Source: a virus. From it: a stretch of 64,000 bases of DNA. The translations under genes and the position numbers were made by a program. This document shows positions 1 through 64,000 of this stretch, one piece after another; positions within the stretch are counted from its first letter, which is position 1; each line of letters opens with the position of its first letter. Where the stretch lies: UHGV virus genome UHGV-0125682. One strand, 5' to 3'. The notes beneath the pieces are model-generated. The model ran no database searches. It was not told the origin of the DNA and saw only the letters and a program-made list of their open reading frames with translations.

Positions 1-58
1 AGCGTTTAGTGACCAGCTGCGACATGTAAAACATAATCTTGCCATTGACGGAAAAACA

Positions 59-1063
59 GTGCTGGATAATGGCGCTGAAGTTAATTATATCACGTCCGGC
101 AGTGACAATTTCGTTACGATAGTAGCACCTGAAGGTAAATTCAGTATTGATGCCAGTGCTGTCAAAGGAGGCAGTTTGGCAGATGCTGCAACCAAATTAC
201 TTAAAGCCTACCGAGAGCATAACGCAGATAAATATAAAGTTGATGTGTTACCAGGCCAGCAGGAAGACCCCGAACCACCACAGACAGACCCCGAGACGAA
301 CCCAGTATCACAACCAGAGAGCCAGGATGTAGGTAAATACCACTATGCACTTCAATCTCGCCCGGCTGGTGTTGGTGCTGTGCCGGATGGAAATAAAGCC
401 GTGCTTGATCGTCCTGACCAGGCTGATCAGTATTACGAATATGCTCGTCACGGTATCATTACGTATGACCGTAAACTGACAGATGAAGAAGTCAGCCAGT
501 ACGAGTTGCTCTATCTTCCTGATGAAGATGAGCTGAAAGATTTTGCAGGCCAATTGGTTGTGTCCAGCATGTCGAAACATATTGATGGCTATGTAGACCT
601 GTTTGGCAGTGACCTGAAAACATTCAAGGCGCAAGTGAAAATTCTTTTCCGCAAAGCGTTTCCAAACGTGGCGTATCCACTTGGTGATGGGGAGAACCTT
701 TTCATTATGGACGTGTATAACGCCCTTCAAAATCATTCAAGCGAAGTAAAAACAGAGCATGTGGTTGAGCCGGAATCACAACCACAACCAGCACCAGAAC
801 AGGAGCCGGAGCCAGAAGAAGCTGGTGAATCAGCAAGTGAAGCTGATCAGGAGGCAGATAAAGCACTGGAGTACCTGAAATCCGTGCCGGAGCAGTTTAC
901 ATCCCGCGATCTGACGGTCATCAGTGCTGAACTTGATCATGTGCAGGAAGCAGCAAACGCTCTAATCAGCGCAGGTCGATACGACGAGAACGAAGCCACT
1001 GTTGGTGCAGCAGTTGACTACCTGATCAACATTCTGGCTGAAATTCAGCAGGGAGGTGCTTAA
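59..1063 (+). CDS. hypothetical protein, acidic Pro/Glu-rich linkers; may be 5'-truncated (frame open to position 2, GTG at 59)
   Basis: Long ORF, stop overlaps next start (TAATG at 1061..1065). Confidence 0.5.
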   Translation: MLDNGAEVNYITSGSDNFVTIVAPEGKFSIDASAVKGGSLADAATKLLKAYREHNADKYKVDVLPGQQEDPEPPQTDPETNPVSQPESQDVGKYHYALQSRPAGVGAVPDGNKAVLDRPDQADQYYEYARHGIITYDRKLTDEEVSQYELLYLPDEDELKDFAGQLVVSSMSKHIDGYVDLFGSDLKTFKAQVKILFRKAFPNVAYPLGDGENLFIMDVYNALQNHSSEVKTEHVVEPESQPQPAPEQEPEPEEAGESASEADQEADKALEYLKSVPEQFTSRDLTVISAELDHVQEAANALISAGRYDENEATVGAAVDYLINILAEIQQGGA

Positions 1064-1431
1064 TGACCATCTCTGTTTTAGACCGCCTGAAATTAGGTAA
1101 AGAGCTATCAGATCTAATGCAGGCGCAGAAAACGGCGCCAGTATTGCAACGCGTCACCATTGGTAAGCAGATTGTTGATGTGATGCTGAAATTGGGCTTG
1201 GGGACTGCCGCGCAACCGGCAGCGGAACCGCAACAACAGACTGATCCTGTTGTAGATGAAGTTCCTAAGATAGTGACTGACTTCCTGGGCGGTGTGTTCA
1301 CAAAGTCCACACAAATGGAATTTATTGATGCGCTGCGTGGGATCTCAAACTATGTTGGCGAGTTCCTTACGTTGGAACAGGCAAAAGAGCAGACCATAAG
1401 CTGGGTGAAAGCCAACGGTTATGCAGGGTAA
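1063..1431 (+). CDS. hypothetical protein (122 aa)
   Basis: ORF coupled to upstream gene; no recognised motif. Confidence 0.5.
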   Translation: MTISVLDRLKLGKELSDLMQAQKTAPVLQRVTIGKQIVDVMLKLGLGTAAQPAAEPQQQTDPVVDEVPKIVTDFLGGVFTKSTQMEFIDALRGISNYVGEFLTLEQAKEQTISWVKANGYAG

Positions 1432-1524
1432 TCAAAGGGGCTGAAATGCCCCTTTCACTTTCCTGTAAGTCCATAAATCACACACTTTTTACACTTCCTG
1501 CTTTCTATGTAAGGGGAGTGTATT

Positions 1525-4500
1525 TTGAACAAGTCAGTTACTTCCGCGCTATCCGAAGCAGCAGACATTAACAGTGTTATTGCGCTGGTTTCTTCATTAG
1601 AGAGGCGAGAAACACGCCAGGGGCGCAGTAGTTACGTAGTCACCAGTAAAGGGGCAGAGGTAAAGACGGCTTTTAAGGTCGTTGATGCCAGCAGTCTGAT
1701 CATTTCGAACAACCTTGACGGTACGATTAATCCGGCCTTCCCGGAAGAACTCCAGCCACGTGACCGTACACGGCTATCAAGCAAACTCCAGGTTAACCGT
1801 ATTGCCTCCAATTTACGCCCGGCACAATTAACGGATTCCGGCATGAGCAGCCACGGAGCGCCGATAGTTGGTCCGGACAACGTTGTTGAATCCGGCAACG
1901 GAAGGAGCATGGGTATCTGGCGTGCCTATGAGCAAGGGCAGGCGGATGAATATCGCCAGTACCTGATCGATCATGCAAAAGAGTTTGGTCTGAATCCTGA
2001 CGACATTTCACAAATGTCTATGCCCGTATTGGTGCGAGAAAGACTCACAGATGTAGACCGCGCACAATTTGCCCGCGATTCAAACATCAGCGATCTGCAA
2101 GAGATGGCTGCAAGTGAAAAAGCGTATGCGGATGCGCAATTTCTCACTGAGAGCGTCATGGCGCTATTTAATCCTTCAGATGATGGAAATCTACTGGCGC
2201 GGTCCAATGATGCGTTTATTCGTGCGTTTTTGCGCGAAATAGGTGATACGGCGACGGCAGGTTTGCTTACTGCCGATGGGCGTCCAACGAAACAACTTAT
2301 CGACCGCATCCAGAATGCAATTTTTGCCAAAGCGTACAAGGATGAAAGGCTTGTTCGGCTGGTGGCGGAAGAGCCAGATCCGGAAATGCGTAACATTCTT
2401 ACCGCATTAAATACGGCAGCCAGCGATTTTGCGCAAATGCAGTCGCTTTCAGGTGATGTTCACCATGACACGGTAACCGGACTGGTAGACGGTATAGAGC
2501 AATTGAATGGTCTGGATAAACAGGCTATTGCCGCGCTACAGGAAGCAATTAACCTTGTTCGTGAAGCAAAAGATAACGGTCAGGCAGTAGAAGAGGTGAT
2601 CGCACAGCGTGGATTGTTTGGAGATAGCACTCCGGAAGCAGAAGCGCTTGCTCTGTTTATTGTTGCCAACAACCGAAGCGCTAAGCGAATGGGGGCAGCT
2701 TTCAAGAAACTGGCGCAAAAAATTAACGATGAACTTATTCACCAGCAACAAGCGTTAGGCGATATGTTCGGCGGCGGAGATGTCGATCTGCGTAGCATTT
2801 TATCTGCCGTTTCTGATGAAATTGAGGCTGAGTATGGCGAAGGTAAAGGGCTTAATTTCGCCATGTTTGAATCGGTTTCAGGAGAGGTCGAACCATACAT
2901 TTCAAAGCTAATTGCTGATGCGACCAGCGTGGAGGACTTGATCCGAATCGTGAAGGTGTCAGAAAAAATTAAGGAGTCCGCAAAAAAAATAAAGCGCAAT
3001 GTATTTTTGGAACTTGGTTTTTATATTCGCAATGTCACCGTTAATGAGATTAAGGAGTGGGCTAAACGTTATGGATACAGCGACGCTGTGTTAACAACGA
3101 TGTTATTGTCTTATCAACGCAGCAATTTTTATGCTAACGCACTGCGTGACGCGATTGAAAAAGGAGATGAAGCTCCTTCGCTCGCAGATGAAAGAAATAT
3201 TGATTGTGATATTGAAACGTTTTGCAACATATCAGAAGAAGGCGTGCCCGCTGAACAATTTATACGTGTTTTACATAATGCAGCAAAACATATTCCTGAT
3301 GACTTTAGTATTGATGAATTGCGCAATGGTTGTCTTGTTTGGTTAGGTAACTATTTAAAATCTCCAGCGTCTATTGCAGAGAAAACAGCTTTAAGATTTA
3401 GAAAGGAAATGAATAAAGCTGGAAGCGCAGAAGAGATGGTGTGCATAATCCAAAATACTTTGAAGTTATTCAAAAAGAGCTTGCATAATATCGACGATAT
3501 TATGGCGGCTGGTAGGAAAATAACAGCCAGTGTCGGAGTTAGCTCTGAACTAACGGCAGAGGAGATCGCTGATGCGTATATTGAGACACTTGTCAGGCTT
3601 AAGGAGATAGTGGAATTAGCAGAGCATTCCTCATATTACGGAATCAAGGAGCGTGTTGACTTTACTATAGAACAAATCAATAAAGTTAGGTCAAATAAGG
3701 AAAAACTCACTGACTACCTTGCTGATGTTTTGCACCAGAATGATCATGGGATTGGATATGATCTGAAAAAAATGCTTGTTTTTAATCTGGACATACCGGA
3801 AGACTTGCAAGCAGAACTATATGAAATAGCTTCATTAACACGTGGACAAAAAGCCTATCCTAATGCGCTTGAAAATGTAGTACATAAAAAAGTCAGAGCC
3901 GCATTTGACATGATTCTTGAATCGTCAAATGTGTCACATGACCAGTCTAAGGAATGGAGTCGTGGGATTGCTATTTCTGATGAAGCAGAGCAGTTAAGTG
4001 GTCACGATAATGAAACTTTCTCCCGTAAAGCATACAGTATTCGCGAGACGATTGAAAAAGCCTATATTATTTCAGGAGGGACTTTATCTACATTAAAAAA
4101 TATTAACCACAAGAACAATGTTCGTGCTTTTGCAAGTCGAAATGGGAATATAACAATTGATGCTAATAGTGATCACGAGCGTGTATTATGGCATGAAATA
4201 GGTCACCATATAGAACATTCAAATCCCCATCTATTGGAGAGGGCCAAAGCCTTCATTAAATCAAAAACTAACGGTAAAGTTTCTTATCATAATATTGGTA
4301 GCCGTGGCAGTGCTGAGTATTTGGTGCGAACCGACCTAAGTCATGGATATATGTCTAAAATTTATATGGAAAATACGGTAAGTTCTGTCAGCGGCAGATT
4401 TATATCAAAGCCACCTGCATTAAGCAATTGCAGGGCGACTGAGATTTTTTCTATGGCCTTGCAGATGTATGCCGATCCGGAGCAGGCGACTAACTCTGTA

Positions 4501-4566
4501 TTAAACAATGACGGCGTGCTGGAATTTTTCTTGGGATGTATGAAGGAGTTGCAAAATGAAGTATAG
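1525..4566 (+). CDS. large polyvalent virion-type protein: ParB-like N-terminal motifs, HExxH metallopeptidase-like motif near C-terminus (P1 DdrB-sized)
   Basis: 1013-aa ORF; N-terminal NPAFPEELQPRDRTRL and GNGRSMGIWRA resemble ParB/Srx nuclease-domain motifs; WHEIGHH at about aa 885; C-terminal half markedly more AT-rich. Confidence 0.65.
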   Translation: MNKSVTSALSEAADINSVIALVSSLERRETRQGRSSYVVTSKGAEVKTAFKVVDASSLIISNNLDGTINPAFPEELQPRDRTRLSSKLQVNRIASNLRPAQLTDSGMSSHGAPIVGPDNVVESGNGRSMGIWRAYEQGQADEYRQYLIDHAKEFGLNPDDISQMSMPVLVRERLTDVDRAQFARDSNISDLQEMAASEKAYADAQFLTESVMALFNPSDDGNLLARSNDAFIRAFLREIGDTATAGLLTADGRPTKQLIDRIQNAIFAKAYKDERLVRLVAEEPDPEMRNILTALNTAASDFAQMQSLSGDVHHDTVTGLVDGIEQLNGLDKQAIAALQEAINLVREAKDNGQAVEEVIAQRGLFGDSTPEAEALALFIVANNRSAKRMGAAFKKLAQKINDELIHQQQALGDMFGGGDVDLRSILSAVSDEIEAEYGEGKGLNFAMFESVSGEVEPYISKLIADATSVEDLIRIVKVSEKIKESAKKIKRNVFLELGFYIRNVTVNEIKEWAKRYGYSDAVLTTMLLSYQRSNFYANALRDAIEKGDEAPSLADERNIDCDIETFCNISEEGVPAEQFIRVLHNAAKHIPDDFSIDELRNGCLVWLGNYLKSPASIAEKTALRFRKEMNKAGSAEEMVCIIQNTLKLFKKSLHNIDDIMAAGRKITASVGVSSELTAEEIADAYIETLVRLKEIVELAEHSSYYGIKERVDFTIEQINKVRSNKEKLTDYLADVLHQNDHGIGYDLKKMLVFNLDIPEDLQAELYEIASLTRGQKAYPNALENVVHKKVRAAFDMILESSNVSHDQSKEWSRGIAISDEAEQLSGHDNETFSRKAYSIRETIEKAYIISGGTLSTLKNINHKNNVRAFASRNGNITIDANSDHERVLWHEIGHHIEHSNPHLLERAKAFIKSKTNGKVSYHNIGSRGSAEYLVRTDLSHGYMSKIYMENTVSSVSGRFISKPPALSNCRATEIFSMALQMYADPEQATNSVLNNDGVLEFFLGCMKELQNEV

Positions 4567-4849
4567 CATTGTGAGTCCCGCTGGGATTAGAGGGATTGTT
4601 GAATGCTCTGATGACGGCACATTGCGTATATTTGAAGGCGATATTTCGGAAGAAAATATTGCGCAAGATTTACGCTTTATCAACACAAATTCCGCAATGG
4701 GGATCGTGAATACCATTCATGCCGATGGGGTGTTTGTTCTGCGGAGCCTGGAAACTGTTGGCTGGGAGGTTGAGTGGCCAGAGGTGGAAGGAGATCCTGA
4801 CGACGAAGACGATACTGGCGAATCATATCAAGACATTGATGTGAATTGA
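4556..4849 (+). CDS. small highly acidic protein (97 aa)
   Basis: ORF overlapping stop of the 1013-aa gene; C-terminus EVEGDPDDEDDTGESYQDIDVN; followed by intrinsic terminator. Confidence 0.5.
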   Translation: MKYSIVSPAGIRGIVECSDDGTLRIFEGDISEENIAQDLRFINTNSAMGIVNTIHADGVFVLRSLETVGWEVEWPEVEGDPDDEDDTGESYQDIDVN

Positions 4850-4862
4850 TATGATTGATAAT

Positions 4863-4885
4863 CCCGCCGTCAGGCGGGTTTTTTT
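4863..4885. terminator. intrinsic terminator between convergent genes
   Basis: cccgccgtcaggcggg hairpin plus T7 run. Confidence 0.7.
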
Positions 4886-5147
4886 AGCGTGGTGTAAGAA
4901 TAAATTCAGGATGCTCTCCAGCAAGCAATAACAGGTACTCAAATTCACCAGCCATAAGGCGTCTCGGTTTATTTCTATCTTCTTTGAATTGCCAAGCCCG
5001 GAGTTGATACCCCATTTTGTGGGCTAACTCCGTTTGCGTTAGCCCCATTCGCTGGCGGATTTCAATTATAGTTTCCGGGGTGTTTGGTGGGAGTTGTTTC
5101 ACAATATGCCCTTTGCCAATGCTGTGATTCGCAACGAAGTATATCAT
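4884..5147 (-). CDS. XRE-family HTH protein (antitoxin-like)
   Basis: MGLTQTELAHKMG helix-turn-helix signature; downstream partner of 5160..5462. Confidence 0.55.
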   Translation of the reverse strand: MIYFVANHSIGKGHIVKQLPPNTPETIIEIRQRMGLTQTELAHKMGYQLRAWQFKEDRNKPRRLMAGEFEYLLLLAGEHPEFILTPR

Positions 5148-5159
5148 CGTTGAATCGAT

Positions 5160-5462
5160 TCACAGAGCTGCGCCGAATAGACCGCAGCATGGCATCCCTT
5201 CATCACAGTACCTGGCCCATTCTTTTTGGCATTCTTCTGTTTGCGCGTATTGGCTTAACGCGTCATCCAGCATATCCCAGGCCTTATAGGAATCCTCTGC
5301 AACGCTAAACAAAGTCCTGCCTTCCCGGCTTAGAATTTGCAGATTGTAAATGTTTTCATTGCTCAGACATGCGCGGCTGATATGCATGTAAACCGACCAT
5401 GCAGGAACTCGATTTTTGATAGCAAGTTGGTGTAATTTGGAATTAATTAAAGAGCTTTTCAT
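5160..5462 (-). CDS. hypothetical protein, upstream partner of the HTH gene (start reassigned to MKSSLIN with GGAGA RBS)
   Basis: ORF with good RBS; toxin-then-HTH-antitoxin gene order. Confidence 0.45.
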   Translation of the reverse strand: MKSSLINSKLHQLAIKNRVPAWSVYMHISRACLSNENIYNLQILSREGRTLFSVAEDSYKAWDMLDDALSQYAQTEECQKEWARYCDEGMPCCGLFGAAL

Positions 5463-5645
5463 GGGATTTCTCCGCAGCAAAGTGGTCAACTTTTTCAATC
5501 TTAATGCGCACAATGTGCATATTCAAGTTTTATTCTTCACTTTGTTACGAGAGGGGCCAGCCAATATTTCTAGTTGAAAAGATCCATCATCAAAAATCAC
5601 ATACTGATTATGCTGCCGCAAACTGAAAACATTTCGCGGTGACTC

Positions 5646-7328
5646 ATGGCAACGAAAGACAAAAACAAAGGCTTTCTGTCGGCATTGAAGAAAGCCTTCA
5701 ACAGTGGCGATGTCACGCCTGCCGATCCGGTCGTTTTTACGAGCGGTCATAGTGTCGTTGCGCGTTCTGGTCTGTCCGCTTTACGTCCGGGGATACTGGG
5801 TGGCAATAGCGATGGCATGACAAGCGCGGCAGATACAGTATCAATTTCGGCAGAACTGCCCGGCGACCGCCTGCAAAAGTACAACATCCTGGAAACGATG
5901 GCTAAAAGCCCGACTATCTCGACGGCTTTAAATATTCACATTGCACATGCGCTTGCGCCTTCAAAAAAAACCGGACAAGCATTCATCCTTTCGCCAAAGG
6001 ATGGTTCCGATGCCGAGGCAGTAAGTAGATGTGAAGAGTTAACCGCTGATTTGGGGACGATGATTAATGACGGACTTCCTTCATGGGCCATGATTATGGC
6101 GATCTTTGGGGTGTCTTATGTCCGACCTTATGCTGAACAGGGCAGGGGGATAACAGGCATTGAGTCCAGTTATTACACTCTGCCACACTTCGTCCAGGAG
6201 TTTTATCGTGGTAGCCAGCTGGTAGGTTTCAGTGGTGATTACATTCTGGATACGCATAGTTTGCGCAGAGTAATAACCGAACCGTGGAATCTGGTTTCCA
6301 TGAAAAATCCCTATTGGACGCCACAGCATAAAGTTATTCCGGTTAGCTACGGCACAAAAGGGTACTCACTGTTAAGTGATCAGGCTGATAAGCCGTTAAT
6401 GGAGACGCAGAATTACGGAACTTCATTCCTGGAATACAGCTATGAACCTTACCTTAATTTATGTGCTTCGCTCGCCGCGCTGAAATCAACGCGAAATAAT
6501 GCAGCCAAAATTGACCGCCTGATTGCTCTTACGACGAACACACTGGACCCGGTTAATGCGGCGAACTATACGCGTGGCGTCAGCCAGGCATTGAAGCGTC
6601 ATAGTGACCTGGTGGCGCAAAGGTCGATTAATGCCAACGCTATTCCGACTGTGCTTAACCATCTGATACCTGTTATGGGAGACGGGAAGAACGGCATCAC
6701 CATTGATACGCAATCCATACCCGCAGATATCAGTGGTATCGAAGACGTTATGTTTCACCTCCGGCAGCTTGCTGCAAGCCTCGGCATTGACGCAACAATG
6801 CTTGGCTGGGCTGATCAGATGAGCGGAGGGCTTGGAGAAGGCGGCTGGCAGCAAACTGCTATCCAGGCTGCATTGCGTGCGAACTGGATCAGACAGGCCG
6901 CCCAGCGAACTATTTATCGGCTTCTGGACATTCACCTCGCTTATAAATACGGCAAGGTTTACACCGAAACAAACCGCCCTTATGACGTGCAATTCAACTC
7001 AATGAACACAGCTATCCAGGAAGAGGAAAACCGAGAACTGGATGCACGCGCCAACTTTGTTGCTGTCATCTCCCAAATTATGGACCAGATCCAGAACAAC
7101 CCGAAACTGGCTGGTAGTGACGCGTTTATGCGTTATCTGTTCACCGAGCAGTTGCACATCGACGATGACACTCTCAACACCATGATCAAAGAGTTTAAGG
7201 CGAATGAATCAGAGCAAAACAGCGAGCATGGTATGTACGAATCCGCGCCGTTGTCGTCCGGTGACGATCCGGAAAACTGGACGCCAGAACAGTTAATAAA
7301 CTTTGCAAAATTTGTGATGAGCAATTAA
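5646..7328 (+). CDS. putative head morphogenesis protein, portal-like by size and position
   Basis: 560-aa ORF followed by coiled-coil protein; assignment by synteny only. Confidence 0.35.
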   Translation: MATKDKNKGFLSALKKAFNSGDVTPADPVVFTSGHSVVARSGLSALRPGILGGNSDGMTSAADTVSISAELPGDRLQKYNILETMAKSPTISTALNIHIAHALAPSKKTGQAFILSPKDGSDAEAVSRCEELTADLGTMINDGLPSWAMIMAIFGVSYVRPYAEQGRGITGIESSYYTLPHFVQEFYRGSQLVGFSGDYILDTHSLRRVITEPWNLVSMKNPYWTPQHKVIPVSYGTKGYSLLSDQADKPLMETQNYGTSFLEYSYEPYLNLCASLAALKSTRNNAAKIDRLIALTTNTLDPVNAANYTRGVSQALKRHSDLVAQRSINANAIPTVLNHLIPVMGDGKNGITIDTQSIPADISGIEDVMFHLRQLAASLGIDATMLGWADQMSGGLGEGGWQQTAIQAALRANWIRQAAQRTIYRLLDIHLAYKYGKVYTETNRPYDVQFNSMNTAIQEEENRELDARANFVAVISQIMDQIQNNPKLAGSDAFMRYLFTEQLHIDDDTLNTMIKEFKANESEQNSEHGMYESAPLSSGDDPENWTPEQLINFAKFVMSN

Positions 7329-7341
7329 CCGGAGGGAAATA

Positions 7342-8340
7342 ATGCAATCACTGAATACTGTTACGGATCGCTTCTCCCTGGTAGAGAAAATCCGCAAACA
7401 CACACCGCAGAACAACCGAAATTACGTCATTCAGTCGGTACGAGACACATTCAACTCGCCAGAAACAAAAGAGCGTATCGCGCTGGGTGAGATGTATGGT
7501 TATTACGGTCATGGTCGCCGGGCGATGCACTATAACAAAACGAAAAGCCTGAACTTGCCGGAAGTCTCTGTTGTGATGGTAGATGGGAAGCCTGTTGTAT
7601 TGGAGAACGTGCCGTCAAACAGGACTATCGACATTTCGATTGACGACAACGGCATTGTTACTCATACGCAGGAAATACTGGATACAGACACCGGGCGTAT
7701 TGTTCAGGGCATGATTAATTCTGGTGCTGGTGGTTGGTCGTGGGCTACATCTGGTCCAGATTCATCGGTATCCCTGGTAAAGTCTTTCCACGGCTTTGAT
7801 TACGTAACTGTGCCTAACTATATCAGCCTCGACAAGAAAAGCCTGATGCTTGAATCAGCAGAAGAGCGCGATGCGGCTATTCATGCAGCACTTATCGAAC
7901 AAGGTTTTACCGATAACGCTGCTACGGATCTGGTTCACCACTTTTCAGCAATGAAAAATCAGCAAGCCATGCTCGAATCTGCACATCGTGAAGCCCTGGA
8001 ATCAGAATTGATGCTCCTTGAAGTGGAAAACATACAGCTTCGAGATAAGCTGCGCGCTCAAACAGCGATGATGGAAAGCCAGGGGGAAAATGCAAAGCAA
8101 TGCCGCCGGATTTTGCGTGACGCTATCCAGGAAATGCCTGTTTTTATCAGCGCAGAACAGCGCCGGGCGCTCTGCCGTATGCAGTCTGAAGATGATGCCC
8201 GCATAGTGGCTGCGATGCTTGAATCTCTTGGGGCAAATGCTACTTATGGCTTACCGGTATCAGGCAAGAAAGAACCAGAGTTATCACCGAAGGAGAACAA
8301 AAACACCACCCCGTTACTCTTCGTTTCCAGAAGGGGGTAA
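7342..8340 (+). CDS. hypothetical protein with C-terminal coiled coil (possible head protease/scaffold)
   Basis: GGAGGG RBS; coiled-coil-rich C-terminal half. Confidence 0.35.
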   Translation: MQSLNTVTDRFSLVEKIRKHTPQNNRNYVIQSVRDTFNSPETKERIALGEMYGYYGHGRRAMHYNKTKSLNLPEVSVVMVDGKPVVLENVPSNRTIDISIDDNGIVTHTQEILDTDTGRIVQGMINSGAGGWSWATSGPDSSVSLVKSFHGFDYVTVPNYISLDKKSLMLESAEERDAAIHAALIEQGFTDNAATDLVHHFSAMKNQQAMLESAHREALESELMLLEVENIQLRDKLRAQTAMMESQGENAKQCRRILRDAIQEMPVFISAEQRRALCRMQSEDDARIVAAMLESLGANATYGLPVSGKKEPELSPKENKNTTPLLFVSRRG

Positions 8341-8351
8341 TCGCCTTGTTA

Positions 8352-8369
8352 AGTTAAATTTCTAACATA
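8352..8369 (+). promoter_or_regulatory. operator-like 17-bp repeat (TTTCTAACA core)
   Basis: aaatttctaacatag upstream of repL-like gene. Confidence 0.55.
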
Positions 8370-8457
8370 GTGTATTTATATACACTGTTGATCCTGGTGG
8401 ATGGGATCGAGTAGGATCGCGGTCACTGCTCCGGTAGCGACTGCCAAAAAAGCAAAA

Positions 8458-8478
8458 GCCGCTGAGAAGCGGCTTTTT
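8458..8478 (+). terminator. intrinsic terminator
   Basis: gccgctgagaagcggc hairpin plus TTTTT. Confidence 0.65.
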
Positions 8479-8540
8479 GGGTGTATAAATCCACTGCCAT
8501 AGATTTATACGGTAGATAGATTTTTTCACGGAACTATCTG

Positions 8541-9503
8541 GTGAGTATTTTAAATTCAGTTTCAGTAACTTTCAACACTTCTGAGTATAAAAACAACACT
8601 GAATACCACAAAAAAATCAAAGGTCATCAGTTGAGTTTTTTTGCTCGTCATAGCGGTCTTCTTTCCCCTTCACATAGCGCCATTATTGCCGAGTTCGCCA
8701 ACCTGGCAGGGTCTACCGATGAATACATGATCCGTCGCTCATATGCTGATATGTCCGAGATTACAGGACGCAGTATTTCTACTGTGCGCCGGGCATTTGC
8801 TGAAGCGACGAAGTGCGGAATGCTTGTTAAGCAACATCAGGTAGCGAATAACAATGCCCAGGTGTGTAACGTATATCGGTTTACGACACAATTTCTCCAC
8901 TTCATTCATGTAGCAATGGAGATAGGGGGTAAGCAGGGCATCAAATTTGCCAACGCCACAAAACTGGTTAAGCAGTTGATTTCAAAGGTTCGTTATTTTT
9001 TTGAAACTGGGAACCCCCTGTTCAAATTGAACAAGTCCCCCCATGTTCAAAATGAACAGCCAATAGAAAATAAGAGTTACTCTATAGCCAAAAGAAGAGA
9101 AAGATCATGCGCGGTTCAGCCAAAGGCTTCACCAGCAGATAGTTCTCAAACGGATAACGGTGTACTGGATAAAAAACCAGTAATCAGGGAAGAACATACC
9201 AACCACTGCCTGGCGGCGGCAAAAGCGAGAGCTGCAAAGCGTCGTTCAGACGAGGGGCACGCAAAACGGCAGGCTCTGTATCGTACCGCTGAAAAGCTGG
9301 CAAAAAAATTTGCATGGATACGTAGTGCCGCTACCGCAGTGAATAAGCCTAAACAATCCAGTGCCCTGGATTTCTCAATGGATTATTCTGGCTCCCAGGG
9401 GTGTGCAACCATTGGTGAAGCCTTTGACCTGATGAAACAGCGTGGCTATCGGTCTGAATTTGACCGTGAGGATTGGTCAATCCCTGCGGGATTTAGGGGA
9501 TGA
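8541..9503 (+). CDS. repL: RepL-like replication initiator
   Basis: HTH-like segment MSEITGRSISTVRRAFAEATKCGML; operator upstream; adjacent to icd/ant module. Confidence 0.5.
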   Translation: MSILNSVSVTFNTSEYKNNTEYHKKIKGHQLSFFARHSGLLSPSHSAIIAEFANLAGSTDEYMIRRSYADMSEITGRSISTVRRAFAEATKCGMLVKQHQVANNNAQVCNVYRFTTQFLHFIHVAMEIGGKQGIKFANATKLVKQLISKVRYFFETGNPLFKLNKSPHVQNEQPIENKSYSIAKRRERSCAVQPKASPADSSQTDNGVLDKKPVIREEHTNHCLAAAKARAAKRRSDEGHAKRQALYRTAEKLAKKFAWIRSAATAVNKPKQSSALDFSMDYSGSQGCATIGEAFDLMKQRGYRSEFDREDWSIPAGFRG

Positions 9504-9556
9504 CCTGTGTGTCTACAAAACATCCCAATGATCGGAAAATGCTCGTTCGATGATTT

Positions 9557-9573
9557 GTGTTAGAAAATTAATT
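9557..9573 (-). promoter_or_regulatory. operator-like repeat
   Basis: tgtgttagaaaattaat, with a second partial copy gtttctaaa at 9578..9586. Confidence 0.55.
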
Positions 9574-9641
9574 TGCTGTTTCTAAATCGGAATGTATGAT
9601 CTGCATCATCGACTGAAGTCATCCATTGCTGAAATTTTTAG

Positions 9642-9670
9642 TTGATCTTCCATGTTTTCAGGCTTATATT
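9642..9670 (+). promoter_or_regulatory. sigma70-like promoter for immI-like module 1
   Basis: TTGATC, 17-nt spacer, TATATT, just downstream of operator. Confidence 0.45.
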
Positions 9671-9916
9671 CATGCCGTCGTAGCAAATTCTGCGACCGGG
9701 TTTGACAGCCTGAATACTTACGCGGACAACCGCACATTTCCGATATTGCGGTATTTTTGTGTCCGTAAAACCACGTTACGCCCGAATTATGGTGGGGCGT
9801 GATGGGGAGGCTTCGGCCTGCTGGTTTCGTAAGTGCCAGTCTGTCAACCCTGTCACGTCCTGCCACCTGTTTGACAGCGGGTCGCAGGTTGTTTATCAAC
9901 TTACGAGGCCGTAACT

Positions 9917-10141
9917 ATGGTTAATGCCAATCCTTGCTCACGCCCAGAATTCATCTGGCGTTTCCACTCCCTGCAAAAACACTGCGATCACTTCGCAATT
10001 GCCGCAACCGAAAAAGAAGCCCGTTCTCTGATCCCTGATCAGTATGGTGTTCTTACTGGTCGTTTCTCTACTTCCCCACAACCAAACACTAATCCCTGGT
10101 ATCGCAATATTACCAATCCCGGAATTGCGGAGGCACACTGA
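9917..10141 (+). CDS. Icd-like small protein (74 aa) preceding antirepressor
   Basis: Paralog of 50316..50531 (shared EFIWRF and CQKH motifs); stop/start overlap with ant-like gene. Confidence 0.5.
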   Translation: MVNANPCSRPEFIWRFHSLQKHCDHFAIAATEKEARSLIPDQYGVLTGRFSTSPQPNTNPWYRNITNPGIAEAH

Positions 10142-10848
10142 TGGAAATCTGCATTCTTGAAAAGCCATCAATGACCAGCATTGAGATCGCGGAGCTGGTG
10201 GGAAGTCGTCACTCTGATGTTAAACGCAGCATCGAAAGACTTGTTGCTAAAGGAGTTATCCAACATACGCCATTGGCTACAGTTGAGAATAATCAATCAC
10301 TTAGCCCTAATAAATACACAAAAGCCTATTTCTTCGAAGGCGAGCAAGGCAAGCGCGATAGTATTGTCGTCGTCGCGCAGCTCTCTCCCGAATTCACCGC
10401 CCGGCTGGTGGACCGCTGGCGCGAACTGGAAGAACAAGTACGCCAGCCGTTGACCGAAATAGAGATGATCGCCGCAATGGCTGCAAATGCAGTTCAGCAG
10501 CAAAAGCGGCTTCATGTTGTTGAGTCAAAGGTTAGTCAGGTGGTAGAAACCGTCGAGCAAATCAAGAAGGGCAACATGCCAGATGGTTACATTGGCTACC
10601 GCCAGCTGGCTGCGAAATGTGGACTGACCGAAGCCAAATGCCGCAACCTGGTTAATGCTTACCGGATTCCCACCGATACACATGAGTTTTTAACTCCAGA
10701 GGGGGTATTGTCGCGTCGTTCCATCGTGGCCTTATCTCCCTTCATGAATGCTTTTAACCGGATGATGTCGGAGGCTGAACACCGAGGAAAACGCTGGTAT
10801 CACCCCAAAATGGGGCAATTCCAGGTGATCGGTTGGGGAGGTGAGTGA
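10141..10848 (+). CDS. antirepressor-like protein (Rha/Ant-type)
   Basis: N-terminal MTSIEIAELVGSRHSDVKRSIERL signature; paralog of 50531..51472. Confidence 0.7.
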   Translation: MEICILEKPSMTSIEIAELVGSRHSDVKRSIERLVAKGVIQHTPLATVENNQSLSPNKYTKAYFFEGEQGKRDSIVVVAQLSPEFTARLVDRWRELEEQVRQPLTEIEMIAAMAANAVQQQKRLHVVESKVSQVVETVEQIKKGNMPDGYIGYRQLAAKCGLTEAKCRNLVNAYRIPTDTHEFLTPEGVLSRRSIVALSPFMNAFNRMMSEAEHRGKRWYHPKMGQFQVIGWGGE

Positions 10849-11045
10849 TGGACATCATGCAGGCGGTAAAAAAAATCAGGGAAGGACAGGCTGAAGTGTG
10901 CCGCCGTAAAGCATGGAGTGTTGGTGTATGGGCCTGGCCTGATAATTACTCTACTACCGGATGGTTTTGTATTAATGGACTCCAGATCCGGGAAGTTGAT
11001 TTATCGACGGCTGATATAGTCGGTAATGATTGGATCGTGACTTGA
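10845..11045 (+). CDS. small protein homologous to C-terminal domain of the second antirepressor
   Basis: VCRRKAWSVGVWAWP and DWIVT match the C-terminus of 50531..51472; ATGA overlap. Confidence 0.5.
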   Translation: MMDIMQAVKKIREGQAEVCRRKAWSVGVWAWPDNYSTTGWFCINGLQIREVDLSTADIVGNDWIVT

Positions 11046-11053
11046 AGCGTGAT

Positions 11054-11078
11054 GCCCCGGCCTGGCCGGGGCTTTTTT
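11054..11078 (+). terminator. intrinsic terminator
   Basis: gccccggcctggccggggc hairpin plus T6. Confidence 0.75.
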
Positions 11079-11563
11079 CATGCCTCATTAGTTGAGGTTG
11101 CTGCGTCTCCGACTGGTAACAGAGCGGTATTGCGTGGTTCGCCAGCAGGCCAGCGATAGCCAGACACTCTTGATGTTGGGAATGCACGAATATTAACCGC
11201 ATCCCCCTGGTTCCCACCCAGGACAAGCAGATCGCCATTGGCGCGGCGTCCGACAACGAAGCCTACGTGCCCACCGCCTACGCGGGTAAATACAACGATA
11301 CATCCGTATGCCGGTGTATCTAATTTCTCGCCCCAATCCAGATAGGATTTTGCCGACTCAAATCTTGTTGAGCGGATGCCTACACGTTCCAGCATTGCAC
11401 CGACAAATGCTGCGCACCACGGCGTTTCATCGTCTTTAATTCCGCCGCGCTTGATGTCGCGCCAGAACTGAACGATTTCAGGGTTGTGTTTAGCGCCTTT
11501 TATTTCAGTCAGGCCAATGTGCTTACGGGCTTCAATTAGCCAGCGAGGTTCAATGTTTGCCAT
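11078..11563 (-). CDS. NlpC/P60-CHAP-like peptidase family protein
   Basis: ETPWCAAFVG and GGHVGFVVG Cys/His segments typical of small phage cell-wall peptidases. Confidence 0.55.
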   Translation of the reverse strand: MANIEPRWLIEARKHIGLTEIKGAKHNPEIVQFWRDIKRGGIKDDETPWCAAFVGAMLERVGIRSTRFESAKSYLDWGEKLDTPAYGCIVVFTRVGGGHVGFVVGRRANGDLLVLGGNQGDAVNIRAFPTSRVSGYRWPAGEPRNTALLPVGDAATSTNEA

Positions 11564-11713
11564 ATTTTTCTCCCGGTCATGGGTTAATAAGTAGGCAAAC
11601 TATGGGGAGTATGTGATTTTGACGGTAGTATCGTCCCCCTGAAAATAACATTCTCCATACCCTCTCAACCGTACCGCATAGCGGAATTTTTACGGTTTAG
11701 AGGGGGAAATCCT

Positions 11714-14700
11714 TTGGACAAATTACTTCATTCAATCAGTGAAGCCTCCAGCTTAGGCGAACTGATTGAAATTGTTAGTCGGTTGCATAAATTACGTGCT
11801 GTTGCGACCTTTGGCGTCAGGAAAGCCGATGGCGTCAGTATTCAGAAAACACGCCGTGCAGCAAACAATGCCGCAGTAAATCTTCTTAATTCCCTTCCGC
11901 CCGGCTTCGATGGGGCGAAATTAACTGACGAACAACGTCAGATTCTTGCTGGGTATACCGGTGAAGGCGGCCTGACAGATGGTGAGGGCAGCCAATACGA
12001 ATACTACACGCCACAGTTTATGGCTGAAGGTATATGGGATCTGTTTGCTGACTACGGTATTGATGGCGGGCACGTACTGGAACCATCAGCGGGCACAGGT
12101 ATTTTCCAGGAGACAAAACGGCAGGGCATGATAATGACCAGCGCCGAACTGTCTCCGATTTCTGGTCGAATAAACCAGCTTTTGCACCCGGAAGACGATG
12201 TGAATATCGGGGCGTTTGAGGCGCTGGCGGCGAAAGATGCAATGTATGACCACGCTGTTGGTAACGTACCGTTTGGTGAAGGGCGTTCCGGCGTTGCCGG
12301 GCTTGATCCGGCATATGCAAACGAGAAGAACGTTGGCAATTACTTTGTGCTGCGCACGATCGACAAGGTTAAGCCAGGTGGGCTTATCGTATTGGTGGTG
12401 CCGAATGGCATGACCGATGGTACGAAATATAAAAAATTGCGCGATAAAGTCAGCCGTAAAGCGGAATTTTTGGGCGCACATCGTATGCCTTCCGGTACGT
12501 TCAGCGAATCTGGAACAGATACCGTGGTGGACGTATGGGTATTGCGTAAACACCCGGAAACCTTCCTGGAGATGATCCCCGACACGGATGATGCAACGCT
12601 CAAATCGGCAAACGTCCTTTGGGATACCTTCCTCAAAGGGAAATGGTTTACAACCGATGGGAAGCGATTTGTTTACGGCGACATGGAACGTACCAGCTTC
12701 CGCAATACCCTGGTGGTGAAAAAAGACGGTCGTGTATCCAATGAGTCGATGAAAACCGCGCTATCTCGTCGCTTTGATAGTCGCATCAATTGGGATTTGC
12801 TCGGCGTAACTACTCAGGCATGGCAGGGCGCGAAAGTGGGCGATAAACGCCTTGTAGGCGGTATCTGGCATGAGTTTGATGGTCTGAAATGGGTTAAGGA
12901 CACGACAACCAAATCCTCCGCGCTTGATGTAAGTCGATATGGTGTTTCGACGTTTGGCGATCTGCAGATCGCGTTCCAGTCAACAAACGGGATTCTGGCT
13001 TTGTCATGGGACCAGATATCGGCGATCGCGTCCGACTATCCATCGGTTGTCAGTGATGAAGTGGCAGCAATGATTCGCTTTGCTGGCAAACAGCGAGAAA
13101 AAGACAGGGAGCGCGTTATGCGCGGTGCGTTGATAGGGCAGTTGATCAACAAGGCACTTGATTTGCGTAACCTGGGGGTGAACGTTGATGACAAACTGGC
13201 AGATGCATCCCGCCTGGCGGCAGCAGAAGTTGCGAAGTATGGACCACCGCACGCGATTAAGCTGAATGGGCTTGCTGAAGCTGGCGCTAAAAACTGGATG
13301 ACGTTCACTGGCAATGTGAAACAGGATGGTTCCACTTCTGACCTTCTGGCAGGGCGACTTGATGTAACGGATGGTGCTGCCGGTATTGACTTTACGCGTC
13401 CTGAACAAGTGATAGCACATCTTTTTAGTGATGTAGCCCTTAATCCTATAACGCTGGGCGACTTTCGTGAGGCGTTTGCTGGTGAACTGCCAGAGGACGA
13501 CGACGCGGTCCTTGAATACCTGGCGAAATTTGATGATATCGCTATTGATGGGTATGGCTGTCTGCTGCCGATGGACCGCGCCACCAGCGGCGATGTTGCA
13601 ACCAAAACAGCACTGCTGGTGGGCTGGCGTGATGCGTCAACAGGTGAGCAGAAAGCGAACTTTGAGCGTCAGTTGGCGAAAATCGAAGAGAAACGCATTT
13701 TCACGCCACTAAATAAAGTCACCGTTAATCTGAATGCCCGCTGGCTGGATCGCCGCTTGATAAAAGAGTTCCTGGCAGAGCAGGGCTATGACGAGTTTAA
13801 GTACACTGAACCTGATCTGAAGGTCGTCGATGGCATTCTGGTATCTCCGGACGATTACGAAGGTAAGGACGGGGTATTTACCGGCTATCAGCTACGAACC
13901 GTAAACGGCAAAAACGGGAATGAGTTCAAGAAGGCCAACAATAAAGACGGCTTCCTGAACCAGTTAGAAAACTACCTGAACGGTGTTAAACCGCGTGGGC
14001 AGAACGCTAACGAGTACCTGGATAAAATTGCTCAACTGGAAGTTAGTTTTAACGACTGGTTACGCACTCACCCGCAGGCTGATCAGATAGCCCGCGAGTA
14101 TAACGACGCATTCAATGGTTTCATTCCGTTCACGCATTCTGACGCACCGCTTGGCCTGGAAGGGCTTAGTGGAAAGCGCATTCCTCTTACTTATCAGAAT
14201 GAAGAAGTTCGGCGCTTGTCAGAAGATGGGCGCGGCATCATGGGATTTGGTACCGGGCTGGGTAAAACCACGACCGCGCTTGCGCTTGAGGCGTATAACT
14301 TCGAAACAGGTCGCACTAAACGCACGTGTATTGTTGTTCCGAAGGCGGTTTATCAGAACTGGTATCACGAGGCACAGAGTTTCTACAGTGCTGATGCCTT
14401 CGCCAATATGATGTTTATCGGTTTGGATGAAGTTCGTGATGACAGCGGAAATATTCTGACCGCGCCGGTGCTTGATGAAAATGGCGAACCACGCCTCGAC
14501 AGTAACGGGCAGCCTCTTACCAGAAATGTTGTGAAAGAGTCCGCCAGCGCCGTTATCGTTCAGCGTATGAACATGATCCCGTCGTCAAATTGGCGAACGG
14601 TCATCATGACAAAAGAACAATTCGCGTCTATCCCGCTACGAGAAAAAACCATCGAGGAGAACTCACAGCAAGCTGTCTTTAATGCTGTGGAAATGGGGCG

Positions 14701-17700
14701 TCTTGACCTGGCGTCCGGTAAACACCGTGATGCGCAGAAGAAGAACAAGATTAAGGATCAGGCCGCGAATACCGGTACAACGAAGAAGCAGAATATCCCG
14801 TACTTTGAGGATATGAACTTCGATAGCGTGATTGCCGACGAGGGGCATAATTACCGCAACTCCTTTAATGCCGGGCGTGAAGCGGGACAACTGGCATATT
14901 TGCCTAACCCGGCAGTATCCAAGATGGCCCGCGACATGGCTGTAAAAGCTGCGTACATGATGAAACGCAACAACGGGCGTGGTGTAGTCATGCTGACGGC
15001 AACTCCGCTGGTGAACAGTCCGATTGATGCCTTCAACATGCTGTCTACTGTCATTCCGCAGGAAGAGTGGATGCGCATGGGTATTGTTACGCCGGATGAT
15101 TTCGTTCGCGTGTTCGGCAAAACAGCCACAGTTCAGGTTCAGAAAATTTCCGGTGAGGTGGAAGAGAAGCAGGGGCTGGTGGGCTTCCAGAACCTTGATG
15201 GTCTGCGTGGTATTTTCCACCGTTGGACCACTCTGAAGACTGCCGCAGATGTCGGAGCGACGGTTAAAATTCCCGATATCATCGAGAACACCTTGCAGAT
15301 CCCGATGACAGGGGAGCAGGAGGCTGCTTATGAAGAGCTTCGTAAGCGTGCTCAGGAGTTAAGTCGCAATGATGAGCTGACAGTCGATGAAAACGGGCAT
15401 ATCACTAACGACAAACCGGATGATTTCATCTTCTCCATCATCCGCGACATGGATAAGGTTGCTATAGATCCGGATCTGTATGCCAGTGCGATTACATTCC
15501 AGTTCCCCGTTGAGCTTGCAGACAAGGTAAAAGCTATTGCTGATGCCCTGCCAAAAGTCGCAGGCGGTAAAGTGGCAGATGATGCAGACGAGGCCGAAGA
15601 AGACGGCGCTGGTGGACTGGTCAGTACGCGTACCAGCAAGGTAGTGAAGACCACCTTTAGTGAACATCCGGCGCATGTTGAAATACGCGCCAGCATTGAA
15701 CTGGAAGCTGAAATACTGAAGGCCATTGCTGCCGCCGGGATTGATCTGCAGCAGGTATCACACCCCATCCCACCGAAGTATGCCGCGCTGATCGAAAACC
15801 TTCGTGAAGGTCTGAAGAACGGTAAACAAATTGTCTTCATTGATGAAAAAGCCCAGCACCAGAAGCTGCGCCGTATTATCGCCAGTGCACTGCAAATGCC
15901 GGAGCAGGAGATAGGCATTATCAATGCGACGACCGTTAGCCAAGCTGGCGGCATCAAGCTGAAGAAGGTGAATAAACCGACTGAACCTACTCCGAATAAA
16001 AACGGTGAATACAAAGAAGGGGCATGGGAAACCTACTACAGCAAACTTGCCCAATATGAGGATTATCTCTCAGCTAAAAATGATGCTGGCCTTGAGGGCA
16101 TGGAAGGTATTGCCGCCGACTATAACGAAGGTCGCACGCGCATCATAATCTGTAACAAGAAGGCTGAAGTAGGTATTAACCTGCACATCGGGACAACCGA
16201 TATCCACCACCTGACACTACCCTGGACACCAGCCAGTATCGACCAACGAAATGGGCGCGGTGCGCGCGTAGGGTCACCGCAAGAGAAGGTCAATGTTCAC
16301 TACTATTGTGGCAAAGGCACATTCGATGACTTCCGTCTGGATACGCTTAAACGTAAGAAAGACTGGATCAAGATGGTGATGACCTCCGACATGTCAGAGA
16401 TCGCCAATGGTGATGCGGATGATGCTGATGAACGCGCCATTATGCTGGCGGCAAACCCGGAAGAACGCCGCGCAATCATGGCTCGCCAGGCGCAAGAGCG
16501 TGAAGAACGTCTGAAACTGAAAGCACAGCGCGAGGCCAACAATGCTCTCGATATCTACCTGAAAGCGGCAAACGCCGCCGGAAAAGATATCGGCATGATG
16601 GAGACAGAACTGAAAAGCGCGATGGAACAGATAGAGTATTACCAGCGAAATCTTGACGACCTGATAAAAGCGGGTACGAACAGGAATGGGCAAAAATACG
16701 CGCTTGAGCAGTTGAGTAGCTACAGAAAACGTGCGCGGGTGCTGCGGTTTGCGATCACCAGGGCAAAAGACGCGGATACCATAATGAAACGCTCTCGTGG
16801 TGATGTGGAGCGCGCTATTAAGTCTGGTGTGCTGGATATCAGTATCGATGTTATTCAGAACCCACAGGAATATATGCGCACTGACAAGAATATCCTGTTG
16901 CATAAAGGTAGTTATTACCGTGCAGTCATTGATGATCGCGAAACAACAGCGATTGTCCGGGTGGAAAAAATTGACGGTGAAAAAGCACAATACCTCTGCC
17001 GTATCGCCTGGCTGGATAGAGCAAGTCGTTACGCTCGAGCACCGGGGTCAATCGTTACATTGCCGTTTGACTCTGTGATTGAAGCGGTAACTTTTGAAGA
17101 GGGGGTAGCTGAATCGCGCGCAACGGCTGCGCGAGGTGTTCAGTGCCACCAGCTATCAACAATACTTACTCGCGATCAGTTCTATGATGCTATTCGCAAT
17201 GGGGTAATGAATGTTATTGCTGGTAAACCTGGTAATGCATGGGGCGGTGGGTCAGCTATTAAATACTGGGCATATCGCACAGATGATGGTCAGATCGCGC
17301 TGTCATCGGCCTATGATGGCGTGATAGGCCAAAAAATCGGGCGAGCATCGGATATAGCACCTGAGCGATGGATATATCCTGATGGCAACGACGAGGCGCT
17401 GAAGCGTGAAGTGGCAAAAATACAAGCCAGTGATAACCCGCTGAATATCGTGGACGGCGAGGGATTCCTCCAGGCATTGTATGGGTATGATTACACCCAG
17501 GGAATGCAGGCATGGGGCGCACAGGCAACGATGGATGATGTTGCCCATGAGTTCGAAAACTGGATGGCTGGGCGTGGTCTGTCAGGTCGTTCGCTTAATA
17601 AAGTCACTTCTGAAGATATTCTTAGCTTGTTCCGCAAACCGTCCGGAGAAGGTCTGGAATCATTCTGGAGGACCGTGCTGGCATACCGTTTATTCCAGGG

Positions 17701-18550
17701 CAGGATGAAAGCCTTTAGCAATATCGATGATATTGAACGGATGTTTAATCAGGTCAAGATCGCGAAAATTAAGGCGAAGATCGAAAAAACACGTTCTGCG
17801 CTGGTGGCCTGGCGCGATGCATTGTTTGAGCAATATAAATCACTCAGTGATGCAGATGGATGGGCGGCATTGGAACAGCTGGCGAATAATGGGGTAGATG
17901 GAGCGAAACTCGCCATTGTTCAGGCTGATAACCCCCTGGAATCACCGGCAGCACAGTGGATTAAGGTGGGGGCTGTCATCAATGCATTTGATGAAAAACA
18001 CATTAGTAAGGACGATTTTGCTGATGCTGTTTCTGTTAATCGCCTGGTAGAAATGGCTACCCGCCGCGCCCGTGAGTTGAAAGACGGCGACTATGTGAAT
18101 GAGTTGCCGGATACGCTCAAATCGGCAACGTGGCAGGACTATGTATCGCTGAAAAACGGCGGGGCCACTGAATCAGAGATCGCGGAAAGGCTTGAGCAGG
18201 CTGAAAGCAAAAGAGAAGAGCAGGCGGCAGTGGCTGAAGCCAGAGCTGATGAAGCGGCGAATGATGACTATATCATTGTGGTTAATGATAAGCCGATTCG
18301 CGCTAAGGCGCGTGTTCGCGGGCGCTGGTGGAGCGTCAGCGAGGACGTTGGCGCGGTTTATCTCATTGCCGACCAACCAGGTTCCTCGACAATACGGAAC
18401 GCCAAAGACGCGATTAAGAAGATTGGCGGACGTTTCTGGAATTTTGAAGCAAACCCGGTTGCTGATGTGAACTTTGACCGTCCTGCATGGATGGTATCTA
18501 CGCGTTACTCGGTAGATGAACTGCGTAAAATAATCGCCGATGCGGCCTAA
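11714..18550 (+). CDS. darB: DarB-like antirestriction protein: N6-adenine methyltransferase fused to DExH helicase
   Basis: 2278 aa; AdoMet motif EPSAGTGIF, NVPF catalytic motif, Walker A GFGTGLGKTT around aa 842, DEGH motif around aa 1040. Confidence 0.8.
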   Translation: MDKLLHSISEASSLGELIEIVSRLHKLRAVATFGVRKADGVSIQKTRRAANNAAVNLLNSLPPGFDGAKLTDEQRQILAGYTGEGGLTDGEGSQYEYYTPQFMAEGIWDLFADYGIDGGHVLEPSAGTGIFQETKRQGMIMTSAELSPISGRINQLLHPEDDVNIGAFEALAAKDAMYDHAVGNVPFGEGRSGVAGLDPAYANEKNVGNYFVLRTIDKVKPGGLIVLVVPNGMTDGTKYKKLRDKVSRKAEFLGAHRMPSGTFSESGTDTVVDVWVLRKHPETFLEMIPDTDDATLKSANVLWDTFLKGKWFTTDGKRFVYGDMERTSFRNTLVVKKDGRVSNESMKTALSRRFDSRINWDLLGVTTQAWQGAKVGDKRLVGGIWHEFDGLKWVKDTTTKSSALDVSRYGVSTFGDLQIAFQSTNGILALSWDQISAIASDYPSVVSDEVAAMIRFAGKQREKDRERVMRGALIGQLINKALDLRNLGVNVDDKLADASRLAAAEVAKYGPPHAIKLNGLAEAGAKNWMTFTGNVKQDGSTSDLLAGRLDVTDGAAGIDFTRPEQVIAHLFSDVALNPITLGDFREAFAGELPEDDDAVLEYLAKFDDIAIDGYGCLLPMDRATSGDVATKTALLVGWRDASTGEQKANFERQLAKIEEKRIFTPLNKVTVNLNARWLDRRLIKEFLAEQGYDEFKYTEPDLKVVDGILVSPDDYEGKDGVFTGYQLRTVNGKNGNEFKKANNKDGFLNQLENYLNGVKPRGQNANEYLDKIAQLEVSFNDWLRTHPQADQIAREYNDAFNGFIPFTHSDAPLGLEGLSGKRIPLTYQNEEVRRLSEDGRGIMGFGTGLGKTTTALALEAYNFETGRTKRTCIVVPKAVYQNWYHEAQSFYSADAFANMMFIGLDEVRDDSGNILTAPVLDENGEPRLDSNGQPLTRNVVKESASAVIVQRMNMIPSSNWRTVIMTKEQFASIPLREKTIEENSQQAVFNAVEMGRLDLASGKHRDAQKKNKIKDQAANTGTTKKQNIPYFEDMNFDSVIADEGHNYRNSFNAGREAGQLAYLPNPAVSKMARDMAVKAAYMMKRNNGRGVVMLTATPLVNSPIDAFNMLSTVIPQEEWMRMGIVTPDDFVRVFGKTATVQVQKISGEVEEKQGLVGFQNLDGLRGIFHRWTTLKTAADVGATVKIPDIIENTLQIPMTGEQEAAYEELRKRAQELSRNDELTVDENGHITNDKPDDFIFSIIRDMDKVAIDPDLYASAITFQFPVELADKVKAIADALPKVAGGKVADDADEAEEDGAGGLVSTRTSKVVKTTFSEHPAHVEIRASIELEAEILKAIAAAGIDLQQVSHPIPPKYAALIENLREGLKNGKQIVFIDEKAQHQKLRRIIASALQMPEQEIGIINATTVSQAGGIKLKKVNKPTEPTPNKNGEYKEGAWETYYSKLAQYEDYLSAKNDAGLEGMEGIAADYNEGRTRIIICNKKAEVGINLHIGTTDIHHLTLPWTPASIDQRNGRGARVGSPQEKVNVHYYCGKGTFDDFRLDTLKRKKDWIKMVMTSDMSEIANGDADDADERAIMLAANPEERRAIMARQAQEREERLKLKAQREANNALDIYLKAANAAGKDIGMMETELKSAMEQIEYYQRNLDDLIKAGTNRNGQKYALEQLSSYRKRARVLRFAITRAKDADTIMKRSRGDVERAIKSGVLDISIDVIQNPQEYMRTDKNILLHKGSYYRAVIDDRETTAIVRVEKIDGEKAQYLCRIAWLDRASRYARAPGSIVTLPFDSVIEAVTFEEGVAESRATAARGVQCHQLSTILTRDQFYDAIRNGVMNVIAGKPGNAWGGGSAIKYWAYRTDDGQIALSSAYDGVIGQKIGRASDIAPERWIYPDGNDEALKREVAKIQASDNPLNIVDGEGFLQALYGYDYTQGMQAWGAQATMDDVAHEFENWMAGRGLSGRSLNKVTSEDILSLFRKPSGEGLESFWRTVLAYRLFQGRMKAFSNIDDIERMFNQVKIAKIKAKIEKTRSALVAWRDALFEQYKSLSDADGWAALEQLANNGVDGAKLAIVQADNPLESPAAQWIKVGAVINAFDEKHISKDDFADAVSVNRLVEMATRRARELKDGDYVNELPDTLKSATWQDYVSLKNGGATESEIAERLEQAESKREEQAAVAEARADEAANDDYIIVVNDKPIRAKARVRGRWWSVSEDVGAVYLIADQPGSSTIRNAKDAIKKIGGRFWNFEANPVADVNFDRPAWMVSTRYSVDELRKIIADAA

Positions 18551-18586
18551 CAGATAAGGAGCGGCCCCAACTGGGGCCGAATTTGA

Positions 18587-19021
18587 ATGACGACATTAAT
18601 TGACACTGTAAAACCGACGGAATCCTACCTTGAGGACATTTTGCCGCAGGCGCTCAATGGCAGGAGTGAAGAGGCGTTTCTGGATGCATATCTGAATGGC
18701 ATGGTGGAAAGGCTGAAACGAGATCCACAGCTTTATCACCTTTATGGGCCGTGGTGGCCTGCGCTTAAAACGTTATTGCTGGAGCGCGGCGACATATCAT
18801 TTGGACAAGTTGTAGATAGTGATGTGGCAGAGATCTACAAAATGAGTCGCCCGGCGCTTACGGTTTTGGCTGGGCATCTGTATTCGAGCGATCGCCTGGA
18901 AAATGACGCGGTATACAATCCTGTTCATGCTCTGGAAGTCGCACCTTATGCCGATGATACAGAGCCATACGTGTACACAAGTTACGACGAGTCTATAGAG
19001 AAATATCGAATTATGGGGTAG
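18587..19021 (+). CDS. hypothetical protein
   Basis: ORF following darB-like gene. Confidence 0.5.
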   Translation: MTTLIDTVKPTESYLEDILPQALNGRSEEAFLDAYLNGMVERLKRDPQLYHLYGPWWPALKTLLLERGDISFGQVVDSDVAEIYKMSRPALTVLAGHLYSSDRLENDAVYNPVHALEVAPYADDTEPYVYTSYDESIEKYRIMG

Positions 19022-19023
19022 CC

Positions 19024-19284
19024 ATGCGAAAGAATCGTAGGTTTACGGTCGAAGACCTAAAGGAATATTCCATATCGAAGGGGTATATCCTTGAGTTCCA
19101 CCGATACAAGAAGGTTTTTACGCTGCGAAAAGCAGAAAACCCTGCGAACTGGAGCTGGATATACTTTCCTCACACCGATGATAAGTTGGTAGAACTTGTT
19201 GATGATTTAACCTATGAAGGTTGGTTGATCGCAATCGACAAGACAATCAAAGAATTATCCGAACAGGATAAAATAACCCTTTAA
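19024..19284 (+). CDS. hypothetical protein
   Basis: ORF, 2-nt gap from upstream gene. Confidence 0.5.
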   Translation: MRKNRRFTVEDLKEYSISKGYILEFHRYKKVFTLRKAENPANWSWIYFPHTDDKLVELVDDLTYEGWLIAIDKTIKELSEQDKITL

Positions 19285-19420
19285 AAATAACAGGTTGGGT
19301 AAATGCCATGCGATTTACCCTCCTTGTTGATTAAGGTCACTCTTTACTCTAAAAGCAAATCCGACCTGTTGCATATAGACCATCCTTGAGTAGTATCTCT
19401 CTTGTTTTACAAATCTAACG

Positions 19421-19915
19421 TTGTTGTTATTATTTCGCATATTTACTATCAATGGGTGTGTTAGAAAAATAGCGCGAAAGAGAAGGCGTCGCAGTGAATA
19501 TTCTGAAACATCCCCACATGCCGCAGCTCTTAGAGAACTGGAGAAAAACCCAGATCTAATCAAAAGGAACCATGAGCATTACGAGCAGGTTCGCGTCCTG
19601 GACTGGATGTATCGCAATATGCGTTATGTGTATGAGCATACTCACGCCACTCCAAACGGTGGCCTGCGAGGCATAAGGACGGCAATAAAAATGGTGGCAG
19701 AGGGCCAAAAGAAGGGATATCCCGATCTTTCTATAGACCTTGCTTGTGGGGGATACCACGGAATGCGCATTGAGATGAAACATGGGAGAAATCGCCTGAC
19801 TCCCGAACAACTCGTCTGGATGACTCGCCTCACAGAAGCCGGTTACTACTGCTTTGAGGCGCGCAGTGCCGCTGAAGCCATAAAAGCTATCACGGAGTAT
19901 GTTTGTCTTGATTAA
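19421..19915 (+). CDS. VRR-NUC domain nuclease (start uncertain)
   Basis: PNGG, GYPDL and GGYHGMRIEMK segments characteristic of VRR-NUC. Confidence 0.6.
   Translation: MLLLFRIFTINGCVRKIARKRRRRSEYSETSPHAAALRELEKNPDLIKRNHEHYEQVRVLDWMYRNMRYVYEHTHATPNGGLRGIRTAIKMVAEGQKKGYPDLSIDLACGGYHGMRIEMKHGRNRLTPEQLVWMTRLTEAGYYCFEARSAAEAIKAITEYVCLD
19456..19470 (-). promoter_or_regulatory. operator-like repeat
   Basis: gtgtgttagaaaaat. Confidence 0.5.
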
Positions 19916-19929
19916 ACGGAGAAATCGTT

Positions 19930-20130
19930 TTGCGGTTACTTAACGTGGCAGAACTTATCCCTGCAGGAACTAATGCTATCGCTCGTCGTCGCTCATGGCA
20001 GCAGGCTCTATGTATTGAGATCTCGAAACGTATCAATGGAAGTTTTGAAGCTCGCAATATTGTTACTGGCGATAAGGTTCACATAACCCCGGAAAGTGCA
20101 AGCGCTGATGATTGGGAGTTTGTACATTGA
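19930..20130 (+). CDS. hypothetical protein
   Basis: ORF. Confidence 0.4.
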   Translation: MRLLNVAELIPAGTNAIARRRSWQQALCIEISKRINGSFEARNIVTGDKVHITPESASADDWEFVH

Positions 20131-20426
20131 GCAAAAAATATTATGTGAGTCTGGCGTTCGCTGACGATGCGGGGAGGACGCGGAGTATCACGTTGAGCAC
20201 ACCGGTTAAGGCTGTGACAGCGCCGTTAATCCGTGAAGCTCTCAGAGAGCTGGAATTGGGTGAAAACTCGGCACTGTTGTCGGTTAGTTGGTTAGGGAAA
20301 ATGTCAGAGAAACAATACGTGGATGGAGTTACCCCAATAACAGTAATGAGGCTACTTTCATTGCTGCAATGGGCCATCGTACCTGTATTTATCGCGTATC
20401 TTATTTATCAGGCTGCAACACAGTAA
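20112..20426 (+). CDS. hypothetical protein with C-terminal hydrophobic helix
   Basis: ORF; followed by terminator. Confidence 0.45.
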   Translation: MGVCTLSKKYYVSLAFADDAGRTRSITLSTPVKAVTAPLIREALRELELGENSALLSVSWLGKMSEKQYVDGVTPITVMRLLSLLQWAIVPVFIAYLIYQAATQ

Positions 20427-20434
20427 TTGCATAA

Positions 20435-20460
20435 AAACCCGCCAATTAGCGGGTTTTTTG
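20435..20460. terminator. intrinsic terminator
   Basis: acccgccaattagcgggt hairpin flanked by A and T runs. Confidence 0.7.
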
Positions 20461-20500
20461 TTTATTGCATCTTCCGATACCGTCATCAAACTAATAAAAT

Positions 20501-20518
20501 ATGTTAGAAAACTAATTT
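20501..20518 (-). promoter_or_regulatory. operator-like repeat
   Basis: atgttagaaaactaattt upstream of 20540 gene. Confidence 0.55.
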
Positions 20519-20539
20519 AACAAAGTAACGGGAACAGCA

Positions 20540-21748
20540 ATGAGTCAACACACTGATACTTCTAATCTGGAAATTATCTCGACAGCAATTGAAACGCTGC
20601 GCACACAAATCGCTCTTATACAGAAACGGAATCCGGGTGATGACCTGTCAAAGCGACTGCACGAGAGTGTCATTGCCACTACAGATAACCTGGTGGCGGA
20701 AATCAACAAGCTGCTTGATGATGGGGCAGTTGATTACAATAAGCTGGTGGATCAGTTTGAGGAATACCAACAAGCCGTTAATGATGGCTTGATCCGTTTT
20801 TCACAAGTCACAGGCGTATCAGCGACAGTTGAAAGCCTGGGTGATGCAGTTAATCAATTTGCCGCGAATATGCGTAATGAGATCGGCAATCTGGAAGCGC
20901 GTCTTGAACAGGCAAATACACTGCGTAAATCTGCCGAAGCCGATTTGAACCGTTACAAAAAAGACTATCCGCCCAGCCTGACAAAGCGGCTGGATGTTGC
21001 GGAGAAGGATAACCGCACGCTGAAAAGAGAGCGCCGGGAACTAAAAGAGCGTTTAACCAAGCTCAATCAGCAATGCATTGATTATCAAGGCGAAGGCGTC
21101 ACACTGCGTAAAAAGTTGGCTACAGCGCAGAGCATTATCGAAACATTAAAGCGAGAGTGCTCACAGCTTGGTCACGATCTGAACCGTGCTTGTGGCATGG
21201 GACAAAGACCAGAGACATTTCCACTTATGTATGACGGAAGGGATGCCATTGCCTACATCCATGAGTATCCGCACGGCCTGGTTGCGGAAACTGGGCAGCG
21301 TGGCGAAGCACTGCTGACGGCTAATTACCATCAACAAATCAGAACCAATCGCCTGTTAACGATGGATGTGATCCCATCGGTATGGGGAACGCCGCTTTAC
21401 TATCGCCTGCCGGGCTTCGAAAAGGACTGGAATACCGACATAGACGAATGTCTCGCAGATAAAATTATGGCGTACCTGGAGACGGATTTTCCGTGCTTAT
21501 ATCGCCGGATTATGGACTCTAAGGATGCGCCAATCGATGAATTAAAAATGCGTCCGGAGACGCTGGAGGCAATCAAGCAGACGGAGTTTGATACTGTATT
21601 CAGTGTGGCCTGCATTCCAAGCTGTTTCCATGAAAGCATTCCGTTCATGCAAGGAGATCGTCGTCAGGAAATCATTGACGCTTGCCGGGTATGGGCGAAC
21701 GAATGGGATAAGAATAATGGGGGTGTAGAAGATCTTTACGGGAAATAA
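20540..21748 (+). CDS. hypothetical protein, N-terminal coiled coil (402 aa)
   Basis: ORF with AGCAATG start context; operator upstream. Confidence 0.55.
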   Translation: MSQHTDTSNLEIISTAIETLRTQIALIQKRNPGDDLSKRLHESVIATTDNLVAEINKLLDDGAVDYNKLVDQFEEYQQAVNDGLIRFSQVTGVSATVESLGDAVNQFAANMRNEIGNLEARLEQANTLRKSAEADLNRYKKDYPPSLTKRLDVAEKDNRTLKRERRELKERLTKLNQQCIDYQGEGVTLRKKLATAQSIIETLKRECSQLGHDLNRACGMGQRPETFPLMYDGRDAIAYIHEYPHGLVAETGQRGEALLTANYHQQIRTNRLLTMDVIPSVWGTPLYYRLPGFEKDWNTDIDECLADKIMAYLETDFPCLYRRIMDSKDAPIDELKMRPETLEAIKQTEFDTVFSVACIPSCFHESIPFMQGDRRQEIIDACRVWANEWDKNNGGVEDLYGK

Positions 21749-21767
21749 TGTGTTAGAAATCTAAAAT
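21748..21767 (-). promoter_or_regulatory. operator-like repeat
   Basis: atgtgttagaaatctaaaat. Confidence 0.5.
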
Positions 21768-21904
21768 CACAATTCGAATGTATTGATTGTGAAGGTAACT
21801 TAACATAGAATTTTCCTTGCTGGTGGGCGGTACCCACGTTTCGCTTGCTGGGCTTGATAGTCACTTATTGGTTATTGTTCGCCCACCAGCATTTAACAAA
21901 TTAA

Positions 21905-21922
21905 AGTGTTAGAAAAGTATAG
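21905..21922 (-). promoter_or_regulatory. operator-like repeat
   Basis: agtgttagaaaagtatag. Confidence 0.5.
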
Positions 21923-22498
21923 TAACGCAAGAGCACGCTTTGGCACCGTGCAGGCCAAAGTTCAGCAGGTTTAGTGCGGAAAGTGGTTTCAGAGAGAGCA
22001 CTTTGCGGAGTAAACGACAATACATGTTGAGCCAAGGAAGGTCTTTTTAAGGTGTTTATTGATGATGGTCCGGCAGAGAGTAACGGTACATGCTGCATCT
22101 AATCATCAATGCACATCTTCAACATTAAGGAGGCATAGGGATTTTTGTGGCGGTTACCTTTTGCCCTGAGTCTCCTTAATGTTGCGGTAATGCACCTATG
22201 CGGATGTGGCCTTGCATTGTGTCTTGAAAGAATGGGGTAAGGCCGGGGATATCCCCAGGGGGAGGCACCCCCGCTGCAACGAACAGCCACAGACGGCAGT
22301 CGAGTGATGGAAACGTGCAAAGACTTTAAACCTCGTTACGGCTGGCGTGGCAAACGCGACAACCGAGACAGAGCGGTGACGGGCGGAGAGAGTGCCGCAT
22401 CAAGAAAGAAGCCGACTTGTGATCCCTTTCAGCGGGCATTTGAAAGTGAATCCAGCTCAGGCAGTCGGCTTCTTTCTTGTGTGAGATGTAGCGTATTT

Positions 22499-22522
22499 GC
22501 CCATCTTCGGGTGGGCTTTTTT
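22499..22522 (+). terminator. intrinsic terminator inside ORF-poor region
   Basis: gcccatcttcgggtgggc hairpin plus T6. Confidence 0.6.
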
Positions 22523-22982
22523 AGGGTTTTCGTCATGGTTAGCGACTTTGCGGCGGTTTATAAACTGACCATTAAAGTAAATGCAAACGATGATCTGATG
22601 ATGGTAGCGGCCTAAGAAGCCAGACGCCACGGGGTATGAGTCGTCCCCCGTCAAAAAATCGACCGCAGAGTGTCCCCGTCTGTGTATTAGGGAACGGGGA
22701 GGCATAACAGGCAAGGGCGCTGGTGTGATTAACCAGATGAATGAGAAGGGTCAGGTCTTTCTGGTCAGCGCCCTTACCTGTTACGTCCCTCCCGCGTAAC
22801 AGCCATTGATTAATGGCTTTCTGGGATAACATCCTACTACGGGTATATCCCGTCATGCTGAAGGCGCTAATCACGCTGGAAGCCAGGGTTGTGCATCCCC
22901 TGTTACCGAATTGCAGCCAGGGCGCGGTGCGCCGAAAAGCATACGGAGGTGGAAGCCCTCGCCGGAGACGTACCCGGCAAGT

Positions 22983-23059
22983 GATGGTGTAGCTCAGTAG
23001 GATAGAGCAGCAGCCTTCTAAGCTGTCGGTCGGTGGTTCGAATCCACCCACCATCGCCA
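22983..23059 (+). tRNA. tRNA-Arg (anticodon UCU)
   Basis: Manual cloverleaf fold: 7-bp acceptor GATGGTG/CACCATC, TTCGAAT T-loop, anticodon loop CTTCTAA, encoded CCA. Confidence 0.85.
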
Positions 23060-23061
23060 AT

Positions 23062-23137
23062 GCCGGTTTAGCTCAGTTGGTAGAGCGCCTGCCTTGTAAG
23101 CAGGATGTCAGCGGTTCGAGTCCGTTAACCGGCACCA
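23062..23137 (+). tRNA. tRNA-Thr (anticodon UGU)
   Basis: Manual fold: acceptor GCCGGTT/AACCGGC, anticodon loop CTTGTAA, T-arm AGCGG-TTCGAGT-CCGTT, CCA. Confidence 0.85.
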
Positions 23138-23146
23138 ACACAACAG

Positions 23147-23220
23147 GTAAGGGTATTTTGCGACGTCGGAGATCGCCGTGCTTGGCAGAGGGTTCGAATC
23201 CCTACGAAGTACCCTTACCG
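23147..23220 (+). ncRNA. tRNA-like element or tRNA pseudogene
   Basis: 10-bp terminal stem GGTAAGGGTA/TACCCTTACC enclosing AGGG-TTCGAAT-CCCT T-arm-like hairpin, but spacing is non-canonical. Confidence 0.3.
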
Positions 23221-23775
23221 TTGTGATGAAGTGCAGCTCTTTGAAGCAACCAGAAGATAAGCATCTGGCTTCACAACATAAACCGCAGGAACGACCAATA
23301 AACGGTAGTCCGTATGGAGAACACCCCGTTGAGGAAGAGGCCTGGCCGGAACCGTAACCGGCACTACAACGTTGAGAACACTGGCGTAACGGGGTCATAT
23401 CCCAATCTATGAATAAATGTTGCGTTGCAGCGTGACAACCAGTGTTCTCAACATTGTGGTGAATGCGCAGGCTGATGCGCGAAAGACATTGCAGCTATTG
23501 CGGAAAAGAGCTGTTCGGCGGGGCAATTAAACGCCCGTGAGAGTCTGAAATAACCGCAAGCCGGAGATCAGCACCGGTCGCCACAATAACGGGAGAGTAG
23601 GGAGCATGGTGCTCAAGCAGTCTTGAAAACCGTCCCATTGCGCACGCGGAACAGTTAAAACAATCCTCCTTAGTGGTTAAGTCAAACATCCCGGCGTTAA
23701 TTGTTAACTGGTTAACGTCACCTGGAGGCACCAGGCACCGCAGCTTTTTTATTCGTTAAATAATGGAGTGAGAGG

Positions 23776-24012
23776 ATGCAGAACAATCCGAACAAATGTC
23801 GAACGCTATGGGTGCGGTTATATATTTATGTCGTCCTCTGTTTGATTGTGTCACTGGTTCTGTATGTTTGGCTTTTGCCAAATATGATCTCATCTGACAG
23901 CACAATACTTGTATTGTTGGGAGTCCTTCTCGCGCTCATTTACCCGGCTTTTGCAGTAGTCTTTTTTCGTGAAAAAACCAGGAAATTGATTAATGAAAAA
24001 AACGTTGATTAG
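23776..24012 (+). CDS. small membrane protein (78 aa)
   Basis: GAGAGG RBS; two hydrophobic helices. Confidence 0.5.
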   Translation: MQNNPNKCRTLWVRLYIYVVLCLIVSLVLYVWLLPNMISSDSTILVLLGVLLALIYPAFAVVFFREKTRKLINEKNVD

Positions 24013-24820
24013 TGCAGCGATTATTTTTGGTTCTTTATGTCTGACCGGATGCGACCGGGTAGAACCAGGCAATGTAGGGATCAAAGTAAATAAGCTGGGG
24101 GATGATAAAGGTGTCGGCGAAGTAGTTGGCGTTGGTCGCTACTGGACAGGCTGGAACACAGAAGTTTATATCTTCCCGACCTTTAAGCAAATGAAGACCT
24201 ATGATGATCCGTTCAGCTTCCAAATGAGCGACGGGACAACAATTGGTTACCACATTGGTGTAGCTTACAAGGTTGATCCGGCAAAAGTCACAACTGTATT
24301 TCAGACCTACCGCAAAGGCGTGGATGACATTACCGACACCGACCTGCGCCAGAAGATTGCCGACGCACTTAACCGACTGGCCAGCAAAATGACCACCGAC
24401 AAATTTATCGACGGTGGCAAGTCTGAACTACTGGATGCAGCTCTTAAAGACATCCAGGAAGAAATGACGCCCATCGGTATTCAGGTAATGAGCCTCTCAT
24501 ATGTGGGCAAGCCGGAGTACCCGCCAACCGTTATCGACAGCATTAATGCCAAAGTCACGGCGAACCAGAAAACTCTGCAACGCGAGCAGGAAGTCAAGCA
24601 ACGCGAAGCAGAAGCCAACATGCTGCGCGCAGAAGCTGCCGGACAGGCCGATGCCATTCGCACAAAAGCCCAGGCTGAAGCTGATGCCATTCGTTTACGC
24701 GGTGAGGCTCTGCGCCAGAACCCCGGCGTTATGGAGTTGGAAGCGATCAACAAATGGAACGGAACGCGACCGCAGTATATGACCAGTAATACCGCTGTTC
24801 CGTTTGTTCCGGTGAAATAA
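23993..24820 (+). CDS. plp: SPFH/band-7 domain lipoprotein (Plp-like)
   Basis: Signal peptide with lipobox LCLTGC; coiled-coil Ala/Glu-rich C-terminus typical of SPFH proteins. Confidence 0.65.
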   Translation: MKKTLISAAIIFGSLCLTGCDRVEPGNVGIKVNKLGDDKGVGEVVGVGRYWTGWNTEVYIFPTFKQMKTYDDPFSFQMSDGTTIGYHIGVAYKVDPAKVTTVFQTYRKGVDDITDTDLRQKIADALNRLASKMTTDKFIDGGKSELLDAALKDIQEEMTPIGIQVMSLSYVGKPEYPPTVIDSINAKVTANQKTLQREQEVKQREAEANMLRAEAAGQADAIRTKAQAEADAIRLRGEALRQNPGVMELEAINKWNGTRPQYMTSNTAVPFVPVK

Positions 24821-24833
24821 CCAAATAGAGAAC

Positions 24834-24965
24834 ATGATGGAATTTTGGACGTTTGCCGACAAGAACCCTTGGTGGACATTTTTATTTCTGCTGGTGGTTG
24901 CATATGGGGTCGAGCAAGCAGCAAAAGCCTTACGCGGTCCTGGCAAAAAGCGTAAGCGGAATTAA
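24834..24965 (+). CDS. small membrane protein (43 aa), not in ORF track
   Basis: ATG ORF with one hydrophobic helix and basic tail. Confidence 0.35.
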   Translation: MMEFWTFADKNPWWTFLFLLVVAYGVEQAAKALRGPGKKRKRN

Positions 24966-24974
24966 CAGTAATCT

Positions 24975-25050
24975 GGCCCTTTAGCTCAGTGGTTAGAGCT
25001 GGCGACTCATAATCGCACGGTCACCGGTTCAAGTCCGGTAGGGGCCACCA
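24975..25050 (+). tRNA. tRNA-Met or tRNA-Ile2 (anticodon CAU)
   Basis: Manual fold: acceptor GGCCCTT/AGGGGCC, anticodon loop CTCATAA, T-arm ACCGG-TTCAAGT-CCGGT, CCA. Confidence 0.8.
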
Positions 25051-25503
25051 TATTTGGTTGTAACACGGCGTATGGCACATGCGTCGTTAGCGGTCTGGTG
25101 ACGTTAAAGGGGTTACCTTTTCCCCAAGCTCAGGCAACAAACCAGGTAGCCGGAATGTGCAAGCCCCGTACATAGCGTCGGACCGAGGACTCACCACCCT
25201 GGCGATTCGGTGTGACAGCCGGAAGAGTACGGCGCACAACAGGAAAAGGCGTTTAATTAACGCGAGCGCCGTTTCCGTTGTGGTAATTGCGGCTATGCGC
25301 TCGTGACGAAGCCATTTTCATTCACTACGTTCTGATAAGTGACGTCGCCAGGAGTGGCTAACCTGGCAGGTGGAGGCACCACCGCCACAACTCCTTTCAA
25401 TTCATCATATAGCCGCTCAGGCTGTACCCCTTAATTAATACGAAGTTTCGACATCTCTATCGGTTTAACCGAGGGATGGTCGCGCGTGTAAAAAGGAGAC
25501 GTT

Positions 25504-26079
25504 ATGTTAACGGCGAACGATAACGCGTATGCAGAAGCAGATCTCATATTGAGTGACTTCATCGGTCAGCGGGAACGCTGGACACAAAAGCGAGAGGAAC
25601 TTTATGCCTCGTTAGTTCGCAAAGGTGTCAACATTGAAACCGCTCAAAGCGGCGATATGACGGTAGTCAGTGTTGGATTACATGGTGTGAGCGTGTCCGC
25701 AGCCAATCATGAGCCATACGTAGCGTTATCAGAGTCGATGGCAAGGCTAATTAAGTTTCTGAAGCAAACAGAAGCCAATAATGTTTTCATCGCCAAAAAG
25801 AACATCAATTTTTCTGCCGCCGTGTTCTGGATGATGAAGGGGCTTGACGCCCGCCGGGCATCATGGCCTAAAGGGAGCTATATGTCGATGTTCCGTGGCA
25901 GTATAGGCAGCAAAGAAAAGCTCGTCGAATTCCTGCCGGAAGAAGCATTCGATATTGTGGAAGGGTGCGATGTGATGATTATGCCTCGGCTGGTAATGAT
26001 GAATGGAGACTTACAGGCACAGACAGACTGGTTCGCCACTGGCGTGGATATTATCGCGACTGACTGGGAGGCATTCTGA
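25504..26079 (+). CDS. hypothetical protein (191 aa)
   Basis: GGAGA RBS; ORF. Confidence 0.5.
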   Translation: MLTANDNAYAEADLILSDFIGQRERWTQKREELYASLVRKGVNIETAQSGDMTVVSVGLHGVSVSAANHEPYVALSESMARLIKFLKQTEANNVFIAKKNINFSAAVFWMMKGLDARRASWPKGSYMSMFRGSIGSKEKLVEFLPEEAFDIVEGCDVMIMPRLVMMNGDLQAQTDWFATGVDIIATDWEAF

Positions 26080-26471
26080 TGTACGAGACCACAAAATTAA
26101 GCATTCACGAAGTATCCAATGTGGAGTGGAATATCGTCACCTGTAAGATTGTATCGTGTAATGCTGCGCGTACTGATGCAGGCCATAAGAGCACGATAAC
26201 AGGCTACATGGTAATGGCTTATAGGGGATTGAGAGTTCGCTTTATCTGGAAAGCTCGGCAATTGACACCATTCAGAGAGCCGTCAATGCCATTAGAGGTA
26301 GAACAGGATTATTTAAGCCTGCCGGAAATAGACGGTGCAACGCTGGTGGATTCTGATGGTCGTAAGGCTGATTTTGAAGTCAGCTTAAAGGTGGCGCAGG
26401 CCGTAATTAATAACTCACGTGGTAAGTGGATCGCTAAGGTAAAACACGGCGTTCGCTTATCTCGCTGGTAG
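26079..26471 (+). CDS. hypothetical protein (130 aa)
   Basis: ATGA start/stop overlap with upstream gene. Confidence 0.5.
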   Translation: MYETTKLSIHEVSNVEWNIVTCKIVSCNAARTDAGHKSTITGYMVMAYRGLRVRFIWKARQLTPFREPSMPLEVEQDYLSLPEIDGATLVDSDGRKADFEVSLKVAQAVINNSRGKWIAKVKHGVRLSRW

Positions 26472-26485
26472 TGTTAGATGAATGG

Positions 26486-26505
26486 AATTAATTTTCTAAT
26501 ATAAC
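26486..26505 (+). promoter_or_regulatory. operator-like repeat (variant TTTTCTAAT) with inverted half-copy at 26471..26480
   Basis: gtgttagatg ... aattaattttctaatataac. Confidence 0.45.
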
Positions 26506-26579
26506 CAACTTTTTGCCAGTCTATACAGAAATAACATTCTCATTATCATCCCCTCGGTCATTTCCTGCCTGGGGGATTA

Positions 26580-26972
26580 ATGGAGCATATCAGCAGCGCA
26601 GAAATTGCGGATATCATGATTAGGGCTGACTGCTATCTGACAGTCACCGAAATCACCACTCTAGCTAAAGAAAAATATCCTCACCTTCATGTTTCACGCG
26701 TAAGTGTAACCAACATCATTCGGCATTTTGTGCGGTCAAGCCGAGCTATTTGTGAGCTTGATGATCGTGTTTACCCACGGAAATACTGGTTGCATGGCCT
26801 GAACGGATATCAGTTCAAGGTGCGCGGGCGCACGCCTGAATACGGTAGCTTACTGGTTAAAAACTGTAGCAGGAAATCAGTCGAACAGGCGCGAAAAGAG
26901 CAACGAGAGCTGGTGGACATGGCGAATAAGCTGTGGAATGCCGCCGTTAAAAAGCGTGGTGTTGCTTTATGA
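26580..26972 (+). CDS. hypothetical protein, possible late-gene activator (Lpa position upstream of pacA)
   Basis: Position only; stop overlaps pacA start. Confidence 0.35.
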   Translation: MEHISSAEIADIMIRADCYLTVTEITTLAKEKYPHLHVSRVSVTNIIRHFVRSSRAICELDDRVYPRKYWLHGLNGYQFKVRGRTPEYGSLLVKNCSRKSVEQARKEQRELVDMANKLWNAAVKKRGVAL

Positions 26973-28333
26973 GTCTGGTTAATTGGGAGGAGCACCGCGC
27001 CCGCTTTATAGCGTTGCGTGAAGAAAAAGGGATCACTGTAAAGGAATACTGTGAGGAGCATGGCCTTAGCTTCAATACAGCCAGAAAGCATCTCAATATG
27101 AAAAAAAATGAGGTGCGGTCGCAGGTAAAGACAACAAAAAAAAGCACCAAATCACCTGAAAAAAAACGGGCGGGAAGAGCAACAAAAAAGCTGGAAGAGG
27201 GTGCAGAAAAAACAAAATTTACAGAAATTGACAATTCGCAGGGCGCAGGTTCTTTCCGAAGTATGCCGAGAAAGAAAACTTCGGATCATGAAAATAATGC
27301 AAATAATAACAATGAGATAAAAGAATCTGTCAGGAGATCATTGCGCGAAAAAATGGCGAAAATGATCCCCGAAGAAGATAAAAGCGCCCCAAAAATTGAG
27401 GGATCTTCAGCAATGATCCCTGGCGGTGCTGTGCAGCGTGCCACATTGCCCACTACGAATGTGGCTCGCGATATGATGAAGAACGGCGCAGAAGAACACC
27501 TGCGGTTAGCAATTCAAATGGCGCAAGAGCGCGCACTTCAGTATCAAAGCATTGTTGATCAGGAGGCCGAACGTCTACAGGCGGAAATAGACGCCTTGGG
27601 CGATAAAGAGCCAGAAGGAATGCACCCTGGGCAGCGCCTTCTCGGTCTAATCAGTGACGCTGCCTACTACATGAATGATTTTATCAGTAGGTTGGCAGCT
27701 ATATATCAGTCCGAACAAAAGCTGCGACAGGGGGATGAAAAGCTTCGTCAGAGCGCTCGCCAGCAAGCATTCAAAGAGGCTGAGGCCAGAGAAAAACTCG
27801 AATTAGCACGCCTACAGGCCGAACAGCGTGGCAAAGAGATTGAATATCGCATTGGCGCTGACGCACGCGCAGCCAGAGTTATCGCCGCCGCTATACGTAT
27901 GCGTGAGCGCGAGGAACTGGATGATATCAGTGTTGCTGAATACATCGAGCGCCAGGGGGTCAGCGTCCCGGCTATCCTCGCGGCGCGCGCGGCGAAAGCT
28001 ATCACTCTTCTCGAACCACCTGTTTCTGACGTCAATGATGTTGATGATGAACAGCTGGACAAAGAGGCAAGGGAGTTTGCAACGCTTCAGGCTAACCATC
28101 CGCAATGGCTGGCAGAGCGCCGGGCGGATGTGGCAACCATTGTTGAAGAATTGGGGTGCGGAGATTACGACCGCAATGGCGAGCGTAAAGCTGGAGAATT
28201 CGAGGCCAACGACGAAGAGCTGGATATTGACCCTTCGGCAACGGCTGAAATTTACGGTGATTATGATGCATCTGATGCAGGGTATGACGCCGGAGATGAT
28301 GATATCGCGATAGAACCGCCGGAGGATGATTAA
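26969..28333 (+). CDS. pacA: terminase small subunit PacA-like
   Basis: Immediately upstream of and overlapping terminase large subunit; N-terminal HTH-like segment; contains GATC cluster. Confidence 0.65.
   Translation: MSLVNWEEHRARFIALREEKGITVKEYCEEHGLSFNTARKHLNMKKNEVRSQVKTTKKSTKSPEKKRAGRATKKLEEGAEKTKFTEIDNSQGAGSFRSMPRKKTSDHENNANNNNEIKESVRRSLREKMAKMIPEEDKSAPKIEGSSAMIPGGAVQRATLPTTNVARDMMKNGAEEHLRLAIQMAQERALQYQSIVDQEAERLQAEIDALGDKEPEGMHPGQRLLGLISDAAYYMNDFISRLAAIYQSEQKLRQGDEKLRQSARQQAFKEAEAREKLELARLQAEQRGKEIEYRIGADARAARVIAAAIRMREREELDDISVAEYIERQGVSVPAILAARAAKAITLLEPPVSDVNDVDDEQLDKEAREFATLQANHPQWLAERRADVATIVEELGCGDYDRNGERKAGEFEANDEELDIDPSATAEIYGDYDASDAGYDAGDDDIAIEPPEDD
27280..27420 (+). promoter_or_regulatory. 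candidate pac site (GATC cluster)
   Basis: Five GATC in 135 bp (27284, 27336, 27364, 27402, 27415), two as TGATCC, inside pacA. Confidence 0.45.
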
Positions 28334-29841
28334 TGGCTGGCGGGCGCAAGATTAAATGCGTCACCAGCGATCCACGCTGGCGCGATATGGTAATCAAATA
28401 CCGCTACAACTTTACCCAAGCTGTTGTCGATATTTTTGGGATGTTCCCCTCCCACCAGCAGCAGCAGATCATTCAGTCAGTGCAGGAAACGGGGAGTAGG
28501 ACTACCGTCACGTCCGGACACGGAACGGGGAAGTCGTCCCTTACCGCGATGTTGCTGTTGATTTTTATGATCCTGTTCCCCGATGCCCGTGTCATCATTG
28601 TTGCTAACAAGATAGGCCAGGTAAAAACAGGCGTATTCAAATACGTTAAACAGTATTGGGCGAATGCAGTTAAGCGTCATGGGTGGTTGCAGACCTATTT
28701 TGTCCTCTCTGACACCATGTTTTATGAGCGCTCCCGTAAGGGGATTTGGGAAGTTCTCTGCAAAGGTTATCGACTCGGCAACGAAGAAGCGCTGGCGGGG
28801 GAACATGCGGCACATTTGCTTCTAATTCTGGATGAAGCATCTGGTATATCTGATAAGGCGATCGGCGTAATGACCGGTGCTCTTACTGAAGAAGATAACC
28901 GGATGTTGATGCTATCCCAGCCAACAAGGCCAAGTGGTTATTTCTACGATTCGCACCATTCTCAAGCAAAAACCCCAGACAACCCGAAAGGGATCTGGAC
29001 AGCAATTGTTCTTAACTCGGAAGAATCACCGTTCGTCACACCACAATTCATCAAGCAGAAGCTTCTGGAATATGGCGGGCGCGATTCTATTGAGTACATG
29101 GTCAAGGTGCTTGGTCAGTTCCCACGAGAAATTAACGGCTATTTGCTTGGTCGTGATGAATGCGATCGCGCAGCTCGCCGCAAGGTGTTGTTGGAGAAAA
29201 ACTGGGGATGGGTGGCAACGGCTGACGTTGGTAATGGGCGAGATAAGTCGGTCCTCAACATCTGCAAGGTATCTGGTCACAGGGATAAGCGGCGCGTTGT
29301 TAACTTTAAGGTAATGGAGATGCCTGGCACTATGGACCCATTGGCCTTTGCTGACTTCATATATAACGAATGTACGCCGGAAAAATACCCGAATATAACA
29401 ATCGCGGTTGATGCCGATGGTTTTGGTTCTGATACGTGTGCGCAGTTGGTGCGTCGTGGTGCGAACCCGGTACGTATTCGGTGGGGAAAACCCATGTTTG
29501 CAAACAAAGACAGGGAGCGATTTGTTAATCAGCGTGCCTACGCAAATATTATCGCGCGAGATGCCATAAAGTCAGGGCGTATGCGGATAGACAGTGACCC
29601 TAAAACGGCAGAGCAAGCGTCAAAAATCCCCTTTTTACTGAATGAAGAAGGGAAAATGGCGATGATGCGCAAAGAGCACATGCGGCAAAAGCTAAACATC
29701 AAATCGCCTGACCGATGGGATACCTACTGCTTCACTATGCTGGTGGACTATGTGCCTGCTAATGAAGATATTGGTGCCGAAATGGCAACTTTTCGGGATC
29801 AGGTTCTGGCGGATATCGAAATGCCGGATCTGGATATATAA
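28333..29841 (+). CDS. pacB: terminase large subunit PacB-like
   Basis: Walker A SGHGTGKSS, Walker B LLLILDEASG, C-terminal acidic nuclease-type residues (AVDADGFGSD). Confidence 0.85.
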   Translation: MAGGRKIKCVTSDPRWRDMVIKYRYNFTQAVVDIFGMFPSHQQQQIIQSVQETGSRTTVTSGHGTGKSSLTAMLLLIFMILFPDARVIIVANKIGQVKTGVFKYVKQYWANAVKRHGWLQTYFVLSDTMFYERSRKGIWEVLCKGYRLGNEEALAGEHAAHLLLILDEASGISDKAIGVMTGALTEEDNRMLMLSQPTRPSGYFYDSHHSQAKTPDNPKGIWTAIVLNSEESPFVTPQFIKQKLLEYGGRDSIEYMVKVLGQFPREINGYLLGRDECDRAARRKVLLEKNWGWVATADVGNGRDKSVLNICKVSGHRDKRRVVNFKVMEMPGTMDPLAFADFIYNECTPEKYPNITIAVDADGFGSDTCAQLVRRGANPVRIRWGKPMFANKDRERFVNQRAYANIIARDAIKSGRMRIDSDPKTAEQASKIPFLLNEEGKMAMMRKEHMRQKLNIKSPDRWDTYCFTMLVDYVPANEDIGAEMATFRDQVLADIEMPDLDI

Positions 29842-29843
29842 AA

Positions 29844-29862
29844 GCCCCGCGATGCGGGGCCG
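29844..29862. terminator. hairpin terminator between convergent genes
   Basis: gccccgcgatgcggggc hairpin; weak T tracts. Confidence 0.5.
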
Positions 29863-29869
29863 GTTGTGA

Positions 29870-30907
29870 TTACCAGAGCTTCGCGGCGTACTGCGTTTGG
29901 GGGAATGTGTATCCGTAACGTTCTTCGATTGCTTTGCCGTATTTTTTACGAGCTTCATTCAGTTTAATGCCGGTCAGGTCGTCTCCAGAGGCCATCATTA
30001 CGTCTAACAATTCCAGATCCATTTTATCCAACCTTGCCATTGCTTCACGTGATGTACGTATCTTACGCTCAATGATATGGCGAATAGCCGGATCGGCATC
30101 CTCCAGCATCTTAGCGGATTTCTGCTTAAGGCTTTCATTGCGAATATCGATGTTCCTTAAGATGTACGACTTCGCAACGTAGCTTGGCTGGTGTTTTTCC
30201 AGGTCACGAACACGATATAAGTTAAAATCGCCGAGAAGGCTGCATGGTACCGATTCGACGCCAGAATAAATTGTAATGCTCCGGCGTTCACCAACATTAT
30301 TGACAACGGGGATCGTTGTCTTCGGTAGTCTTGCGAAAACCAATGCGCCATGTGCGCCAACTCTAAAGCGAGAAAGGGCATTGCTGCCTTCGATGTTTGT
30401 TGTCAGCACAACATCTGTATATGCCTCTTTACGCGCCCGGTAGATCTCGCCTTCAGGCTCAGCTTCAAAGAAGCGCTGTTCTTCTTCAAGAGCACCTACG
30501 ATTTGAGAAAAAACCCTATTTTTCAGGCTTTTCTTTATGATTTTGTCGTATTTTTTTAGCAATTGTTCACGTGTAAATGTACGTGTTGTTGTAGCGCTTT
30601 GCACAACGACATGCGTGCTTTGATTGGTGTCCTCAATGATGAATGGGATCGGAGAATATACAGACTCAACAATGTTCGACGCTTTGCCGTCGGCATCGCG
30701 GCACATGTCAACGAAGGCTTTCCATTCAGCAAGACATTTTTCAGCTTCTTCTAATATGTTTTGGTCATGCGTTAATGCAACATGGCGGAATTCCTCGCCA
30801 GCATAACTGGTATCATGGAAAACAGAGTTTGCGACCACCAGCTCTTTCCACCGTTCAGCGGTTTGCAGGAACCGTTTGTACTCTTTCTCGATCGACTTCT
30901 TACTCAT
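29870..30907 (-). CDS. hypothetical protein in the P1 c1-equivalent position (candidate immunity repressor)
   Basis: Only gene between pacB and the rox-like site; operator copy 14 bp upstream of its start. Confidence 0.4.
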   Translation of the reverse strand: MSKKSIEKEYKRFLQTAERWKELVVANSVFHDTSYAGEEFRHVALTHDQNILEEAEKCLAEWKAFVDMCRDADGKASNIVESVYSPIPFIIEDTNQSTHVVVQSATTTRTFTREQLLKKYDKIIKKSLKNRVFSQIVGALEEEQRFFEAEPEGEIYRARKEAYTDVVLTTNIEGSNALSRFRVGAHGALVFARLPKTTIPVVNNVGERRSITIYSGVESVPCSLLGDFNLYRVRDLEKHQPSYVAKSYILRNIDIRNESLKQKSAKMLEDADPAIRHIIERKIRTSREAMARLDKMDLELLDVMMASGDDLTGIKLNEARKKYGKAIEERYGYTFPQTQYAAKLW

Positions 30908-30920
30908 TATTCCTACTCGA

Positions 30921-30940
30921 TTTAGTTTTCTAACATAAAA
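30921..30940 (+). promoter_or_regulatory. operator-like repeat
   Basis: tttagttttctaacataaaa. Confidence 0.55.
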
Positions 30941-31106
30941 TTACTATGACAAATTTATGTCGAATAACAGGGTGAGTAAAGGATCGAACTGTGATTTTTT
31001 GTCATCAATTTTAGAAAACCAACCGTAGAAACCACACTTCGCAAATTAAAGACCATGAAGGCAACGTGTTACTGGTCATCATCAATCTATGATGGATTAA
31101 AAAAAA

Positions 31107-31138
31107 TCGGCATTTTATAACTTTAAATAATTGGCATT
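31107..31138. other. rox: rox/lox-type recombination site (14-bp arms, 4-bp spacer)
   Basis: TAACTTTAAATAAT-TGGC-ATTATTTAAAGTTA, perfect inverted arms, 164 bp upstream of cre-like gene. Confidence 0.8.
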
Positions 31139-31153
31139 ATTTAAAGTTAGGCT

Positions 31154-31159
31154 ATAATC
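31154..31159 (+). promoter_or_regulatory. possible -10 element for recombinase gene
   Basis: TATAAT directly downstream of the recombination site. Confidence 0.3.
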
Positions 31160-31301
31160 ATGTGTAGATGAACAGTGTTGACATCACTGAAAATACGTGC
31201 CTCGAATCAAAGGCTTGTATTTTGAAAATTAACTTATAGCTACCCTGTCATTTTTATATTTTTCGCGTAGCGTCATCTGTATATAGAGGTCAAATAGTTT
31301 C

Positions 31302-32330
31302 ATGGGCGAATTAATTATCTCTGGCAGTTCCGGTGGTTTTCTGCGCAACATTGGCAAAGAGTACCAGGAAGCCGCAGAAAACTTTATGCGGTTCATGAAT
31401 GACCAGGGAGCTTATGCGCCGAATACTCTGCGCGACCTCCGTTTGGTGTTTCATTCCTGGGCGCGCTGGTGTCACGCTCGCCAGCTTGCCTGGTTTCCGA
31501 TCTCACCAGAAATGGCCCGCGAGTATTTTCTTCAGCTGCATGATGCCGATCTGGCTTCGACCACCATTGATAAGCACTACGCCATGCTGAACATGCTGCT
31601 TTCGCATTGTGGCCTTCCACCACTTTCGGATGATAAAAGTGTTTCTCTGGCTATGCGGCGCATCCGGCGCGAAGCGGCAACTGAAAAAGGCGAACGAACA
31701 GGCCAGGCTATACCGCTGCGGTGGGACGATCTGAAACTGCTCGACGTCCTGTTGTCCAGGTCTGAACGGCTGGTGGCCCTGCGCAACCGGGCTTTTCTCT
31801 TTGTTGCATACAATACGCTGATGCGTATGTCGGAAATCTCGCGTATTCGTGTAGGAGATCTGGACCAAACAGGTGACACTGTCACGCTACATATTTCACA
31901 CACGAAGACAATAACGACCGCCGCCGGGCTTGATAAGGTGCTTTCCCGTCGCACTACCGCTGTGCTGAATGACTGGCTGGATGTTTCCGGGCTTCGCGAA
32001 CATCCTGACGCAGTGCTGTTCCCGCCGATACACCGTAGCAATAAGGCCAGGATCACGATAACGCCCCTTACTGCACCTGCAATGGAGAAAATATTCAGCG
32101 ACGCCTGGGTGTTGCTGAATAAAGGAGATGCTACGCCAAACAAAGGAAGATACCGGACGTGGACCGGGCATAGTGCACGCGTCGGGGCCGCTATCGATAT
32201 GGCTGAAAAGCAGGTCTCTATGGTGGAGATTATGCAGGAAGGAACCTGGAAGAAACCGGAAACACTTATGCGGTATCTGCGCCGTGGCGGCGTGTCTGTG
32301 GGGGCTAATAGCCGCCTGATGGATTTATAA
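31302..32330 (+). CDS. Cre/Dre-like tyrosine site-specific recombinase
   Basis: Alignable with Cre along its length (WFPxxPE, MRRIRRE, AFLxxAYNTLxRxxEIxRIRVxD, SGHSARVGAAxDMA, catalytic Tyr region MRYLR). Confidence 0.9.
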   Translation: MGELIISGSSGGFLRNIGKEYQEAAENFMRFMNDQGAYAPNTLRDLRLVFHSWARWCHARQLAWFPISPEMAREYFLQLHDADLASTTIDKHYAMLNMLLSHCGLPPLSDDKSVSLAMRRIRREAATEKGERTGQAIPLRWDDLKLLDVLLSRSERLVALRNRAFLFVAYNTLMRMSEISRIRVGDLDQTGDTVTLHISHTKTITTAAGLDKVLSRRTTAVLNDWLDVSGLREHPDAVLFPPIHRSNKARITITPLTAPAMEKIFSDAWVLLNKGDATPNKGRYRTWTGHSARVGAAIDMAEKQVSMVEIMQEGTWKKPETLMRYLRRGGVSVGANSRLMDL

Positions 32331-32349
32331 ATTAAATTTCTAACACATC
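32331..32349 (+). promoter_or_regulatory. operator-like repeat
   Basis: attaaatttctaacacatc upstream of 32404 operon. Confidence 0.55.
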
Positions 32350-32403
32350 TTTTTAGATTAACATCTTTGCTGTAAAGTACCCTCGCCTATTTAGGAGGGT
32401 GCT

Positions 32404-32748
32404 TTGCAGAGTCAAATCACGGAATCAAGACGCTTCAAGGTGGATGGTTACACCGTAACCTTCGCCGCTGGTGTTAAGAACAGTCATGCTGTCGTTGTGT
32501 TCGGCATCATGACCGGGCTTGAGGCCGTCCCTGTGTTTACCCTCGAAAAAAACTGGCGAAATCTGGAGGAAGCAGAAAGCTACGTCCGGAAAGTAACCAT
32601 CATTGCCGCCGAAAAACTCCTGGCCCACTATCAGGAAAATTATCGCACTATGGTCGAGAAGATTAATCTCGCTTTCACTCGCCCCACTACCGGCTTTATT
32701 GCACCGGATACTAATGCAGGTCGATATCCTGCAAGGGGGCGTCGGTGA
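32404..32748 (+). CDS. hypothetical protein (114 aa)
   Basis: ORF, first gene of operon. Confidence 0.5.
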   Translation: MQSQITESRRFKVDGYTVTFAAGVKNSHAVVVFGIMTGLEAVPVFTLEKNWRNLEEAESYVRKVTIIAAEKLLAHYQENYRTMVEKINLAFTRPTTGFIAPDTNAGRYPARGRR

Positions 32749-33221
32749 AAACTTATTACCCATCTCTGAATTGTTACCCGTCTTCCTATCCAGAATTATC
32801 CGGGAAGCTGTTAGCTCTATTAGCTAAAGCACCTACGGAATGGTTTAAGCCAGTCGTTATCAATCCACACTTCCTGGATTACGGATCTGTTCGCACTCGT
32901 AACGAACTCAAAAACCTACTGGCGCATGGATTCATTCGACACCGTGCCGGGAAAGGCTATCAGTTAGCGATTGCGCCAGAAGAGGCCGTGCGGCTATTCG
33001 CATATCGTGACAGCCAGACAAAAGCTCGGGTAATAGCTCAAATACTTCTTAACGGCAGCACCTATGCCCGCCAGTTTGGCGGCGACACGTCGCAGTTCTT
33101 GCGGGCGGTGCGATCGCTGGAGGAGCAAGGGGTTATTGAAAGTTCCTGTCTTCCTGTTCCTACCGTTCCACATATCAAACGTCGGGTTTACACCTTCACG
33201 CAGAGAGCTAAAAAACAATGA
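32745..33221 (+). CDS. hypothetical protein (158 aa)
   Basis: Overlapping stop/start. Confidence 0.5.
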   Translation: MKTYYPSLNCYPSSYPELSGKLLALLAKAPTEWFKPVVINPHFLDYGSVRTRNELKNLLAHGFIRHRAGKGYQLAIAPEEAVRLFAYRDSQTKARVIAQILLNGSTYARQFGGDTSQFLRAVRSLEEQGVIESSCLPVPTVPHIKRRVYTFTQRAKKQ

Positions 33222-33712
33222 TTTACGTAAAAGTGAAACGCCTACATCCGGCAGCAAAACTTCCAGCTTATGCCACCTCCGGATCGGCGGCGATGGATTT
33301 TGAGGCTGTTGAAATAAAACCATGCGTCGATAGCAATGGTGCAATTTCCTCAAGCTGGTGGGTGTACACCGGACTGGCTATGGAGATCCCGCCCGGCTGG
33401 TGTCTGAAACTCTATCCGCGCTCCGGATTGGGCTGCAAAAAACATACTCGCTTGGCTAACTGCGTAGGAATTATCGACTCCGATTATCGCGGTGAAATCA
33501 TGGCAAAACTGATTACTGATCCAGGCGGGGAAGTCGTTCGTCTCAAGCCTGGAATGGCTGTCATGCAAGGCATTTTTGAGCGTGTTGAACAAGTCTCACT
33601 AGTCGAGGTTGAGGAACTCAACGAAACGGAGCGTGGTGCTGGTGGCTTTGGTAGCACATCGGAAGGCCACTTTGAAATAAAGCGTTCACCGCTTCAGTAC
33701 GAAAAGTTATAA
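33218..33712 (+). CDS. dut: dUTPase (trimeric dUTP diphosphatase)
   Basis: dUTPase motifs GSAAMD, GIIDSDYRGE, ERGAGGFGSTS. Confidence 0.85.
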   Translation: MIYVKVKRLHPAAKLPAYATSGSAAMDFEAVEIKPCVDSNGAISSSWWVYTGLAMEIPPGWCLKLYPRSGLGCKKHTRLANCVGIIDSDYRGEIMAKLITDPGGEVVRLKPGMAVMQGIFERVEQVSLVEVEELNETERGAGGFGSTSEGHFEIKRSPLQYEKL

Positions 33713-33726
33713 GCAGAGAAAAGACC

Positions 33727-34494
33727 ATGAATAACATGAAAACAATTCAATACCGCTTGCGTAATGGCCTGCTGGTGGCTGTTAACGCCGACATGTCACT
33801 GCCGTTTGACACGATTGAACGCACTATCATGACGTATCTCGGCTTTAATGAAGAGCTGAATGAAGAGCATGGCGTAGCTATATGGAGTGATGCAGAAAGC
33901 GGCGTTCATCGTTACATCACCGCCAGGGGCAAAGACTACTCTCTTGAAGAACTGTTTACCCTTGCACAGTCTTTCGAATGTGTAGCATTAGACCTGTTTA
34001 ATGATCCTGCTATAGCGCAACGACTTATACGCGAGTTTGGGCTATCCGTTACACCAATTATCTTTAAAAATGGCAGCCTGACTGGCACATGGCGCGTAGA
34101 ACGCATCTCAAACTACCTTCCATATAACCGACAGTTAAATGGAGTAATCTCCGGCGTTAATCAGCCCGTAGCGTGTGAAAATGTAAACCTGGTTGTCGCT
34201 GTTTTGGCAACCGCATGTCGTGTTATCGGTTTGGCTAAACAGGCATTTATTCATTTCCCAAATGGTGCAGAAGGTAGCGCAGAGATTATCGCGTGTGATT
34301 TCGAATTTACCTGGATGCTACGCGAATATCTGGACCAAACAGTATTCCGTGCCGAAGAACTGGATATGTATATCACGTCAACGATTCCAGACGATGTGCG
34401 AGCTGAAGCAATCGCTACAGCCAGGGCGAAATGCCGTGCGGCGATTGCAGAACAGGCCAAAGAAGAAGTTAAGGAAGTGGCAGATGGCGACTAA
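33727..34494 (+). CDS. hypothetical protein (255 aa), coupled to terminase paralog
   Basis: Stop overlaps start of downstream gene by 11 nt. Confidence 0.5.
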   Translation: MNNMKTIQYRLRNGLLVAVNADMSLPFDTIERTIMTYLGFNEELNEEHGVAIWSDAESGVHRYITARGKDYSLEELFTLAQSFECVALDLFNDPAIAQRLIREFGLSVTPIIFKNGSLTGTWRVERISNYLPYNRQLNGVISGVNQPVACENVNLVVAVLATACRVIGLAKQAFIHFPNGAEGSAEIIACDFEFTWMLREYLDQTVFRAEELDMYITSTIPDDVRAEAIATARAKCRAAIAEQAKEEVKEVADGD

Positions 34495-35578
34495 GAGCAA
34501 TATTTATAAAGATCCGCGCTGGCTGTCGCTGGTGGAGAAATATAAAGACAATTGGGTACTGGCAGCAAAAGAATTGTTTGATATTGATTTAAGCCACCAG
34601 CAACAACAAATTGTTGAAGCTATACAGCCCAATAATGCAAAAGCTACTGTCACCACTCCGTATGGGATCGGACGACCGCAAGTGCTTGCTGTTATTAGTA
34701 CCCTTTATACGATTATGTATCCTGATTCCCGGACAGTAATTGTTTATCCAAAATCAAATGTTTGCAAAAGAGGAATTGTTGCATATGTGTGGCAATGTTG
34801 GGAGGCATTGCTGAAAAAACAACCTTTTATCATTGAGTATTTTAAGGTCGGTGATAGCGGTCTGATGTTCAATGAATTTTGGGGAATGTGCTTTTGTAAC
34901 TACCGCCTTAACTATGAAGATAGCATTGCAGGTCACTACGCCGACCATCTTTTATTCATTATTGTGGATTCCGCACATATCAGCGATCGGGCATACAGCA
35001 TTGTGTGGGCAAGCATGACTAGTGGTGATTCACGCATATTGCTCACTTCAATTCCGTCACCAGAGGAAATAGGCTTTTTTTATGATTCACATCATGGACG
35101 TGCTTTAGCTGAAGATAATCCGAGTGGTGTATATAAAGCCATTAAGCTGAGTGCGGAGGATTCACCATTTATTACCCAAGAATATCTTGATCATTTTGCC
35201 GAAAGGTATGGCGGGCGAAATAGTGATGACTATCGTCGTATGATTCTTGGTGAGTTCCCTGGTATTAGGGAGGCTGTTCTTGAATCAGATATGCCGAAGA
35301 CAATGCGCTTTTCGATGCCTGATGGTAGTGAATGGACAATGCCATTACGAGTGATAGCCCGGCATCATGCGCAGCACCACGCCAAAAAACATGGCGTCAC
35401 AACATTAGAATGGTTGAAATCGCACACTATTCCACTCTTCACTGCAGATCACAATGCTATCGTTGAGTGGGCAAAAACAATTCCGTGGGAGCATGTCGCT
35501 GAATATGCTCACATGCTAAAACCGCCGAAAGACAGGCACGAAATTAGCTGGCTGACAGCCGAAAAAATCATTGAATGA
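34484..35578 (+). CDS. terminase-large-subunit ATPase-domain paralog with degenerate Walker motifs, no nuclease domain
   Basis: Aligns to PacB residues about 20-260 (SHQQQQI, DSHH, EDNPxG, SPFxT, YGGR) but Walker A reads YGIGRPQ and Walker B reads IIVDSAH; start reassigned to ATG 34484 with AAGGAAG RBS. Confidence 0.7.
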   Translation: MATKSNIYKDPRWLSLVEKYKDNWVLAAKELFDIDLSHQQQQIVEAIQPNNAKATVTTPYGIGRPQVLAVISTLYTIMYPDSRTVIVYPKSNVCKRGIVAYVWQCWEALLKKQPFIIEYFKVGDSGLMFNEFWGMCFCNYRLNYEDSIAGHYADHLLFIIVDSAHISDRAYSIVWASMTSGDSRILLTSIPSPEEIGFFYDSHHGRALAEDNPSGVYKAIKLSAEDSPFITQEYLDHFAERYGGRNSDDYRRMILGEFPGIREAVLESDMPKTMRFSMPDGSEWTMPLRVIARHHAQHHAKKHGVTTLEWLKSHTIPLFTADHNAIVEWAKTIPWEHVAEYAHMLKPPKDRHEISWLTAEKIIE

Positions 35579-35582
35579 TAGT

Positions 35583-35614
35583 AAGAAGCCCGCCTGGTTG
35601 AGCGGGCTTCTTTT
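35583..35614. terminator. intrinsic terminator between convergent genes
   Basis: gaagcccgcctggttgagcgggcttc hairpin plus TTTTC. Confidence 0.7.
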
Positions 35615-35994
35615 CAAATATTGGAACCATATAGTTCACGTAGTTTTTTCGCTACTGAAGATACGGGGATTTCACCAGTTGCAGCCCCCACTGCAAGCTC
35701 CACCAGCACGGGATCATCATATACCTGTATACCGTTACGGCGTAGAAATAGCAGCGCACTGTTTAGCGCGGTACGCTTATTGGCATCATTGAATATATGC
35801 CCTCTCGCCGTAGCCACCAGGTAGGTGGCGGAGACTTCGAAAAGGTCGGTGATCTCTTCGTAGGCAACTCTGGCCTGAACTCTCCCGATAATGGCCTCTG
35901 CCCTACCCGGATCTGACATTCCCGGCAGGCCGCCGTAGCGGCTTATATTCGCATCATGAAGCGCAATAAGTTCTTCCGGTGATATATGCCTCAT
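35614..35994 (-). CDS. doc: Doc toxin (Fic-fold)
   Basis: Near-identical in my recollection to P1 Doc ([22 protein letters not shown]...). Confidence 0.9.
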
Positions 35995-36215
35995 TATCGG
36001 TTAACCAGTTCCTTGTTGGTGGAGTCCAGGGTGTCAAACAGGGATGCAAATTCGGCATCCAGCGCCGCTTTTTTGTAGGCTTCAAAAGTAGCCTTGCTAA
36101 CAATTACTGCTGGCTCACGGCCTCTGCGGGTGATTTCAACCTCTTCCCCGGCTTCAACATTGTTGAGCACTTCAGAAAGGTTGCCGCGCGCGGTACGGAA
36201 GTTAATGGATTGCAT
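35994..36215 (-). CDS. phd: Phd antitoxin
   Basis: [17 protein letters not shown]..., stop/start overlap with doc. Confidence 0.9.
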
Positions 36216-36323
36216 AAACACCTCGTGTGCTCGTTATGTGTACGCAATTATAGGTTTTAATGATGCTGAATACCACTTCTTGGTGCCTTAAATCCTCGAG
36301 ATGCAGTCTTGCAATTGCTGGGA

Positions 36324-36746
36324 TTAAGCAGAATAAGTGGTTGGAATTCTGAGCAGTAATCCAATCTTGGCTATGTGCTCATATGGCAGCTCTCCGGTTT
36401 TACCATCATGTATCGAGGCTATCAGATTCAATTCTTGCGCCGCTTTACGAATTTCAGTTTCTGATGGAACAAGGCGAAAACCGATGTGTAACATTTTGAT
36501 ATAGAAAGGTAATAGTTCGTACTTCACCCGTAACTGTGCTGCCGCATCTTTCAAATCATGGATGATTTCTTGTTTTAAGTCAGAGCGGGGATTCGATAGC
36601 TTTGCTTGGTTAGACAATAACAGATGCGATATTTCCCCCAACTGTTCCTTGAATGAAATGTAAGACTCAACCCCCTTGATGATGAGTCGACCTAGGACAA
36701 AAACGCTTACTCCAGTGACAACAGTGACAAAAGCAGACGAACTCAT
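36324..36746 (-). CDS. hypothetical membrane protein
   Basis: N-terminal transmembrane helix. Confidence 0.45.
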   Translation of the reverse strand: MSSSAFVTVVTGVSVFVLGRLIIKGVESYISFKEQLGEISHLLLSNQAKLSNPRSDLKQEIIHDLKDAAAQLRVKYELLPFYIKMLHIGFRLVPSETEIRKAAQELNLIASIHDGKTGELPYEHIAKIGLLLRIPTTYSA

Positions 36747-36880
36747 TCGCGTACCTAAAAAGAGAATTATAACCTCATCTTATCTTCAAGTGAGTAACCG
36801 CGTCTAATGGGAGGAATCATTTAAATGGCCAGGGCGATATAGATCCAGTCATGCCTCTCTATGGTTTCTCTGAAAACAAA

Positions 36881-37270
36881 TCATATAGCAGGACTATCAT
36901 CAAATTCACCGCCCCTGGCGTCATTGATAATGTGGGTGATCACACCAAAAACAGCATTACTACCCGTGTAACCATCGTCATCTACTGGTAACGCCTCTTT
37001 CTTCCCGGTGCTTAAATCCTCCAGGTGCTGGCGCGGATACTTCCGGTATCTTTTTACGCGATATTCTCCCTCCATAGCGCATATAAGCAGTGAGCCATCA
37101 ACCGGAGTAAGTGAGGAATCAACCACCAGCAAAGCACCTTGCAATATTCCCTCACGGTGATGGCTGTCTGCCGCCCGCATGAAGTAGGTCGCTGAAGGAT
37201 GTCTGATTAGTTGCTGATCAAGAGAAATACGGCTTTCAACATAATCCGCCGCAGGAGAAGGGAAGCCCAT
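36881..37270 (-). CDS. humD: UmuD-like S24 peptidase (HumD-like)
   Basis: LexA/UmuD C-terminal-domain-like sequence; LexA box upstream. Confidence 0.75.
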   Translation of the reverse strand: MGFPSPAADYVESRISLDQQLIRHPSATYFMRAADSHHREGILQGALLVVDSSLTPVDGSLLICAMEGEYRVKRYRKYPRQHLEDLSTGKKEALPVDDDGYTGSNAVFGVITHIINDARGGEFDDSPAI

Positions 37271-37288
37271 AGCGTTTTACCTTAATGA

Positions 37289-37308
37289 TACTGTTTATTC
37301 ATACAGTA
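37289..37308. promoter_or_regulatory. LexA (SOS) box
   Basis: TACTGTTTATTCATACAGTA, CTGT-N8-ACAG, 19 bp upstream of humD start. Confidence 0.8.
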
Positions 37309-37460
37309 TACATTGAAAAGGCATAGTTTGTGAAAGCGGGGTTTGTAAGCAACGCCGCTGGCGGCAAGGTCTACGTTCACCTTGTCTCGCTCTTCCTGGC
37401 TTTTAGCTGCTATATTTCGATCTGACACAAGAAACCTCCAGGAGTTAGTGGATCAGGCAC

Positions 37461-37811
37461 ATGCACAATAACGTTCTCAATGTTAGCCGTTCAATTCAGA
37501 CAATCAGAGACTGCACCAGTGTGGTGGCATCAATCCCATTGCGAAACAGCATAGACGAACTGCAAATTCGTGTATTGAATCCGAATCAGGCTAATAAGCA
37601 ATTGCGCTTTATTTTGACGCTGAAAAGTGAAACAGAGGGGATAAAGCACAGCGTAAAAGTGTTTTCTGAGGCCATTCTGCTTAATGGGAAGCTCCGGCAT
37701 CTGGTAAGGCCAGAACGTCAATATCCTGACGTCCTGGCGCGTGAAAAAGACCTTCTTTCTGAAGTTCAGGATAGGGTGATCGATTTCGTCAAATGCTATC
37801 CCCTGCATTGA
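37461..37811 (+). CDS. hypothetical protein (116 aa), divergent from humD
   Basis: ORF. Confidence 0.45.
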   Translation: MHNNVLNVSRSIQTIRDCTSVVASIPLRNSIDELQIRVLNPNQANKQLRFILTLKSETEGIKHSVKVFSEAILLNGKLRHLVRPERQYPDVLAREKDLLSEVQDRVIDFVKCYPLH

Positions 37812-38080
37812 GGGCAGGTGTTCCCTTCCGCAAAGTAGGGAAAACTGCTATCAAGTTCATCACACCATCTGCGATGGTCGTAGCACCAAAACGCCTCCCA
37901 CGGTGCACGGAAATACTTCATCCACCAGGACACTCGATCAGGTATATCTGCTGGTGGCAGTTCTTCTGGCAATAATTTGCCTGATAATTCCCTTTCCGCC
38001 CGCGACAGCATTTTTTTGAGGCTCGCGTTCTCTTTTTCAAGCTCATCTACGCGCACCTGTAATTCAGCTTTCGTTGGCAT
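37796..38080 (-). CDS. hypothetical protein with C-terminal CxxC
   Basis: Start reassigned to MPTKAEL. Confidence 0.4.
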   Translation of the reverse strand: MPTKAELQVRVDELEKENASLKKMLSRAERELSGKLLPEELPPADIPDRVSWWMKYFRAPWEAFWCYDHRRWCDELDSSFPYFAEGNTCPQCRG

Positions 38081-39569
38081 GGTCCGCCTCATGCTTTTCA
38101 GCCACCAGCGGCAATAAAGCCCTGGCCATCTTATGAACCAATAGTGCATCAATAATGCCAAGCGTATGCCCCGGCTTAATGTTTAATGCCGCCTCAAGGT
38201 GACACCTTTCCAGGCCACTTTTCTCGGCTTGTTTATGATGATCTGGTGTAATAACGTCGCCCAAAACACGGCTAATTCTTTCTCGTAATTGCTGGGTGCC
38301 AGCACACTTGATCGCTGTATCGTGGAGACGGTTAACCAGTTCGCGATAAACATGCGGCTTAATTCGGATACGTTCACCGGTGACGCCCTTTCCTGGTGCT
38401 GGCACCGAACTATCCGGAATATCCGGATAGTTGCCTGCCAGTCTACGCAAAACGGCCTTAACAGCCTCAATACGGTCATCATCGCAATTTTCCAGCGTAT
38501 CTATGCGATCGAGCATGATGATGGCGTTATCAATATCAGGATTGCCGGTCCACTCATTACCGCGATTGGATTCGGCAGCCTGGTTGCCGCGTACTGGTTG
38601 ATTATCGGCTTTACCCAGTCTGTCGTTGCTGCATGAATGCCCTTCCAGCAAGGCCAATGCTTGTCGCATGAAATACGCAATATGTTTGCCGTGGTAATCG
38701 TCTTCATCGATGTGAAAAGCGATACTGCGGATGTATTCAATTGCGTTTTCAATGGCCTCCGGCGTTATCGGCGCTGACATATTTTGATTTTGGAGTGCCA
38801 AGACGCGACTGGCATCCTCAACGTTCTTCACTGCATCTGCGCAGTAGTTATAGCGATTGCATTCCACTAACTTCTGCTTGAGATTTTCAATTGCTTGCGC
38901 GACATCAGCCTGTATTTCCGGAACTGGCGGAACGGCTGTCTGCTGCTCTCGAACGTCATTAGTCGCTATCGGTTCTGCTGCCAGCTGACTGGCATATTTG
39001 TTAATGGTAACGATAAGCTCTTGCTCGGCCTCATCCAGACAATCACCGATACCTCGCCTGTCACCGTCAAAATCATCGAAATCGGCACGAATCTTGGCAA
39101 CCTTCTGGATTGCGGACAACACCTCACTAGGAATTACCGGATAGTTGGTTGACGTTTCCGCGATTTCCCGAAAATTATTGGTTGACGAATTCTTGTTTTC
39201 CCGAAAGTTTCCGGACTGAAGCATGGCTTCGCGGCAATCGTTCCAGCCTGTAGCGTATGCAGCCGCTTTGCTGCTGCCTTCAACTGGCGCATCCTGCCAA
39301 TACATTTCTTCCGGCACTACCTGCACCTGAGGGGTGGCGTAGAGTGGAATTCCTCCCCCTCCACCAGAAAATTCATTGCGAGCGTTATACTCACGACCAT
39401 CTGCGTCATCACGCATCCACGCCACCGGTTCTGCTTCCAGCGATGCCAGCGCGATACGAAACACATTGGCAAGCAGGCTGTCTGAAGATTGGTTATCGTG
39501 CGCCGGGTCGCTCAGGAAGCCTGTGATGAATGATTTAATCTCCGCACGTTCTTTGGTAATAGTGGTCAT
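38064..39569 (-). CDS. hypothetical protein (501 aa)
   Basis: Shares a YRELVNxLxD...GTxQLRER segment with 48042..48656. Confidence 0.5.
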   Translation of the reverse strand: MTTITKERAEIKSFITGFLSDPAHDNQSSDSLLANVFRIALASLEAEPVAWMRDDADGREYNARNEFSGGGGGIPLYATPQVQVVPEEMYWQDAPVEGSSKAAAYATGWNDCREAMLQSGNFRENKNSSTNNFREIAETSTNYPVIPSEVLSAIQKVAKIRADFDDFDGDRRGIGDCLDEAEQELIVTINKYASQLAAEPIATNDVREQQTAVPPVPEIQADVAQAIENLKQKLVECNRYNYCADAVKNVEDASRVLALQNQNMSAPITPEAIENAIEYIRSIAFHIDEDDYHGKHIAYFMRQALALLEGHSCSNDRLGKADNQPVRGNQAAESNRGNEWTGNPDIDNAIIMLDRIDTLENCDDDRIEAVKAVLRRLAGNYPDIPDSSVPAPGKGVTGERIRIKPHVYRELVNRLHDTAIKCAGTQQLRERISRVLGDVITPDHHKQAEKSGLERCHLEAALNIKPGHTLGIIDALLVHKMARALLPLVAEKHEADHANES

Positions 39570-39579
39570 GTGTTACTCC

Positions 39580-39843
39580 TTAACCCGCAGTGCTTTCAAC
39601 TGATGAGGGGAACAAAATCTTTTCATCAAACCCTGCATTCATATCATGAACAGCAACACACCAATCCATCGACGAACGATTATCAAGAGCCTCCATGATT
39701 TCATCCATGCGGCGCAGGTCATACAGGTAAATGCTTTTATCGCCAATGGTGTAAAAGCCAATTTTTTTCGGTGATGGACAGCGATCAAGAACGTCCTGTA
39801 ATTCGTTCAACCATGCCCGTTCTTTTTTTGTTAAAGTTGCCAT
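39580..39843 (-). CDS. hypothetical protein
   Basis: Start reassigned to MATLTKK with AGGAGAG RBS. Confidence 0.45.
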   Translation of the reverse strand: MATLTKKERAWLNELQDVLDRCPSPKKIGFYTIGDKSIYLYDLRRMDEIMEALDNRSSMDWCVAVHDMNAGFDEKILFPSSVESTAG

Positions 39844-40205
39844 ATCACTCTCCTTTAGTGCGCAAATGGTTTTTCCAGCGGTTTTGCGCCGCGCTGGGCT
39901 TTTTGCAAAAACCACAATCCATCATCCCGTAATATTTCATCAACCCCATCCGTCGGTTGCTGAGTCTCACCCACTGCCAGACGCCAGGAGCGTTTCTACG
40001 AACTAACAGAATCTTTGCTTTACGGTTTTTCATCGCTTTGCTCTCCTGCGTCTCTTTGCTGCTCGTCGTGCCGCTGCAATACCGGTATGGCGGCGCTTTG
40101 GTGCCGGGATGATGTTGTCAGCCATCAGGACATACGGCTTTGCAATTAGCGCAGAAGCCCAAAAACGAGTCGGGTACGGTAACAAGCCGATACATGCCAC
40201 ACGCA

Positions 40206-40967
40206 TTACTCACCTCCTTTGATGCGAATGCCTGCAGCGCGGATTGCAGCGATGACTTCAGAAACTTTGTATGCCATTACCGTTTGGTAATCATCGTGAA
40301 AATCTGTTCGATGAAGCATGCTGCTACGTTCCGGGAGCGATATTTCCCGAGCATCCAGTTCCTTAACGCGTTCCTCCAGTTCGTAGACCCTGCATTGTTC
40401 TCTATCATCAATCAGATATAACCCAAGACATTCGCTTTCTACCCAACCGCCAAAATCATGATCGTAACGCTCACATGAAAACTCACCGTCACCGTCCTTT
40501 GTTGGAATGGTGTAACTATCTAATGGGCCACCATATGTCGGCACATTTCCCAATGTTGGATGCTCAATCCACATGAAAAATGCACGTCCGGTTATTGGGC
40601 AAATATCTGGCCGCCATTGGTTACGAACAGCCTTGGTTTCGGATAATTCTTCAGCGTGTTGTTTTACTTCCTCAAGCTCAACTCTCAGCTTCCCTACCGT
40701 TAGCGCAATATCCTCGTTCTCCTGATCGCGGCGTTTTATGTATTGCTGGTTTCTTTCCCGTTCATCCAGAAGCGCCAAGACGGTAGCCGGATTGGCTGCG
40801 GCGATGAATTCAGCATCACGAGATTCGTTTTCACTGAACACCATAGCTATTTGCTCATGGTTTATGCCGTCAGTGGAGTAAATCTCATCGTCGAATTCAA
40901 CAGCCCACTTACCTTTCGTAGCCTTCTCTGCCGCCTCACGCAGTGCCTGATAGTCAATCTTGCTCAC
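40206..40967 (-). CDS. Ead/Ea22-like protein
   Basis: N-terminal MSKIDYQALREAAEKAT signature. Confidence 0.55.
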   Translation of the reverse strand: MSKIDYQALREAAEKATKGKWAVEFDDEIYSTDGINHEQIAMVFSENESRDAEFIAAANPATVLALLDERERNQQYIKRRDQENEDIALTVGKLRVELEEVKQHAEELSETKAVRNQWRPDICPITGRAFFMWIEHPTLGNVPTYGGPLDSYTIPTKDGDGEFSCERYDHDFGGWVESECLGLYLIDDREQCRVYELEERVKELDAREISLPERSSMLHRTDFHDDYQTVMAYKVSEVIAAIRAAGIRIKGGE

Positions 40968-41268
40968 TGGCAGCCTCCTTTGCCGGGATTTCTAACTTTT
41001 GAGTGGTTGTATCAAATTCAAACAACTTAACCACGTCATCAAACAGGACATAATCACCATCAGGATCTTCAGTCATATCTGCGCCACAATCCTGACCGCA
41101 CGAGTCGCAACCATCCATATCAAGCTCGTATCGCTTCAGGTTTGCGATATTTGATAAATTCAGCGCCAGTACAGCCAGGTCATAAACCTCTTCGGCAGTG
41201 ACATCGCTGTTCAGTCCCATTTCATGGCGATATATGATTTTTTCTACCCGTTGTTTTGTGATTGTCAT
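40954..41268 (-). CDS. hypothetical acidic protein
   Basis: ORF. Confidence 0.45.
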   Translation of the reverse strand: MTITKQRVEKIIYRHEMGLNSDVTAEEVYDLAVLALNLSNIANLKRYELDMDGCDSCGQDCGADMTEDPDGDYVLFDDVVKLFEFDTTTQKLEIPAKEAASEQD

Positions 41269-41765
41269 TTTTGCTCACCTCCCTGTTCTTCCAGAAAAAT
41301 ACGCATAGCCTCAAGCATCTCTTCGGTGTCATACGGTGACAACTTGTCACGCAGGATGTGTTCAATGCTGTTAATGAACTTGCGGATTGCTTTGCGTTCA
41401 ATTTCAGCCAGGAAAGCGTCGGTGGCTGACATATTTCCTGTTGCCTTCATGGCCTTCAAAATAACCAGAACGCCATCTCGCCCAACCACCTCAGCGATAA
41501 CCTCAGTGTTGTCGCCAACAACATCGCAGAATGCCTGAACTGCCTTACGAGCCAGCTCATTCTCCACTGCCAGCGCCGCGCACTTGGCCTCAAGAGCGGC
41601 AACCACTTCCTGATGGTCTTTGTACTTAACGTATGAGCCGGAGATGTCATCACCTTCGGTGTTTAGCCATGCGTCATTGCAATTCACTGCGTAGGTTCTG
41701 ATGCTCATGTTGATGCTCTCCCGCCCCTGACAGACGCCAGGCCAGTCAATAAAGTATCCGCACAA
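41265..41765 (-). CDS. hypothetical protein (Ea22-like C-terminal region), start uncertain
   Basis: Overlaps an Ea22-like N-terminal fragment ORF (41705..41890) in another frame. Confidence 0.4.
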   Translation of the reverse strand: MCGYFIDWPGVCQGRESINMSIRTYAVNCNDAWLNTEGDDISGSYVKYKDHQEVVAALEAKCAALAVENELARKAVQAFCDVVGDNTEVIAEVVGRDGVLVILKAMKATGNMSATDAFLAEIERKAIRKFINSIEHILRDKLSPYDTEEMLEAMRIFLEEQGGEQK

Positions 41766-41876
41766 TGCCTACCCTCAGACGTGCGCGCAGGATAAATGCC
41801 GTTATGACCCGGCAAAATATATGCTACCCATTCATCTTGCGTTGCCTGTTCCGCCGCCTCGCGCAGTTCTTGATAG

Positions 41877-42578
41877 TTAATTTTGCTCACTGGTTGCCCC
41901 CTGAATACGCTTAAACTCGATTACCCACACCCAAGGATTAGCGTTCCAACTATCTTCGCCATAAATTGATTTCCATAGGCTACGGAAACATGGGTAATGC
42001 TTATCGCCAATGAGGGTCGATTCTGTTGGTGCGCCCTCAGCCCTTGCATCGCATTCGCTGATATCGTTCAACCGCTCAACGCGCACGTTGGTAATTTCCA
42101 GAAGAATGCGCGATGCCCAGCGCGGCATGTGAATTGATGGACACCACCCGCCATCAAATTTTTCATTCACAGTGTGAGGTTTCCAGTCGGCATCATCGGG
42201 TATCGACCACAAGCCGTAATCACCCGGCTTTTGCTCACAACTGGCCCGATAAATCCTTGCTGCGTTCTTCTCATCGCCACGACAAAGGTTGTCGTTCCAG
42301 TCCACACTGCAACCATCCTCATTGCCTAATATCGCCCACGCCTCACGGACCCATATGCGATCACCAACGTTACCGAACGGGCATAAACCATGTTCAGGTG
42401 CATCCATAACGTGGGTATAGACACCATTGCGTTTCTTTGTCGGTTTACGGATAACCAGGCAGTTATCGGCCCTGACATTTTTTACAGGTCGGCGAGTCTG
42501 CGTCTTCCTTCCTTCGAGGATGGCCCTGACCATCTCATCGTTAAAAATCATCCCGCGTTCTTTCATTTTTTGATCCAC
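41877..42578 (-). CDS. hypothetical prophage protein
   Basis: ORF. Confidence 0.5.
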   Translation of the reverse strand: MDQKMKERGMIFNDEMVRAILEGRKTQTRRPVKNVRADNCLVIRKPTKKRNGVYTHVMDAPEHGLCPFGNVGDRIWVREAWAILGNEDGCSVDWNDNLCRGDEKNAARIYRASCEQKPGDYGLWSIPDDADWKPHTVNEKFDGGWCPSIHMPRWASRILLEITNVRVERLNDISECDARAEGAPTESTLIGDKHYPCFRSLWKSIYGEDSWNANPWVWVIEFKRIQGATSEQN

Positions 42579-42582
42579 CTCA

Positions 42583-43578
42583 TCAGTTATTGAAAGTGAT
42601 CACTCCGCGCTCGATGGCGAAGTCAAAAAGCTGGTTAGCGGCTACGTAAAGGCGTATGCCATGTGCTTTTTCCCATGCCCGGACATCGTTTTCTGCGCTT
42701 CTGGCGCAGTCATCGCAAAGAGGAACAGCCCAGCGGTCGTGTTCGTTTAACGAGCGGGCGCGGTACATGAACGGGTGGTTAACTTTGCCACCGCATCCGA
42801 TGCACGGACGAGAAACCACAAACCGGAGATAAGCCGGGCTTTTACCGAGGACCGCTTTTGGTCGGCGCATATAAAGCAGGCCGGAATCCTCATCTACAGA
42901 CAGGTTGACGATCTGCTCTGCGGTTATGTCCACCAGCTCGCGGGTACTGTGCTCCCAGGTGATATCTGATTCTTTCAGCGTACCGGTAGGGATTTCAGTT
43001 TTTGGCTGACAAAATGCAATGCGACCGGCTTCATCTGGCAGCTCATCTTTCAGATTCCGGCGAATGGCCCAAAAAGTGAGTTCAACCATGCTCAGATCGC
43101 GTTCTGGCGGTAGTTTTAACTCGCTCGCAGCCCAGTTCATAACCCAGTTGGCACGATTCAGGGATAACTGGTCGTCCAGCTTGCTGTACCCCTTCATCAT
43201 GTATTCCGCATCATGCTTCCAGCACAGGCGAACGGCAGAGCCGTTATAGAAATGAGTGGTTAGCTGGTGGCTGCAATCGCGCTTATCGTGCGCCTGGCAA
43301 TCGTGGATATTGGAACTTACCCAATGAACAAGCGAATCTTCACCGCCCAACGCGTTAAATACGCGCTCGCTTTGAAAAAACGGTTTCAGAGACTGGTTGG
43401 CAACCAGCGAATAATTCAGATCCACTACGCCATCTGGCGTGTTTTCAGCCTGTTCACGCGGAAGTGGGGAGATAATGAAACGGCGACCTACGCCAATGTA
43501 GTTACTGGTGGGCTTGTCTACCGGAAAGACAGCCACACCAGCTCCGTTTACGAAATGAGGTGTGATTATTGCACTCAT
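42583..43578 (-). CDS. hypothetical protein with Cys-rich C-terminal domain (DUF968-like)
   Basis: C-terminal CIGCGG...CDDC cysteine cluster. Confidence 0.5.
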   Translation of the reverse strand: MSAIITPHFVNGAGVAVFPVDKPTSNYIGVGRRFIISPLPREQAENTPDGVVDLNYSLVANQSLKPFFQSERVFNALGGEDSLVHWVSSNIHDCQAHDKRDCSHQLTTHFYNGSAVRLCWKHDAEYMMKGYSKLDDQLSLNRANWVMNWAASELKLPPERDLSMVELTFWAIRRNLKDELPDEAGRIAFCQPKTEIPTGTLKESDITWEHSTRELVDITAEQIVNLSVDEDSGLLYMRRPKAVLGKSPAYLRFVVSRPCIGCGGKVNHPFMYRARSLNEHDRWAVPLCDDCARSAENDVRAWEKAHGIRLYVAANQLFDFAIERGVITFNN

Positions 43579-43618
43579 AATGTATACCGACTCTGTTTTG
43601 TTCCGAGCGGTAAAATAA

Positions 43619-43656
43619 TATGTTAGAAAACTAAAATCAATGTTCTAACACATTTT
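43619..43656. promoter_or_regulatory. tandem divergent operator-like repeats
   Basis: atgttagaaaactaaaat and aatgttctaacacatttt, upstream of the leftward operon starting at 43578. Confidence 0.55.
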
Positions 43657-43675
43657 GAGTGCGTAAATGATTTGA

Positions 43676-44368
43676 TCAGACTTTAAGCTGCCCTCCCTTC
43701 ACCTGCATTAGCGTCAGATTTCCGCAAAAAACCGCGCCCGTGTCTATGTAGTGCTGATTCCAGTATGCTTTTGGTCTTCGTACCGGTGTGTGCCCAAAGA
43801 TAAAGCGATCTGCGCCTGTGATTTCTCCACCAATGCCATCTATCGAATCACCGACGCGACTGCGCGACCAGACAACATCAAAAAGCGACACATCCTTACC
43901 GAACTGGTACTCTCCACCTGGATAGTCGGCATGGGCTATAACGATAGTTTCATGCCCGGTGTTCAGCTCAATGATATAGGGAAGACGTCTTACCAGCTCC
44001 ACCAGCGCCCTGGCTAATATTTCCCGATCAGCGTCCAGCATGAAGAACCATTGACCGCCATTCATTAGCCAGTTATTCACATTGCCTGCGGGACTTAACG
44101 CATCGATCATTAATCGCTCGTGGTTTCCCATAACCGACCGAAACCAGGGCATCTGCAATAGCTCCAGGCATTCAACATTTTCGGTGCCGCGATCGATAAG
44201 GTCGCCAACCGATATCAGTAAATCCTGCGCCGGGTCAAAATCCACACGATGGAGTTCATTCATAAGTAGGGTGTAGCAACCGTGCAAATCACCAACAACC
44301 CATATGTTTCTGTAGCCTGAACCATCAATACGGCTATATAAATTCACTTCATGCAGCGCCTGGTTCAT
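43676..44368 (-). CDS. Ser/Thr protein phosphatase (PPP family)
   Basis: Metallophosphatase motifs GDLHG, GDLIDRG, GNHE. Confidence 0.8.
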
Positions 44369-44676
44369 GCGGCAACCTTCTCCCGCAGCCAGATACAAAC
44401 CGGGCCATCTTCAGTGTCATGAATAGAGCCAACAAACCATCCTTCGCCCGCTGGTCGCTCTGGTTCCCAGGCGGCAATATCGGGACCATCTGCGTCCAGA
44501 TTAAAATCATCTTCATCCATACTGCGAATAGTCCACTGAAGATTATTTTCCTTCATCCAGGCGTCAAATTCCTCAGTGGATATATATTCACGACCTGCGC
44601 AAAACTTTTCATACTCCGGATGTGTCCAGCAGCCATATTCATCACGTTCTACCGGCATTTCTTTAATTGTGCTCAC
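44365..44676 (-). CDS. hypothetical protein
   Basis: ORF. Confidence 0.45.
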
Positions 44677-44897
44677 TCTTCATCCTCCAAGTCGGCAACG
44701 GCATCCATCACATCAGAACCGCGAATAAACTCAAAAGCACGGCAAGCCATTTCAAACACCTGTTGTTCTTGCGGATGCGGTGACTCCCAATACTTAAAAC
44801 CAGGTCGATGCTCGTAACCCATCATGGAATAAAAATCGCCAGCAAGTTCAATCGCGGCATCAACAAGTTCGCGATTTGTCATCGTCTGTTCTGTCAT
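44673..44897 (-). CDS. hypothetical protein
   Basis: ORF. Confidence 0.45.
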   Translation of the reverse strand: MTEQTMTNRELVDAAIELAGDFYSMMGYEHRPGFKYWESPHPQEQQVFEMACRAFEFIRGSDVMDAVADLEDEE

Positions 44898-45169
44898 TTT
44901 GTTTTCTCCTGTCTGAACATCACTATCATCAGGTCGCCTTTTGTCGCTATCCTCGCTGTTGTGCCTGGTTCAATGCTGCCAAGTTCAAATGCGTCATAGA
45001 ACGCTTCTAATGCCTTCAGGCGTAGTTCCTGTTTGCGCCGTTTTTTCCACTGTTTCAGGAAAATGGAACCCAGCCATCGCCATGTACGGGACATGATGTA
45101 AAGCCAACCGAGAAGTGCCAGACCGGTATTTAGGGCCGTATCGAGCGTTATCGTGGTGTCGATATTCAC
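44894..45169 (-). CDS. hypothetical membrane protein
   Basis: ORF with hydrophobic helix. Confidence 0.45.
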   Translation of the reverse strand: MNIDTTITLDTALNTGLALLGWLYIMSRTWRWLGSIFLKQWKKRRKQELRLKALEAFYDAFELGSIEPGTTARIATKGDLMIVMFRQEKTK

Positions 45170-45414
45170 TGTGGTGGCTCCTGCTTTTCTGCCTTTAATA
45201 CCATGCGAGAACCATCATCCAGCTCCCAATTAATTTCACCGCCTTCAGCCATGACTAGATGCCAAACGAGTTGTGCGGCCTCGTTGGTTACATCACGACC
45301 GCGATCATTGCCGACACGACGTTTTGTTCCATCCCCTAAGTCACGCATTTTTGCCAACACGATGGTTTTTGATAGCGGTGAAAAACCAAGCTGTAGTCGT
45401 GCGGTATTACTCAC
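45166..45414 (-). CDS. hypothetical protein
   Basis: ORF. Confidence 0.45.
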   Translation of the reverse strand: MSNTARLQLGFSPLSKTIVLAKMRDLGDGTKRRVGNDRGRDVTNEAAQLVWHLVMAEGGEINWELDDGSRMVLKAEKQEPPQ

Positions 45415-46052
45415 TGTTTGCCTCCTTTTCGAAGCTGGTCAGCGAACCTATCAGCTGCATCCGCGCAAGCAGAAGCAACGGAATCAAAAAATGGATCATC
45501 TCCGGTATCGCGCATCGTCAAAGCGAATGCCTCCACCCCTTGTGCCTGTATTTCTACAAGGTATGCCTTAGATGTAGTGCTTTTCGCCTCGCCTAATTCG
45601 TTATGAGCGATGTTCGCTATACATGCGATGTCTATATCTGGATGATTAATTGGGCAATGGCTAAGAATTGCCTCAAGTGCTGCTTTTTTGCTTTGGCATT
45701 CCGCCACCATCGCCCCGCAATTGCTTTCATATTCGGCAATACGCTGTTTAGCAGCCTCCAGCTCAACACGCAGCTTCTCAAGCGTTAGAGCCATCTCCAT
45801 GTTCTCGTCCAGCAGTTCAATCACATCAGGATCGCTATCATCAACTACTGTTATGCGCGATTTTTTGTAATGCTCGTCAGCATAAGTTCGTCCAGTTTTG
45901 AAGCATCCGTCGTCCTCCATGCCGGAACAGGCATAAACAACATGTGATCCAGATATGCGCTGCATTGACATTTCCTCGCCACAAACAGAGCATTTAGGCG
46001 CTGGTTTCGGTGAAAAACGTTCACGTAACGTATGATAGTAAAGCTCGCTCAC
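45411..46052 (-). CDS. Ea22-like protein
   Basis: Shared C-terminal ...ADQLRKGGKQ module and coiled coil. Confidence 0.5.
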   Translation of the reverse strand: MSELYYHTLRERFSPKPAPKCSVCGEEMSMQRISGSHVVYACSGMEDDGCFKTGRTYADEHYKKSRITVVDDSDPDVIELLDENMEMALTLEKLRVELEAAKQRIAEYESNCGAMVAECQSKKAALEAILSHCPINHPDIDIACIANIAHNELGEAKSTTSKAYLVEIQAQGVEAFALTMRDTGDDPFFDSVASACADAADRFADQLRKGGKQ

Positions 46053-46846
46053 TGGCTGCCTCCTTTGCGAAGCTGTTCAGCGATATCTTCGAGAACGCCA
46101 TCAGAGAATGAGCGGTCAAAATCGCCTTCCCGCGCATTAGCCATAAACTCAGTAGAGGTAAGAATCATCCGGGCAATATCCGCGGCGTTCTTCGCAGTAT
46201 CATCAATAAAACCAGCTTCCCAAGCAGCCAGCATTCTGTTCGCCACAAAGTAAGCGCCCTCCTTGCGTGCTTCAGTCTTCACTTCATCCAGGAAAGTGTC
46301 GGTCGCAGGAGTGGTTTTTTGTGGTGATAGGGCGATACGAATTGTTTCAAGAGCTGGATCTATTTCCACTGTTGGCACTTTGATAAAACCAAGCTGCACG
46401 CCATTCATAATGAACGTGCGGCGATCCTCACATATCGCCTTCAGTCTCGCATTCTCCGCAGCCAGCGCCGCGCGATTACCCTCCAGCTCTGCAATGCGCT
46501 GTTTTGCGGTATCAAGTTCAATCGATAATTTTTCCAACTGCTCTTTATGCTTCTTATATTCCTGATATGCGTGCCAGGACTGACCTTTGCGCACACTATC
46601 AGTAATATCAGTAATCTGTTCTGGTGTTAGCGTAGTCAGTGGCTGTGCTGGGAAAATCAGCACTTTCCCGGAATCCCAATCAAAACCAGCGTGAATTGAC
46701 TGAACCTCAACTGAGGGTGTTGAACCAATGCTGCCAGGCGAATGAACAACGATCGTTACATCCATATCGCGACGATGGCTGTGGTTGTTGGACAAAATAC
46801 GATTCACCAACTCAGAAAATTTGGAGAATTTCATGCGGAGCCTCAA
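46049..46846 (-). CDS. Ea22-like protein
   Basis: C-terminal ...AEQLRKGGSQ module. Confidence 0.5.
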   Translation of the reverse strand: MRLRMKFSKFSELVNRILSNNHSHRRDMDVTIVVHSPGSIGSTPSVEVQSIHAGFDWDSGKVLIFPAQPLTTLTPEQITDITDSVRKGQSWHAYQEYKKHKEQLEKLSIELDTAKQRIAELEGNRAALAAENARLKAICEDRRTFIMNGVQLGFIKVPTVEIDPALETIRIALSPQKTTPATDTFLDEVKTEARKEGAYFVANRMLAAWEAGFIDDTAKNAADIARMILTSTEFMANAREGDFDRSFSDGVLEDIAEQLRKGGSQ

Positions 46847-47253
46847 TATGCAAAATAGACCGTTGCCACGCCGTTATAGTGATCAAACGATACGGCGTTT
46901 ACTTCATAGCTGGCAGGGAGCTTCGATCCGAGAACATATCCGGGCCACGTTTTCCATGGAATTTCTCTACTCTCACTATCCCCATATACCGTACATCCAA
47001 GTGAACCTACAGCTTCATTAGAACGCGTGCCGCACGTTATGAATCCCAGATTTTGCTTACTGCTCTTAATGGTGATTGAGTGAACGCTGGCTGATGCATT
47101 AGCAGCACGCTGTGCCTGTTGGTTTGCGATATTCGCAGAGTTCGCAGCAGCTACAGCAGCCGTAGTCGCGGCGGTAGAGGCTACAATAGCTGCTGAAGCA
47201 TGCACTTGTTGGATATTCACCAACAATGCCGCGACAAAAATCATCTTCTTCAC
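46843..47253 (-). CDS. secreted protein with signal peptide
   Basis: N-terminal signal sequence MKKMIFVAALLVNIQQVHA. Confidence 0.5.
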   Translation of the reverse strand: MKKMIFVAALLVNIQQVHASAAIVASTAATTAAVAAANSANIANQQAQRAANASASVHSITIKSSKQNLGFITCGTRSNEAVGSLGCTVYGDSESREIPWKTWPGYVLGSKLPASYEVNAVSFDHYNGVATVYFAY

Positions 47254-47738
47254 TTGTCAGCTCCTTTGCGAATCTGTTCCGCCCATTCTTCAAGGGATTT
47301 CTCCGCATATTCACCGGACAGGCCATCAATCGGGTGCGGTTCATTAGCCAACTCTTCTTTCGCTGACAGAATCATGCGTGTAACGTCGAAAACTTCACGT
47401 AAAGACTTATTGATAAATCCGTGGTTGAAAGCAGCAGCAAGACGGCTTGCGGTATAGTTAATCCCCTCGTTGCGAGCCTCCGCACGAATTTCAGCCAGAA
47501 AAGCATCGGTGGCTGGAGTTTCGCTGTGGTGCAGGGCATCGTTGATAATCATTGCAGCAACTCCGGCCTGCCCTGCATCCGTGACCGACACATGCTCAAG
47601 AGTTACAGCCATTGCATGTTTCAGCCCAGCATTCTCCGCCGCCAGCGCCGAGCGTTCTTTCTCAAGTCGGGAAATTTCCGTTACATACTCAGCGTTACGC
47701 TCTGCCAGTTGTGCTGGCGTTAAACCTTCAGACTTCAT
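47250..47738 (-). CDS. Ea22-like protein
   Basis: C-terminal ...AEQIRKGADK module. Confidence 0.5.
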   Translation of the reverse strand: MKSEGLTPAQLAERNAEYVTEISRLEKERSALAAENAGLKHAMAVTLEHVSVTDAGQAGVAAMIINDALHHSETPATDAFLAEIRAEARNEGINYTASRLAAAFNHGFINKSLREVFDVTRMILSAKEELANEPHPIDGLSGEYAEKSLEEWAEQIRKGADK

Positions 47739-48045
47739 GTACTCTCCTTTCGAAATAAACGTACTGATTAATCATGCTCAAGGGCATTTCGAGTTTTTCT
47801 GCGATCTCACGGCGGGGAACACCACACCGATGAAGCTGCCGTGCCAGTTCTATATCGCCCTGCCGGTATTTGGCTGACGGGTGAAAGTCTCCTTTCAGAA
47901 TCATGCAGATCCGCAGTTGCCGCGCTTTGGTTCTGACAGCACTACCGGTACGCCCGATCAGCCTCCCAATACTCTCGACTGTCATAGTCCCGGCGCACTG
48001 GCGGAGTATCATGATTTCTGCCCTTCCCCATCCCCGCCAGCTCAC
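47728..48045 (-). CDS. hypothetical protein, possible HTH
   Basis: ORF. Confidence 0.4.
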   Translation of the reverse strand: MSWRGWGRAEIMILRQCAGTMTVESIGRLIGRTGSAVRTKARQLRICMILKGDFHPSAKYRQGDIELARQLHRCGVPRREIAEKLEMPLSMINQYVYFERRVHEV

Positions 48046-48656
48046 GCAGAACTCCTTCTAACCAAAAGAACGCCATCTTCAGAAACAACGTTGCAGGACT
48101 TCAGGTAATTCATTGCCTCTTTCGGTAATGGATTCTTTGGATCGGCGTTTGCCAGGGATTTCGATAACCTCATGATAAATTTGATCATTACCTTCTGGCG
48201 GAGCTTGTGCTCATGAGATAAAGACAGGTAATAGGAAATGGTATGGGCTAAACGCTCACGAAGCTGTTCTGTGCCGTGATATACAGCAGCGATATCACGC
48301 AGTGCATTGACCAGTTCCCGGTAAATATGCGGAGCAACCTGGCATTCAATGTTGGTTGGTGACTCATAAATTACAGTCAGCCCCAGCTTTTCAGCCAGCG
48401 CGTGCTCTGCACGAGCACCAATCGATTCCTCCCATCGATTGAGCAAGTAGATCGCATCAGCAGAACGCACCATTGCCAGGCAAATATCCATGTATTCACT
48501 CTGACAAAGGCCACCAGGTAACACAGCTGGATTCAGAACGATATGCCCTTCAGCCATCAGCTCGCTCGCTTTCGCATTAAACGCCGCACGGTTGTAGTCT
48601 GGATAACCAGTCATCGGCCCCGCGATGTAAATTTTCAAAACACGTCTCACCATCAA
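48042..48656 (-). CDS. nucleoside 2-deoxyribosyltransferase-like (DUF1937/DUF4406-type) protein
   Basis: N-terminal KIYIAGPMTGYPDYNRAAF signature. Confidence 0.5.
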   Translation of the reverse strand: MMVRRVLKIYIAGPMTGYPDYNRAAFNAKASELMAEGHIVLNPAVLPGGLCQSEYMDICLAMVRSADAIYLLNRWEESIGARAEHALAEKLGLTVIYESPTNIECQVAPHIYRELVNALRDIAAVYHGTEQLRERLAHTISYYLSLSHEHKLRQKVMIKFIMRLSKSLANADPKNPLPKEAMNYLKSCNVVSEDGVLLVRRSSA

Positions 48657-48845
48657 AATTTCCCCAGCATCGTGACGAAAAACATCAGCACGGCAAAAAG
48701 CTCAATACCTAATTCAAGTAGCGCCAACGCCCCGAAAAAAAACACATAGAACAGGCCAATCTCATTCACAGATGGCTGGTGGATCGCACTTAAAGCTATA
48801 AGCATCATGTCCTCCAAACATTTATCAGTGATGATATTAATGTTT

Positions 48846-48865
48846 TGTGTTAGAAAATCAATTTT
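48846..48865 (-). promoter_or_regulatory. operator-like repeat
   Basis: tgtgttagaaaatcaatttt upstream of ref-like gene. Confidence 0.55.
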
Positions 48866-48925
48866 GAATATCTAACTGCTTTGATCAATCATAGAAAAAT
48901 CGCTGAAAAGTAAGAGGCAGCCATC

Positions 48926-49504
48926 ATGCAGAAACAGAGCTATTGGGAGAAACAGAGACAAAAAGCCATGCAAAAATTGGCTGACCCAGCCTGGCGAGAG
49001 GAACAAAGGGCAAAGCGCCTTCAACAAGCTCAACGCCAGCAGCAGCGAGCGAGAGAAAAAGCCGCATCGCCTGAATATCGGCAAAAGAAAATTGAAAAAG
49101 CAAAGCAATATGAACAGCGGAGAAAAGATAAAGCTGTATCCGCTCCGTCCAAAAAAACACGCACGTCACGCGGCCTGAAAGGCAGATCACTCACAGCCGA
49201 TGAACGCCGGATACAGACCGCTATCGGTGCTCTCCCCTGCATTGCCTGCCATATTCACGGGCAACATAGCCCAGTGGTATCCCTGCACCATATCTTCGGG
49301 AGAACGGCAGAGAACGCGCATAAATATGTCCTCCCTTTGTGTAAATGGCACCACCAGTACGCAGCGCCAGCCGAGGTCAGAGAACAATATCCCTGGCTGG
49401 TCCCTGTTCATGCTGACGGAAAAATAGGCGGAAAAGCAGATTTCATGCGGCACAATGCCGATGAAATGACGTTGTATCAGATGGCGATTGAGTTGATAAA
49501 TTAG
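48926..49504 (+). CDS. ref: Ref-like HNH endonuclease
   Basis: Basic Lys/Arg/Gln-rich N-terminal 80 aa then His/Cys cluster (CIACHIHGQHS, HHIFGR, CKWHH); operator upstream. Confidence 0.6.
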   Translation: MQKQSYWEKQRQKAMQKLADPAWREEQRAKRLQQAQRQQQRAREKAASPEYRQKKIEKAKQYEQRRKDKAVSAPSKKTRTSRGLKGRSLTADERRIQTAIGALPCIACHIHGQHSPVVSLHHIFGRTAENAHKYVLPLCKWHHQYAAPAEVREQYPWLVPVHADGKIGGKADFMRHNADEMTLYQMAIELIN

Positions 49505-49518
49505 TTTTCTAACATTTT
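49499..49518 (+). promoter_or_regulatory. operator-like repeat
   Basis: attagttttctaacatttt. Confidence 0.5.
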
Positions 49519-49835
49519 AAGTTGAATTGAAAAACTCTCCGATGTACATTCACTACCGATTGGCACACCGGTCAACTTTTTGAGACAAACTGTTTAGTTT
49601 TTCGTATTATTGCCTCCGCCATACCTATGGCGGTGCAATATAGGTGGCTGAAAAGCCCCCGTTGACTCACGGTGTTCCAGCCTTTATTGCGCCGCCACCA
49701 GACCGTGGAACAGTCGATGGCGGCTCCGAAAGCAAGGAGTCACAACACTATGAACAACTACAGTCTTTTCCCATCACTCGTCTTCCACCACTCACGCGAT
49801 AATCTGCATTCTTTGCTCGCGCCGGGGGTGTCAAA

Positions 49836-50003
49836 ATGACTGTTCGCTACCTCAACTTTCAAATCAAGAACATTACTGGCGGTTGCTATGACTGGTTTGT
49901 CACTCTCGGAAAAGAAGTGATCACCGGGAAGCTGGATGAAGTGAAAGCTAAAGCAATGGCCTACGCCTGCAAGCAAGTCAGGAAGAAATCCGCCAAAGCA
50001 TAA
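49836..50003 (+). CDS. small hypothetical protein (55 aa), not in ORF track
   Basis: ATG ORF followed by terminator-like hairpin plus T run at about 50112..50132. Confidence 0.35.
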   Translation: MTVRYLNFQIKNITGGCYDWFVTLGKEVITGKLDEVKAKAMAYACKQVRKKSAKA

Positions 50004-50315
50004 AACACTGACTGTTGCGCCCTGGCATTATCGTGGGGTATATTTCTACGGCACCTTAGAAAAACGGGTGCCGGGATTGGAACCCCGGATAATGCAAAAG
50101 GCGACACAGACGCCGAAAGCGTCTTTTTTTGTGTCATGCCATCGCACAGCCATACGTAGCGTTTAGCTCAGAGATCAATGGTAGTGCTGGCTGGGCTGCC
50201 GAAAGGCAGGCCGGTTCCCTTTTGCGCCGGTAGTTCCAACCCAGTCAGTGCTACCGCCATTGAGATTGGAACCTCACGCGGTAGCTCCTTAAATTAGCAA
50301 AAGGAGGCTGCCAAT

Positions 50316-50531
50316 ATGGCTACTATCCCTACCCCAACTCATTCTGAATTTATCTGGCGTTTCTATTCCTGCCAAAAACACCTGTATATCTGCGTCATGG
50401 CTGCTACCGAAGCAGAAGCTCGTTCATACCTTCCTGAAGAACCCTGCATTTTTGCCGCACGCTTCACTCTTGATGCGATGGAGATCCTAAATTACTGGAA
50501 TCTGCCAATGAACTGCGTGGAGGTGCACTGA
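50316..50531 (+). CDS. Icd-like small protein, copy 2
   Basis: Paralog of 9917..10141; AAAGGAGG RBS. Confidence 0.5.
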   Translation: MATIPTPTHSEFIWRFYSCQKHLYICVMAATEAEARSYLPEEPCIFAARFTLDAMEILNYWNLPMNCVEVH

Positions 50532-51472
50532 TGAATCTGTCCATCTCTCAAAAAGCGACAATGACCAGTATTGAGATCGCGGAACTGGTAGGTAAGCGTC
50601 ATGATAATGTGAAGCGTACCATTGAAGTATTAACTAAAGGTGGTGTCATTCAATTTCCTCAAATTGAGGAAATTGAAAATAAACAATCAGTTGGCCCTCG
50701 TCGATTTTCCAAGGCTTACATATTTGAAGGCGAACAAGGAAAACGAGACAGCATCATTGTCGTCGCGCAGCTCTCTCCGGAATTCACCGCCCGGCTGGTG
50801 GACCGCTGGCGCGAACTGGAGAATGCCCGGGTACAGTTAAAATCAAAAGCCGAAATTCTGGCTGAAATGGCGCAAATGCATCTTGAGCATGAACGCCGGA
50901 TCAACGCCGTAAATGCCCAGGTAGCCGAGGTATCAGCACAAGTATCGATGGTCGCTGAAACACTCGAGCAAATAAAGAAAGGCAATATTCCGGAAGGCTA
51001 CATTGGCTACCGCCAGCTGGCGGCGAAATGTGGCCTGACTGAAGCCAAATGTCGCAACCTGGTTAACGCTTTCCGGATTCCCACCGATACGCATGAGTTT
51101 TTAACTCCAGATGGTTTGCTTGCGCGACGCTCCATTGTGGCCCTGGTCCCCTTCCGGAAAGCCTTTAAGCAGGTGATGTCGGAGGCAGAACCACGCAATA
51201 AACGCTGGTATCATCCAAAGATGGGGATGTTTCAGGCAATCCACCATCCTGTGCCTGAAAGCCCAAAGGATAATCTGTCACTACATACCGTCAGAGAGAA
51301 GATCAGGACTGGATACGCAACAGTGTGTCGTCGTTCTTCCTGGCCTGAAGGTATATGGGTGTGGCCCGAAGGTGGATCACGAAAGCACTGTCGCACCATC
51401 CGTGACGGGAAAATCCATGCTATTGATTTAGCTCCAGAGGATGTTATTGCTATGGACTGGATTGTTAGTTAA
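50531..51472 (+). CDS. antirepressor-like protein (Rha/Ant-type) with fused C-terminal domain
   Basis: Paralog of 10141..10848 plus C-terminal region matching 10845..11045. Confidence 0.7.
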   Translation: MNLSISQKATMTSIEIAELVGKRHDNVKRTIEVLTKGGVIQFPQIEEIENKQSVGPRRFSKAYIFEGEQGKRDSIIVVAQLSPEFTARLVDRWRELENARVQLKSKAEILAEMAQMHLEHERRINAVNAQVAEVSAQVSMVAETLEQIKKGNIPEGYIGYRQLAAKCGLTEAKCRNLVNAFRIPTDTHEFLTPDGLLARRSIVALVPFRKAFKQVMSEAEPRNKRWYHPKMGMFQAIHHPVPESPKDNLSLHTVREKIRTGYATVCRRSSWPEGIWVWPEGGSRKHCRTIRDGKIHAIDLAPEDVIAMDWIVS

Positions 51473-51478
51473 ATGCTG

Positions 51479-51499
51479 CATCCCCGGCGACGCCGGGGA
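51479..51499 (+). terminator. hairpin terminator
   Basis: atccccggcgacgccggggat hairpin; weak T tract. Confidence 0.5.
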
Positions 51500-51531
51500 T
51501 TTAACTGCCAAATAATCGGATTATCCGCACG

Positions 51532-51843
51532 ATGAAAAAAATAGATTTCACTTATTCTGCCGCCACACTTGAGCGGCGCTTCACCCTCATTAGAGAGTTG
51601 GAACTGTCAAAAGTCTGGTATCAAATCCTACTGGATGAAGAGTTTTCACTGATGGTTATAGCAGAAAAATTGGCTATGCCTAATGATCGGCACAAGGTCA
51701 TAGCCAGCCTCGATCTGGTGACAAACAGATACTGGGAAACAGAGGAACTACATGAGGCGGGAGTAATTCGTGACCTGATGGAGAATTCCGTTCCCCGCCG
51801 CTATCGTGCAGGGAACGGCATCTCCGTGGTTAAAGGTGTTTAA
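51532..51843 (+). CDS. hypothetical protein
   Basis: ORF. Confidence 0.45.
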   Translation: MKKIDFTYSAATLERRFTLIRELELSKVWYQILLDEEFSLMVIAEKLAMPNDRHKVIASLDLVTNRYWETEELHEAGVIRDLMENSVPRRYRAGNGISVVKGV

Positions 51844-52232
51844 AGCTCACCTGCGCGCTGTTTTTCAAGCACAGATTTAACATTTGGCGCTTTCCCTTTA
51901 AAAGAATGGAAAGTGCCACATTTTTCTGTTTTAACCTCGCGCAGAGCTTCGCCATCGGCGTTCTGCCATTGATGGGATAATGTCATATCACCGCGAGAAG
52001 GAACATCCAGCGAGTACAGCGTGTAAGTTCCCCCCATCTCCGCATACTCCTGGAACACATAGCTCATTACGTCAGATTCAGTTTTTCGGTGTGCGTTATC
52101 AACCTTATTCCCATTCAGAAATATGGCATCTGGATAGATTTTTATATCAAACCTACCGCACTTAACTTGTAAATTTCCGGCGCTCGCGATCAAAGGGAAA
52201 GACGCCAGTAAAGCAATAGCCAATCTTTTCAA
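51840..52232 (-). CDS. secreted protein (signal peptide, ASA cleavage site)
   Basis: MKRLAIALLASFPLIASA signal. Confidence 0.5.
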   Translation of the reverse strand: MKRLAIALLASFPLIASAGNLQVKCGRFDIKIYPDAIFLNGNKVDNAHRKTESDVMSYVFQEYAEMGGTYTLYSLDVPSRGDMTLSHQWQNADGEALREVKTEKCGTFHSFKGKAPNVKSVLEKQRAGEL

Positions 52233-52252
52233 TTCTGCCTCCGCTGCGTAAC

Positions 52253-52876
52253 TTATTGCCCGTATTTTTTACACCATTGCTCTGCCATTTGTTTGGCTAA
52301 AGGCCCGGCTACTGCACTGTATTCTGCTGTTTTACTTTGCACACATGAAGCAGATGTTTTTTTATTTCGCTGCTCGGTTAGTTTGCGCTCATAAGCCATC
52401 ATGCTATCGAACCCGGCAATATCACTTTGGCGAAGCATTCCCTTTTTAACCAAAAATTGCTGCCCCTCGGGCACCAGCGCAAGCATAAAAAGTGGTTGTA
52501 ATAACTCACCTAATCCTTGCTGGCGATACACTTCGAATTGCTGCCATCCCTGACTTAATCTGGAAAGAGTATCTTTGGTTGAATAACCTGTTTTTGTTAT
52601 AGCTTTGTCCGTCAGATATGCTGTATATGCAAAAACGCAAAAGTCAGTTTTACCAATAAACTGAGTTCCAACAGGCCGTAATGGAATGCCCTCTCTCTTG
52701 CAAAAGTCCATAATTGCCGCTTGTGAATGATCCCCACCAGCGTTATTCATAACCTGCTGCCCTGCCCTGAATTGTGCAGGTAACGCAGTTGCATTGGCTG
52801 TATTAACAGATACGCATCCCAACATAGCCGCGAGCGCGGTCCCTAAAACCCTTAACTTCACTACACCGTCCTTCAT
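52253..52876 (-). CDS. secreted protein or lipoprotein
   Basis: Signal peptide with MLGC lipobox-like site. Confidence 0.5.
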   Translation of the reverse strand: MKDGVVKLRVLGTALAAMLGCVSVNTANATALPAQFRAGQQVMNNAGGDHSQAAIMDFCKREGIPLRPVGTQFIGKTDFCVFAYTAYLTDKAITKTGYSTKDTLSRLSQGWQQFEVYRQQGLGELLQPLFMLALVPEGQQFLVKKGMLRQSDIAGFDSMMAYERKLTEQRNKKTSASCVQSKTAEYSAVAGPLAKQMAEQWCKKYGQ

Positions 52877-53092
52877 GTAAACAAAATGAAGTTTTATGTT
52901 ACAAAAACAATCAACTACATCAACATGATTTAGGCCAAATTTCGGTCAAAAAATAAAATCCACAAAAAGTGGTTGACACTATTTTGGAAATCACAAACTG
53001 CACATAATCCATCGCGCTAACGGCTCCCGTTGAAGGTTCTTTTGACGATTAACTTTCAGCCGAAGCGCGGTAGGGAGTCATAACGCCAAAGC

Positions 53093-53117
53093 AGGCCGCC
53101 ATGTGCGGCCTTTTTTT
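53093..53117 (+). terminator. intrinsic terminator with no upstream plus-strand CDS
   Basis: aggccgccatgtgcggcct hairpin plus T7. Confidence 0.6.
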
Positions 53118-53144
53118 GTATCCGTCATCCGTGGAGGAAGGACA

Positions 53145-53798
53145 ATGGAAAAGATCGCAATATTCAGCCTGACCACCAGCAAGCCTCAAATGCTCACTGC
53201 AATACTGAAAGACGGTGCTCTCATTATTAACGAAGTAAAACCCCTTCCCGCGTCAGCATTGGAGCAAAAGCAAAAAATTCCTCCAGCCATAGCAGCCCTG
53301 CGGAAAAGCAAATTTAAGGTACTGGTAGACGAAATTACGCCAACGATCTCCGCTGGCACCGGAGCAAGCCAGGTGACTCTCAAGACCCGTCATGCCGATG
53401 GCAGAGCAGCAATCATCGTCGGGATGGAAAGATACAGAGAGTTAAAACTCCAGAAGCTATTATCCCTGCCGCAAAATAACAAAGGTGCTTTCGAAATCCC
53501 CGACTCTATCGTTGATACCGAATACAACGGTAACGGAGAAGAAGTCTACAGGGTGAACTGGCAGGATATCAGGCCGGAGCATATTCTGATGATCCTGTGT
53601 TGCTACGCGACCGTATACCACAACGTTGCCAGTGCGGATTACGTAGAGCAGATGACCGGTACAGTCGATAAAGAGCAAAAAACAGGCATACTCGCTTCGT
53701 TCCTTTCCATTATTGGGCATGAAAAAGTTAAAGCAGGCACCTCCCAGCCAAAGTCACTGGCTGGGAAAGAAGTTGATGAAGATACCGTGATACTTTGA
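53145..53798 (+). CDS. hypothetical protein (start reassigned to MEKIAIF with GGAGGAAGG RBS)
   Basis: ORF; track start 53103 overlaps the terminator. Confidence 0.55.
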   Translation: MEKIAIFSLTTSKPQMLTAILKDGALIINEVKPLPASALEQKQKIPPAIAALRKSKFKVLVDEITPTISAGTGASQVTLKTRHADGRAAIIVGMERYRELKLQKLLSLPQNNKGAFEIPDSIVDTEYNGNGEEVYRVNWQDIRPEHILMILCCYATVYHNVASADYVEQMTGTVDKEQKTGILASFLSIIGHEKVKAGTSQPKSLAGKEVDEDTVIL

Positions 53799-54126
53799 TC
53801 ACATTAGTAGCTTTGTTAACTCCCTCAATACCAGGTAGAAGAGTAACAAAAATATTGACGCCAGTATTTGAGTGGACAATGAAGCGTTCATAAACAGATC
53901 AATTAGCATTAATAATTCGAAGATAACATCCATGTCATGCACTCCGTTTAATTTTTAATCTAATGCCAGCAAATGAAGCTGGCCCCCGCATAAAGATTAA
54001 TGAAAGTCACTTGTCACCAGTGAGGGGATTTATGAACCACATCCCCCTGAACTGGTGGCCTGTCTGTTTCTCGCATTTCACACCCTGCATACAGTTTCCC
54101 CCAGGTTATGACTGAGGGGCTTTGTT

Positions 54127-54456
54127 ATGGGCTATAGCAGACTCGACGATAGGTACATTGAAGACGATATTTTTCGTGCGCTGTTTCACCAGGAAATGAT
54201 TAAGCGGGTATCGGAGTATCACTCTGATAATTTCCAGTACACGATAAAGATTGATGAAGTATATCGTTCAGACCTTGCAGCCTACAGGGCGTATGGCAAT
54301 GCAGATTTGCGCTGGGTATTCCGGGTGCTGGTGGGCCATGAGTCAGAAATGGAAGAAATGCCCGCCGGGACCACGTTAACTCTTCCTGATGTGGCATGGC
54401 TGAGGAACAAGATCCGTGATTACGCGAGCGCGGAACCGGAGATAGAAAATGCCTGA
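54127..54456 (+). CDS. hypothetical protein
   Basis: ORF, overlaps next gene. Confidence 0.5.
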   Translation: MGYSRLDDRYIEDDIFRALFHQEMIKRVSEYHSDNFQYTIKIDEVYRSDLAAYRAYGNADLRWVFRVLVGHESEMEEMPAGTTLTLPDVAWLRNKIRDYASAEPEIENA

Positions 54457-55639
54457 TTTCCTGAAAAACCAGGACGGGCGCTATATCACTGACGGTCTGT
54501 CCTCTAAGGACTTCACGCGTTTATTCGACCTTATCAGGAAAGAACAAACCCGTAAGCGCCGACAAGCTCACCGGACGCTGACGCCAGGCAGACTTAGGAA
54601 CAAATCCGCCGAAGATATTCTCAAGTTAGGGAAGAAAAAAGGCGGCACGTTCTTTACGCGAGACGATCTGAAAGGCTTCGAAAAGCTACGGAGTAAAACG
54701 CGCGAAAAATATGACAGCAAGACGGCTGGCATCACATACGCCCAGCTGGTGGCATCCAGCCAGGCTATCGATATTAAGCGTGCAAATAACGCCGTGGATG
54801 ACGGATCTGGTATCAAAAGAGCTACACCCGTATCTCTTCGCCACAATGTGATTAATATCCGCGTAGAAGCATCGGATATATCCGTCCACCAGCACCATAT
54901 CGTCCGGATACGCTTTGAAGAATGGGATCAGATGGTTGATGATATCGCAGAAGACGATAAATCAGCTCTCAAAATCACTAAATCACTGTGCGCCGGGCGA
55001 GTGTCTTTCGATTGTGACTGTGGTCGTCATCAATACTGGTATCGTTACATCGCCACTGCGGGTAACTTTGCCCTGGCACCGCCAAAAGAATACGCCTATC
55101 CAAAAGTTCGCAACCCGAAGCTGCAAGGCGTCGCCTGTAAACACGTGATCCACTCAATGACGCGGTTACAGTCCGCCAGTTGGCAAATGAGTATTGCTCG
55201 TGCGCTACAAAAGGCTGCAACGCAAATTGCATTTGGTGACGATCGCCGCCGTACAACCAAACACTTCTCAAAAGAAGACGAGAAGGAGTTTAATCGCAAT
55301 CGTAGCAGTAAAACGAACGTTGACGCTGCCAAGCGAGAATGGAGGCTCTATCAGAAGCGCCAGGCCGCTTTAAGCACAAAACTGGCAAAGGACAACGGCA
55401 AGATTGACAAGCTACGTGACCAACTGACCAAGGCCAGAAAGTTGTCAGACGCACAGAAAAAACGGGCGGCAGCAAAAGAAGCGGCGTTGCAACGTGAGAA
55501 ACAGAAAAACAAGGAGCTTCAGCAACGCCTGGCCGATCAGTTCGCACTGAAGAAGCAGGCGTTCATTGATGCGCTTGTCATGGCTGGAACACCACCAGCA
55601 CAAGCTGAAAAAATGTTCATGGAGTACATAAAAAATTAA
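54449..55639 (+). CDS. hypothetical protein with CxC...CxH (SWIM-like) zinc-finger motif and basic coiled-coil tail
   Basis: FDCDCGRHQYW...GVACKHV. Confidence 0.5.
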   Translation: MPDFLKNQDGRYITDGLSSKDFTRLFDLIRKEQTRKRRQAHRTLTPGRLRNKSAEDILKLGKKKGGTFFTRDDLKGFEKLRSKTREKYDSKTAGITYAQLVASSQAIDIKRANNAVDDGSGIKRATPVSLRHNVINIRVEASDISVHQHHIVRIRFEEWDQMVDDIAEDDKSALKITKSLCAGRVSFDCDCGRHQYWYRYIATAGNFALAPPKEYAYPKVRNPKLQGVACKHVIHSMTRLQSASWQMSIARALQKAATQIAFGDDRRRTTKHFSKEDEKEFNRNRSSKTNVDAAKREWRLYQKRQAALSTKLAKDNGKIDKLRDQLTKARKLSDAQKKRAAAKEAALQREKQKNKELQQRLADQFALKKQAFIDALVMAGTPPAQAEKMFMEYIKN

Positions 55640-55641
55640 CA

Positions 55642-55666
55642 AAGGTGGGTTTATCCCACCTTTTTA
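55642..55666. terminator. bidirectional intrinsic terminator
   Basis: aggtgggtttatcccacct hairpin flanked by A and T runs. Confidence 0.65.
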
Positions 55667-56382
55667 TTAGCATCGCATTTAATTTTTTCAAGTGAATCAG
55701 AAAGCTTTGAGAGAAGCTCCTCAAGTGTTTCCCTGTCATTTGTATCACCCGAACGAAAAGATGAGTTTTTCACGGCGGTAAAAAATTCATAAAAATCATC
55801 CACCGAATTTAAGCTCTCACCTTTCTCTCTATATAATTTAATAATATGAATGATATCGCTATCCACACATTCAATCTGTTTCCTAATTTCTTTAAGCCGT
55901 TTTTCTAATGATTCAAGTTCTTCTTCTTGTTCAATATACTTTTTAACGTCTCTCTGCTTCTTAATGGCTTTCTTAATATCACTGTTAATTGTCCTTATTT
56001 GTTCTTTTTTATTTGCAATTTCATCTATTTTTCTTAATTTAGCATATAATGTGCTTGTCACCAAAGAAATTAACAGGGTTAACAGTGGCGCTAATATTGA
56101 TGCCACAACACCATAAATAAAAGGCAAAACAAAATGAGCTACGAACGATGGTAAAAAAAGATTCCCCAATAATGGGATCTTTTCCCCGACAAACACTATA
56201 GATAATGTATACATAACATCATCTTTTGACTTCAGTAATATAAATATGTCTCGCCAATTAGAAATTAAAAACGAAATAAAAATGTAGGCAAAAACCTTAT
56301 TAAACAACTTATCTTTTACAGCATCTTCTAACAGATTTTGGGTAGAGGAGTTTTCCTTTTCTATTGATGAATCAGCGCTCAT
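55651..56382 (-). CDS. AT-rich membrane-anchored coiled-coil protein
   Basis: About 32 percent GC by eye versus roughly 50 percent for the phage; two transmembrane helices then Lys/Glu-rich coiled coil. Confidence 0.55.
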   Translation of the reverse strand: MSADSSIEKENSSTQNLLEDAVKDKLFNKVFAYIFISFLISNWRDIFILLKSKDDVMYTLSIVFVGEKIPLLGNLFLPSFVAHFVLPFIYGVVASILAPLLTLLISLVTSTLYAKLRKIDEIANKKEQIRTINSDIKKAIKKQRDVKKYIEQEEELESLEKRLKEIRKQIECVDSDIIHIIKLYREKGESLNSVDDFYEFFTAVKNSSFRSGDTNDRETLEELLSKLSDSLEKIKCDANKKVG

Positions 56383-56442
56383 ATAATTACCAAATATTTA
56401 AACATTGATTTTATGTAAAAGCGGTCATCCAGACCGCAAAAC

Positions 56443-56802
56443 TTAAACACCAACCAGACTTTCCAGTGGAATACCAAACTGGGCATGTAAACGACGAATC
56501 ATAGGTAACGTCAAATTTCGTGTCCCATTAAGCACTTCGTAAACACGGTTTGACTTACCAATTGCCGGTTCCAGATCCTTCACGGTCAGCCCTTGCTGTT
56601 CCATACGGAATTTAATGGCCTCAATAGGTGATGGTGGCTCAATTGGGTAATGTTTTTTCTCGTACTCCTCAATGAGAAGACACATGACCTCAAAGAAATC
56701 ACCTTCCGGGGTGTTCATTTCCGGTTCGTTATCGAACATCGGTTCGACCGCACGCAGTGCGGCCTCATAATCTTGTTCTGTACGGATAGGTTTAATGTTC
56801 AT
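56443..56802 (-). CDS. higA: HigA-like antitoxin (HTH)
   Basis: C-terminal HTH (GLTVKDLEPAIGKSNRVYEVLNG); downstream of HigB-like toxin. Confidence 0.75.
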   Translation of the reverse strand: MNIKPIRTEQDYEAALRAVEPMFDNEPEMNTPEGDFFEVMCLLIEEYEKKHYPIEPPSPIEAIKFRMEQQGLTVKDLEPAIGKSNRVYEVLNGTRNLTLPMIRRLHAQFGIPLESLVGV

Positions 56803-56805
56803 GAT

Positions 56806-57108
56806 TTACTCCAGTTCTATTGTATCCGCTTCAATGGCATCGTATTCCTTATGTGTTCCAATAAACTTAACGAACATCCATCCTCGCTGATAAGCAATTG
56901 CGACAATTAACCTGTAATCATTTCCCTTAATATTGAACACCACGCGCCTGTTTTTAAGGATGCTGGCTGTCCGGTACTGTTCTTTGATCTCAGCCGGATT
57001 TTTCCAGTCAGCCTTTGTTGCTTCATCAACCCATGCCTTTAATGGCTGTTCTGCATCGGGATTCTTCGCCCAGAAATCCCTTAGTGTTTTTACCGAAATT
57101 ATTTTCAT
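56806..57108 (-). CDS. higB: HigB-like toxin (RelE/ParE superfamily)
   Basis: FNIKGNDYRLIVAIAY...IGTHKEYD matches HigB family; start reassigned to MKIIS with AAGGAA RBS. Confidence 0.75.
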   Translation of the reverse strand: MKIISVKTLRDFWAKNPDAEQPLKAWVDEATKADWKNPAEIKEQYRTASILKNRRVVFNIKGNDYRLIVAIAYQRGWMFVKFIGTHKEYDAIEADTIELE

Positions 57109-57253
57109 CACAGATTCCTTCTCTCTGAAAGCAGAGTAGTCCCAATATGGGACAATGTAAAGCACTTTAGTCCCATGCTGGGATATGAATTGAAATCACA
57201 ATCTCCAGACAATGCACCCTCGATACCTGATAAATCGACCTTTGAGGATGCTT

Positions 57254-58045
57254 ATGGGCCGTTTTGACGAATGGTTTTCTGACGATGCAAACCTGGCAAG
57301 TAAGGAGTCAGAACATGACAGCACGCAGAGAGAAACGCCAGCGCCGATTGAAGCGAATGCAGGAGGCGCGCCGGAACATGGCAATACCAGTTCGGATTCA
57401 TTCAGCATTCTGGAAGAGCAACCCGCCGCCAAAGCTGATAGCCATGATAATTTTGCTGATAGCAACGGTGGCCTTACTCCAGATGCTGGCGAATCAGATA
57501 TAGCCATACTTCCACCTTCCCTGGCTGGCAGAGAACCAACTCCACAGCTAAAAGCACGCTATAACGGGCATAAAGCCTTTAACGACCAAATCCGCGCAGA
57601 CTGGATGCTGATTATTGAATCCAGCCCAGACGCGTTTCAGGCTCTCTTATATCGACCAGATGTTGGCACATATGGGGTAGTCAGCGACGAAACAGGAGAA
57701 GAGTCATTCACTGAACTGGATAACAACCAGCGCGAACTGACTTACCAGGAACCTGAAATCGTTTATGTGCTGGATAACCCGGACGGGCGTGACTCTTTCC
57801 ATGCGATTGACGCAGACGGTGAGCAGGATGGCTTAACCGATGATGTTCTGATTCTGCGTATTGCAGCAAATAACGTCCCCGTCGGCTCAATTCTTGAATG
57901 GAATGAAGAGATGGTAAACGGCGTAGCCCGCCGCTGGTGGTACGTGCACCGTATTTTTAGCTACGGCACACAGCATGTTGGTTCGCTTTACTACTGCATA
58001 CCAGCCAGGAATTTTGATACGACTCAAAACGGAGTGATCGAATGA
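57254..58045 (+). CDS. hypothetical acidic protein (possible tail/baseplate module)
   Basis: Start reassigned to MGRFDEWF with GAGGA RBS. Confidence 0.45.
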   Translation: MGRFDEWFSDDANLASKESEHDSTQRETPAPIEANAGGAPEHGNTSSDSFSILEEQPAAKADSHDNFADSNGGLTPDAGESDIAILPPSLAGREPTPQLKARYNGHKAFNDQIRADWMLIIESSPDAFQALLYRPDVGTYGVVSDETGEESFTELDNNQRELTYQEPEIVYVLDNPDGRDSFHAIDADGEQDGLTDDVLILRIAANNVPVGSILEWNEEMVNGVARRWWYVHRIFSYGTQHVGSLYYCIPARNFDTTQNGVIE

Positions 58046-58809
58046 CTTCAAATAAAACCCTCCTGGCGCGAACAGGTGAATGGCAAACCTCACGCACAGG
58101 AAAATTCCAGACCACGGGCTTTGAAAACGTGGATAACGCGTTTGCGACGCTAATCAGCAACATTTTTTCTGATATCTTACTGGTGGCCCCCGCGCCGGAA
58201 GAAAAACGCTTTGCGTCATTCTTGAATCGTCCACCAGCAGAGCGTGTCTATGTGGCCCGTTTCGACAATGCGATCGAGTTTCTTAAAGCGGTTCGTCGCG
58301 CAAATGCCGGGCAAGGGAGAAAACCTGAAAACCAGAACATTAACCGGGATGCTCTCCCCCTGGTCAATATCTCACGCACTATGGATATCAATTATATCAA
58401 CGATGATCAGCAGATTGACCGCAAAAAAGTAGCCAGTTTTTGCGAACCGGATACCGGAATGCCTTTAGCAGAACTGGAATACACCCAGGCCATTCTGACG
58501 TATGACGTTACGTTAATGGCAACTGATAAAGCGACCATGAGTCTGATGTGTAATTCGCTGGGCGCACGGCTTCGCCTGATGACAGGTACACAATTTGAAG
58601 CAACCACTCACCTTGTTCGTGTTCCGGTCCCGCTGATTTGCTCGATACAGGATGCCAAAGAAGTCGGCTTTACGGATGTTTCAGCACCAATTGGAGAAGA
58701 GCGTATTTATGCCACACAAGCGCCGATAAGTGTGATTGCAGACGTGATCACAGCATGGGAGTTGGACGCAAAACGTATTATTACCGAAACCTCGATATCT
58801 ATGGGGTGA
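58042..58809 (+). CDS. hypothetical protein (possible baseplate)
   Basis: Overlapping operon. Confidence 0.45.
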   Translation: MTSNKTLLARTGEWQTSRTGKFQTTGFENVDNAFATLISNIFSDILLVAPAPEEKRFASFLNRPPAERVYVARFDNAIEFLKAVRRANAGQGRKPENQNINRDALPLVNISRTMDINYINDDQQIDRKKVASFCEPDTGMPLAELEYTQAILTYDVTLMATDKATMSLMCNSLGARLRLMTGTQFEATTHLVRVPVPLICSIQDAKEVGFTDVSAPIGEERIYATQAPISVIADVITAWELDAKRIITETSISMG

Positions 58810-58812
58810 TAA

Positions 58813-59793
58813 GTGGCCCAGGAGTTACAACAATATTTTCTACAGTCAGTGCTCATTAACGATAACAAAGTGCCACGAGACTGGATTTTTACCGCAGTAT
58901 ATGTAGAAAAAACCAGCCTCAAAGCCCCTTTGCTAAAACTGGAAATTCATGACGCTACCGGCACCGTAATTGATGACTGGAAAGCCAAATACGGTGCATC
59001 GCTGGTGGCTGAAATGGGCGATCCAAACGGTAATGCAGGCACTTTTAAAACAGATTTCTTTGTTACGTCTGCAATGCTGGCTGGTGATGTTGTTACCGTT
59101 ATTGCTGTCAGTGAAGACGTGCGCAGGTTTAAGCTCCCCTCCCCGCGCACAAATTTACATACCAACAAAACACCAGACGCTATATTCAAGGCATATTCCG
59201 GCAAGCTTAAAATTACCAGCAGCGTGCTAAAACGCGCAGTTACATATCATCTGAATGCCGGTGACAAACCGTCAAAAATGCTTTCGGAGATAGCGCGAGA
59301 CAAAGGTGCATTATGTTGGGTATGCCGGGGGGAATTTAACTTTTACACCCTGGATGATCTGATGAAGCAAACGCCATCATTTACCTACGAGGGGAATAAC
59401 CCTAAAGCAGAATACACTTTGTCCAAAATGCGCCTACTCCAACAGGAACATGCGACAACAGCAAAGAATCAATATCGTTTTGTTGGGTATTCCATGACCG
59501 ATGGCTACGTCGAATATGGCGATAGCTCACTCCCAGTGCGTTATATATCCGACTCTGATATGGAAACTCTTCGCAATATGCAGCTGTCTCTCGTCCCCAA
59601 AATGGATATAGAAGTCGCAGGCAATCCTGATATAAAACCGGGGATGGTGATAGAGATTATCGTATACCGCTATGACCAGGAAAACCGCATTGATGAATCA
59701 ATGCCCCGTAAGCTGATAGTAAAAAATGTTGCGCACTTTGAAGACCGCGTAGGCTACACAACACGAATGATATTGGGAGTGCCGAACAAATGA
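58813..59793 (+). CDS. hypothetical protein (possible baseplate hub)
   Basis: Precedes spike-like gene. Confidence 0.45.
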   Translation: MAQELQQYFLQSVLINDNKVPRDWIFTAVYVEKTSLKAPLLKLEIHDATGTVIDDWKAKYGASLVAEMGDPNGNAGTFKTDFFVTSAMLAGDVVTVIAVSEDVRRFKLPSPRTNLHTNKTPDAIFKAYSGKLKITSSVLKRAVTYHLNAGDKPSKMLSEIARDKGALCWVCRGEFNFYTLDDLMKQTPSFTYEGNNPKAEYTLSKMRLLQQEHATTAKNQYRFVGYSMTDGYVEYGDSSLPVRYISDSDMETLRNMQLSLVPKMDIEVAGNPDIKPGMVIEIIVYRYDQENRIDESMPRKLIVKNVAHFEDRVGYTTRMILGVPNK

Positions 59794-60443
59794 AGCGTAG
59801 AGCGCAAATTGTTGGAACTGTGCACCCGGCAGGGCTTATGCGTGCTCAAGTCCGTGTTTTACCTGACTGGAATGGCGTTCCTGATGACGATCTACCCTGG
59901 GCGGAATACCTGTTACCCATCGGAAACGCTTTTGTACCCACAGTCAAAGGTGACCTGGTCTGGGTAGAGTTTCCTTATTTAGATGTTAACGGTCGAATAG
60001 ACACCAGACGCCCAATGATAGTTGGTGCCGCTCAGGATGCACCGGGAGGAATTCCAAACGTTGCACCAGAAGCATCTGGCAAAGGCAACGGCTGGACGCC
60101 GCCGGAAGTAGATGGAGCACCTCCCCGCCCCCAAATCTCAGCAACGAAAGACTTCGTTATTCACCGCAACAATATTCTTGAAGTACGAACTGCTGGTGGC
60201 GGCTATGAAATTGCCAATACGGCAGCAGGCTCAAGGATTGGCATGAATGAGTCCGGGCAGATATATATCATTGGTCCGGCTGATGTAATCGTGAATGCAG
60301 GAGGGAGTGTTAACGTCAAATCAGCCAACAACATCAATGTTAATGGGGAAAATATAGCTGTCACCGCTAACGGGGACATAGCTTTCAAGGCTGGGGGAAC
60401 CTTTCAGGCCACTGCTGGCAACTTCGATTTCAAGAAAGGATAG
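59790..60443 (+). CDS. baseplate central spike-like protein
   Basis: N-terminal OB-fold-like segment (VRVLPDWNG...GDLVWVEF) then Gly/Asn-rich beta-helix repeats. Confidence 0.5.
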   Translation: MKRRAQIVGTVHPAGLMRAQVRVLPDWNGVPDDDLPWAEYLLPIGNAFVPTVKGDLVWVEFPYLDVNGRIDTRRPMIVGAAQDAPGGIPNVAPEASGKGNGWTPPEVDGAPPRPQISATKDFVIHRNNILEVRTAGGGYEIANTAAGSRIGMNESGQIYIIGPADVIVNAGGSVNVKSANNINVNGENIAVTANGDIAFKAGGTFQATAGNFDFKKG

Positions 60444-60457
60444 AAAATGCACCCATT

Positions 60458-60495
60458 TGTGTTAGATAATTAATATGTATTTTCTAACATAAATG
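60458..60495. promoter_or_regulatory. pair of operator-like repeats
   Basis: tgtgttagataattaat and gtattttctaacataaatg upstream of rdgC-dmt. Confidence 0.55.
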
Positions 60496-60502
60496 GTGAG
60501 AC

Positions 60503-61408
60503 ATGAGATCAGTCGCTTTCAAAAATATCTTCATCTATCGTCTTTCACGCGAAGTTAGCTGGGATACTGCAGAAGTAAATGCAGCCCTTAGCAAGTTTGT
60601 GTTTACCCCATGCGGTTCTCAGGATATGACTAAAGCTGGTTGGACCCCCGTTCTTGGTGACAACCTCACCCATGAATACCAGGGTTTTCTTCTGATACAG
60701 CATAAACGAGAGGAAAAAATCCTACCTTCTCAAGTGCTCAAAGAAGAGTTACAGAAAAAAATCCTGACACTTGAAGAAGAGCAAGACAGAAAGCTGAAGA
60801 AGACCGAAAAAGATTCGCTGAAGGATGAAGTGCTTCACTCTCTTCTTCCTCGTGCTTTCACGAGAAAATCAGTCGCTAAAATCCTGATAGACCGAAGCAA
60901 TCATCTGGTTTTTGTCGAGGCCAGCAGTGCTAAAAAAGCAGAGGATCAGCTGGCTTTGTTACGGAAATCGCTTGGCAGCTTGCCAGTGGTCCCCTTCTCT
61001 CCGAAAGACCCATTAGAACTGACCATCACTGGCTGGATTAAAAATGGCTTCCCGAACGGTTTCCGTGCCGGTGAGGAAGCGACTTTAAAAGCATTGCTTG
61101 ATGATGGCGGCGCGGTCCGCTGCAAAAAAGTGGACCTGCTATCCGACGAGATAATGAGTCATATAGAAGCTGGTAAGGTTGCAACCACAGTTGCGGTCAA
61201 CTGGCAAGACCGTGCATTTTTCAGACTGAATGACGATATGAGTATCAAGGCTTTGTCGTTCAGCGACGAATTGTACGACCAGAACGACGGTATTGATCGA
61301 GAGGATGTTGCGCAACGATTTGACGCTGACTTTATCCTATTTACTGCTGAATTATCAGCGATGTTCACCTCGCTAGTGGAGGCCGTTGGTGGTGAAGCAG
61401 AACGTTAA
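60503..61408 (+). CDS. rdgC: RdgC-like recombination-associated protein
   Basis: Closely resembles bacterial RdgC as I recall it ([70 protein letters not shown]). Confidence 0.85.
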
Positions 61409-63680
61409 CCTTCGATATGGTTCAGTTTGCAGTGGAATTGAAGCCGCGAGCATTGCCTGGGAACCGTTGGGTATGCGTCCGGCGTGGTTTGCTGAAATTG
61501 AGCCTTTTCCATCTGCCGTTCTTGCGCACCGCTGGCCTCATGTCGCCAACCTTGGCGATATGACAAAACTTGCCAAAAAAGTCCTGGCTGGGGAAATCGA
61601 ATCCCCTGATGTGCTCGTCGGGGGAACACCTTGTCAGGCATTCAGTATCGCGGGATTACGTGGTGGGCTTGATGATGAGCGCGGCGCGCTAACTTTGAAG
61701 TATGTGGAGCTTGCAAATGCAATTGACGACAAACGGTCTGAGTCCTTCCTCAAACCGACAGTTATCGTCTGGGAAAATGTCCCAGGAGTCCTGTCATCGG
61801 CAGATAACGCCTTCGGATGTTTCCTTGCCGGATTGGCTGGAGAAGATGCACCATTTGAACCAGGTGATCGACCTGAATCAGGAAAAAGTAACGCGTTCTG
61901 GCGGTGGGATGGCAAAACCGGTTGCCATGCTCCAAAGTGGCCGCAGTGTGGTTGTATTTATGGACCGCAGCGAAAGGTGGCCTGGAGAATACTTGATGCC
62001 CAATACTTCGGAGTGGCACAACGACGCCGACGCGTGTTTGTTGTCGCAAGTGCTCGAACAGACCTCGATCCCGCAACGGTACTTTTTGAGTTCGAAGGCG
62101 TGCGCCGGGATATTGCGCCGAGCCGAAAAAAGAAGGAAATCGCTTCCGCCATTATTGCAAATGGCGCTGCAATCAGTGGCGAAAGCCTAAATCCATGCCT
62201 ACACGCTGACATTCCACCCGGTATGAAATCGACGAAAGCCGTAAACGCTTTCAGGATGGCAGCATTTGGGGAATATATTGACGATGAAACCGCATCGACA
62301 GTAAAGGCAAGAGATTTTAAAGATGCCACTGACCTTGCCGTTTTTAGCAGCACAGGAGCAGGTTTTTGGTCAGAAGGGCATGGTACATTGCGGGCACGTG
62401 AGCAAGAAAGCCATGAGCATCTTGTTACATTGGCTTTTCCTGAGCGTATGAGCGGTACACAACATGCTGCAACTAAGAATACTTCACCATCTCTAATGGC
62501 TAAAAATCCAACAGCTGTTTGCTATGAAGTAAGAAACGCAGAAGTAGCTGTCCGCCGTCTTACCCCTGTCGAATGTGAAAGGCTGCAAGGTTTTCCTGAT
62601 GGGCATACGTTGATCCCGACGGAAAAGCGTAAAAAAGTTAATTCAGATGAACTGGCATATCTTCGCAATCACTATCCAGATTTAAGCGAAGAAGAGGCCG
62701 CGATGCTTGCAGCTGACGGACCGCGTTACAAAGCGATCGGCAACAGCATGGCAGTTCCTGTTATGCAATGGATAGGGTGTCGCATTCTTGCGACCGTAGC
62801 GGATAAACAGCAAAAAACAATAAATACCATTACCTACACAAGAAAACTCCGGACTCCGGATGAATATGAACGCCCAATATTCAAATGGGTAGGCGGTAAA
62901 TTCTCAGAGTTGCCTACAGTGCTTGAGCATCTACCACACGGCAAGCGGTTAATAGAACCATTCGTTGGTGGCGGTTCCGTATTTACGAATGCAGGATTTC
63001 GCCACAACCTGCTTAATGATATTAACGGTGACCTGATTAACTTCTATCAGACATTGCAGCGAGAAGGACATTCGCTCGTCACGCTGTCATATAGTTTTTT
63101 CCAAAATTACAACAACGCTGACGCTTACCTCGAAGTGCGTGAGGCATTTAACAGAGGAAAGTATGACCAGCTACATCATGCTGCCGCCTTTTTGTACCTT
63201 AATCGGCACTGTTTTAATGGCGTAACGCGGTACAACCAAAATGGCGAGTTCAACGTGGGGTATGGCAAATACAAAGCGCCCTACTTCCCACATGCAGAGA
63301 TGGAGGCATTTTTGGCTGATGACGTACTCAAAAACACGTCCTTTGTATCAGGTGACTTTGCTGGCGTCATCGAGGCGGCTGGTGAAGGCGATGTGATTTT
63401 TTGCGATCCGCCGTATGAACCGCTGCCGGATACAGAAGGGTTTACCAGTTATTCAGGAAATAGCTTCCGTTTCGACGAACAGAAACGGCTGGTATCTCTA
63501 TTGGTGGAAGCCCACCAGCGCGGCGCTAAGGTAGTGATAACAAATAGTGGTGCGCCAAACATCCGTGAACTATATGAAGGAAACGGGTTTAAAGTACATC
63601 ATATGGCAGCCAGACGGTCGGTGTCCTGCAAGGCGTCAACACGTGTAGTTGCTAACGATATAATTGCAATAATGAAGTAA
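61389..63680 (+). CDS. dmt: Dmt-like bifunctional DNA methyltransferase (C5-cytosine N-terminal, Dam-like N6-adenine C-terminal)
   Basis: PCQ motif GGTPCQAFS and ENV motif; C-terminal KWVGGK and DPPY; GTG start after GGAGG RBS, overlapping rdgC end. Confidence 0.85.
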
Positions 63681-63682
63681 AA

Positions 63683-63712
63683 AACGCCGCAGTAGCGGCG
63701 TTTACTTTTTTA
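63683..63712. terminator. bidirectional intrinsic terminator at phage/host junction
   Basis: acgccgcagtagcggcgt hairpin plus T-rich run. Confidence 0.7.
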
Positions 63713-63728
63713 TGTGGCGAAATACCTA

Positions 63729-64000
63729 TTAACCTAACTTCGCCCAGGTATCACGCAGCCCAACGGTGCGGTTAAATACCGGTTTTTCCGCCGTAGAATG
63801 GCGGCTGTCGAGGCAGAAATAACCTTCACGCTCAAACTGGAATGCTTTACCCGCTACCGCTTCTTTCAGCGACGGTTCAGCAAAACCCTGTTTGATCACC
63901 AGCGATTCCGGGTTAATCACCGACAGGAAATCATCCGCAGCACCTGGGTTCGGCACGCTGAACAGACGATCGTACAGGCGGATTTCAACCGGCAGCGCAT
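63729..64000 (-). CDS. glnS: glutaminyl-tRNA synthetase 3' end (partial, continues past window)
   Basis: C-terminal translation ...[35 protein letters not shown] matches GlnRS as I recall it; frame open to window end. Confidence 0.7.

Follow-up and report, generated by a model that had tools for sequence, protein, structure and literature searches.

How two regulatory genes that lie far apart on one viral element, and that differ over most of their length, have come to share two short stretches of nearly the same nucleotide sequence is the question raised by the genes ant1 and ant2. They were analysed within a stretch of 64,000 nt, referred to here as the window, which on sequence grounds is a piece of a D6-like, P1-family phage-plasmid. 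The window carries two immI-type operons (modules 1 and 2) about 40 kb apart, and their sequences point to an ancient divergence. Each operon contains a C4 antisense RNA with its targets, an icd-like gene and a Roi/Rha-family 'ant' gene, and the features of both are as follows.

9664..9716, plus strand: C4 a1/b1 target sites of module 1 (Rfam RF03163, 55.9 bits, above the gathering score)
9785..9870, plus strand: C4 antisense RNA of module 1 (Rfam RF01695, 69.6 bits)
9917..10141, plus strand: icd-like gene of module 1, 74 aa (NCBIfam phage_ICD_like, 40 bits, cutoff 25; phrog_1426)
10141..10848, plus strand: ant1, Roi/Rha-family regulator, 235 aa (Pfam Phage_pRha, 33.4 bits; phrog_63)
10171..10203, plus strand: left conserved junction of the N-domain cassette of ant1 (29/33 identical to copy 2; 0 fixed differences)
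10204..10335, plus strand: hypervariable core of the N-terminal winged-helix cassette of ant1, residues ~22-65
10336..10430 (core 10367-10430), plus strand: tract 1, homogenised block that also forms the right end of the cassette
10431..10545, plus strand: copy-specific linker of ant1, helical, probably a coiled coil
10546..10700 (core 10588-10700), plus strand: tract 2, encoding an HTH-like core (GYIGYRQLAAKCGLTEAKCRNLVNAYRIPTDTHEFLTP; weak HTH_AsnC match)
10701..10845, plus strand: copy-specific C-part of ant1
10789-10815, plus strand: short third conserved block (KRWYHPKMG) within the C-part (24/27 identical between copies)
10848..11045, plus strand: free-standing Tad2-like ORF, 65 aa, translationally coupled to ant1 (phrog_7385)
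11054..11072, plus strand: GC hairpin and T run at the end of the module 1 operon, terminator-like (8 GC pairs, then TTTTTT)
50051..50129, plus strand: isrK-like leader RNA of module 2, in the position of the C4 targets (Rfam RF01394, 62.5 bits)
50174..50261, plus strand: C4 antisense RNA of module 2 (Rfam RF01695, 76.7 bits)
50316..50531, plus strand: icd-like gene of module 2, 71 aa (phrog_1426, E=4e-41; Icd-like in D6)
50531..51472, plus strand: ant2, Roi/Rha-family regulator with C-terminal Tad2-like domain, 313 aa (Pfam Phage_pRha, 37.3 bits)
50757..50820, plus strand: tract 1 in copy 2
50957..51111, plus strand: tract 2 in copy 2, aligned with 10546-10700
51281..51469, plus strand: Tad2-like domain of ant2, residues ~251-313, behind a Pro-rich linker (BLASTP and profile link)

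Both loci are held in common with Escherichia phage D6 (NC_050154; orf17-19 and orf82-83) and with D6-like plasmid prophages such as pYU39_89, in which a second c4/icd region has been reported (PMC6799933). The D6 loci are 96.5% and 90% identical to the window modules at the nucleotide level with the same gene order, ant1 is 87% identical to D6 orf18, and the D6 counterpart of the module 1 icd-like gene is annotated as Icd-like; the N-domain cassette alleles of ant1 and ant2, however, differ from the D6 copies. Both ant genes of D6 are annotated as 'anti-repressor Ant' and the small ORF (orf17) as hypothetical. In the PLSDB gene table, which is incomplete and omits pseudogenes, ant2 is absent for the RefSeq D6-like records checked.

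The likeness to the immI region of P1 and P7 (c4 - icd - ant1/ant2) covers the C4 RNA, the a/b targets and the TGATG overlap between the icd-like stop and the next start; over c4-icd, module 1 and P1/P7 are 86-92% identical, and in both modules the icd stop and the ant start have one base in common, as expected of translational coupling. Unlike P1/P7, the window holds two orthogonal modules whose C4 RNAs are strongly diverged, with poor conservation in pairwise alignment, and its 'ant' position is occupied by a Roi/Rha-family protein whose kinship to P1 Ant1/Ant2 is not established. The term antirepressor, which a first reading of the sequence alone applied to both genes, is an annotation by immI-like position, whereas by sequence they are Roi/Rha-family regulators; the label derives from operon position and the phrog_63 name, and the role it denotes is a predicted one. 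A resemblance (12/17) to the P1 C1 operator inside the ant1 cassette was dropped, and a search for the P1-type C1 operator consensus gave no match at up to 3 mismatches anywhere in the window.

Both proteins score above the Rha/Roi gathering cutoff of 29.9 bits (Pfam PF09669) over residues 11-98, and ant2 matches phrog_63 along its full length and phrog_7385 at residues 254-312. With Roi of HK97, mEpX2 and Stx phages the N-domain shares 67-75% identity, and tblastn matches to Roi of HK97/Stx phages always stop where tract 1 ends, at residue 97-98. Elsewhere the two halves occur in other company, the C-half behind an ORF6N domain in phage Fraca and the N-domain before KilAC C-termini. The Bro-N / KilA-N / Rha regulators of DNA viruses are reportedly domain-shuffled, as set out by Iyer, Koonin and Aravind in 2002, and the ant genes of the window follow this known pattern, as does Roi of HK97/HK022. 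Unlike the earlier Roi/Bro-N cases, the shuffling is seen here at the nucleotide level inside one phage lineage, with a conserved tract of 64-95 nt that bears Chi as the junction and a single allele pool supplying two resident copies.

Self-BLAST of the window finds tracts 1 and 2 as the sole long-range repeats. The near identity of about 60 bp noticed earlier is confirmed at 60 of 62 positions (10370-10431 vs. 50760-50821); its best bounds are 10367-10430 and 50757-50820 (62/64 identical), and the longest exact match within it is 41 nt (10390-10430 = 50780-50820), a run never attained in 10,000 column shuffles (maximum 40). The second block, put at about 110 bp, is equally real, but the register given for it (10591-10700 vs. 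51001-51110) was one base off and yields only 33/110 identities, against 103/110 when 51002-51111 is used; the fuller block 10588-10700 vs. 50999-51111 reaches 106/113, and the 155-nt block 10546-10700 reaches 139/155. The divergence of the N-terminal and flanking sequences holds as well, identity between copies being 58% in the variable part, about 45-47% in the linker and 67% in the C-part; overall, the copy-specific segments (leader, linker, C-part, and C-terminal region) are 30-55% divergent. Where both proteins have the same residue, the codons are identical in 18/20 cases in tract 1 and 30/36 in tract 2 (48/56 together), compared to 38/93 elsewhere (Fisher p=6e-8).

Comparison across genomes shows the ant genes to be mosaic, with homogenised synonymous sites and polymorphisms shared between the copies. 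The IMG/VR set consists partly of draft and metagenome assemblies, which may be chimeric at exactly these repeats, and for this reason a closed-genome subset of 9 genomes (18 copies, both ant genes each) was analysed separately; a scan of genome contigs for ant2 gave 8 distant loci with a different N-domain that served only as outgroups. In the nine closed genomes, tract 1 has 0 fixed differences and 4 shared polymorphisms with d12 = pi, and tract 2 has 0 fixed differences and 12 shared polymorphisms with d12 of 0.060 vs. pi of 0.059/0.052, giving 16 shared polymorphisms in both tracts. Fixed differences number 53 over the 115 nt of the linker (d12 = 0.55 vs. pi of 0.03-0.04) and 20 in the C-part (d12 = 0.32). 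The 38 D6-like sequences tell the same, with 0 fixed differences and d(c1,c2) of 0.041 vs. pi of 0.049/0.031 in the core of tract 1, 0 fixed differences, 18 shared polymorphisms and d of 0.071 vs. pi of 0.070/0.062 in the core of tract 2, and d of 0.53 in the linker. Among the closed-genome copies, the nearest neighbour is an other-copy sequence for 9/18 in tract 1 and 5/18 in tract 2, but for 0/18 in the linker and C-part.

Whether the exchange took place inside single genomes is a separate matter. Plasmid CP085065 has private tract-2 variants common to its two copies, and over the nine genomes the tract-2 distance is smaller within than between genomes, a weak excess (0.070 vs. 0.078, permutation p=0.033, n=9), while the tract-2 pair of the window itself is the most divergent among the nine (0.103). 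Given this divergent pair and the weak same-genome excess, strictly intragenomic conversion is only modestly supported relative to exchange between elements. The earlier suggestion of gene conversion or mosaic exchange is upheld by the population data, and more strongly than the letters of the window alone could show; a recent event in this very genome is not the source of the similarity, its tract-2 pair being the most divergent.

The cassette framed by the left junction and tract 1 is itself exchanged. It spans about 260 nt (10169-10430), bounded on the left by the 33-nt conserved block and on the right by tract 1, and encodes the entire N-terminal winged-helix Roi/Rha domain. Over 10169-10430 only 4 mismatches separate ant1 of the window from copy 2 of plasmid CP074704; the match breaks off abruptly on either side, the left breakpoint falling in the conserved junction, which holds a Chi site (10194-10201 in ant1). 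The cassette has therefore been transferred between copy-1 and copy-2 contexts with sharp breakpoints. At 90% nucleotide identity the hypervariable core has at least 21 alleles, two of them seen in both contexts, and related cassette alleles are also found in chromosomal cI-cro-roi prophages. Self-BLAST within the 64-kb window, which is part of the replicon, revealed neither silent donor cassettes nor extra tract copies; the flanking donors or recombinase sites that mark programmed switching (shufflons, invertible segments, silent-cassette conversion, and DGRs) were likewise not found there, and the pattern is one of ordinary phage mosaicism.

We consider it likely, taking the explanation as a whole, that ant1 and ant2 are old duplicates whose tracts have been kept near-identical by recurrent recombination, and the data support a similarity that would reflect homogenisation across the whole D6-like gene pool together with cassette swapping. 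Homologous recombination, presumably of the RecA type, would recur between ant copies and keep tracts 1 and 2 alike, inside one genome and at least equally between D6-like elements sharing a cell. Stretches in which exact identity still exceeds about 25-40 nt would continue to exchange and stay homogenised, while diverged stretches, having lost pairing, would drift on or be held apart by selection; tract 1 would have a second role as the right-hand junction at which the cassette moves between copy-1 and copy-2 contexts. Bacterial tufA and tufB are paralogs in concerted evolution through short-tract gene conversion, and the ant tracts resemble them in homogenised synonymous sites, shared polymorphisms, 0 fixed differences and dependence on residual identity. 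Unlike tufA/tufB, only two short islands are homogenised and the rest of the genes is highly divergent, and the exchange apparently runs across a pool of elements, beyond the two copies of one genome. A history with no exchange, in which one old duplication was followed by uneven constraint on the protein, would accord with the fact that the best-conserved peptide motifs of the family (SPEFTARLVDRWRELE; GYRQLAAKCGL...IPTDTHEF) are encoded by the tracts. It predicts even synonymous divergence, however, contrary to the codon counts given above, and it is at odds with the 0 fixed differences and interleaving copies of the tracts beside 20-53 fixed differences in the adjoining segments, as well as with identical cassettes in copy-1 and copy-2 contexts of different plasmids; we find it hardly credible.

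Purifying selection on the nucleotides, the tract DNA or RNA being itself functional as Chi, RNA structure, antisense target or protein site, is in our judgement unlikely, even though part of tract 1 looks like it. The 32-nt core of this tract (GCCCGGCTGGTGGACCGCTGGCGCGAACTGGA) is invariant in 18/18 closed-genome copies and differs by one base in 1/38 D6-like copies, its Chi site is found in all 38, GC3 is 0.82 in tract 1 and the left junction vs. 0.30 in the cassette, and the tract-1 region alone gives nucleotide-level matches in Pseudomonas and Paracoccus replicons (H89, H90). Such constraint sits poorly with 38 class-3 prophage genes, in which different codons (CGC CTG GTA GAT) spell an unchanged tract-1 peptide and Chi is found in 0/38, and it does not predict the synonymous polymorphism of tract 2 and of the 5' portion of tract 1, with the same alleles in both copies (12-18 shared). 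An RNA element in the tracts was rejected (folding z +1.25, +0.69, +0.94, and -0.51), complementarity of the tracts to either C4 RNA did not exceed 8-9 nt, and neither a promoter-like site nor a credible terminator hairpin was found within them. Exchange is preferred over sequence constraint because of the 0 fixed differences, the shared polymorphisms and the other codons in prophage relatives, although direct constraint (Chi or codon choice) may add to it, since the 32-nt core is more conserved than neutral homogenisation predicts. The tracts have also been regarded as direct repeats that could mediate deletions, and the view that they serve chiefly in unequal recombination, with loss or rearrangement of the intervening 40 kb, would agree with their direct orientation, the 41-nt exact match and one metagenome contig, L108, in which DNA upstream of module 1 is joined to DNA downstream of module 2. 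This contig, however, switches between copies 1, 2, 1, and 2 exactly at three shared blocks, and given that alternation and the lack of its junction in any PLSDB plasmid it is probably an assembly chimera; it was rejected as a true deletion product. Moreover, the hybrid junction is covered to at least 80% in 0/594 matching PLSDB plasmids, the interval contains darB and further large phage genes, and D6-like plasmids without ant2 are still 89-94 kb, so that the 40 kb were not lost. No deletion variant was found in these records, the suggestion is unsupported, and we rate this role of the tracts as very unlikely.

The exact Chi octamer 5'-GCTGGTGG-3' lies on the plus strand of both copies of tract 1, at 10404-10411 and 50794-50801. 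The window holds 46 such sites per 64 kb where 1.7 are expected (one per 1.4 kb), and at this density the chance of Chi falling inside any 64-nt tract is about 5%; given the 27-fold excess genome-wide, the presence of Chi in tract 1 is not specific. A change of GCTGGTGG to GCTCGTGG would be synonymous. An abundance of Chi is known for P1 and its relatives, and P1 depends on RecBCD (PMC12315714). With Chi in every D6-like tract 1 and a Chi-dense genome, RecBCD probably feeds the exchange of tracts and cassettes.

Mosaicism of this kind is ordinary, and the new part of the analysis is the link to Tad2. The small ORF behind ant1 probably starts at ATG 10848, as in the D6 annotation, and not at GTG 10845; it overlaps the ant1 stop (TGATG) and has a Shine-Dalgarno sequence (GGAGGTGA) upstream. 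The sequence-only reading had proposed domain fission/fusion here, and rightly so, as the 65-aa ORF aligns to ant2 residues 256-313 with 41% identity (BLASTP, E=3e-16). Phage SPO1 makes the anti-Thoeris protein Tad2 (DUF2829/PF11195), which sequesters gcADPR. Against Pfam PF11195 the ORF scores 15.2 bits, below the cutoff of 25 (E=0.032, spanning the full length), and the C-terminus of ant2 gave no match, whereas a relative, P0009, is a bona fide member at 37.4 bits and is linked to the Tad2-like family by hhalign (96.6% probability, E=4.8e-10, 64 columns). Protein searches with the ORF returned 3 close matches when word-indexed and 8 when exhaustive, indicating a small and divergent family, and its sequence had no Tad2 match in the PDB (best E=0.89, unrelated proteins). 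An earlier AF2 model from a 2-sequence alignment reached pLDDT 69 and left Foldseek empty; the model from a 6-sequence alignment has pLDDT 90.9, and its top 10 Foldseek matches in the PDB are all Tad2 (probability 1.00, TM 0.72-0.76, E=0.02-0.1; next matches at probability <0.25), the solved structures 8wje, 8v3e, 8smf, 9eib, and 8smg being the sole credible ones. The modelling thus shows the C-terminal piece, a separate gene in module 1 and fused in module 2, as a predicted Tad2-fold domain. Unlike Tad2, it has 65 aa here vs. 73-96 residues in PDB chains, falls below the Pfam cutoff, and is located in, or fused to, an antisense-RNA-controlled regulator operon. In the literature searched, with the D6 genome paper outside its scope, nothing was found that describes tract homogenisation, the swapping of cassettes or the Tad2-likeness of orf17.

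That the Tad2-fold domain, free behind ant1 and fused to ant2, functionally binds a small molecule and stands under immI (C4 antisense RNA) control is a speculative and rather improbable proposition, which may be read in two ways. It is possible that the phage-plasmid produces an anti-Thoeris sponge from its first-expressed operon. A more radical possibility is that the fused domain lets the Roi/Rha regulator sense a host immune nucleotide such as gcADPR, in which case activation of a TIR defence would feed straight into the lysis-lysogeny decision; in parallel, the exchangeable N-domain cassettes would redirect the regulator to other repressors or operators.

The ant1/ant2 pair offers a clean, well-controlled case of phage mosaicism at base-pair resolution, in which two resident paralogs and the pool of their relatives trade a DNA-binding-domain cassette at short, conserved, Chi-bearing junctions while the remainder of each gene stays copy-specific. 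Tracts of this sort can produce chimeric assemblies, as in contig L108, and mis-annotation. Less expected is a Tad2-fold domain attached or coupled to a lysis-lysogeny regulator in an antisense-RNA-controlled operon, and if this domain is functional, counter-defence would be tied to the immunity circuitry of clinically widespread phage-plasmids of Enterobacteriaceae.

The two antirepressor genes of the window, ant1 (10141-10848) and ant2 (50531-51472), both on the + strand, share two near-identical blocks, and self-comparison, the check that the sequence-only reading had asked for, confirmed this pair as the sole long-range repeat. Tract 1, identical at 60 of 62 positions as that reading had placed it, is best bounded at 10367-10430 versus 50757-50820 (62/64 identical), and its exact run of 41 nt was never matched when the alignment columns were shuffled 10,000 times. 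Tract 2 stands as a block, but its second copy had been placed one base off (33/110 identical there, 103/110 after the shift); it covers 10588-10700 versus 50999-51111 with 106/113 identities. The claimed divergence of the flanks also holds, with about 45-67% identity between and around the tracts.

The module-1 region, which carries ant1, is 96.5% identical across 2.2 kb to Escherichia phage D6, a plasmid prophage of the P1 family, and the second locus (module 2) is 90% identical to another D6 locus, with the gene order of the window at both. In D6 the module-1 genes are, in order, repL, the icd-like gene, orf18 ("anti-repressor Ant"), orf17 (small, hypothetical), a CHAP-domain gene in the opposite orientation and darB; those of module 2 are ref, several small ORFs, the icd-like gene, orf82 (likewise "anti-repressor Ant") and pmgF-like. 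The features of the window are as follows (RNA elements and tRNAs from Rfam).

9664-9716, a1/b1 target element preceding the module-1 C4 RNA
9785-9870, C4 antisense RNA of module 1, 5′ of the icd-like gene
11078-11563, CHAP-domain gene (161 aa), divergent, adjoining the DarB-like ORF
11714-18550, ORF of 2278 aa, DarB-like in the D6 annotation (methyltransferase/helicase-type), "SNF2-related" in plasmid records
22983-23056, 23062-23134 and 24975-25047, + strand, three tRNA genes (65-75 bits)
40904-40983 versus 41827-41893 and 46033-46068, and 41400-41428 versus 47487-47515, short direct repeats (29-67 nt, 81-93% identity) confined to a 7-kb stretch
50051-50129, isrK-like leader RNA preceding the module-2 C4 RNA
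50174-50261, C4 antisense RNA of module 2, 5′ of the icd-like gene

Given the C4 RNAs and target or leader elements at both loci, the window carries two operons of the immI type (the P1 immunity operon of C4 antisense RNA, icd and ant) about 40 kb apart. The two C4 regions are strongly diverged from one another, and the stretches 9664-9870 and 50051-50261 suggest that one replicon has two immI-type switches under independent control; for the D6-like plasmid pYU39_89, an additional c4/icd region had already been noted (PMC6799933). Both Ant proteins have a Rha domain above the Pfam cutoff at residues 11-98, with 67-75% identity to the Roi proteins of phages HK97 and mEpX2 and of numerous Stx phages; hence "antirepressor" is a positional name for a putative function.

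To place the tracts in a population, 170 loci were gathered from IMG/VR and GTDB genomes, giving 92 distinct full-length genes: 19 of module-1 type (class 1), 19 of module-2 type (class 2), 38 of a third and nine of a fourth class, and seven outgroups related in the C-half with a different N-domain. Between classes 1 and 2, the tract-1 core has 0 fixed differences and a mean distance (0.041) equal to the diversity inside each copy (0.049, 0.031); the tract-2 core likewise lacks fixed differences, shares 18 polymorphisms and has a distance of 0.071, compared with 0.070 and 0.062 inside the copies. The corresponding distances are 0.53 in the linker between the tracts and 0.29 in the C-part 3′ of tract 2. 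Because draft and metagenome assemblies may be chimeric at precisely such repeats, the comparison was repeated, as a control, on nine closed genomes: seven complete plasmids from PLSDB, together with D6 and the window.

Table. Variation between the two ant copies in nine closed genomes
Segment; fixed differences; shared polymorphisms; distance between copies; within copy 1 / copy 2
Tract 1 core; 0; 4; 0.037; 0.036 / 0.032
Tract 2 core; 0; 12; 0.060; 0.059 / 0.052
Linker (115 nt); 53; 2; 0.55; 0.037 / 0.031
C-part; 20; 0; 0.32; 0.015 / 0.027
C-terminal domain; 47; 1; 0.47; 0.015 / 0.098

The nearest neighbour came from the opposite copy for 9/18 sequences in tract 1 and 5/18 in tract 2, and for none in linker or C-part, and the CP085065 plasmid carries private tract-2 variants in both its copies. 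Same-genome copies of tract 2 are only slightly closer than different-genome copies (0.070 versus 0.078, p=0.033), and none of the nine pairs is further apart than that of the window. Exchange thus looks like pool-wide homogenisation among elements meeting in cells, at least as much as intragenomic conversion. With 0 fixed differences and shared polymorphisms in the tracts, the earlier proposal of "gene conversion or mosaic exchange" was right in kind.

Uneven protein constraint with no exchange is contradicted by synonymous sites. In the test regarded as decisive, restricted to codons whose amino acid the two copies share, 18/20 are identical in tract 1, 30/36 in tract 2 and 38/93 elsewhere (Fisher p=6e-8), so that protein conservation alone is an insufficient explanation. 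Moreover, class 3 has the same tract-1 peptide (…PEFTARLVDRWRELE) in different codons (CGC CTG GTA GAT, against CGG CTG GTG GAC in D6-like copies), at distances to D6-like copies of 0.15 in tract 1 and 0.30 in tract 2; the nucleotide identity hence belongs to the D6-like gene pool, not the protein family. A functional RNA or DNA element keeping the tracts alike is not supported either: the tracts give no structure signal, complementarity to C4 is no longer than 8-9 nt, neither a promoter nor a credible terminator lies inside them, and synonymous polymorphisms are common to both copies, although a 32-nt core of tract 1, variable at one base in 1/38 D6-like copies, leaves room for some added constraint.

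The further suggestion that the direct repeats mediate 40-kb deletions found no support. One metagenome contig (L108) does join module-1 upstream to module-2 downstream DNA, but it alternates copy 1, copy 2, copy 1, copy 2, switching precisely at the three shared blocks; its junction occurs in 0/594 matching PLSDB plasmids, and D6-like plasmids lacking ant2 are still full size. The gene is absent from NZ_CP029365.1, which also has a TnpB-family (IS200/IS605-type) gene between repL and the module-1 C4/icd (locus L171, 1515-2684), and from about seven other D6-like plasmids; several copies in IMG/VR contigs (L103, L109, L112, L113) are cut to 45, 212 or 299 aa by frameshifts or stops, and the PLSDB gene table has no ant2 for the RefSeq D6-like plasmid records checked. 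Lineage pseudogenisation, annotation trouble with a fused gene, or the known incompleteness of that table are possible reasons.

A four-way alignment with D6 shows marked differences at residues about 22-65, orthologous copies included. Across the data set this stretch forms at least 21 alleles (threshold 90% nucleotide identity), with two of them in both module-1- and module-2-type genes, and near relatives in the prophage class. Window ant1 and CP074704 copy 2 are identical at all but 4 positions over 10169-10430 and unrelated just outside. Given this allele pool and these sharp breakpoints, the whole N-terminal winged-helix domain is an exchangeable cassette of ~260 nt, bordered by a conserved 33-nt block (10171-10203) on the left and tract 1 on the right. 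GC3 is 0.82 in the junction blocks (10171-10203 and 10366-10431) and 0.30 in the cassette core (10204-10335), at a window GC of 0.478. The tract-1 junction is in use family-wide: protein matches to Roi genes stop at residue 97-98, nucleotide matches to KilAC-type antirepressors terminate at 10432-10434, and phage Fraca has the C-half behind an ORF6N domain. The two copies carry different alleles in 9/9 closed genomes, not significant given the allele number.

Chi (5′-GCTGGTGG-3′) lies in tract 1 of both copies (10404-10411, 50794-50801), in 38/38 D6-like and 0/38 class-3 copies, and an additional one at the left junction of ant1 (10194-10201). The window has 46 sites (29 +, 17 -; for example 2358, 7726, 10194, 10404 and 63512) where shuffles predict 1.7. 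This spacing of one site per 1.4 kb is tighter than in P1, which has one per 1.9 kb and depends on RecBCD (PMC12315714); at this density, finding a Chi within 64 nt is only slightly surprising. Its retention in tract 1, the dense Chi and the P1 dependence make Chi-stimulated RecBCD/RecA recombination a plausible engine of the exchange, by way of putative Chi activity at this locus.

The C-terminal domain of ant2 does exist as a separate ORF in copy 1, as had been proposed: the 65-aa ORF at 10848-11045 (ATG, D6 annotation) matches ant2 residues 256-313 (41% identity, E=3e-16), overlaps the ant1 stop as TGATG behind a GGAGGTGA Shine-Dalgarno, and is followed by a strong terminator-like hairpin (11054-11072). 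A recent frameshift is ruled out as the origin, the junction sequences being unalignable. The ant1-like end (…IGW..) is common to all other classes, which makes a fusion event on the ant2 branch more likely than the reverse. The ORF matches Tad2-like PF11195 over its full length below threshold (15.2 bits). Only eight relatives came out of an exhaustive profile search; one, P0009, is above cutoff (37.4 bits), another is close (23.9 bits), and hhalign of the ORF family against P0009 gave 96.6% probability. A structure model from a six-sequence alignment (pLDDT 90.9; an earlier model was poor) has Tad2 of SPO1 and Myroides odoratus, apo or with gcADPR or His-ADPR, as all ten best PDB matches (probability 1.00, TM 0.72-0.76), and no credible non-Tad2 match there. 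The PF11195 link and these matches support a predicted Tad2 fold and remote homology, although solved Tad2 chains are longer. Tad2, the DUF2829 protein, sequesters the Thoeris signal gcADPR (bioRxiv 10.1101/2023.05.01.538930); ligand binding and anti-defence activity of the modelled domain are putative.

In class 3 the regulator is placed differently relative to the antisense switch. In the loci examined, the class-3 gene lies directly 3′ of a cI(S24)-cro pair and 5′ of an isrK/C4 element; in the one viewed in detail (L059, IMG/VR prophage contig, 67-2238) it is translationally coupled to a cro-like gene with a divergent S24-type cI adjoining, upstream, not downstream, of the isrK-like and C4 RNA pair. 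The tract pattern shows, at good resolution, the mosaicism and domain shuffling known from phages, and since it does so in a lineage already sequenced and annotated, this main finding is modestly new. The value for follow-up lies in the predicted Tad2-fold domain, which an antisense-RNA-controlled operon here either couples or fuses to a regulator of the lysis-lysogeny type.

Follow-up and report, generated by a model that had tools for sequence, protein, structure and literature searches.

The window analysed here, a stretch of 64,000 nucleotides, is from a D6/P1-like phage-plasmid, and its positions 21750 to 23780 raise the question of what might be encoded by a 2-kb region with two tRNA genes and no evident protein-coding gene. 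A sequence-only reading had noted its many long stems, two operator copies at its start and an intrinsic terminator, and had proposed one or more structured non-coding RNAs. This proposal is supported by compensatory stem substitutions in relatives, by the lack of a conserved protein-coding frame and by a repressor-operator promoter upstream. Our best explanation, to which we assign a probability of roughly 0.55, is that the region is a leader of structured RNA modules, including a start-codon-less tag frame whose translation would depend on the host trans-translation machinery.

Context of the leader and its D6-lineage 5' part

Region 21750-23780 is 97.6% identical to phage D6 across 90% of its length, and segment 22496-23480, the only one that P1 and D6 have in common, is 93% identical to P1. 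In the P1 record (NC_005856) the homologous stretch lies downstream of the C1 operator Op72 and the P1ban and P2ban promoters, and is followed by tRNAs, tciABC and ban; equivalent operator-like repeats and a promoter are present in the window. By its sequence the region appears to be a repressor-controlled, rightward-transcribed non-coding leader, the counterpart of the Op72-controlled leader of the P1 ban operon; its promoters and its conservation are what point to transcription. The P1 locus ('dicF-like region', trnA, trnT, plp/upl) shares with it the terminator hairpin, the tag module, the M2 cassettes, the tRNA slots and M2-T (see below), whereas the upstream 750 nt (21750-22495) are specific to the D6 lineage and slot 1 holds tRNA-Arg(UCU) here and tRNA-Asn in P1. 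The tRNAs are the only RNAs named in the P1 annotation, in which antisense ORFs are predicted at this place. The 5' part comprises the following features.

21749..21759, plus strand: operator-like repeat, copy 1, TGTGTTAGAAA, conserved in all homologues of alignment A1
21783..21811, plus strand: putative sigma-70-like promoter, TTGATT-17-TAGAAT
21818..21891, plus strand: hairpin of the D6-lineage leader with a 12-bp perfect base (inverted repeat; z = -4.14)
21905..21915, plus strand: operator-like repeat, copy 2, AGTGTTAGAAA (direct repeat and motif count)
22046..22184, plus strand: two adjoining long hairpins, 22046-22122 and 22120-22184 (inverted repeats; z = -5.49 over 22042-22190)
22185..22400, plus strand: near-invariant stretch, D6 lineage only
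22401..22522, plus strand: 17-bp perfect hairpin, then intrinsic terminator at 22499-22522 (z = -4.42 over 22395-22524)

The two operator copies noted earlier correspond to the motif (A/T)GTGTTAGAAA at 21749 and 21905. This motif occurs seven times in the window against 0.93 expected, a count reached in none of 100 shuffles, and the remaining copies are located close to the two C4 RNA loci, where a C1-type operator would be expected. Both hexamers of the putative promoter are kept in the homologues covering that stretch of alignment A1 (82-99% identical overall).

When compared with 200 dinucleotide shuffles, six hairpins of the region have folding z-scores of -4.1 to -6.1, with none or one of the shuffles folding equally well; between these hairpins free energy alone is not significant in the same test. 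A repeat search recovered the stems cited in the sequence-only reading (13 bp at 22120..22184, 14 bp at 23370..23452 and 10 bp at 21824..21887). The '15-bp perfect' stem around 22711-22778 is also present, albeit with a C.A mismatch between ten perfect pairs and seven more. The comparison with P1-like phages that had been recommended was carried out as well, and the stems show compensatory changes. In the first hairpin (arms 21818-21829/21880-21891, 12 nt, perfect; z computed over 21812-21897), GGGCG/CGCCC is replaced by GGGGA/TCCCC in two relatives, L106 and L058. The same two relatives show a compensatory A-T to G-C change in the hairpins at 22046..22184 (arms of the second, 22120-22140/22164-22184) and two double compensatory changes in the segment 22401..22522, of which the perfect 17-bp inverted repeat (22401-22417/22463-22479) was not in the earlier reading. 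Almost no substitutions were seen in 22185..22400, even in homologues 82% identical overall; this stretch has no Rfam match and is found, among phage records, in D6 only.

The segment 22401..22522 is a candidate short leader RNA or attenuator. Its terminator, already placed at 22499..22522 by the sequence-only reading, has the make-up of a rho-independent terminator, with a seven-pair hairpin (22499-22516) capped by a UUCG loop, after which comes TTTTTT. It is conserved in the P1 and D6 types, and in P1 it overlaps the annotated 'dicF-like region', of which it forms the end. The sRNA DicF was considered and rejected, as the Rfam DicF covariance model has no match in the window at E <= 10 (21500-24100) and only the terminator hairpin is common with the P1 feature.

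tRNAs, M2 cassettes and M3

Downstream of the tag module, which is treated in the next section, the leader continues as follows.

22704..22792, plus strand: long-stem cassette M2 #1, base AUAACAGGYAAGGGC / GCCCUUACCUGUUA conserved, interior variable (z = -5.65 over 22694-22796)
22797..22982, plus strand: conserved spacer ahead of tRNA 1, containing small hairpins at 22801-22818 and 22839-22853 (about 93% identity with P1)
22983..23059, plus strand: tRNA-Arg, anticodon UCU, CCA encoded (ARAGORN; RF00005, 72.1 bits)
23062..23137, plus strand: tRNA-Thr, anticodon UGU, CCA encoded (ARAGORN; RF00005, 74.9 bits)
23140..23226, plus strand: M2-T, long-stem cassette with a tRNA-like interior (z = -5.23 over 23138-23230)
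23362..23461, plus strand: M2-like long hairpin of about 22 bp, arms 23362-23384/23439-23461, common with P1 (z = -6.12 over 23355-23466)
23456..23584, plus strand: M3, closing helix GUGGUG/CGCCAC, two hairpins and a variable centre
23587..23775, plus strand: distal leader, hairpins at 23693-23720 and 23721-23735 (z = -0.2)

Both tRNAs form a cloverleaf with an anticodon arm; in slot 1, P1 and D6 carry tRNA-Asn(GUU) with the same acceptor stem. The element at 23140-23226 (M2-T), a third, anticodon-less tRNA-like element that the sequence-only reading did not see, has a 13-bp stem (23146-23158/23207-23219, likewise new) enclosing a D-arm-like GCGA-CGUCGGAGA-UCGC and a T-arm GGGUUCGAAUCCC. It holds a third GGTTCGAATCC at 78-nt spacing (direct repeat), and it was called neither by ARAGORN nor by the Rfam tRNA model. 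M2-T was found in 69 loci with a covarying acceptor-like helix, of which the third pair is a U.G wobble, not G.U; CCA is not encoded.

In lambdoid, T1-like and P1-like loci the tag module is followed by the M2 stem (arms 22696-22722/22766-22792 in M2 #1), with differing interiors. In six related loci (L284 type) the interior is a hammerhead core, complete and minimal by inspection and below the Rfam gathering score; no CUGANGA ... GAAA core occurs in the window. The M2 cassettes may be processing or insulating units, since the interiors in relatives hold a tRNA-like fold, likely an RNase P substrate, or a minimal hammerhead. The spacer 22797..22982 has folding z-scores of only -2.2 and -0.15.

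M3 has a 5' hairpin GCGCA-GGCUGA-UGCGC and a 3' hairpin CCGG-AGAUCAGCA-CCGG, the loops of which are complementary to each other and could form a kissing interaction. The free-energy fold gives the closing helix and both hairpins, with a z-score of only -1.0. M3 (146 nt) is 95-99% identical to lambdoid and Stx phages, and its 16 distinct instances include a covariation of the closing helix to GUGAUG/CAUCAC. The distal leader is 99% identical to D6 at 23640-23742, and the first CDS after it, a 78-aa membrane protein, has its ATG at 23776. From these comparisons the leader appears to be a mosaic of recurrent structured RNA modules common to many unrelated phages. This mosaic had not been seen in the sequence-only reading.

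The tag RNA module

The most conserved module of the leader, at 22526-22703, was also missed by that reading; it has few long stems and is a tag-coding RNA with two pseudoknots.

22526..22703, plus strand: tmRNA-like 'tag RNA' module, single copy in the window (nhmmer E = 2e-60)
22526-22533, plus strand: invariant 5' motif GUUUUCGU
22542-22553, plus strand: segment GCGACUUUGCGG
22583-22612, plus strand: tag frame ANDDLMMVAA (GCA AAC GAU...), ten codons, no start codon
22613-22615, plus strand: stop codon of the tag frame, in the loop of hairpin 22609-22621
22629-22634/22646-22651 (S1) and 22640-22643/22660-22663 (S2), plus strand: H-type pseudoknot a (covariation)
22664-22668/22680-22684 (S1) and 22673-22679/22694-22700 (S2), plus strand: H-type pseudoknot b (covariation)

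The module was identified in 276 phage records, including P1/D6-like, lambdoid, T1-like, N4-like and Ackermannviridae phages and others, which belong to at least five unrelated enterobacterial groups, and in 61 distinct genomic contexts. It is also present in 656 of 5,426 complete E. coli genomes (about 12%), and mostly lies within tRNA clusters. No annotation of the module was found in any of its records, and no Rfam family matches it above threshold. The tag of the T1-like phages is ANDDVVLMAA. The element directly upstream is a consensus promoter (T1-like and other phages), a closed M2 hairpin or an intrinsic terminator. The last is found in P1/D6 and some lambdoids, so that expression of the module there would need read-through or antitermination.

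The tag frame resembles the message domain of tmRNA in having no start codon, an Ala start, a short Ala-rich tag and a stop. In 203 of the 207 pattern hits, with 32 distinct DNA versions, it has exactly ten codons and a stop; this stop never varies, and both alternative frames are interrupted by stops. Codons that differ by a single nucleotide are synonymous in 641 cases and non-synonymous in 247, and most of the variation in the Ala codons 9 and 10 falls on the third position. In three of the five IMG/VR patterns the first codons of the frame had been fixed, which is mitigated by tag-free retrieval: the 125 and 199 hits of two such patterns (all 324) have a ten-codon frame with an Ala start, they include GCT AAT synonyms of GCA AAC, and they provide the new tags ANEEMYLAVA, ANDEQFLAVA and ANDSEVLMAA. 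Judged by its codon variation, the frame is under purifying selection. It is not an ordinary ORF, because in P1 and most variants an in-frame TAG lies eight codons upstream of the tag with no ATG in between. The U and A at -5 and -4 before the resume codon equal U85 and A86 of the E. coli ssrA sequence.

The helix that bears the stop (22609-22621) covaries (GGC/GCC, UGC/GCA, AGC/GCU), and its position corresponds to that of the stop in helix 5 of tmRNA, with two pseudoknots 3' of the frame, not three. The stems of pseudoknot a exist in 19 and 11 distinct versions, those of pseudoknot b in 20 and 26. Over the whole structure 85.3% of cells are paired, compared to 71.9% in shuffles (none of 500 reaching 85.3%), and the covariation score is 0.353, compared to 0.145 in shuffles and at most 0.13 with the partners slid. 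Ahead of the frame, 45-60 nt of A/U-rich sequence show no conserved pairing (z = -1.4); neither PK1 nor helix P2 was found.

When contexts are retrieved through the pseudoknots, 83 of 95 have the 5' motif GUUUUCG(U) in exact form. In 61 of 62 contexts it has no complement in cis, and the plus strand of the window likewise contains none. A consensus promoter ends 6-12 nt upstream of the motif in 26 of 129 contexts, which would place it at the 5' end of the transcript there. The complement of the motif, ACGAAAAC, lies within the tag of E. coli tmRNA, and the match to codons 3-6 (GAC GAA AAC UAC) is perfect over 9-11 nt, only 9 nt in the P1/D6 type, and was noticed post hoc; the duplex is no stronger than that formed by shuffled 22-mers somewhere on tmRNA (z -1.2 to +1.6). 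The motif is the best candidate contact with the host trans-translation machinery.

Proposed role and relation to known systems

The Rfam scan recommended by the sequence-only reading returned only tmRNA families for the tag module, both in the window and in eight further relatives, and always below threshold. In the window tmRNA_permuted scored 25.4 bits (gathering score 47) and beta_tmRNA 15.2 bits (84); the relatives scored 22.6-33.4 and 14-21 bits, also under the gathering threshold, with the permuted-tmRNA models best. The module has no tRNA-like domain (7-bp acceptor stem, G3:U70, T-arm, 3' CCA). ARAGORN called no tmRNA in 127 module-bearing stretches, a search for a T-arm with U70, CCA and a G3 partner gave nothing consistent, no acceptor piece was found throughout the 64-kb window, and no complement to the 5' end of the module was found downstream. 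The module would in effect be a tmRNA message domain, and not a canonical tmRNA, as it has no tRNA-like domain.

We propose that the leader is most likely one precursor transcript carrying self-contained RNA modules, which may have been exchanged horizontally among enterobacterial phages. Their order would be the D6-lineage 5' part with its 17-bp hairpin and terminator, the tag RNA, the M2 cassettes, the two tRNAs and M3. The ten-codon Ala-start frame would be a template on which ribosomes resume translation, as on the tmRNA message domain, and resumption would add a phage-specified C-terminal peptide (ANDDLMMVAA here), similar but not identical to the host degradation tag ANDENYALAA. Lacking its own tRNA-like domain, the module would depend on the host trans-translation machinery, possibly by docking on host tmRNA through its 5' GUUUUCG seed at tag codons 3-6. 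To our knowledge, no mechanism has been described that loads a message domain lacking a tRNA-like domain. A bolder proposal, possible and put forward tentatively, is that phages of at least five unrelated groups supply a substitute message domain, in the form of a ~180-nt RNA without tRNA-like domain, to host ribosome rescue, by which stalled chains would be tagged with ANDDLMMVAA, ANDDVVLMAA, ANDEQFLAVA and others, and not with ANDENYALAA.

The missing tRNA-like domain leaves no obvious route into the A site, and would also suit an untranslated mimic of the message domain, acting as decoy or sponge for SmpB, S1 or stalled ribosomes, or as antisense to the tag region of host tmRNA, and thereby damping or redirecting trans-translation in phage growth. 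The invariant single-stranded 5'-terminal motif complementary to tmRNA codons 3-6 agrees with such a role, as do the pseudoknots and helix-5-like hairpin common with tmRNA. We nevertheless consider it doubtful, since the exact ten-codon frame, the invariant stop, the third-position variation of the Ala codons and the change of GCA AAC to GCT AAT are unexpected if the frame is never decoded, and the tmRNA duplex energy is not above chance. A two-piece tmRNA-like system, in which the module would supply the coding piece and the acceptor would be a separate phage RNA (of M2-T type, or an odd tRNA-like gene) or a partner joined by processing or ligation, is unlikely. T1-like phages and several lambdoids carry the module with no conserved tRNA-like partner nearby, M2-T has U.G instead of G.U at its third acceptor pair and no encoded CCA, and neither sequence complementary to the module's 5' end, whether in cis or elsewhere in the window, nor an upstream acceptor piece pairing with that end was found. 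These observations have to be set against the best sub-threshold scores of the permuted-tmRNA models, the usual position of the module in tRNA clusters, the anticodon-less tRNA-like elements that recur beside it in P1-like and lambdoid loci, and the hammerhead of some M2 cassettes, which would give ligatable ends.

Two further readings assign no RNA function to the region beyond its tRNAs, or a protein-coding one. The hairpins could act mainly at the DNA level, as inverted repeats or linkers marking recombination boundaries, with the tag-like frame as a decaying remnant of a captured ssrA. Mosaicism is indeed strong (the part common to P1 and D6 is only 22496-23480, and M3 is nearly identical to lambdoids), the interior of hairpin 22120-22184 is inverted in the relative L072, M2 stems are conserved while their interiors are swapped, and slot 1 holds either tRNA-Asn or tRNA-Arg on an unchanged acceptor stem. 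However, compensatory changes keep the pairing of the pseudoknots, which have no DNA-hairpin equivalent, purifying selection acts on the ten-codon frame in at least five phage groups and 61 contexts, and dedicated promoters directly precede the module in T1-like and other phages, which makes this reading very unlikely. Highly improbable is that the region encodes small proteins, be it P1 Plp/Upl on the minus strand or a 26-aa ATG-initiated peptide ending in ANDDLMMVAA. Although plp and upl are annotated here in P1, 19 of 21 variants keep a 123-codon stop-free minus-strand stretch intact, PHROG 27020 has a match to an antisense ORF, and the window has an ATG at 22536 in frame with the tag, no ORF behaves as a gene by Pfam matches, stops in homologues or codon phase, in agreement with the sequence-only reading. 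None of the ORFs has a Pfam match; the plp-like frame, antisense to tRNA-Thr and M2-T, shows no bias in codon phase (4:4:3 variable sites), and 2 of 21 variants carry it in truncated form; ORF 22304-22615 is stopped by TGC to TGA in four of ten homologues; a TAG interrupts the ATG-initiated frame in P1 and most of the relatives; and indels and an inversion break the minus-strand ORFs. We regard the antisense annotations at this locus (plp, upl, various hypothetical proteins, PHROG 27020) as probable artefacts.

If the tag RNA is functional, as in our preferred reading of a frame translated on the host trans-translation machinery, an unrecognised ribosome-rescue component is present in P1, T1-like, N4-like and Vi-like phages, in lambdoid prophages and in about 12% of complete E. 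coli genomes, and a tmRNA message domain is maintained by selection without a tRNA-like domain. An altered tag could allow phages to spare their own truncated proteins, to evade tag-dependent proteolysis or to counter mRNA- or tRNA-cleaving defences. The substitute message domain, if true, would re-programme trans-translation in a previously unknown way and would constitute a new class of 'non-coding' RNA that is translated. The tag RNA, M2, M2-T and M3 are candidate new RNA families, and such modules account for long gene-free stretches in the 'tRNA regions' of many phages.

Among known systems, M2-T resembles the YrlA Y RNAs (RF02553) and the 'stable RNAs' of phage tRNA clusters in that a long helix formed by the ends encloses D- and T-arm-like hairpins and no anticodon arm. 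In contrast to YrlA, its stem belongs by sequence to the M2 cassette family, it has no Ro/Rsr context, and the Rfam YrlA model has no match on M2-T and one weak match on the true tRNAs. RybB and OmrA/B are base-pairing small RNAs with a 5'-terminal seed, followed by an Hfq module and a terminator. The tag module is similar in its short invariant single-stranded motif at the probable 5' extremity of the transcript, with no partner in cis, but here the seed precedes a translated-looking frame and pseudoknots, and its target is only a candidate. Complete tmRNAs borne by phages are full-length and found by standard tools, unlike the tag module, which is undetected by these tools and has no tRNA-like domain. 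The likeness is that of a phage-borne ribosome-rescue component among phage tRNA genes; complete genes are reported, for example, for mycobacteriophages and a marine methylophage (PMC9004378, PMC3029335).

In the two-piece permuted tmRNAs of alpha-proteobacteria, some beta-proteobacteria and cyanobacteria (RF01849, RF01850, RF04321) the coding RNA is separate from the 3' acceptor half, as in the module, and some lambdoid loci have a T-arm element directly upstream of the module, equivalent to the permuted gene order. However, this element forms a closed hairpin that has a 5' strand of its own and lacks CCA, many phages do not have it, and the 5' end of the module is complementary to no acceptor 3' strand found. 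Compared to tmRNA itself (SsrA; RF00023, clan CL00001), the module is about 180 instead of about 360 nt long, lacks the acceptor stem with G3:U70, the 3'-end T-arm, CCA, the closing helix P2 and an evident PK1, has two pseudoknots after the frame instead of three, and scores 15-33 bits against gathering scores of 47-84, with no call by ARAGORN. What it shares with tmRNA is a start-less frame from the Ala codon GCA with ten codons and a stop, as for ANDENYALAA, tags of the form AN(D/E)x..(A/V)A, the U and A at -5 and -4, a stop located in a helix 5-type hairpin loop, and H-type pseudoknots directly downstream.

The gene-free leader and its control

The best-supported account of the 2-kb region at 21750–23780 is that it represents a polycistronic leader of modular RNAs, probably under repressor control, in which a tmRNA-like tag RNA without a tRNA domain appears to be the most notable element. 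The sequence-only reading had suggested one or more structured non-coding RNAs, and this suggestion was strengthened. All of the stems it listed could be found, albeit that the 15-bp stem, described as perfect, contains one C.A mismatch; absent from its list were a perfect 17-bp inverted repeat (22401–22417/22463–22479) just 5' of the terminator and a 13-bp stem at 23146–23219. Folding z-scores of six hairpin segments range from -4.1 to -6.1 relative to dinucleotide shuffles.

Features of the leader (plus strand) and its upstream neighbour
20540–21748: gene encoding a PmgS-like protein, upstream of the region
21749 and 21905: two copies of the operator-like repeat (A/T)GTGTTAGAAA
21818–21891: hairpin; compensatory GGGCG/CGCCC to GGGGA/TCCCC in homologs
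22120–22184: hairpin; compensatory A-T to G-C in homologs
22401–22479: hairpin; two double changes in homologs
22499–22522: intrinsic terminator, canonical, with UUCG tetraloop and U-tract
22526–22703: tag module, comprising 5' motif, 10-codon frame and pseudoknots a and b
Pseudoknot a: S1 ACGGGG/CCCCGU, S2 GUCG/CGAC
Pseudoknot b: S1 CGCAG/CUGUG, S2 UCCCCGU/ACGGGGA
22704–22792: long-stem cassette M2
22983–23059: tRNA-Arg(UCU)
23140–23226: M2 with tRNA-like interior (M2-T)
23362–23461: M2-related cassette
23456–23584: element M3, with a possible kissing-hairpin interaction

Like the terminator and the two initial operator copies, the reported lack of any convincing coding sequence apart from the tRNAs was borne out: the ORFs of the region gave no Pfam match, and in relatives they are either broken or without codon-phase bias. 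The ORF at 22304–22615 is interrupted by a TGC to TGA change in four of ten homologs, and the minus-strand ORFs are crossed by indels and an inversion. The frame resembling P1 plp, antisense to tRNA-Thr, has 11 variable sites split 4:4:3 across codon phases, and is truncated in 2 of 21 variants. A small frame starting from the ATG inside AAAUGCAAAC (MQTMI* here) has 5, 7 or 9 codons depending on the lineage, and is thus not conserved. Separately, PHROG 27020 ('unknown function', 68 aa) matches a minus-strand ORF at 22653–22856 (E = 2.5e-45) that runs antisense to pseudoknot b and the first M2; together with P1 plp/upl, this suggests a protein family built from mis-annotated non-coding sequence.

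Escherichia phage D6 is 97.6% identical to the region over 90% of its length, and phage P1 is 93% identical to the right-hand kilobase (22496–23480); over 1,100 plasmid records, the majority of them E. coli phage-plasmids, contain related sequences. The P1 counterpart lies directly 3' of the C1 operator Op72ab and the P1ban/P2ban promoters, and continues via trnA and trnT into tciABC, trnI and ban. The downstream neighbours in the window are genes for a 78-aa membrane protein, an SPFH-type lipoprotein and tRNA-Met(CAU). On the basis of this P1 stretch and of the neighbouring genes, the region can be regarded as the leader of a D6-type operon that corresponds to the ban operon of P1. A promoter (TTGATT-17-TAGAAT) is positioned between the two operator-like repeats, and both hexamers are conserved in the homologs covering that stretch (82–99% identical overall). 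The repeat occurs seven times in the window against 0.93 expected, and the remaining copies include sites beside two C4 antisense-RNA loci, as would be expected for a C1-type operator. These C4-type loci are separate (9664–9870 and 50051–50261), both with GTGTTAGAAA copies nearby; one includes an a1/b1 target element (RF03163) and upstream of the other is an isrK-like RNA (RF01394), suggesting two immunity (immI-like) modules in one phage-plasmid.

D6 is the sole phage record that shares the left part (21750–22525), of which IMG/VR contigs provided homologs at 82–99% identity, with compensatory double substitutions in three hairpins. In one such contig (L072) the interior of the second hairpin (22133–22171) is the exact reverse complement between unchanged 13-bp arms, which points to recombination between the inverted-repeat arms. 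The adjoining 22185–22400 (220 nt) is nearly invariant among homologs and has no match in Rfam. The 17-bp hairpin and terminator could function as an attenuator, or could set free a short leader RNA. At this place P1 has a different sequence, annotated as 'dicF-like', with the same terminator at its end; the Rfam DicF model found no match in the window.

A ten-codon frame followed by two pseudoknots

In the Rfam scan proposed by the sequence-only reading, permissive settings gave a weak match of a permuted-tmRNA model to 22510–22615 (25.4 bits, E = 0.013). No family was found for the tag module, M2 or M3, either at the gathering threshold (window and 32 related loci) or at E <= 10 (region). 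Matches of miRNA families to the long hairpins were dismissed as generic-hairpin noise. The permuted-tmRNA match is explained by the sequence AAAGUAAAU GCA AAC GAU GAU CUG AUG AUG GUA GCG GCC UAA, which encodes ANDDLMMVAA followed by a stop, a peptide similar to ANDENYALAA, the tag of E. coli tmRNA.

At least 120 IMG/VR contigs, many of which differ in size from P1, contain a 21-mer taken from this sequence, and blastn identified the module in 276 phage genome records, never with an RNA annotation. These include virulent Ackermannviridae (Kuttervirus PS5, Serratia 3M), the N4-like Gamaleyavirus PD38, phages of Cronobacter, Aeromonas, Vibrio and Enterobacter, and phages of ~46–50 kb (STGO-35-1, genus Caminolopintovirus, and others), taken as T1-like from size and gene order. 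All scans combined yielded 61 distinct genomic contexts. Among complete E. coli genomes, 656 of 5,426 carry the module (554 plasmid and 150 chromosomal locations). A gapped 18-base pattern, run over the genome-contig collection, gave chance matches only, none of which held the module by nhmmer. Two IMG/VR contigs (L016 and L119) lack pseudoknot a as well as the module's 5' half; in their place is unrelated G+C-rich sequence ending a long open reading frame, suspected to be an insertion element. No prior description of the tag RNA was found in Rfam 15 or in openly accessible full text, searched also with the tag peptide strings, and a P1vir RNA-seq preprint does not discuss the leader.

The frame has exactly 10 codons from GCA to the stop in 203 of 207 pattern matches, representing 32 distinct DNA versions and tags such as ANDDLMMVAA, ANDDVVLMAA, ANDNTFLAVA, ANDNVFLAVA, ANDNEMRAAA and ANDNYALAAA. 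Since the first codons were fixed in three of the five IMG/VR retrieval patterns, retrieval was repeated with patterns lying wholly in the pseudoknots or the 5' motif. The 10-codon, alanine-starting frame was present in all 125 pseudoknot-only and all 199 5'-motif-only matches, with GCT AAT as synonymous versions of codons 1–2 and with new tags (ANEEMYLAVA, ANDEQFLAVA, ANDDQFLAVA, ANEERFLMAA, ANDSEVLMAA, AKDDQFLAVA). Single-nucleotide codon differences are synonymous in 641 cases and non-synonymous in 247; the alanine codons 9 and 10 change chiefly at their third base (variability 0.38 and 0.59), the stop codon is invariant, and the +1 and +2 frames are closed. An ATG-initiated reading of 26 codons is possible in this window, but it is not conserved, as in P1 and the majority of variants a TAG occurs in frame eight codons 5' of it, with no ATG in between. 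These features are taken as evidence that the frame is decoded, and selection on the tag RNA at the peptide level is the account that they best support.

Directly downstream of the frame are two H-type pseudoknots. Over 61 sequences, their two stems occur in 19 and 11 versions (pseudoknot a) and 20 and 26 versions (pseudoknot b), all with Watson-Crick or G.U pairs. When 54 distinct sequences were aligned with MAFFT, 85.3% of the cells were paired against 71.9% in shuffles (none of 500 shuffles reached 85.3%), with 151 double-sided changes against 46.6 and a covariation score of 0.353 against 0.145 for shuffles and at most 0.13 with the partners slid.

Companion cassettes and phage tRNA islands

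Each M2 cassette is a long hairpin whose base is conserved in sequence (..ACAGGYAAGRGC / GCYCUUWCCGUUGU..) and whose interior is hypervariable. In P1-like, lambdoid and T1-like phages one such cassette lies directly 3' of the tag module. Inside M2-T is a tRNA-like fold that lacks an anticodon arm but has a canonical T-arm and a hairpin resembling a D-arm; 69 loci contain it. Covariation is seen in its acceptor-like helix (UAUUUU/GAAGUA, CAUUGG/CCAGUG, CAUUGC/GCAGUG), whose third pair remains a U.G wobble. In six loci, where M2 adjoins the tag module, the interior is by inspection a complete minimal hammerhead core, below the Rfam threshold: L284 (~7850–7990, minus strand; GCGCGC CUGACGA GUCC-AUGAG-GGAC GAAA CGC-AUUA-GCG UC|GCGCG) and five similar loci. 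Because of these tRNA-like or hammerhead interiors, we infer that M2 units may be processing or insulating cassettes.

M3, a 146-nt block, is 95–99% identical to lambdoid and Stx phages, and in mEp460 is found downstream of the repressor gene. It consists of a covarying closing helix and two sequence-conserved hairpins with complementary loops (GCUGAU/AUCAGC). An M3-like element (GUUGUGGUGAAUAAGGCAGG ... CUGCCGAAUAGACUGUGUACCACAAC) in a related locus (L007, 4640–4735) shows weak similarity to the Methylophilales-1 motif (17.2 bits against a gathering score of 79.9), which may hint at a wider M3 family.

The make-up of the tRNA cassette differs among P1-like contigs: Asn or Arg(UCU) comes first, Tyr is present or absent, Thr follows, Ser(UGA) is again optional, and Met(CAU) comes last. 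Slot 1 holds Arg(UCU) in the window and Asn(GUU) in P1 (L001, 2994–3069) and D6 (L002). The two versions share the acceptor stem (GAUGGUG/CACCAUC) and the flanking sequence but not the D, anticodon and T arms, as if a cassette had been exchanged within the tRNA gene.

The modules of lambdoid prophages are preceded by a terminator, itself located just after a reading frame has ended, and are followed by a gene resembling those for membrane proteins. We read this slot as extending from the late terminator after Q to the holin gene, presumably where Stx phages carry tRNAs. T1-like phages have a dedicated promoter before the series tag-M2-M3-hairpin-tRNA-Met, and in Ackermannviridae, N4-like and ~88-kb phages the module is located inside tRNA clusters. 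These positions mark the tag RNA as a repeated passenger in phage 'tRNA islands'. The gene-free regions around the module in PD38 (N4-like; L246, 1300–2530) and PS5 (Kuttervirus; L248, 1650–1930) contain several further tRNA-like elements, T-arm-containing, CCA-ending or anticodon-less, which ARAGORN misses or calls oddly, e.g. as 'tRNA-Cys(aca)' or 'tRNA-Ala(cgc)'.

Possible mode of action and relation to tmRNA

We favour a mechanism in which delivery of the tag RNA would depend on host tmRNA-SmpB, possibly via a 5' seed. Of 95 contexts found via the pseudoknots, 83 have an exact copy of the 5' motif GUUUUCG(U), and the rest are one base off; the complement of the motif was absent in cis from 61 of 62 contexts and from the plus strand of the window. 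In 26 of 129 upstream contexts the motif is preceded, at a distance of 6–12 nt, by the end of a consensus sigma-70 promoter (mostly TTGACA-17-TAGATT or TATAGT), so that in phages with an adjoining promoter the motif is predicted to lie at the extreme 5' end of the primary transcript, where base-pairing sRNAs often have their seeds. Its complement ACGAAAAC occurs within codons 3–6 of E. coli tmRNA, giving a perfect match of 9–11 nt depending on the lineage. This match was noticed after the fact, and the link to host tmRNA is suggestive only. The Salmonella tmRNA tag is ANDETYALAA, which may suggest that the motif has no host-specific adaptation.

The main rival to tmRNA-dependent delivery is that the tag RNA acts, without being translated, as a decoy or antisense RNA. 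RNAduplex energies between the 5' motif and E. coli tmRNA are no better than controls (z -1.2 to +1.6 against shuffles), which leaves the 9–11-nt match and the invariance of the motif as the only arguments for an antisense role. Less favoured than a decoy or antisense RNA is a two-piece system with a separate acceptor RNA, against which it counts that no candidate for the acceptor piece was found in the 64-kb window, nor a complement of the module's 5' end within 600 nt downstream.

ARAGORN called no tmRNA on 127 module-bearing stretches, and a scan for a T-arm with U70, CCA and a G3 partner found nothing consistent across lineages. In several loci a coding sequence begins immediately 3' of pseudoknot b, and the module is therefore self-contained. 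Two details of the phage frame match the fetched E. coli ssrA sequence: 'UA' at positions -5/-4, and the location of the stop in a small hairpin loop (22609–22621), whose GGC/GCC stem covaries with UGC/GCA and AGC/GCU. Rfam models of the tmRNA family, and of no other, match the module, both in the window and in each of the eight other relatives scanned, with scores of 14–33 bits against thresholds of 47–84. Although the module lacks the tRNA-like domain that defines tmRNA, it looks like a message domain; taken together with the exclusively tmRNA-type matches, this indicates an RNA that is not itself a tmRNA, but resembles, or is derived from, the tmRNA message domain.

What the first reader, a model, noticed from the sequence alone, without database searches (positions are those of the whole stretch)
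23147..23220. Non-canonical tRNA-like element after tRNA-Thr
A 10-bp terminal stem encloses a perfect T-arm-like hairpin (AGGG-TTCGAAT-CCCT) but the internal spacing does not fit a cloverleaf. It could be a decayed tRNA, a tRNA-derived recombination target, or an RNase P/Z-processed structural element.
Basis: seen in the sequence. Interest (0 to 1): 0.4.

Follow-up and report, generated by a model that had tools for sequence, protein, structure and literature searches.

The report
tRNA-like hairpin module in phage leader RNA
The odd "tRNA-like" hairpin after tRNA-Thr is neither a tRNA gene nor a simple dead tRNA; it is one copy of a widespread, unannotated family of swappable RNA stem-loops in the untranslated leaders of P1-like and lambda-like phages, many of which carry a genuine tRNA T-arm for a purpose still unknown.

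Summary
A 15-bp helix (23146-23160 / 23205-23219) encloses a canonical T-arm hairpin (23189-23203). CACAAC/GTTGTG extends the helix across a bulged A. The element starts 8 nt after tRNA-Thr, on the tRNA strand, in the P1 ban-operon leader.

ARAGORN (default, relaxed, intron and D-armless modes), Rfam and RefSeq annotation of a 99.5%-identical plasmid call no tRNA, pseudo-tRNA or CDS there.

Relatives keep the frame CACAAC(A)-helix-GTTGTGRTGAA but fill it with about 39 unrelated interiors. Twelve of 14 helix pairs show compensatory changes. G·U outnumbers A·C 38 to 11, which points to plus-strand RNA.

Strict T-arm hairpins occur in 6 of 39 interior types, against 0.07 expected. A laxer, position-anchored scan finds eight types where the T-arm abuts the 3' strand, giving an acceptor/T-like minihelix. 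Similarity to real tRNAs stops at the T-arm.

The same modules sit in lambdoid pL and pR' leaders, next to a conserved roughly 135-nt unit at the position of the lambda N-leader hairpin.

Best reading: a structured RNA module of the leader that acts in cis, probably in processing or insulation. This function is inferred, not shown. Rivals are a stable tRNA-mimic RNA, a boxA/Nus-linked role, and a functionless tRNA relic.

The parts
23062..23137 (+). tRNA-Thr(TGT), the gene immediately upstream; the module begins 1-8 nt after its CCA end
   Evidence: ARAGORN and Rfam tRNA at 74.9 bits
23139..23145 (+). 5' frame CACAAC plus bulged A. It pairs with GTTGTG at 23220-23225 and is conserved in nearly all family members
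   Evidence: 98% of cells paired, but no double compensatory changes, so the pairing is not proven by covariation
23146..23160 (+). 5' strand of the closing helix, GGTAAGGGTATTTTG
   Evidence: Family covariation: 12 of 14 pairs show compensatory changes
23161..23188 (+). Variable interior: a single-stranded stretch CGACGTCGGAGATC, then the small hairpin GCCGTGCTTGGC (23175-23186) and a 2-nt linker
   Evidence: Constrained fold. This part is replaced by unrelated sequence in relatives
23189..23203 (+). T-arm-like hairpin AGGG-TTCGAAT-CCCT, 1 nt from the 3' strand of the closing helix
   Evidence: 16/16 identical to the T-arm of a phage tRNA-Asn. No variation among the P1-type variants listed
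23205..23219 (+). 3' strand of the closing helix, CGAAGTACCCTTACC. In most relatives this strand reads RTGCTCTT(T/A)CC, which is boxA-like; this copy does not
23220..23277 (+). 3' frame GTTGTG plus the short conserved unit B' (GTTGTGATGAAG...CTTCACAAC) that follows the module in P1-, SSU5- and Klebsiella-type elements
23344..23363 (+). Hairpin GGCCGG-AACCGTAA-CCGGCA, a collapsed tRNA-Thr (acceptor strands plus CCGT(T)AACCGGCAC). It precedes the second module just as tRNA-Thr precedes the first
   Evidence: The same ...CGTAACCGGCAC-ACAACAGG junction occurs in other phages
23366..23458 (+). Second module of the same family: ACAAC, then arms GTTGAGAACACTGG / CCAGTGTTCTCAAC, then ATTGTG. The arm sequence differs but the frame is the same
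   Evidence: 41 copies; -38.9 kcal/mol, z = -5.48
23453..23587 (+). Full 'B unit': closing stem ATTGTGGTGA/TCGCCACAAT, hairpin GCGCAGGCTGATGCGC, and hairpin GCCGGAGATCAGCACCGGTC, whose loop is complementary to the first hairpin's loop

Best explanation
The element is a plus-strand RNA structure within the long untranslated leader of the repressor-controlled early (ban) operon. The layout is promoter around 21783-21811, then tRNA-Arg, tRNA-Thr, THIS MODULE, short unit B', a tRNA-Thr relic, a second module, the B unit, and then genes for a membrane protein, an SPFH protein, tRNA-Ile2 and a Tad2-like protein. It is the 'P1-type' member of a large modular family. Members share a conserved frame, CACAAC(A) + closing helix (arms 12-20 nt, median 14) + GTTGTGRTGAA, and carry interchangeable interiors that make modules of 33-155 nt. 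In this member, and in at least nine other interior types, the interior has a canonical T-arm stacked against the closing helix, which mimics the acceptor/T-arm half of a tRNA. SHOWN: it is not a tRNA gene. The helix is under selection as RNA on the tRNA strand. The interiors are swapped as cassettes. T-arms are enriched and positioned. The family lives in untranslated pL-, pR'- and ban-type leaders with no common protein neighbour. INFERRED (most likely function): it acts in cis on the polycistronic transcript as a processing and insulation module. The helix, about 21 bp and two turns long with a bulge, would be an RNase III-type entry site and an exonuclease barrier that separates the tRNA precursors from the downstream mRNA. 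Precedents are the RNase III hairpin of the lambda N leader and RNase III/E excision of DicF from a prophage early operon. The T-arm minihelix would give the excised or flanking RNA tRNA-like handling (TruB/TrmA recognition, exonuclease resistance).
For: Not a tRNA. RefSeq/PGAP on a 99.5%-identical plasmid annotates tRNA-Arg and tRNA-Thr, nothing at the element, then tRNA-Ser and tRNA-Ile. Operon context: P1 annotation with Pban, C1 operators, tRNAs and ban; a promoter-like site at 21783-21811. Family and cassette behaviour: the E. fergusonii, SSU5-like and Klebsiella plasmids keep the frame but have unrelated interiors; there are 96 distinct modules and about 39 interior types; P1-type and E. 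fergusonii-type modules occur in tandem in about 20 contigs. RNA helix: 92.6% of cells are paired, against 33-55% when the partner is slid; 12 of 14 arm pairs have compensatory changes; 0 of 500 shuffles reach the observed values. G.U 38 versus A.C 11, and U.G is the commonest pair at one position. T-arm: 6 of 39 types against 0.07 expected (maximum 2 in 2000 shuffles), 2.16 per kb against 0.15 per kb background, all with a G-C closing pair. In 8 independent types the T-arm ends 14-18 nt before the GTTGTG anchor, and in 2 types it abuts the 5' strand. Leader location elsewhere: downstream of cI in an Stx2 phage, between pR'/qut and holin in HK629 and HK633, and at the site of the lambda N-leader hairpin. 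No shared neighbouring protein. No U-run follows the helix, so it is not an intrinsic terminator. Precedent for RNase III/E processing of a prophage early-operon RNA: bioRxiv 10.1101/2023.04.14.536235.
Against: No cleavage, transcript-end or expression data were available, so the processing role is inference from helix length and position. The module finder required a paired stem and accepted G.U as a pair; pairedness is therefore partly by construction, and the G.U excess is partly biased. Only the compensatory changes and the conserved U.G position are independent evidence. Many family members sit far from any tRNA (14 of 17 other loci), so tRNA 3'-end processing cannot be the general role. 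A plain processing site would not need a T-arm or 39 different interiors, which hints at interior-specific, possibly trans-acting, functions. GTTGTG is shared with the closing stem of the next unit, so alternative pairings are possible. CRISPRi knock-down of the overlapping P1 features (trnT, plp) showed no plating defect (PMC10695390).
Confidence: 0.45

Rival explanations
1. A stable, trans-acting tRNA-mimic RNA. The module would be excised from the leader and accumulate as a tRNA-like small RNA. Its helix would bind a protein and its interior would be the effector, as in Y RNA. It could act as a decoy or sponge for a tRNA-binding host factor or a tRNA-targeting defence nuclease, in an operon that already carries counter-defence cargo.
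For: Sequence-conserved helix with hypervariable interior, the Y-RNA logic. Positioned canonical T-arms. The operon carries phage tRNAs and a Tad2-like anti-Thoeris gene. The frame motif CACAACA equals the GcvB R1 target consensus used by the prophage anti-sRNA AgvB (PMC4104026).
Against: No expression data. No promoter or terminator of its own. No partner protein co-occurs. The defining YrlA features are absent. No defence system that targets T-arms was identified here.
Confidence: 0.2
2. Part of a Nus-factor (boxA-type) antitermination device that protects the 2.2-kb untranslated leader from Rho. The 3' strand of the helix would be a boxA, and the following GTTGTGGTGAAT plus hairpin would complete a nut-like site.
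For: 20 of 34 family arms read YGCTCTT(T/A), and the consensus CAGTGCTCTTTCC resembles the rrn leader CACTGCTCTTTAACAA (rrn sequence from my own knowledge) and lambda boxA CGCTCTTAA (read). Many members keep TGCTCTTT at the cost of a U.U mismatch in the helix (pair 11-38: 11 unpaired cells). Canonical boxA and boxB sites precede the B unit in lambdoid contigs, and CGCTCTTTTTACAA precedes a module in the Stx2 phage leader. Long untranslated RNAs such as CRISPR arrays are known to use boxA against Rho (PMC7665894).
Against: This very element lacks the boxA core (GTACCCTTACC), as do the Klebsiella (TGCCCTT) and Stx2a_1447 (TGCTATC) copies. The arm changes are compensated, so the helix rather than the sequence is selected. 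boxA acts single-stranded, but here it would be sequestered in a helix of 13 bp or more. The arm families may be homologous, so the similarity is not independent evidence.
Confidence: 0.12
3. A functionless relic: a tRNA (for example a tRNA-Asn-like gene) that lost its D and anticodon arms by deletion and now persists only as a hairpin.
For: The T-arm is 16/16 identical (20/22 with the variable loop) to the tRNA-Asn of locus L297. That tRNA is also the only one of 116 whose acceptor 5' strand (GGTGAGG) is within one mismatch of GGTAAGG, and it has the same G after the 3' strand. A clear collapsed tRNA-Thr sits 200 nt downstream, so tRNA decay does happen in this leader.
Against: The 5' part shows no significant similarity (39 of 300 shuffles). 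No relative has an intact tRNA in the slot. The helix is 15 bp rather than 7, and it is conserved with covariation across about 39 interior types, most of which have no T-arm. The positioned enrichment of T-arms across unrelated interiors argues for selection. The element is near-invariant in hundreds of P1-like plasmids.
Confidence: 0.08
4. A DNA-level element: an inverted repeat acting as a recombination or cassette-exchange site, or as a protein-binding palindrome.
For: Conserved inverted-repeat frames around swapped interiors. The arm AATGCTCTTACC loosely resembles the P1 C1 operator ATTGCTCTAATAAATTT (operator sequence from my own knowledge).
Against: G.U 38 versus A.C 11, and a position whose commonest pair is U.G, which would be an A.C mismatch in DNA or on the other strand. 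The family occurs in lambdoid phages that lack C1. No recombinase is associated.
Confidence: 0.07
5. It is simply the antisense of the coding gene plp (putative lipoprotein), as annotated in P1.
For: The P1 record annotates plp on the minus strand across this region. A minus-strand open frame persists in the same frame in many variants.
Against: The P1 plp CDS overlaps tRNA-Thr in antisense by 30 nt. The frame length jumps between 81 and 152 aa among close relatives as modules are swapped. There is no Pfam hit. PGAP calls no CDS there in RefSeq plasmids. The covariation is that of an RNA helix, with G.U pairs on the plus strand.
Confidence: 0.03

Closest known systems
tRNA (Rfam RF00005) and tRNA pseudogenes
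   Same: A canonical T-arm (G-C closing pair, TTCGAAT loop) joined almost directly to the 3' strand of a terminal helix. It lies in a tRNA array on the tRNA strand. The T-arm is identical to that of a phage tRNA-Asn.
   Different: No D arm and no anticodon arm. The terminal helix is 15 bp plus a 6-bp extension, not 7 bp. There is no CCA or discriminator context. No tRNA finder or model detects it. Relatives have non-tRNA interiors.
Bacterial Y RNAs (YrlA/Yrn1): a terminal helix plus a tRNA-like domain
   Same: The architecture is similar: a long helix formed by the 5' and 3' ends encloses a module with a T-arm, and the build is modular. YrlA T-arms are modified by TruB, and some YrlA RNAs are cut by RNase P (PMC4201824).
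   Different: No GNCGAA(N)G Ro-binding motif, no D-arm, and no Ro60/TROVE gene nearby. The Rfam YrlA model hits only the tRNA-Arg/tRNA-Thr junction, not the element.
Lambda N-leader RNase III hairpin, and RNase III/E excision of DicF from the Qin dicBF operon
   Same: Long helices in the untranslated 5' part of a repressor-controlled phage early operon. The conserved B unit that follows these modules occupies the N-leader hairpin position in lambdoid contigs and shares related closing strands (GTGTGTG.../...CACACAC versus GTTGTGGTG.../...CACCACAAC). P1's leader also has a dicF-like region.
   Different: Cleavage of this element has not been shown. The lambda hairpin has no T-arm and is not a swappable cassette.
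P1 C4 RNA precursor and T4 'species 1/2' stable RNAs: non-tRNA RNAs handled by the tRNA-processing machinery (own knowledge)
   Same: Phage-encoded structured RNAs that are co-transcribed with other genes, or with tRNAs, and matured by tRNA-processing enzymes.
   Different: No sequence or model similarity. The C4 model hits elsewhere in the window (9785-9870 and 50174-50261). There is no RCCA 3' context here.
nut sites / boxA (lambda, rrn, CRISPR leaders)
   Same: Most family members carry YGCTCTT(T/A) in the 3' arm, followed by a spacer and a conserved hairpin, all inside long untranslated transcripts.
   Different: The boxA core is absent in this copy, and in the family it is base-paired. 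True nut sites coexist with the B unit in lambdoid contigs.

Membership tests
tRNA gene (RF00005) | Cloverleaf detectable by tRNA finders or a covariance model | tested here: not met
   ARAGORN in default, -ps, -ps90, -ps80, -i and -mt modes gives 0 genes. No RF00005 hit at E <= 10. PGAP annotates nothing there in a 99.5%-identical RefSeq plasmid.
tRNA gene (RF00005) | 7-bp acceptor stem, D arm, and a 5-bp/7-nt anticodon arm | tested here: not met
   The terminal helix is 15 bp plus a 6-bp extension. The interior of 44 nt holds only a 12-nt hairpin and the T-arm.
tRNA gene (RF00005) | T-arm with a G53-C61 pair and a T54-T55-C56-R57-A58 loop | tested here: met
   AGGG-TTCGAAT-CCCT at 23189-23203, identical to a phage tRNA-Asn T-arm.
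tRNA pseudogene | Alignment along its length to an intact tRNA, or an intact tRNA at the same site in relatives | tested here: not met
   Similarity is limited to 16-22 nt of the T-arm, and the 5' part is not significant. Relatives have unrelated interiors.
YrlA / bacterial Y RNA (RF02553) | GNCGAA(N)G motif near the 5' end, and near-invariant T and D stem-loops | tested here: not met
   No such motif or D-arm in 23139-23225. The YrlA model (24.4 bits against a gathering score of 69) matches 23027-23087, the junction of the two tRNAs, and not the element. Criteria taken from PMC4201824.
YrlA / bacterial Y RNA (RF02553) | Encoded within about 4 kb of a Ro60 (TROVE) gene | tested here: not met
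   The larger neighbouring ORFs tested within about 3 kb are a coiled-coil protein, a membrane protein, an SPFH protein and a Tad2-like protein. Not every ORF within 4 kb was scanned. P1 annotation lists no TROVE protein in the region.
lambda-type nut site / boxA | Single-stranded boxA core (Y)GCUCUU(U)A | tested here: not met
   The 3' arm here is CGAAGTACCCTTACC and it is base-paired. At family level, 20 of 34 arms have YGCTCTT.
RNase III processing site (lambda N-leader / T7 type) | dsRNA helix of about two turns (>= ~20 bp), often with an internal bulge | tested here: met
   Predicted 6 bp + bulged A + 15 bp. Family arm length has a median of 14 nt and a range of 12-20, plus the 5-6 bp frame.
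RNase III processing site (lambda N-leader / T7 type) | RNase III-dependent cleavage | not testable with these tools
   No transcript-end data are available.
Intrinsic terminator | GC-rich hairpin followed by a U-run | tested here: not met
   The helix is followed by GTTGTGATGAAG. The terminator scan lists nothing at 23139-23230.
Leader-module family defined here (no public name) | Frame CACAAC(A) - helix (arms of at least 12 nt) - GTTGTGRTGAA on the operon's sense strand in an untranslated phage leader | tested here: met
   The P1-type member appears as row L127_P1type of alignment A2.

The most novel reading that the evidence does not exclude
Temperate enterobacterial phages (P1-like, SSU5-like, lambdoid, Stx phages) embed in their early and late leaders a library of interchangeable RNA cassettes. 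One subclass of these consists of tRNA acceptor/T-arm mimics. They would be released from the leader and act in trans, for example as decoys or scaffolds for tRNA-binding host or defence factors, as part of the counter-defence cargo (phage tRNAs, Tad2) of the same operons. That would be a new class of phage tRNA-mimic regulatory RNA, present in more than half of E. coli genomes yet unannotated.
Probability: 0.15. Interest if true: 0.85.

Novelty: new variant of a known kind. Interest (0 to 1): 0.6.

Why it matters
If the reading is right, 2-kb stretches of "non-coding" DNA are arrays of selected, modular RNA structures. These stretches lie downstream of phage repressor-controlled and antiterminated promoters. 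Sequences similar to one such leader occur in 3223 of 5426 complete E. coli genomes, and they are mostly unannotated or carry doubtful ORFs such as plp. This would correct the P1 annotation, where plp runs antisense to a tRNA. It would define at least two RNA families that are absent from Rfam. It would also give a concrete handle on three open questions: how phages transcribe and process long untranslated, tRNA-bearing leaders in the face of Rho and RNases; why tRNA T-arms are repeatedly recruited into non-tRNA RNAs; and how RNA cassettes are exchanged between unrelated phages.

Tried and rejected
1. tRNA or pseudo-tRNA calls with ARAGORN in relaxed, intron and D-armless modes, and with Rfam at E <= 10: nothing.

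2. An anticodon-arm reading of GCGAC-GTCGGAG-ATCGC: it needs a C.A closing mismatch, it does not appear in any predicted structure, and it is not conserved, so it was dropped.

3. Y-RNA/YrlA membership: the defining motif, the D-arm and a Ro60 neighbour are all absent.

5. Literature searches by sequence (GCGCAGGCTGATGCGC as DNA and as RNA), for the P1 ban operon with tRNA, and for tRNA-like elements in lambdoid leaders found no description of these modules. The AgvB/AsxR and Pas sRNAs are different: they are terminator-bearing sRNAs.

6. HK022 put RNA as an analogue of the B unit: the paper text gave no sequence, so it was not compared.

7. Integron attC analogy (RYYYAAC/GTTRRRY): a poor match and no integrase, so it was dropped.

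8. A conserved protein partner downstream of the leaders: none. The neighbours are phrog_204 + DUF2303 in some loci and a membrane protein + SPFH here.

9. Kissing-loop covariation in the B unit: only one clear compensatory example was seen, by eye (GACTGA with TCAGTA). The script mostly recovered the invariant GGCTGA/TCAGC pair, so this remains a lead.
Full report
**1. What is there**

The window is a P1-like phage-plasmid. Positions 22900-23400 are 96% identical to P1, up to 99.6% identical to sequenced plasmids, and are covered at 80% or more in 536 plasmid records.

ARAGORN and Rfam find tRNA-Arg(TCT) at 22983-23059, tRNA-Thr(TGT) at 23062-23137 and tRNA-Met/Ile2(CAT) at 24975-25050.

The finding lies 8 nt after tRNA-Thr.
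- GGTAAGGGTA is at 23146-23155 and TACCCTTACC at 23210-23219.
- The helix runs on to 15 bp (23146-23160 / 23205-23219).
- It is extended across a bulged A by CACAAC (23139-23144) pairing with GTTGTG (23220-23225).
- AGGG-TTCGAAT-CCCT is at 23189-23203.

The 88-nt stretch folds at -37.8 kcal/mol, with z = -4.67. The T-arm hairpin is not in the MFE structure, but it lies 1.1 kcal/mol above it and has about 25% ensemble probability.

**2. It is not a tRNA gene, and not a CDS**

- ARAGORN finds nothing in relaxed (-ps, -ps80), intron and D-armless modes.
- The Rfam tRNA model gives no hit even at E <= 10. The best hits over the element are noise, such as mascRNA at 14.2 bits.
- RefSeq annotation of a 99.5%-identical plasmid lists tRNA-Arg and tRNA-Thr, nothing at the element, then tRNA-Ser and tRNA-Ile.
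- P1's own record places the minus-strand ORF plp ("putative lipoprotein") over it. That ORF overlaps tRNA-Thr in antisense.
- The open frame varies from 81 to 152 aa among close relatives, has no Pfam hit, and is not called by PGAP.

In P1 the region lies inside the C1-controlled ban operon: Pban, a dicF-like region, tRNA1, tRNA2, [this region], tciABC, tRNA-Ile, ban. Here a promoter-like site sits at 21783-21811. About 2.2 kb then follows with no convincing ORF, up to a membrane-protein gene and an SPFH gene.

**3. Relatives show a module, not a mutated tRNA**

I aligned the window with P1, an E. fergusonii plasmid and SSU5-like E. coli and Klebsiella plasmids. The flanks and the helix are conserved, with compensatory changes (GGGTA/TACCC, GAGCA/TGCTC, GGGCA/TGCCC, GATCA/TGATC). 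The interior is replaced wholesale. The T-arm hairpin is found only in P1 and the window.

From these loci I extracted 96 distinct modules falling into about 39 interior types. All have CACAAC(A), helix arms of 12-20 nt (median 14) and GTTGTGRTGAA, with module lengths of 33-155 nt. P1-type and E. fergusonii-type modules occur in tandem in about 20 contigs, so cassettes are duplicated and exchanged.

**4. The helix is selected as RNA on the tRNA strand**

I built an arms-only alignment of 34 types (A2) and counted pairs:
- 92.6% of cells are paired, against 33-55% when the partner is slid by 1-3 columns.
- 12 of 14 arm pairs have compensatory changes.
- No shuffle out of 500 reaches the observed values.

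Caveat: modules were collected by requiring a stem, so pairedness is partly by construction. The compensatory changes are the independent evidence.

G.U cells outnumber A.C cells 38 to 11, and at one position U.G is the commonest pair. This fits an RNA helix on the plus strand, not DNA or the minus strand. The finder's acceptance of G.U as a pair inflates this ratio somewhat.

The CACAAC/GTTGTG extension is 98% paired but shows no double changes, so it is not proven. GTTGTG can also close the following unit.

**5. The T-arm is a recurrent, positioned feature**

I defined a strict T-arm as a stem of at least 4 bp with a TTCRANN loop. Such hairpins occur in 6 of 39 interior types (7 hairpins). 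Shuffled interiors give 0.07 on average, with a maximum of 2 in 2000 shuffles. The density is 2.16 per kb, against 0.15 per kb in all held phage DNA, real tRNAs included. All seven have the G-C closing pair.

Anchoring on the frame, a laxer definition (stem of at least 3 bp, loop T[T/G]CRANN, G-C closing pair) finds eight independent interior types, with different arms, whose T-arm ends 14-18 nt before GTTGTG. That is 1-4 nt from the 3' strand of the helix, the tRNA topology. In two further types the T-arm abuts the 5' strand.

**6. Is it tRNA-derived?**

Against 116 distinct phage tRNAs, similarity is confined to the T-arm. It is 16/16 (20/22 with part of the variable loop) to the tRNA-Asn of locus L297. 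That tRNA is also the only one whose acceptor 5' strand (GGTGAGG) is within one mismatch of GGTAAGG. This is a post-hoc hint of ancestry. The 5' part is not significant: 39 of 300 shuffles score as well. A tRNA-derived T-arm is therefore plausible, but a decayed whole tRNA is not supported.

A genuine collapsed tRNA-Thr does exist 200 nt downstream (23344-23363, GGCCGG-AACCGTAA-CCGGCA). It precedes the second module exactly as tRNA-Thr precedes the first. The same junction, CGTAACCGGCAC-ACAACAGG, recurs in other phages.

**7. Wider context**

Each module is followed by a conserved unit. In the window these are:
- a short B' unit at 23220-23277;
- a full B unit at 23453-23587, with closing stem ATTGTGGTGA/TCGCCACAAT, hairpin GCGCAGGCTGATGCGC, and hairpin GCCGGAGATCAGCACCGG whose loop is complementary to the first hairpin's loop.

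The 21-mer at the start of the B unit occurs in at least 120 more IMG/VR contigs and in 131 phage records, including Stx2 phages, HK629, HK633, D6 and P7. Its locations:
- downstream of cI in the pL leader of an Stx2 phage;
- between pR'/qut and holin in HK629 and HK633;
- directly after boxA-boxB nut sites in lambdoid contigs, at the place of the lambda N-leader hairpin.

Sequences similar to one such leader occur in 3223 of 5426 complete E. coli genomes, and most carry no annotation. No Rfam family matches the modules or B units at E <= 0.05 in five further loci. Downstream genes differ between loci (phrog_204 + DUF2303, versus membrane protein + SPFH), so there is no common protein partner. 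Fourteen of 17 non-P1 loci have no tRNA nearby.

**8. Mechanism**

Shown: this is a conserved plus-strand RNA helix with an interchangeable interior and a tRNA-type T-arm, located inside long untranslated leaders of repressor-controlled or antiterminated phage operons.

Inferred, and preferred (about 0.45): a processing and insulation module that acts in cis.
- The bulged helix of about 21 bp has the size of an RNase III substrate.
- It sits at the boundary between the tRNA precursors and the downstream mRNA.
- Its companion unit occupies the site of the lambda N-leader RNase III hairpin (the RNase III role there is from established lambda literature, cited from my own knowledge).
- RNase III/E excision of DicF from a prophage early operon is documented.
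- The T-arm would confer tRNA-like handling or stability.

Rivals, in short:
- A released tRNA-mimic RNA acting in trans (about 0.2). This is attractive because the operon also carries phage tRNAs and a Tad2-like anti-Thoeris gene, and because the CACAACA frame equals the GcvB target motif used by the prophage anti-sRNA AgvB.
- A boxA/Nus antitermination role (about 0.12). Twenty of 34 arms read YGCTCTT, and many keep TGCTCTTT at the cost of a mismatch. But this copy lacks the core, and in the family the core is base-paired.
- A functionless relic (about 0.08).
- A DNA-level repeat (about 0.07).
- plp coding (about 0.03).

CRISPRi of the overlapping P1 features gave no plating defect in the laboratory. 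This suits an accessory role.

**9. Verdict**

The element is tRNA-like in its T-arm/helix half, but it is a member of an apparently undescribed family of modular leader RNA elements, not a tRNA or a simple pseudogene. Its function remains inferred. It is best classed as a new variant of a known kind, namely tRNA-like structural modules embedded in larger RNAs. Its interest is moderate to high, because the family is widespread, unannotated and experimentally tractable.

Noticed in passing
window 23453-23587 (also 23220-23277): A conserved 'B unit' of about 135 nt follows the modules. It has a closing stem ATTGTGGTGA/TCGCCACAAT and two hairpins with complementary loops (GGCUGAU and AUCAGC), which may form a kissing interaction. 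Its first 21 nt occur exactly in at least 120 further IMG/VR contigs and in 131 phage records. In lambdoid contigs it sits where the lambda N-leader RNase III hairpin is. It is not in Rfam.
   Followed up: partly
window 23344-23363: The hairpin GGCCGG-AACCGTAA-CCGGCA is a collapsed tRNA-Thr: the acceptor strands and CCGT(T)AACCGGCAC are retained. It directly precedes the second module. The same relic junction precedes modules in other phages (for example L026 and L100).
   Followed up: partly
window 23366-23458: A second module of the same family with quite different arms (GTTGAGAACACTGG / CCAGTGTTCTCAAC) but the same ACAAC...ATTGTG frame. It is very stable (z = -5.48) and is present in 41+ held loci.
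   Followed up: partly
family-wide; L360 2698-2712; L119 (+ strand, ~10010-10022, about 60 nt upstream of the B-motif at 10069): boxA-like sequences recur in these leaders. The 3' arm reads YGCTCTT(T/A) in 20 of 34 module types. CGCTCTTTTTACAA lies just before a module in the Stx2a_1447 pL leader. A perfect rrn-type TGCTCTTTAACAA lies upstream of a B unit in L119. This suggests Nus-factor antitermination of these untranslated leaders.
   Followed up: partly
window 22983-23059: The first tRNA of the cluster is tRNA-Arg(TCT) here, whereas P1 has tRNA-Asn(GTT) at the same position. Relatives add tRNA-Tyr and tRNA-Ser. The tRNA set is itself a swappable cargo.
   Followed up: no
window 25504-26079 and 23993-24820: The operon carries a Tad2-like (Thoeris anti-defence) gene (PF11195, E = 2.8e-9). 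It also carries an SPFH/Band-7 gene in place of P1's tciABC. The early ban-type operon looks like a counter-defence and accessory cargo site.
   Followed up: partly
window 9664-9870 and 50051-50261: The window holds two C4 antisense RNA genes (76.7 and 69.6 bits). One has its a1/b1 target element, the other is preceded by an isrK-like RNA. As I recall, P1 has only one c4 locus.
   Followed up: no
window 22403-22525 and 22510-22615: Inside the leader, a long hairpin (AAGAAAGAAGCCGACT.../...AGTCGGCTTCTTTCTT) is followed by a strong terminator-like hairpin plus T-run (22499-22525). Just after it there is a weak permuted-tmRNA hit (25.4 bits, E = 0.02). A similar weak hit lies upstream of a module in L259 (30.7 bits).
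   Followed up: no
window 23139-23145 and every module frame: The frame motif (A)CACAACA equals the GcvB R1 target consensus, which the prophage anti-sRNA AgvB uses to sponge GcvB (PMC4104026). The partner GTTGTG resembles the GcvB seed itself.
   Followed up: no
P1 record AF234173.1 69153-69530 (L001 2708-3085): The annotated P1 gene plp overlaps tRNA-Thr in antisense and spans the two RNA modules, so it is probably not a real gene. In E. coli K-12, the e14 ORF ymfH likewise overlaps a homologue of the leader.
   Followed up: partly
L128-L207 (genome-contig scan): The 17-mer hit one sponge-symbiont MAG (Candidatus Poriferihabitaceae, CBDEFQ01...) more than 15 times on several contigs. This suggests an unrelated high-copy repeat in that genome.
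   Followed up: no
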